From the human T2T-CHM13v2.0 reference genome, Homo sapiens, in assembly GCF_009914755.1 (NCBI RefSeq), contig NC_060941.1: DNA of 64,000 nt. The stretch is one strand, 5' to 3'. Numbering within the stretch: the first letter of the stretch is position 1; every line of letters begins with the position of its first letter. Below are positions 1-64,000 of the stretch, piece by piece. The notes below the pieces were generated by a model. The model was not told where the DNA came from. It did not search any database and saw only the letters and a list, made by a program, of their open reading frames with translations. The translations under genes and the position numbers were made by a program.

Positions 1-562
1 AACTCAATTTCAGATTTTGGTGAACATTTACTCAATGCCTGAGCAATTATTCTTTCCTTAAAAATCAGTCTCTGGGAGGCCTAGGTGGGAAGATCACTTG
101 AAGCCAGGAGTTGGAGACTAGGCTGGGCAACATAGCAAGATCCCATCTCTATTCAAACAAACAAATAAACAAAAATCAATCTCTAGTAACAGAATAATTT
201 GTACATAAATAAGTGGTGCTCAAGTCGTTTTTTAAAAGATTGAAAGCCTCTGTTTGTCTCCTCTACAAAAGGGGCTACACTTCCTCTTTACCCTCATTCC
301 CTGCCTGTTTGGCTGAGCACAAATTATGCCACTGAGCCACACACTGTTACTGTTCCTTGGCACTTTGATCTGTTGCCTCATCTTTTTCTCAACAGCCTTG
401 CAAAATTGGTGAGCTTATTCCCATTTTACAGATGGGATTTGATATTAACTCTGAGGTTCAGAAAGGCCACAGAGCTAATACCAAGCTGGCTCCTTCCTAA
501 GGGCCTTTACGACACTTGGGGGTCTTCTCTTCTCTGCCCCTGCCTGGATATGTGTTGCTTGA

Positions 563-11863
<11,301 letters not shown>

Positions 11864-12095
11864 GGTGACCCGGCTGGGTCGGCCCTGCCCAAGGGCCTCC
11901 CACCAGAGACTGGGATGGGAACACTGGTGGGCAGCTGAGGACACACCCCACACCCCAGCCCACCCTGCTCCTCCTGCCCTGTCCCTGTCCCCCTCCCCTC
12001 CCAGTCCTCCAGACCACCAGCCGCCCCAGCCCCTTCTCCCAGCACACGGCTGCCTGACACTGAGCCCCACCTCTCCAAGTCTCTCTGTGAATACA

Positions 12096-12101
12096 ATTAA
12101 A
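12096..12101 (+). terminator. ACE: ACE proximal polyadenylation signal (ATTAAA)
   Basis: ATTAAA about 230 nt after the stop codon. Confidence 0.7.
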
Positions 12102-12845
12102 GGTCCTGCCCTCCCCATCTGAGTCTGTGTCCCTCACAGGGAAGCCAGGGACAGGGACAGGCTGCTTTCCTGCCTCCTGGCAGTCAAGTGGGTCCCGTTA
12201 CTAGGTTTGTTCCTCCATCCTCCTTCAGGAGCCGGGGAGGATCCCCAGAGCTCTGCCCCAGCACCTCCTGGCGCTGGCGCCTGTCTTCCCTCCAGCCCAG
12301 GCAGCCCGCCACTGTCCTGCCACCGCAGGCAGCCCCTGTCTGGCCCAAGCACTGACCCACGCGGACTCTGGGAAGCAGACATCCTGGGCTGCTGGCCTCA
12401 CATTTCCACTGGCAGTGGAGCCTTTCCCTGCTCCACAAATGGCCAGGTCCCCCCAGGGGAAGGCTTCCGGCTGTTATCGGCTGCCTCAGGGGGCGAGTAC
12501 CTTGGAGGGCCTGCTTCAAGGAGGGTGCCCCCTGGAGGGCACACACCAGCCTAGTGCTTACCTTGGCTCCTGCCTGTACCAGCTCCATGACTCTCTGCTC
12601 GGGTGAACAGCCTTGGCTCTCAGACAGCCATTCTAACACTGCCAGTGCAGAGGGGCCTCAGACGCTGGAGTGTAGCAGTGGCTGCACCTGCACAGGGATT
12701 AGCTGCCAGCAGCCACCCTGCTGGCGTCCCAGCACACACCTCCTCACTCCCTGCATTGGAGGGAGTGTCATTTTGAGGGACATTTTTATGACTTTTATGT
12801 GTATGTTTATGTAGAAATTTGGAAAATACAGAAAACTGTAAAGAA

Positions 12846-12851
12846 AATAAA
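12846..12851 (+). terminator. ACE: ACE distal polyadenylation signal (AATAAA)
   Basis: AATAAA with upstream U-rich tracts and downstream GT-rich sequence (gttttggtgt). Confidence 0.65.
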
Positions 12852-13494
12852 AGCCCTTTATATCAACGTCAAGAGATAAGCCCTGTTGACGTTTTGGTGT
12901 ACAACTTGCCGGACTTCTTCTCAGCACATGTGTATTTTAAATGGGATCACACCATATTTACAGTCATACATCCTTTTATCACTTCATACAACTAGATCTG
13001 TTTTTCTGATATTTAAATGCCAGACTTCGAACTTGGCCAATAGAAGTTGGTCCATTTGCTGGGGCCAGGGGCTCCCCAGCCACCCGGGCCCCTCTGTCAA
13101 ACCCTCAGCCCTGAGTCTCTTCTGGGCTTTGCTGATGTCTTCACCCTAGCTAGGTCCATCTCCCAATATCTGTCCCCCTTAGTCCACAGCTTTTGCCCCC
13201 CAATCCAGGTGCCGTGCGTGTCTCTGTGTGTCCGTGTCTGTGTGTGCGTTGTACACAGGCTTGGCTGTTACAGGCCCATTCTGTAAGGCAGGATGTGGGG
13301 CTGAGGTATTTTAGGATTGAAAGAGGGTGGAAGTTTATGATTACATAGGACAATGGAATTTATAAACATGTCCTCTAAATGGTTCCAAGTCATCTACCAA
13401 TGAAGACTTCTTGAATTATCCCCCCTTTTCCCAGCCTGTTTTGAAAGCTCTTTGTTTACCAGACAAAGGTCATCATCATATGACCCTCTTTGCC

Positions 13495-14997
<1,503 letters not shown>

Positions 14998-15360
14998 GCG
15001 TTTTCTTTCTTACGGTTCTTATCAACCCTCTCAGCGTTGCCATGAAGATGAAATGAGATGATGTACAAAGTCCTAGTAGAGTGTCTTCTCTTTATAATGA
15101 ATGCATCGTCTCCTGAGAAAGCTAGTTTCATAACAACCCCAGATCAGCCAAGTCCAGATCAGCCCTCTCACTTGAGACAGGAAGAGGACCCGGGGCAACT
15201 GGGTGCCGGAGCTGGACTGAAAACTCCCATCTCCCAGCTGCCTTCCAGGAACTTCCCCACCACACGTCCTTGCACAACCAGTCAACTGTCTTCTTACTGG
15301 GAGCACACAGAGCTCGTCCACTGGGGGCCCACAGCTTGCCTCAGTTCCAGGAGTACTCAG

Positions 15361-15988
15361 CCATCTCCCTGTGTCGCCTCTCCCTCATCATCCCTCCCCA
15401 TGTCACATCTCCCTCAGCCTCTCCGTGTTACCTCTCCCTCATCCTCCCTCCCCATGTTGCCTCTCCCTCATCCTCTCTCTCATCCTCCCTGCCCGTGTCG
15501 CCTCTTCCTCATCCTCTCCCTCATCCTCTCCCTCTTCCTCTCTCCCCATCTCTCCTCTCCCTCATCCTCCCTCCCCATGTCACTTCTCCCTCATCGTCTC
15601 CCTCATCCTCCCTCCCTGTGTCGCTTCCGCCTCATCTCCCCTCCCCATGTCACCTCTGCCTTATCCTCTCTCTCATCCTCTCTCCCCATCTCTCCTCTCT
15701 CTCATCCTCCCTCCCCATGTCGCCTCTTCCTCATCCTCTCTCCCTATGTCACCTCTCCCTCATCCTCTCCCTCATCCTCTCTCCCTATGTCATCTCTCCC
15801 TCATCCTCTCTCCCTATGTCACCTCTCCCTCATCCTCTCTCCCAATGTCATCTCTCCCTCATGCTCCCTCCCCGTGTTGCCTCTTCTTCATCCTCTCCCT
15901 CATCCTCTCCCTCATCCTCCCTCCCTGTGTCGCTTCTGCCTCATCCTCTCTCCCCATGTCTCCTCTCCCTCATCATCTCCCCTCACCT
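15361..15988. repeat. Pyrimidine-rich minisatellite (about 30-40 bp degenerate unit CCTCTCCCTCATCCTCCCTCCCCATGTCA)
   Basis: Repeated CCTCTCCCTCAT / CCCCATGTC blocks; almost no G on the + strand. Confidence 0.9.
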
Positions 15989-16469
15989 TCGAGGATCCCC
16001 ATAAGACCCTGCCTGGGGATTTCTATCTTGCCCTCTGTCTCCTAACTCTTGCTCATAGCGCTCACCCCATTTCCTGTCCTGTGTGCCTGGCGATTCCCCA
16101 CCTGTGTCCTCCAGGCCCGGTGCTTCTGATTTTTAGCCTACTGTTTAATCTGGCTGTCGAGAGTTTTGTCGTTCCAATTTAATCCCTATATTTTTCATTT
16201 TAGCATCCCTGCTTCTTTCAAACCTCCTGGGTTTTCATAAACGCCTGTTTTTGCCTCACAGATTCTGTTCTCTGAATCACTTTAAAGACCTGGTTTTTTT
16301 AATTGTGGCAAAATATACATAATGTAAACTCACCATCTTAACCATTTTTAAGTGTACAATTCAGTGGCACTAAGTACATTCACATTGTTAATTGTTGTGC
16401 AGCCATCACCACTGTCCATCTCCAGAACAGTTTCATTTTTCTGTGTGTGACAAGGTGCCCCCAAAAAGT

Positions 16470-17036
<567 letters not shown>

Positions 17037-17267
17037 TCTGTACCCATTAAACAGTAAAATCATACAGTATTTGTTTTGTCTCTGGCTTGTCTCAGCATAA
17101 TGTTTTCAGTGTTTATCCATGTTATAGGATGTGTCAGAATTTCCTTCCCTCTTAAGGCTGAGTAATATTACATTACATGTATATACCACATTTTGTTTAT
17201 CCATTCATTCATCCATGAACATATGGGTTTCCACCTTTTGGTTATGGTGAATAATGTTACTATGAAC

Positions 17268-17827
17268 TGTAAAAAAAAGTAATTCAAAATCAAAGCTGTT
17301 GAAACTTTAAATTATTCTGAGCCTTGAAGGAAAGTAATTTTGGGACCTGAGTCACTTACGGGCAGCTATGAACTTTGTTTCCTTGATTATAGATTACTCC
17401 TTTTCCCCTTAGCTACATCATTTTGTAAAATGTTATAAAAGACTGAAGGGTGCCATAGAAGTTCCCTTTCCTCTTTTCTGTTGAACTTCATTATAGATGA
17501 TTAACTTCCCTCTTCCTTCTCCTACGCAAAGACCTCACGACTGTCACATTGTCCAAGATGTGTTAAATGTACTCTTTTAAACTGAAAAAAAGAAAATAAG
17601 CTATTACTAATCAAATTGCTGTACCTCATAAACCAAACTTATATGGGAAATGTTGTGATTCTACCTAATTTCTTAGTTTTCTGACTATAAAGTAAGACCT
17701 TAAACTTTTCAGCTTCAGAGCACTGACCCCATTTCTTTGGAGCCTGTGAGAATGGCCGTCCTCAGCTTCACGCTCGAATAAACCTGTTAAACTGGATTCT
17801 GATCTTTTTTATTATTTCAGGTTGACA
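17268..17827 (+). mobile_element. Solo LTR, ERV1/MER4-group-like, inserted in L1
   Basis: TGT...ACA termini, 4-bp TSD GAAC (17264-17267 / 17828-17831), internal TATAAA and AATAAA. Confidence 0.8.
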
Positions 17828-18113
17828 GAACACTGTGTGCAAATATCTGTTTGAGTCCCAGCTTTCAGTTCTTTTGTGTATATACCCAGGAGGATTGCCC
17901 GATCATATGGTAATTCTATGCTTCATTTTTTTTGAGGACCCACCAGACTGTTTTCCGCAGCGGCTCTGCCATTTTCCCCCTAGCAATGCACAAGGTTTCC
18001 AATTTCTCCACACGTTGACCGACTCTTGTTTTCTGTTTTTTTGATAACAGCCATCCTAATGGGTGTGAAGTGGTGGCTTTGATTTGCCTTTCCCTAATAA
18101 TTAGTGATATTGA

Positions 18114-19196
<1,083 letters not shown>

Positions 19197-19800
19197 TAAA
19201 TGTACTCTTTTAAATTGAAAAAAGAAAATAAGCTGTGATCCATTTTTGAGCTAATTTTTATACATGGCATAAAGACCTGCATTTTAAGTCCCTTTTGGAT
19301 TGCTCTGCTACTTGTCCTTCCTCCATTGCAGTCTGCTTCATTCATTGTGTCTGCAGTTTAGCACAAGCTCTGGAACCAACCATATGAATTTGAGTCCCAC
19401 TTCCACCATCTGCTGGCTGTGTGACTATGAGCAAATTCCTCAACCGTTCTGTACCTCTCTTTCCTCATCTGTAAAATGGGAGCGTTGATCACAGTACTTA
19501 CCTCATGGGTTTCTTGTGAGGATTCATATGTTGAAAGCCCCCAGATGGTCCCTGGCACCTGGAACCAACCCACAGTGAGGGTTGGTAATTATTATTGTCC
19601 CTCCTAAAACTGGATTTTCTCTTATACTTGGTAAACTGTACCTATCAGCCATCTTCAGTTGGGTTGGAATGGCCTGCACAATCCCATGCATGCACCTGAC
19701 GCTTGCAGGGGCTCCCAGCTTGGCAGAGACGCCATTTCCATCGGGATCAGCTATCCCCCCACACCAATGCTGCAGCTCTCTGGATGGATGCACCCTGACC

Positions 19801-20123
19801 TCCCCTGTGTTAGAGGAGAGGTGGGCGTGTTGAATCATGGAGGCAGACTTCTCCTTTGCCGTTCTCGTGATAGTGACTGAGTTCTCAGGATCTGGTTGTT
19901 TAAAAGTGTGTAGCGCCTCCCCCTTCTCTCTCTCTCCTGCCACCATGTGAAGATGTGCCTGCTTCCCTTTCGCCTTCCACCATGATTGTAAGTTTCCTGA
20001 GGCTTCCCCAGCCGTGCTTCCTGTACAGCCTGTGGAACTGTAGAGCCAACTAAACCTCTTTTCTTTATAAATTACCCAGTCTCAGGTAGTTCTCTATAGC
20101 AATGTGAGAATGGACTGTCTACA
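19801..20123 (+). mobile_element. MST-family MaLR LTR
   Basis: ccatgtgaagatgtgcctgcttcccctt...catgattgtaagtttcctgagg...ttacccagtctcaggtagttc-like motifs. Confidence 0.8.
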
Positions 20124-20785
20124 TGCTTGAAGCAGGAAGGGAGACTTTCCTGTGAGCTCAGTCGATCAGCTTAACCAGAAGTGTCACTATTTTTTTCTTT
20201 CTTTCCTCATGTTATAAATATATTTTACCCATAATGGATCATATTGGGGGGTTATTTGGTCAGTTTCTCTAGTCGTGGTATCAGCCCATGTGTAGAGGTA
20301 GGGCCTTTTTGAAGATGTGAGCCATTGTGGGCTGAGAGTGATGGAAGGCAACCCAGGGTACAGGGATTCTGAGTGTGGAGGGAAGTGAGTCTGAGGAGAA
20401 ATCCAAGGTGAGACAGATGGAGCTGGCCTCCACAGACCTCAGTGCAAGAGTACTGGGGGTGACCACAGGCCTACAGAGAGCTGGTGTCTTGCCAGCTGGT
20501 TTTCAGATCAGGCTCAGGTACTCATGGGCATGCACCCTGGATGGAGGGTGCCCGCCTCACCTCTCCACACCCCACCCAGTCCCTACCTTGTGTGCCCTCT
20601 CCTAATTGCAAACTCATAACATCAGGGTCTCCCTGGAGAAATAGGTATGATGGGGAGGGCCCTGCACAGCCCTGGGGTTGATTGCACAGCCCATAAGAGA
20701 GAAAAAGCCCAAACATGTGAACATAAGAGGTCAAGTTAGAAGAACCTAGAGAGATAACCTGGCTTCCAGAGACCCAGATATATCA

Positions 20786-20839
20786 CATCCATCCATCCAT
20801 CCATCCATCCATCCATCCATCCATCCATCATCCCATCCA
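20786..20839. repeat. (CATC)n tetranucleotide microsatellite
   Basis: About 11 tandem CATC units. Confidence 0.92.
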
Positions 20840-21134
20840 CCTGCTCAGAAGTGGTCCCAGCCTATGGAGGGAGGGCCTCATCAATCCCTGGCCATAACCC
20901 AAGGGTGGCTCAAGCCCCAGGGAAAAGTGGCCGAGGAGAGCAGAACAAGTTCTGGCCTAAAAGTCAAGACCCCTGGTTCCTCTTTTTGGCTCGCCATTAG
21001 CTAACTACATGAACCAGATCATTTGGCTTGACTTTCTGGACCTCAGTCTCCCCACCTGTAAAATGGGGACAGTTGGACCAGGAGGTGGATGGGGATTTCC
21101 AGTTCTAACATTCTGTAGCTGAGCCTCTGGCCTC

Positions 21135-21142
21135 TGACGTCA
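21135..21142 (+). promoter_or_regulatory. ACE3P: Perfect palindromic CRE (TGACGTCA) upstream of the ACE3P leader exon
   Basis: TGACGTCA 44-51 bp upstream of ATG 21186. Confidence 0.6.
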
Positions 21143-24100
21143 CAATATGGAGCTGGCCTCACCCAGCTCTGCTGCTCTGTTGGTCATGGGAGCAAGGTGG
21201 ACTTGCCCTGGACCTTCCCTACTTGTGCTCCTCTGTTATGGGCAGCTCTTGCCTTGGCTCAGGATCAAGGGTGAACACAGTTTAGGTGTGGCTGGGACCC
21301 CAAGAAGCATGGGACCAGACAAAGGGACTGGGTGCGGACAGGACCTTCTCAGCACATGATGCCCATATCCTTCCCTGCAGATGACTTCTACAATGAGACC
21401 GAGACCAAGATCTTCCTGCAGTTTTATGACCAAACAGGTGAAGTTGTGTTGAACAAGTTCATGGAGGCCACTTGGAACTATGTCACCAATATCACCAGGA
21501 AAAATCAGGAGGAGATGATGTGATACCACCTCCACCCCAGCCTCTCCTCTCTTTGCTCTTTTTAGGGATTTGGGACCATGGGGCACCACACCTCCTGCCC
21601 CCATCCCAAGCAAGAGGAACAAGGGAAGCCCCAGTGTACATGTCAAAGAGGGCTGCAAGCTCTGGGCCTCCTGGAAGCCCTAATCTTCCTCCAGGCAAGA
21701 ATCTCTTGCTTCTTGTCCTTTGTAAATCTCACCTCCTTGCTTTTAGAGATCCAGGTTTCTGCCCTCTCCCTCTCAGCAAATCTTGCTCCCTAAGCCAATG
21801 GGATTAGGGAGTCAGTTAGGGTGCCATGGCCCTGGAGGTCAAGTGGGACCCTTCCCCTGTCCCCCAACCTTGGTGGCTCTCTTTGCAGCTGCACAAGGAC
21901 ATGGAGAGGTCCCAGTTCATGATTTACTTTGGCACCCAGGCCCACCTGTTTAAAGTCACCCAGTTCAAGGACCCGGATGTGAATGGCATGCTGAGTAAGC
22001 TGCAGAACATAGACAAGGCGGCTCTGTCCAAGGACGAGCTGCGGGAGGTGATGGATGGAACCCCCAGGCCTTTAGGCACATGCTCCCTGGTCCTAGGGGT
22101 CTGGTAGGGGAGACAGAGTGCCTGGGGCAGGAGGGAGGCAGGGAGTGGAGGAAGGGCAGGATCAGAACTTCCTCTGGAGAAGGAGAGGAGTAGAGGTGGG
22201 GGTACCGATCTCTCCTGGCTGGTGGGGCGAGCACTGGGGGGGGACCTGGGGCACCAGCCTACCCTGGGTAACACCTGTCCCCCCAGTATAACGAGCTTCT
22301 GGCCTACCTGGAGATGACATACAGTATGGCCCAGGTGTGCCTGAATGAGGGGCCCTGCCTGTCCCTGGAGTCTGGTGAACACCCAAGCCCTGTCCCACCC
22401 AACCACAGAATCTCCAGCACTCAGTCCCTTCCAGGGGCCCCTCCCAGCCCCCAACCACCCTCCCTTATTGCCAGGAGGGTGAGGGAAGAGGCAAGTGGGA
22501 GTGGGTCCCCCATGGCTCCTTTTCTGGGCATAGAACTCGAAGTCATGGCCACCTCCAGGGACAAAGAGGAGCTGCTGTGGGCCTGGCAGGGCTGGCAGGA
22601 TGCCGTGGGCCGCCAGATCTGCACCACCTTCGAGCACTATGTGGAGCTCAGCAACAAGGCTGCACAGCTCAACGGTGAGCAGATGGGATGCCACAGAGCT
22701 TGGAGTGATGGCAAGGAAGGGGCAAAGCTGAGCTTTCCCAGAGTGAAGGTGGCCGTAGGGCCCTGGAGACAGGACCTATGAGCCCTGCAGCTGGGCTCTC
22801 CAAATATTCATAGAGCACCTAGGTGCTAGGTGCTGGGGAGGTTCTGACGACACATAGGTGAAAAGACAGGCACCTGCCCTCATGCACCTACGGTCCTGCA
22901 GGGAGACAGACCATATTCAGTAAACACCTGTCTCTCACTACCATCTGGGGTGATGCGGAATAGGAAGAGGCTGCTGAGAAAGAGAATGAGAAGAGGCTGC
23001 TGCAGACAAGTGGACAGGGAAGGACTCTGACATTTATCCAAGACCTGAAAGATGGGCAAAAGACGGGAAGCAAGATGTGAAAGAAGAGCAGCCTAGGCAG
23101 AGGCTCCGCGGCAGGAGGAGCCGGTGCTCTGGAAGACCTGAAAGAAGCCCAGGTGGCCACAGGGCTAAGGATGAGGTGGGATAAGAGGGGACTCAGGGCC
23201 TTGCAGGCATGGTGGGGAGCTCGGATCATGGACTTTGCTCAGTGCCTTTCTGAAATGGGCAGGTATTCTCCCCGTTTTGCCAAAGAAGACCCAGACGGTC
23301 AGCGAGGTTGAGTGGCTTCCCTAGAAGGCGTCTGGGTATCCTGTCAGCTAGGCCATGGCTAAAGGGTGAGATGGTGAGCTCCTGGTGAGTCCTCTCTCCT
23401 GTCCTAGGTTACAAAGACATGGGGGCCTTGTGGCACTCCAAGTATGAGTCGGATACCCTGGAGCAAGACCTGGAGCGGCTATTCCAGGAGCTGCGGCCAC
23501 TCTACCTGAACCCGCACACCTACGTGCGCAGGGCCCTCCACCGCCACTATGGGCCCGAGCTCATCGACCTGAGGGGGCCCATCCCTGCCCACCTCCTGGG
23601 TAAAGGCCCTGCTGGTGGCCGAGGTGAGTGCCAGATAAGGGCAGAGACTGTCTCCAGCCTCCTCTTAGCCCCTCTCCTCCTCTTCCAGAGAACACGTTGG
23701 CTCAGTCCTGGGTCAACATCTTAGACCCGGTCCTGCCCTTCCTGAAGAAGATCCCAGAGGATGTCACAAAGATCATGAAAGTCCAGGTTAGTGCTTGGCC
23801 TGTCTGTCCCTGCCCCTCCCCATTGGCATCCTTGGACAAACAGGGCAGCGCCCCCCACACCCCCTCTTCTCCCATAGCACTGGAAGCCAGAGAAAATGTT
23901 GGAAGAGGCTGAGACATTCTTCACCTCCTTGGCGCTGCCACCTGCCCCACCCAGTTTCTGGAAAAAGTTGATGCTAATGAGGCCAACCGATGGGCGAGAG
24001 GTGGAGTGTCACATCTCTGCCTGGAACTTCTACCAGGACGACGATTTCAGGTGCTCACAGCGGCACCACACACCCGGTCCTCTCCTCTGCCCTGTCTGGC

Positions 24101-24239
24101 TGTCTTAGGTATGGGCAGGGGAAAGCCAGGGCAGAGGAGGGAGAAGGCAAGTGAGAAACACAGAAGGAAAGGTGACGTGAGAGGAAAGGGCTTGGTTGCT
24201 GGGTGGATATGGGGCCTGGAGTAAGAAAGAACAATTGCC

Positions 24240-24866
<627 letters not shown>

Positions 24867-25767
24867 TCAGGTGATGAGGATCAAGGGCCCAGCAGGAGGG
24901 CAGCACAAGCCTGGGACCGCAGCTAGGGCTTGGTGGGGTCAGGGCTCTCGGGCAAAGCTACGGGAAGGAGATCCCAGGGGTTGCCTCTTGACTGCCCTCA
25001 CCCTCTTCCCAGAGGATGAGGTCAATTTCCTGATGCATATTGCCCTGGAGAAGATCGCCTTCATCCCCTTTGGCTACCTGATGGACCTGTTTCGCTGGAA
25101 GGTCTTTGACGGCACCATCTGGAAGGACATCTACAATCAGGAGTGGTGGAACCTCAGGTGGGTTGGGCACCATCTTCCACCAGATGGGCCATTTCCAGGA
25201 CTTTCTGCAGCACAAGAACCTCTCTAATCTTCCACACAGGCACTGAGCAGGTCTTTTAGCCTTTCTAGGCTTCAGTCTCCTCATCTGTGAAAAATGGACC
25301 CTGGTGATGGCCCCACCTGCTCCCTGGGTAGCTGGGAAGCTCACACAATGATTGCAACTGAGCTTCTCTAATCACAGAACACTGACCACCAGGCAGGCCC
25401 TCCCAAACCTCCCTCCCTTCCTGGTGCCAGGCAATGGAGTGTGCGGGGGCCTGAGCACTTTCCTTTCTGGGGAAAGACTCCCCATGGGAGAGAGGCAGGC
25501 CCCTAAAATGCACGCATGCCTGCCTCGGGCTTAACATCCCCAAGCTGCCATGGGAACCCACCAGCAGTTGGGAGGCATCACTCTCGAGTGAGGGACCCCC
25601 GTGTTACACCTCATCACTGACCCCTGGCCATTTGATGGGATAATAAATGCCTGTGACCAGGGCTCCTCCATATGTGGCAGGCCGCGGACTGACCAGCTTC
25701 AGTCTGCTGGTCATAGTGTGATTCGGGGTTGCCAGGGGGTGCTCCTGGCTCTGCAACAGGCTCTTAC

Positions 25768-26909
<1,142 letters not shown>

Positions 26910-27369
26910 TGACTGTGACTGGCTCTGTGTCCTGAGGCCAATTCCCTGATCTCCAAACCTTGGTTTCCTCATCTGCAAAATGGGAATAATAGTAGTACTG
27001 CCCCACAGTGATGTTACTCTTTTTTCTTCTCAAGACTTCTTACTAGATGAAATGACCTTGTTTATTGGTCTATAATCTGTCCCCCACTGTTAGGATGCAA
27101 GCAGGGGCCTTGCCTCCCCCGCTCCCCCACTGGTCCCTCCCCCAGAGACCAGGACGGTGTTGAGTGCATGATGCGTGAGTCTATGTGGAGAGCCAGACAT
27201 GGTTCTGAGCATAGAGGAAGTGTTCAGTCAGTGTTAACTGCTATTGTTTTACTCTGATTCCCAATCCCATGTGTTTTCATTTATTTAATCAATAAAAATG
27301 CATTAGGTATCCTCAGCCTGCCAAGTCCAGTTTTGATAGACACGTAGGTGCTTTGAAAAGAAAAAGGCA

Positions 27370-27640
27370 GGCCAGGTGCGGTGGCTCACGCCTATAATCC
27401 CAGCTACTTGGGAAGCTGAGACAAGAGACGCACTTGAACCCAGGATGGGGAGGTTACAGTGAGCTGAGATCACGCCACTGAACTTCAGCCTGGGCAACAG
27501 GGCAAGACTCTGAAAAAAAAAAAAAAAGAAAGAAGAAAAGAAGGAAAGGAAGAAAGGAGGGAGGGAGGGAGGGAGGGAGGGAGGGAGGGAAGGAAGGAAG
27601 GAAGGAAGGAAGGAAGGAAGGAAGGAAGGAAGGAAAAGAA
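27370..27640 (+). repeat. Internally deleted Alu whose tail runs into a (GGGA)n(GGAA)n microsatellite
   Basis: Alu head joined to the right arm at TAATCCCAGC; purine tract about 27512-27642. Confidence 0.85.
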
Positions 27641-28623
27641 AGAGGCTCTGAGAACCTGCCAGACACCACCACCAAGCCCTCTGCCTTTTCCCTGCCAGGT
27701 TGAAATACCAGGGCTTGTGCCCCGCTATTCCTCACTCAGAGGAAGACTTTGATCCAGGTGCCAAGTTCCACTTTTCTGCTGGTGTGCCCTACATACGGTA
27801 AAGGTCTGGGCCCTGTTAGCAGTGCCAGTCCTAGGAGTTGAGGGGCATGGGAACTGGGGTGAGGATTTGCAGGAAGGCCCTAGGTCCAAATGTCACCCTG
27901 TACCCGTGCCCATCTCTTCCTGTTGGGCTGCGCAGCCTTCTGAGGCCTCTGACCTAGAATCCTTTGAGCTTTTGCATCAGGTCCAGTGTAGAGGGCAGAG
28001 CTGATGAGAATATTCTAGACCATCCCTGCTGTCCCTTGGAGGAGAGCAGGTCAGAGGGGGGCAAGGGTTGGGGTGACTGCTGGTTCAGAAAGCTAGAGAA
28101 GGAGAGCCCCCCAGCACTCTAGGGTCAGCCCAAGACTGGGCCCTGCCCAAGGAGCCTCCGCTCAGGCAGTGACTGCTGACATGGGGCCCTCGTGGCCACT
28201 GCATGTCAGAGCTGCCTGGTCCCAAGTGGCTCTGAGTTTCCCACTCCTGGTCTCCACTCCCCAGCCTGCCCTCACGTTTCTCAACCAGGTACTTCCTCAG
28301 TCTGGTGCTCCAGTTCCAGTTCCACGAAACACTGTGCAAAGCCTCGGGCCACATGGGTCCACTGCACCAGTGTGACATCTACAACTCCAAGATTGCCGGG
28401 AAGCTCCTGGGGTGAGTGCCCTCTCCTTCATTTGTTCTGGGCTCCCCCATCTCCCTTTAAGGAAGTCCTGCTCCAGGCTCCCTCTCCACACCTGACTACA
28501 CTAGACACCTTGAGCAGAGCTTCATTAAGCTTATATTCTAGCGGAATTTCTTCCTCATGTCAGACTGCAGTCTTTCCTACATTAATCAGAGCCCATTTCC
28601 TCTTGTGCAGCCTTCTGTGTTCA

Positions 28624-28953
<330 letters not shown>

Positions 28954-29699
28954 TTAGCCCCTCCCACTAACACACACACACACACACATGCACACACATA
29001 TGCCAGTAAGCCAAACTGTCCCAGATAGGAAGCCAGCACTGGGGTTCTACCTCAGGCTTCAGCCTTCCGTCCGAATCCCCCTTATCCTTTCCTTACAAGG
29101 TGCTGACCTACCCTCTCAGCAGCACTTGGCACACCCTTCAGTGCAGTCTGTTTCTCCCACCTCTTCTTGGAGGTGCCCAAATCCAGTTCCCAGGCTGATC
29201 CAGGTTACTTTCACAGTAGCCTCTTGGCATGCTTCTGGTCAGCCTGTGGTCCACTTTGACCCTTGAGTCTTTTTCTCTGCACTTGGTGTTTAGCTTATTC
29301 TTTCCATGCTTACCTATGTGGCAGTGGTTTTTAGTCCCAAAGCAAACCCTGAGGGAGTAGGGGACTGAACTGAAAATGTGAAGCATTTACTACTACAGGA
29401 GGTGCTCTCTGATGAGTACTCTTACAGTGTTTCATATTATAATAATAGCTCTTAACTTTGCAAAGTGGATATTATTATCTGCCTTTTACAAATTATGAAA
29501 CTGAAGGCAAGAGAGGTGGTGTCGTTGTGCATCATTCATCTAGCAAGAAGCAAAGTCATGCTTTGAAACCAGAACTGACTCCAGAACACATTATCTTTCA
29601 CCCTGTTCGCCTCCATCATTCAAAGAATACAGCCCCTGGTGAGCTTAGATCCAGGTCTAACTGGTTCCAAGATCAGCACTCCAACCTTGGAGATGTGGA

Positions 29700-29900
29700 G
29701 CTCACCCACCGACTTGATCATTTTCCTGTTGAATTTCAACGGATTTCAATAGGTCCATTTCCCTAATTGGTCAAGGTCATCTTGAGCTTTATTCCTGTCT
29801 CCTAGAGGATTAACACTGCCACAAATTTAGTATCCTTTGCAAATTTAATGAGCATATTTTTGATTCCACCATGCAATTTATCTGTAGCCACCAGGCCAGA
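29700..29900 (-). mobile_element. L3/CR1 LINE fossil (RT catalytic region)
   Basis: Minus-strand peptide GGIKNMLIKFAKDTKF resembles the CR1 RT motif ...LIKFADDTKL. Confidence 0.6.
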
Positions 29901-30200
29901 TGGGGTTTCAGGACTGATCCCCTGGGCTTTGCTCCTAGGGAGGGCTGCACCTTGCATGACTGTTGTCTCCCTAGTAGATTTGCTCTTCCATCCTTTCACG
30001 TCTCAGGGCTTTATTCTAGCTGATTGCCCAGCTTTGAGCTTTTCTGAACATGTTGAACATAAGGGCACCTCTCTGCTCTTTGCATTCCTATCTCTGGCTG
30101 CCTGTCATTTATTCATTCAGTAAACATTTACTTGTCCTCATGCAGACCAGCTGCTCTGCATCCAACAGGGGTAGATGAACCACAGGATAAATAAATTTCA

Positions 30201-31302
<1,102 letters not shown>

Positions 31303-34300
31303 AAGATATCTGTTTTCTTTTACATCAACTCACCTCTTTCATCCCACCTGATTGGTGGGATGTTTGACCTCAGTCATTTTCACCACTTCCCACGCTCACC
31401 CCACTCAAGGTGCACAGGGCTCTCAGGGTCTGACTTGGCACCAAAGCATGTGGCCAGTGAGTCATCTCTTGTCATTGCTCACCAGTCCCTGTGTGTCCCT
31501 GGCCAGACTCCTGCTCAGGGAAAATCCTGATTCCAGGCTTAGGACTTCACATACCATTTTGTGAGCCGTGGGCAGAGGAAAGGTTTCTGAGTAAGGAGGA
31601 TATCATGACCTTTGCAGATGATGAAATAGCAGCAGAGCCGAATATGGTTTGTGGAGGGGAGAGGGGATGTGAGTGCTTGCAGGGGGAAAAGAGAAAGATT
31701 CTTGGCTGCTCTTTTGCCTAATTGATCTTAAAACTTGGTTTTGCTACTTTTGATTCATCCTCCTAAATGTGATGGCCCTGAGTCAGGCTCTGGGCTGCTT
31801 CTGTTGGGAATGGAGGGTTGAATTGGGCCTGGTCAAAGTTCTCAAAGTCACCCAGCTTCACCCCACCAGCCATGGTGCGCCTGACCTTGTCCATGGGGTG
31901 TGTTGTTGTCACTTTGGAGTTGAAAGCTCCAGGCAGCATCTAGTTGTCATCTCTGCTGCTCTCTGGTCTCATGTCCTGTCCACATGGGCTGTTGGCTGCC
32001 CTTTGGTCAAACATCTTGTCCCACCCAGCCTGAAGGACTGTTTCTAAATGGGTAGATTCTCAATGGTTGAAGCTTTTCCCCTACTAGGTTCTTCCTCTTA
32101 CTCAGGAGCCAGCATCAGAACCTCTTACCTAGAGTTAGTTGTGGTTTTTCTTCTCCAGTGGTATCTGCCAAGGCCCCACTGACCTTTGGTTTCCCTAACT
32201 CTTTCTTTTCCAGTTGTTTATTAAGTGATGCGCATAAGCCTTTGCAAGCTACAAACCCTCCTTCATCATTGTGGGACTTAGTCCTCATCACAATGAGGGC
32301 AGGTATTCATGGCTCCCATTTTACTGATGAGGAAACTGAGGCCGAGAGAGGCTAAGTTGCCTGCTTAAGGTTATGCAGTCCATAAGTAGCACTGCTAGGT
32401 CAGGTTTAAGCCTGGGCCCTGTTAGTCTAGACTCTAGATCGTGACCTCTGGGCCTCTGGGTCCCAAGTCTGTCCTGAGAGTTGGATCAAGGAACAACAGG
32501 TTGTGAAGGATAAACATCTGCCCACCACTGCCTCTCCTGGGGACTCTGGAGTGGAGAAGCCTGGAGCCCTGGCTTCAGCACACCTTATACTCCCATTGTG
32601 AGCCCAAGGGACCTAGCATAAAGTTCAACCACCTGCCCCTAAGGACTGGGTGTGCCGTGAAACACAGCTGACATTTGTGCAGCACTACAGGTGGTGTGCG
32701 GAGCACCTCCCATGCTCATGATGTTTCTAATCCTCCCAAACCCTCCCTGAAACCAGAAAGGGGTGAAGAGCTGCCACTATCTACCAACACCGAGCACCTC
32801 ACGGGAAACAGTGTCTCAGGACTTTATGCCTATTTGAGTCCAGGAGAATAATAATCATCACAGTATTACCAGTAGTACTAGGAATCATCATCATCATCAG
32901 TAGTTAACGTGTATTGCCTGCATGCTATGCTCCCAGCACCGTGTTTATTTAATCATTACAATGGCTCTTCGAGGTAGATACCATTATCATCTCCGTTTTA
33001 TGGATATGGAAACTGAGGCTCAGAAAGGTTACTTGCCCAAGGCCCCACAGCTACTAAATGGCAGAGCTGAGATTCAAACCCAGATTAATCTTCTTTCAAA
33101 CTTGTGATTGTATCCACTATGCCAAGCTCTGCGGGAAAGTTCTGGCTGGCCAATCGCTGGGGCTGGGATTGGGTGCACTGGGGGTCTCAGCTGCACCAGC
33201 TGATGCCCTCACACAGCCTCACAGCTGCACCCACTCCCCTAGGGATGCTCTAAAGCTGGGCTCAAGCAAGCCCTGGCCAGAGGTCCTAAAGATGCTGACT
33301 GGGGAGTCTGAGGTGTCTACAAATGTCTTCATGACCTACTTCAAACCCCTACTGACCTGGCTGGTGACAGAACATGCAGCAAGGGGACATCTTAGGCTGG
33401 CCAGACTTCAGCTGTTCCTTTGAAGGTTTGATAATCTGACCCTGGTTCCAGCTCTGGGCCAGCCCCAGGCTCCACCTTACCCTGCTCTGTCCTAGTACCT
33501 ACCCCTACCCAGCCTTAACCCCTGGCTCATTCATGACCTGGCTTGAATCAACAGCACTGCTGCTGTGGGACCCTGTCTGTACCAGGCCTGATGCAGCTTC
33601 AGCCAAGACCACCGCTCCCACCACAGCCCCTGGCTCAGTTGCTTCCTTGCACACTGTCCAGCTAGGTTGCCAGGCTGACATCTGAGCAAAGGATCAGCAT
33701 CTTGCCTCTGGTCCCTTGCATGCAGGGGCATGTAGTCCAATCAGATCTCCTCTGACAGCCACAGGAGACCCCAGGGGTCCCTCTCCAGTTCTACCCACCC
33801 TATGAGACTCCTATGTCTTCCACAGAAAAAGACACAGACAAAGTGACATTCCTGAGTCTGAAGCTGGACCCCAACCAGGCTAAATTTGGGTACTGGGTGC
33901 TGTTGGCCCTGGGCTTTGTCATGTCTCTGGTGGTGCTGGGGCTGGCCTGCAGGCTGCAGTCCCTGGAAAAACAGTCACTGACTCAAGACACTGAGATATT
34001 CAGCCCACTGCCCAATGCCTGCTTCCTGGGCATAGCCATGGAACCCTGCCAGGCTGCTAAAGGACAGTGGATGCTGCTGGGCCTCTGCCTTGTCCTGATG
34101 CTGTGCTCAATCAGCCTGGCCATCTGGATTTTCACACAGTAAAGCAGGAAGCCTCCAAGGGTAAGAGCTGAATGGTGAAGTTGGGACTAGACACCAGTGA
34201 ACTGGTGAGGCTGGGGGGCAGGAGGAGGGAGGCTGAGCCAGAGAGTTGGGGGGCAGAGGAGGGGACAGCCTGCATGCATAGTGCCCAATTATAATTGGGT

Positions 34301-34583
34301 TCAGCTGTGGCAGATCTGGGTACATGTGATATTGTAATTGTGTGTTTGCAAACTCATGTATGTGAGGCTGTGTGCACAAACAACTGGCTCTATGTGATTC
34401 TATGTGTGTCCTGGGTTTCAGGCCAAACTCCTTCCCCTGGTGGCTCAGGACCTAAGGTTTTATTGACCCAGTGGCTGTGTCCCTGCAAACCAGCCCCCAC
34501 CCCAAGTCATGCCCAGAATTGGTTCTGCACACAGCCTTGTTTTTTTCAGTAACCCGGCTATGGGACTGCAGTGCCCAAGGAAT

Positions 34584-34661
34584 TTCTGCTCTGGTTAGAA
34601 AAAGGACTCTGCTTCAGTCCACTTCTGCTCTGGTTAGAAAAAGGACTCTGCTTCAGTCCAC
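34584..34661. repeat. Perfect 39-bp tandem duplication
   Basis: TTCTGCTCTGGTTAGAAAAAGGACTCTGCTTCAGTCCAC at 34584-34622 and 34623-34661. Confidence 0.95.
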
Positions 34662-36425
34662 AGTACATAAAATGTACTCAGGTAGGACAGGACATTCCTT
34701 TACGAATCACCAGTGCCCAGTTTATGAGCACTGTGCTTTTATACCAACCAGCACATCTTTCTGCTAATCCTTGGGCCAGCCCTGTGTTGGACTACATAAT
34801 CCAGCCCCCAAAAGCTCTTTGTTGACCAGTTGAGATGTAAGTAGCCTCACAAACTGCCCCATGGCTCTCTCTGCCCCAGCCCAAGCCCTTCCAAATGGAG
34901 ACAGTGGGTTGCTGGGCATTGAGCCAGGCTTGATTAATGATTGACTTCTTTAATATTTAAACAAAGCTCATCTCCAACCACTCTGCTCTGGAGATGGCCT
35001 TGTTCAACACACACACACCTGCTGCCTGGCCCGTTGCCCTGGGGAGCGAGCATAGGACAAACAGCACCTTTTCAGGCTCAGTGGGGGATGGGGAGGACAG
35101 GAAGGAGGGAACTGTAGGAGAATACTTGGGAAATTAGTGCTCTAGAAACAAGCCTGGGGAAAGAACGGGAAGGCCTCTGCCTCTGCCTTTCCTAGTTCAT
35201 TATCCTCAGCCTGGGTCTGCCTGCCATGAGGATCCTACATTCAATATTGGGGATTCAGAGCGTCTGGATGGAGGTTGCATGGGCTCCTGGGGAGGCTGGG
35301 AGTCAGTGTCTGTCAGAGAATAGGGAAAACTTGAGGGGAAAGGGCATTATAGCCAGTAACTACAGAGAAGGGGTACCCCGGCTGCAACTGAGCTGGTGGG
35401 AGGGTGGCCAAAAGAGGAGACCAGGTCTCTCTGAATTAAGAATCTGAGCCCCAAACTCAGGTGTTCAGGGGACAGAGATACTAGGCTGAGATCTCCATGG
35501 ACCCTGCCCCTGTCCAGGTTTCAAAAGGTCTTTCTGAGATCTGGCTGAGCCCAAGCACTTGCTCCAGCCCCAGGCTCCACAGCACCCTTGTTTGATGACT
35601 CTGTCCCTGCTCTTACTTTTCTGTGCCATAATGTCCTTATTTGTCCCTATTACTAGCTATCAGCTCTATAAGAGCTGGATGCACATCAGGAGTGTGCCCC
35701 TCTGTAACAACTCTAGTCAGCACAGGCCATGGTGCACAAAAGGGACTTGGAAAATGATGGAATGAGTAAGTGAATGAATGAATGAATGAATGTCCCACTG
35801 CCCAAGTCCCTCCTCAGAGCTCAGCACCCCATGTACTGAGCTCATGAGAAATAGCCCCTTCTTTTCCTCCACAGCCAGCCTGTCCAACAGAGGGGCAGCC
35901 AGGACATCTCTGCCCTCTTCTCATCCCCCAGCCACAGTGGCCAAAGAGGCCCCCACTAGGCACTGTGGCTCTGCATGACAAACACACATCCAGCCCAGGA
36001 CTCTAAGCCTCTCACCTGGACTCCAGTAAAAACCTTGCTGAGCCTCCTTGTCTATCCTTCCTCCCCCACCCACCATTGTAAAGTTTATGTCACCAGAATA
36101 TTTCTTTCATGTCTAATTGCTTAAGAACTTGGTTGTTCATCAATTAAATCTAGATGTTCAAAATGGCATCTGAGGGTCTTTATTAATTACCTCCTTCCTC
36201 CAAACTCACCTCTCCCACACCCCCTTGTTCCCCCCACCCCAGCCCCTCTGCACTGACATCACCTTTGGCCTTTGCCTAAGGTGCATGCCCCATTTGAATG
36301 CTTGCCCTCCAAGATCAGGCTCAAAATTGCTCACCAAACCCTCTGCAGCACTACAAGCCCACCCAGATGCTCAGTGAACAGTAGTCCCCTTCTCCCCTTC
36401 CTCTCCAGGAAGCCTCTTTCAATAA

Positions 36426-36914
<489 letters not shown>

Positions 36915-37050
36915 CCTTATTGCATATTTCTTGCACGTCTTCATGTGTACTCCTACCCCCTCCTCTCAGGACCAGGCCCTGGCTGGACTTGGCGGCAGGA
37001 GCTCTGCATGGGACCTAGGTCTCAGCTGAGCTGGAGATCACTTGCTATAA

Positions 37051-60231
<23,181 letters not shown>

Positions 60232-60300
60232 ACTCCAAGATAAAGACACCATGAGGGGACTGAAGGTGGGCAAGGTGAGAGTTAAGGATCTTGGGGAGGT

Positions 60301-60750
<450 letters not shown>

Positions 60751-61031
60751 TCAGGTGTGGAGGCAGCTTACAGGATTGAGGGGGCAGTGAAGAAAGAGGT
60801 TTCTGATCTACATGAGTACCTTGCTCTGAGCCTCCCAGCTCAGAACCCTCCAGCACCTCATGGCTCAGCACCAAGGCCCGGGGTTGGTCAGAACTCTTAC
60901 CATGAGCCTCTGACCTGGCTGGAGATGGAGGTATGTTCTGTGGCAGACATGTCAGGACAGTCCTCCAGCCCTCTGCTCCTGATGGTTCTGTGACATTGGG
61001 TCTCTTGAGGGCAGTGGAGTGTCACACAGCT

Positions 61032-61037
61032 AATAAA
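61032..61037 (+). terminator. KCNH6: Candidate KCNH6 polyadenylation signal
   Basis: AATAAA about 800 nt after the stop, followed by GT-rich sequence. Confidence 0.55.
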
Positions 61038-61578
61038 GTACACATTTCATGTTGGACTGGGTGTGTAACTTATCTGAAGGTCATTACGTCTTTGACTGTG
61101 CTGTGGCTTTCTCCAAACCCTTCTTGTAAGGAGCTGCAGACTTACCCTCCACCATATCCAGTGTGTTGGGGACCTGAAGGTGGTTCTGCTGGGCCCAGAG
61201 GCTCCTGGAGCCTGGGGCTGTTAGGCCGAGGTGAAGGGAAGCAGAGGCACTGGCTTGGTGGCCCTAGGGGATCATGACAACAGCCAACACTTCGGTAGCA
61301 CTCGCCCCGTACCAGGCACTGTGCTGACAGCTCTGCAGATACTTGTTCATCTAATCCTCAAAACAACCCCAACGGGTTGGTATTATTATCCCCATTTTAC
61401 AGATGTGGGATCAGTAGCAGAGAGACTAAGACACCCAAACATGAGGGGGATTTCTGAGGTGCAGGTACTGTTCTGTTTCCTGATCTAGGTGCTGGTTACA
61501 GGTGTTCAGGTTGCGAAAGAGTGTGCTTCTGTGTGTAAATTATACCTCAGTTAAAAAGAAAATAAAAATAAAAAAAGA

Positions 61579-64000
61579 GGCCAGGTGTAGTGGCTCATGC
61601 CTGTAATCCCAGGGCTTTGGGAGGAGGATGAGGCAGGAGGACTGCTTGAGGCCAGGAGTCCAAGGTTACAGTAAGCCGTGATTGCATCACTGAACTCACA
61701 CCCTGGGCAAGGGAATAAGACCCTGTCTCAAAATGAAAATTTTAAAAATCATCCCCGTGCCCAACACAATAGGAAAAGGAGGACATAATTTCAACCTAGA
61801 TGGTCTGGCTTTGAGAGCATGTGCAATTAACCACTGCTGAAAAGGGCTGTTGTCCAAGAACTACCTGGTTATTGGTTTTCAGTCCTTTGCTCCAGTGTTC
61901 TGTAAAAGAATTTCGAATATGTATATCCCCCTCATACATTTTTAAGTTGACATCTGAAATATTATAAAATACTTCAATGATACATTTAAATAGATGCAAA
62001 GGATATAATCTCAAGTGTCTTGTAAATATTGACACTTTATAAAACAATTCCATCCTTCATTTGTATTGACCCATTTCTACCCAAATAGCAGCGATTTGAG
62101 AGCCACCACCATCTATTTTAAAAACACAAGAAACCCTTCTTTAACATCGTTCTTTTTTCTTTTCTCATAATTCCCACTTATTCCTCCCATAGTTTTATCC
62201 TACATGTAATTTATTGGTATGCTTCAAAGCCTAATATTGATCACCCTATCATATGTTTGCAACACAAATATGTATACAGGCTGGGTGCAGTGGCTCACTC
62301 ATGCCTGTAATCCCAACACTTTGGGAGGCTGAGGCTGGAAGATTGCTTGAGCCAGGAATTCAAGACCAGCCTGGGCAGCATAGCTCAACCTGGTCTCTAC
62401 AAAACAATTTTTTTTTAATTAGCCAAGCATTGTGATGCGCACCTGTAGTCCCAGGTACTACAGGGCTTGCTGGGAGGCTTGGGTGGGAGAGTCACTTGAA
62501 CCTAAGAGGTCAAGACTGCAGTAAGCCATGTTCATGCAACTGTACTCCAGCCCGGGTAACAGAGCAAGACTCGGTCTCTTAAAAAAAAAAAAAAAGTGGC
62601 TGGGCGCAGTGGCTCACACCTGTAATCCCAGCACTTTGGGAGGCTGAGGTGGGCAGATCACGAGGTCAGGAGATCAAGACCATCCTGGCTAACAGGGTGA
62701 AACCCCATCTCTACTAAAAATACAAAAAAAATAGCCAGGCGTGGTGGCAGGTGCCTGTAGTCCCAGCTACTCGGGAGGCTGAGGCAGGAGAATGGCGTGA
62801 ACCCAGGAGGTGGAGCTTGTAGTGAGCCAAGATCGTGCCACTGCACTCCAGCGTGGGCAACAGAGCAAGACTCCGTTTCAAAAAAAAAGTAGGTCGGTCA
62901 TGGGGTGGCTCATGCCTATAATCCCAGCATTTTGGGAGGCTGAGGTGGGAGGACCAGTTGAACCCAGCCTGGGCAACATAGCAAGATCTTGTCTCTACAA
63001 AAAATAAAGGAGGCAGGAGGATTGCTTGAGCCCGGGAGGTCAAGGCTGCAATAAGCACTGTTTGCCCCACTGCACCACCACCTGGATAACAGAGCAAGAC
63101 CCTGCCTCAAAACGAATGTGTATAAATTAATTGACATTTTAAAATTAATTTTTGTAACCTTAATAAGGCTTTAAGGGTTACATCTATTAGTAGTACAGTT
63201 GTTCAAAACAACATAAATATATATTCAATTTTCTAATAAAAACTAAAATTTTATTGGAAATATACGTCATAAAAGAGAAAATTTCCTCCCCCCGTTAGTT
63301 CCTATATCTGTGGATAAATATCATTATTTTTTATTAGAATAAGACAAGGTACCGCGAATTTTGTACGTCTTTTTCTTTCCTTTTTAAATTTGTTTTTAAA
63401 CTTTCCTCCTTACAGGGGATTTCCTTTAGCTGGGCATGGTGGCGGGCGCCTGTAATCCCAGCTACTCAGGAGGCTGAAGCAAGAGAATCACTTGAACCCT
63501 AAAGGCAGAGGTTGCAGTGAGCCGAGATAGTGCCACTGCACTACAGCCCGGGCGACAGAGTGAGACTCCATCTCAAAAATAAAATAAAATTAAAAAAAAA
63601 AGAGGATTTCTTGGCCAGATGCGGTGGCTCACGCCTGTAATCCCAACACTTTGGGAGGCCGAGGCTGGAAGATCATTTGAGGTCAGGAGTTCGACACCAG
63701 AATGGCCAACATGGTGAAACCCCATCTCTACTAAAAATACAAAAATTAGCTGGCTGTGGTGGTGCACCCCTGTAATCTCAGCTACTCGGGAGGCTGAAGC
63801 AGGAGAATCACTTGAACCTGGGAGGTGGAAAAATCATTTATCATTAAAAATTATATTTAGTGCCCAGAATGGTGGCTCAAGCCTGTAATCCCAGTACTTT
63901 AGGATGCTGATGTGGGAGGATCGCTTGAGCCCAGGAGTTCGAGATCAGCCTGGGCAACATGGAGAGATCTCATCTCTACAAATAATAATTTAAAAATAGC
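61579..64000 (+). mobile_element. Dense cluster of sense Alus/monomers 3' of KCNH6
   Basis: Alu sequence at about 61579, 62278, 62598, 62890, 63427, 63613 and 63860. Confidence 0.85.

What the first reader, a model, noticed from the sequence alone, without database searches (positions are those of the whole stretch)
25170..25240. Hidden intronic copy of the ACE3P zinc-motif segment reads HQMGH, while the exon reads ACE-like HEMGH
Seen: 12 bp after the donor at 25157 lies a 71-bp copy (about 85% identical by eye) of exon segment 24689-24760: ATC TTC CAC CAG ATG GGC CAT TTC CAG GAC TTT CTG CAG CAC AAG AAC CTC TCT = [18 protein letters not shown]. It lacks the exon's 1-bp frameshift and has CAG (Gln) where the exon has GAA (Glu). 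The exon's CCACGAAATGGGCCA is identical to ACE 7981-7995. Known: non-primate Ace3 proteins (e.g. rodent) carry the inactive HQMGH, whereas human ACE3P has HEMGH. Inference: the intronic copy is a fossil of the ancestral catalytically dead motif. The exon's Glu (a two-base change) was probably re-acquired later by short-tract gene conversion from neighbouring ACE. Alternatively, exon and copy have exchanged sequence, acting as an E/Q toggle donor for the active site.
Basis: partly seen in the sequence, partly recalled or inferred. Interest (0 to 1): 0.85.

Follow-up and report, generated by a model that had tools for sequence, protein, structure and literature searches.

The report
Old intronic copy of ACE3P zinc-motif exon
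A 71-base piece of the dead human gene ACE3P was copied long ago into the next intron, and the copy still spells the inactive HQMGH motif of other mammals, so the enzyme-like HEMGH in the human exon is a later accident in a dying gene.

Summary
Window 25170-25240 is a direct copy of ACE3P exon-8 piece 24689-24760: 63 matches, 7 mismatches and two small gaps. In the whole T2T genome the copy matches only itself and that exon.

The copy reads CAG (Gln) where the exon reads GAA (Glu). It also keeps the base that the exon lost just after the second His codon.

All 39 placental Ace3 proteins I retrieved read HQMGH followed by Ile. They include mouse lemur, slow loris, galago, tarsier and treeshrew. 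Gln is therefore ancestral, and the copy is a fossil of it.

Exon and copy share two human-lineage changes (Val to Ile, and probably Ile to Phe). This places the duplication after the tarsier split. Their divergence gives about 49 My (19-103).

The gene-conversion idea gets no support:
- Any tract could be at most 15 nt.
- A 15-nt identity run arises by chance in 419 of 5000 shuffles.
- Two of seven differences falling within 2 nt is expected (P = 0.75).
- 5 of 60 human-derived ACE3P residues match ACE by coincidence anyway.

The "E/Q toggle" idea has no support either.

The copy best fits a known class, repair-mediated proximal duplication. It is a neat but ordinary molecular fossil in a pseudogene.

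The parts
24648..24870 (+). ACE3P exon 8 (mouse Ace3 numbering), homologue of ACE C-domain exon 7933-8156. It is 223 nt instead of 224.
   Evidence: blastn/tblastn to ACE exons; AG at 24646-47 and GT at 24871-72; mouse exon 8 is 224 nt (PMC1925091 Table 2).
24689..24760 (+). Donor segment: the 72 nt of exon 8 that were copied. It encodes (S)IFHEMGH, then the frameshift, then [16 protein letters not shown].
24700..24702 (+). GAA (Glu) codon of the exon's HEMGH. It is derived relative to the Gln of all placental Ace3 proteins seen.
24709..24713 (+). CAT followed by TC: the site of the 1-nt deletion that breaks the frame. The copy has CAT TTC here.
   Evidence: the deletion was confirmed by PCR in three cell lines by Rella et al. 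(PMC1925091).
24855..24857 (+). In-frame TAG in the frame that follows the deletion, a second lesion of exon 8.
25013..25157 (+). ACE3P exon 9 (145 nt, 77% identical to ACE 8419-8563).
25158..25169 (+). First 12 nt of intron 9 (GTGGGTTGGGCA), the left flank of the copy. The mouse donor reads GTGGGGA.
   Evidence: PMC1925091 Table 2
25170..25240 (+). The 71-nt intronic copy, in direct orientation, 482 nt downstream of its donor.
25181..25183 (+). CAG (Gln) codon of the copy's HQMGH, the ancestral Ace3 state.
25190..25195 (+). CAT TTC: the copy keeps the base that the exon lost. It reads Phe where all 39 Ace3 proteins have Ile.
25226..25227 (+). Site of the copy's own 2-nt deletion. The A at 25226 matches the exon's derived Ile codon (ATC), where other primates have Val.
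25243..25292 (+). Right flank: an old interspersed repeat (MIR-like; the name is recalled). Its detectable homology starts 3-4 nt after the copy ends.
   Evidence: It matches places on three other chromosomes at 87-94%. The solid homology block starts at 25243/25244 in 4 of 5 natural copies compared, and at 25257 in the fifth.
7981..7995 (+). ACE C-domain stretch identical to the exon's CCACGAAATGGGCCA, the proposed conversion donor.

Best explanation
On the lineage leading to anthropoid primates, a break in intron 9 of ACE3 was repaired by copying about 71 nt from exon 8, 482 nt upstream. The break lay 12 nt after the splice donor, at the edge of an old MIR-like repeat. This was a repair-mediated proximal duplication.

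At that time the exon still read HQMGH, as in all other placental Ace3. It already carried two lineage-specific changes: Val to Ile, and most likely Ile to Phe, which made a TTT run. The copy has drifted neutrally since then (Tyr to Asp, Tyr to His, Arg to His, a 2-nt deletion).

The exon, in a gene already losing or having lost constraint, drifted too. A C-to-G point change turned Gln into Glu, and one T of the TTT run was lost, which broke the frame. The human HEMGH is therefore a secondary, functionless reversal and not a retained or restored active site. The copy has no function and serves as a dated record of the exon's earlier state.

Shown: the copy itself, its uniqueness, and the state of Ace3 in other mammals. 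Inferred: the order of events, the age, the repair mechanism, and point mutation rather than conversion.
For: - The copy is real and has a single source.
- All 39 Ace3-type proteins with the motif read HQMGH followed by Ile. They cover strepsirrhines, tarsier, treeshrew, lagomorphs, rodents, Laurasiatheria, Afrotheria and Xenarthra.
- Exon and copy share A at the Val/Ile site, where 5 of 5 of lemur, loris, galago, tarsier and treeshrew have Val.
- The copy has TTC where the exon has -TC and all others have Ile. One shared change followed by a slip in a T run explains both.
- Divergence is 7 of 70 sites, giving 48.8 My (19-103) at the pairwise rate used by Pace et al. (PMC2671141 section 8).
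- There is no signal of conversion. Of 60 human-derived residues, 5 equal the tACE residue by coincidence, on four different exons.
- No anthropoid Ace3 protein appears among the best 120 hits of a profile that contains human ACE3P pieces, which fits an early loss of the gene.
- Size (71 nt), a single donor and a donor within 5 kb on the same chromosome fit the 824 proximal repair-mediated duplications of Pace et al. 2009.
Against: - No DNA of any other species could be read here. Presence of the copy in other primates, the empty site, and CAA versus CAG in other Ace3 genes are all untested.
- The breakpoints show no clear microhomology. The possible target-site duplication (TTGGGCA / CTGAGCA, 5 of 7) has about a 0.19 chance of arising by accident.
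- The left flank is only 12 nt, so 'inserted into a repeat' is not shown.
- The Val-to-Ile argument rests on one base next to a gap.
- Both exon-versus-copy differences in the E/Q codon make the exon identical to the ACE C-domain codon GAA, which a very short conversion would also explain.
- The absence of anthropoid Ace3 proteins is an argument from a list cut at 120 of 1316 hits. Mouse, rat and cow Ace3 also fell below that cut.
Confidence: 0.7

Rival explanations
1. One reading: after the copy was made, a short-tract non-allelic gene conversion from the ACE C-domain exon (16.7 kb upstream) overwrote CAG with GAA in the ACE3P exon.
For: Exon and ACE share the exact codon GAA inside a 15-nt identical run. 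The ACE N-domain and ACE2 use GAG, so the third base also matches the C-domain specifically.
Against: The tract is bounded to at most 15 nt by sites where the exon keeps the ACE3 state. The surrounding exon is only 65% identical to ACE, which is poor substrate for conversion (established knowledge, recalled). A run of 15 or more occurs in 419 of 5000 shuffles, and 3 runs were seen against 3.36 expected. Third-base identity is ordinary: 7 of 11 and 16 of 26 in exon 8, within a range of 32-82%. The other three human-derived residues of exon 8a do not go towards ACE. Two nearby differences are expected by chance (P = 0.75). The third-base difference may lie on the copy's branch.
Confidence: 0.07
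2. The exon already read Glu when the copy was made, and the copy's Gln arose independently.
For: With ACE alone as outgroup, parsimony would place both codon changes on the copy's branch.
Against: This needs Gln to Glu on the stem and then the exact reverse change at the same base in the copy. A specific G-to-C change on the copy's branch has a probability of about 0.009-0.018. All 39 placental Ace3 proteins, including five primate or treeshrew species, have Gln.
Confidence: 0.03
3. A rival for the mechanism only: a 482-nt tandem duplication (24689-25169) was followed by deletion of most of the second unit, rather than a direct 71-nt templated insertion.
For: The copy starts exactly where a tandem unit beginning at 24689 would end. 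Tandem duplication is the commonest kind of short duplication (established knowledge, recalled).
Against: Nothing downstream of 25240 resembles the rest of exon 8, intron 8 or exon 9. The deletion would have to end almost exactly at the unit's end, so that the MIR-like flank follows within 3 nt.
Confidence: 0.1
4. Exon and copy exchange sequence and act as a functional E/Q switch for the active site.
For: None beyond the existence of two versions of the motif.
Against: ACE3P has a frameshift and an in-frame stop in this very exon, and no transcript was found by Rella et al.. The copy covers a third of the exon, has a 2-nt deletion and two radical substitutions, and has no splice sites. The differences are evenly spread with no mosaic.
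Confidence: 0.01

Closest known systems
[quoted passage not shown]
   Same: An insertion of 50 nt or more whose only other copy lies within 5 kb on the same chromosome. It sits next to or within an old transposable element, dates to primate evolution, and drifts neutrally. That study also found partial and whole exons duplicated into introns.
   Different: At 71 nt it is shorter than their mean of 162 nt. The donor lies only 482 nt away. The element is recognisable on one side only, so their pipeline would probably have missed it. The breakpoint signatures are blurred.
ACE3 / ACE3P (Rella et al. 2007, PMC1925091; I read the abstract and passages)
   Same: The same gene. [quoted passage not shown]
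   Different: The passages I saw do not mention the intronic copy or any primate other than human, and they treat the human HEXXH simply as 'intact'. Here it is shown to be a secondary change, with Gln in 39 of 39 placental Ace3 proteins and in the fossil copy.
Non-allelic (interlocus) gene conversion between tandem paralogues
   Same: ACE and ACE3P are neighbouring paralogues in the same orientation, and one codon in ACE3P has become identical to the ACE codon.
   Different: There is no tract beyond 15 nt, no excess of identity runs, and low flanking identity. None of the defining signals is met.

Membership tests
Repair-mediated proximal duplication (Pace et al. 2009) | Inserted sequence of at least 50 nt | tested here: met
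   71 nt
Repair-mediated proximal duplication (Pace et al. 2009) | The insert has exactly one other copy in the genome (the donor) | tested here: met
   2 of 2 genome-wide matches are the copy itself and the exon piece. Matches in closed regions are not shown by the tool.
Repair-mediated proximal duplication (Pace et al. 2009) | Donor within 5 kb on the same chromosome and not in tandem (more than 50 nt apart) | tested here: met
   482 nt start to start, with 409 nt between the donor's end and the copy's start
Repair-mediated proximal duplication (Pace et al. 2009) | The acceptor interrupts a transposable element | tested here: inconclusive
   The right flank is a dispersed MIR-like repeat from 25243. 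The left flank is only 12 nt, and its TTGGGCA may or may not belong to the element.
Repair-mediated proximal duplication (Pace et al. 2009) | Breakpoint signatures of strand-annealing repair (microhomology, filler, small deletion or target-site duplication) | tested here: inconclusive
   There is no contiguous microhomology at either junction. A possible 7-nt duplication matches at 5 of 7, with a chance probability of about 0.19.
Repair-mediated proximal duplication (Pace et al. 2009) | Empty orthologous site in an outgroup species | not testable with these tools
Gene-conversion tract from ACE | A run of identity longer than expected from the overall divergence | tested here: not met
   A 15-nt run occurs in 419 of 5000 shuffles. 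Over nine exons 3 such runs were seen against 3.36 expected.
Gene-conversion tract from ACE | Several linked diagnostic sites switched to the donor state | tested here: not met
   Only the one codon switched. The nearest diagnostic sites on both sides keep the ACE3 state. Third-base identity is ordinary.
Gene-conversion tract from ACE | Phylogenetic incongruence of the tract across species | not testable with these tools
   This needs ACE and ACE3 DNA from other primates.
ACE3 (Ace3) orthologue, unprocessed pseudogene | Lies downstream of ACE on the same strand, has the ACE-like exon structure, and has sequence closest to Ace3 | tested here: met
   The pieces are 80-90% identical by eye to primate Ace3 and carry the Ace3 signature LSIFH-MGH. 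RefSeq annotates it as ACE3P.
ACE3 (Ace3) orthologue, unprocessed pseudogene | Disabling lesions | tested here: met
   A 1-nt deletion after 24711 and TAG at 24855-57. Of 13 stop-free pieces, 60 residues are human-derived.
Active M2 peptidase (HEXXH zinc site) | HEXXH with the catalytic Glu in an intact reading frame | tested here: not met
   The letters HEMGH are present, but the frame breaks at the very next codon. The copy reads HQMGH.

The most novel reading that the evidence does not exclude
The Gln-to-Glu change was not a random hit in a dead gene. Either an ultra-short (15 nt or less) conversion from ACE restored the codon, or the reversal happened while ACE3 was still expressed in stem anthropoids and briefly re-created a catalytically competent third ACE before the gene died. 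In both cases the intronic copy would be the only surviving record of the earlier state.
Probability: 0.05. Interest if true: 0.55.

Novelty: new member of a known kind. Interest (0 to 1): 0.3.

Why it matters
It corrects a small point in the literature. The 'intact HEXXH' of human ACE3P, noted in 2007, is a late secondary change and not a relic of an active enzyme.

It also shows how a short intronic duplicate can act as an internal, datable snapshot of an exon. That snapshot lets the steps of a gene's decay be put in order: Ile to Phe, then the duplication, then Gln to Glu and the frameshift.

It gives a simple presence/absence marker that can be tested across primates. It has no bearing on ACE function or on medicine.

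Tried and rejected
Chance similarity is rejected.

The copy does not come from the ACE C-domain, the ACE N-domain or ACE2. It shares the ACE3-specific flanks ATCTTCCAC and AAGAACCTCTC.

I considered co-insertion with the neighbouring MIR-like element by template switching of a reverse transcriptase. I rejected it for two reasons. The copy shares substitutions that arose after the tarsier split, and it is only 10% diverged from the exon. Such elements are far older, but that age is recalled and not measured here.

I looked for a hairpin or an RNA gene. The repeats are direct, and Rfam finds nothing at 24000-26000.

I followed ACE exon 17 against ACE3P exon 5 (86.8% over 144 nt, with a 25-nt run) as a possible true conversion. 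The same residues are conserved in Ace3 of other mammals, and third-base identity is 73%, within a range of 32-82%. That is not convincing evidence of conversion.

The literature searches were ACE3 + angiotensin converting enzyme + pseudogene, 4 papers; HQMGH, 2 papers; ACE3 + primates + angiotensin, 5 papers. None of the passages I read mentions an intronic copy or primate ACE3 states. I did not read any of these papers in full.

The third protein search (lemur Ace3 as query) was meant to list primate Ace3 proteins. It was swamped by two-domain ACE and showed no further Ace3 apart from one rodent fusion-like protein, so it led nowhere.

The careful tree search did not finish in 288 s, so only the quick tree is reported.

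The first fragment alignment (A3) scattered four short pieces. I replaced it with A4, which uses 6 of the 13 stop-free pieces.

Full report
WHAT IS THERE

ACE3P exon 8 (24648-24870) is the homologue of the ACE exon that carries the zinc motif. It reads ...ATC TTC CAC GAA ATG GGC CAT, then lacks one base, and later meets an in-frame TAG at 24855-57. Exon 9 is 25013-25157.

Twelve bases after the exon-9 donor, at 25170-25240, lies a direct copy of exon-8 positions 24689-24760. The alignment has 63 matches, 7 mismatches, a 1-nt gap in the exon and a 2-nt gap in the copy.

The local alignment scores 49. Shuffled introns score 10.6 +/- 1.4, with a maximum of 17 in 1000 shuffles. In the whole T2T genome the copy matches two places only, itself and the exon piece (E 7.4e-14). 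It lies in no masked repeat of 100 nt or more and under no annotated element. Rfam finds nothing at 24000-26000.

WHAT OTHER MAMMALS SAY

Rella et al. 2007 (PMC1925091; abstract and passages) reported three things. [quoted passage not shown] The 'restored' human sequence reads HEMGH. A 1-nt deletion lies directly after the second His, which they confirmed by PCR. The passages I saw mention neither primates nor an intronic copy.

To get more species I searched the protein database with a profile. It was built from a 515-residue echinoderm ACE plus six stop-free ACE3P exon pieces. Of 1316 hits, the best 120 were listed.

Among the 230 proteins then stored, 39 carry HQMGH, and all 39 follow it with Ile. 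They include Microcebus, Nycticebus, Otolemur (two entries), Carlito, Tupaia, lagomorphs, rodents, carnivores, bats, ungulates, moles and shrews, Afrotheria and Xenarthra.

No monkey or ape Ace3 appears in the best 120, although the profile contains human pieces and many monkey testis-ACE entries are listed. This suggests that ACE3 is not an annotated protein in any anthropoid. The list was cut at 120, however, and mouse, rat and cow Ace3 are also below the cut. A third search meant to settle this was swamped by two-domain ACE.

A quick tree of 28 rows puts the tarsier protein inside the Ace3 clade. It also puts a Tasmanian-devil protein that reads LLSVFHEMGH as sister to all placental Ace3, with SH-aLRT support of 100 (the careful search did not finish). 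Glu to Gln therefore seems to date to the placental stem.

ORDER OF EVENTS

Gln is ancestral for placental Ace3, primates included, so the copy's CAG is most simply a retention. The alternative is that the copy was made from a Glu exon and then reverted by itself. That needs one specific G-to-C change, with a probability of about 0.009-0.018 on a branch of this length.

Two further sites tie the copy to the human lineage.
- At the Val/Ile site, lemur, loris, galago, tarsier and treeshrew all have Val. The human exon has ATC (Ile), and the copy has the matching A at 25226.
- After the second His, all 39 Ace3 proteins have Ile. The copy has TTC (Phe) and the exon has -TC. One A-to-T change before the duplication, followed by loss of one T from the resulting TTT run in the exon, explains both without two independent hits at the same base.

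The inferred order is therefore: Val to Ile and Ile to Phe, then the duplication, then Gln to Glu and the frameshift in the exon. The Ile is otherwise invariant, so its replacement hints that constraint was already relaxed when the copy was made.

On the copy's branch I place Tyr to Asp, Tyr to His, Arg to His (at a CpG), TTC to TTT and the 2-nt deletion. On the exon's branch I place C to G, the 1-nt deletion and perhaps TCT to TCC.

The third base of the E/Q codon is unresolved. It is A in the ACE C-domain and G in the ACE N-domain and ACE2.

Seven differences in 70 sites give a corrected divergence of 0.107. At the pairwise rate used by Pace et al. this is 48.8 My, with a range of 19-103 My. 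That fits an origin on the anthropoid stem or in early catarrhines.

GENE CONVERSION FROM ACE?

- The exon keeps ACE3-specific bases 5-6 nt upstream of the codon (TT against CA in ACE) and 9 nt downstream (T against C). The copy agrees with the exon at these sites, so a tract could span at most 15 nt.
- The exon-20 alignment is 65% identical. A run of 15 or more occurs in 419 of 5000 column shuffles. Over nine exon alignments (1260 columns, 72% identity) I saw 3 such runs against 3.36 expected.
- Third-base identity in codons with the same residue is 7 of 11 and 16 of 26 in the two parts of exon 8. That lies within the 32-82% range of the ten pieces.
- Of 60 residues where human ACE3P departs from a 4-of-5 consensus of lemur, loris, galago, tarsier and treeshrew, 5 happen to equal the human testis-ACE residue. 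They sit on four different exons, and Gln to Glu is one of them. The other three derived residues of exon 8a do not go towards ACE.
- Two of seven random differences fall within 2 nt of each other with probability 0.75.

Conversion is therefore unnecessary and unsupported. A 3-15-nt tract cannot be excluded from one genome. The 'toggle' idea fails because the frame is broken, the copy is a damaged third of an exon without splice sites, and the differences form no mosaic.

HOW THE COPY GOT THERE

The right flank from 25243 is an old dispersed repeat. It matches three other chromosomes at 87-94% and other copies inside ACE3P introns. The solid block of homology begins at 25243/25244 in 4 of 5 natural copies compared, and at 25257 in the fifth. 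I call it MIR-like from recall and built no consensus.

The copy thus sits between the 12-nt intron start and the edge of this element. The heptamers on either side (TTGGGCA and CTGAGCA) match at 5 of 7 positions. That could be a decayed target-site duplication, or chance at about 0.19. I see no clear microhomology.

Nothing after 25240 resembles the remainder of a 482-nt tandem unit. A direct templated insertion is therefore simpler than a tandem duplication followed by a deletion.

The best fit is the class described by Pace et al. 2009 (PMC2671141; abstract, passages, sections 8 and 10). They describe insertions of 50 nt or more captured from a single donor, usually within 5 kb, attributed to synthesis-dependent strand annealing, frequent in early primate evolution and sometimes involving exons. 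Their method needed a recognisable element on both sides, so this case may not be in their list.

VERDICT

The 'fossil' reading is well supported. The conversion and toggle readings are not.

The thing is a new example of a known kind of event, inside a known pseudogene. Its value is as an internal snapshot showing that the human HEMGH is secondary. The decisive test is the presence or absence of the copy, and the codon states, in other primates' DNA, which could not be run here.

Noticed in passing
protein P0219 (Sarcophilus harrisii, 730 aa): A marsupial protein groups with placental Ace3 in the quick tree (SH-aLRT 100). It has the Ace3-like context LLSVFH but reads HEMGH. The Glu-to-Gln loss of the catalytic residue may therefore date to the placental stem, with marsupial Ace3 possibly still active.
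   Followed up: partly
window 23456-23599 versus ACE 3486-3629: ACE3P exon 5 is 86.8% identical to ACE exon 17 over 144 nt, with a 25-nt identical run. That is well above the other exons (63-80%). The residues are conserved in Ace3 of other mammals, and third-base identity is 73%, so constraint rather than conversion seems enough.
   Followed up: partly
(protein lists): No monkey or ape Ace3 protein appears among the best 120 hits of a profile containing human ACE3P pieces, while lemur, loris, galago and tarsier Ace3 do. ACE3 may have died in the anthropoid stem. The list was cut at 120 of 1316 hits, so this is only suggestive.
   Followed up: partly
L001:6498-7382 (chr17:64352498-64353382) and window 7613-8206: The reading frame of ACE N-domain exon 8 stays open for 295 codons, straight through the 339-nt intron 8 into exon 9. 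The C-domain counterpart is open for 198 codons. Retention of that N-domain intron would keep the frame.
   Followed up: no
window 24855-24857: There is an in-frame TAG near the end of ACE3P exon 8, in the frame that follows the 1-nt deletion. It is a second independent lesion in the same exon.
   Followed up: no
window 29481-29519, 32316-32354, 32993-33031 (minus strand): Three further MIR-like fragments lie in ACE3P introns (repeat finder family D10), besides many Alu copies (families D1-D9).
   Followed up: partly
protein P0272 (Scotinomys teguina, 959 aa): A rodent 'hypothetical protein' of 959 residues is 73% identical to lemur Ace3 over 87% of the query. It is longer than any other Ace3 seen and may be a fusion or a mis-prediction.
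   Followed up: no
window 21901-33986 (13 stop-free ACE3P pieces): Human ACE3P carries 60 derived residues relative to a consensus of lemur, loris, galago, tarsier and treeshrew. They cluster in exons 6, 7 and 12, as expected for long neutral decay.
   Followed up: partly
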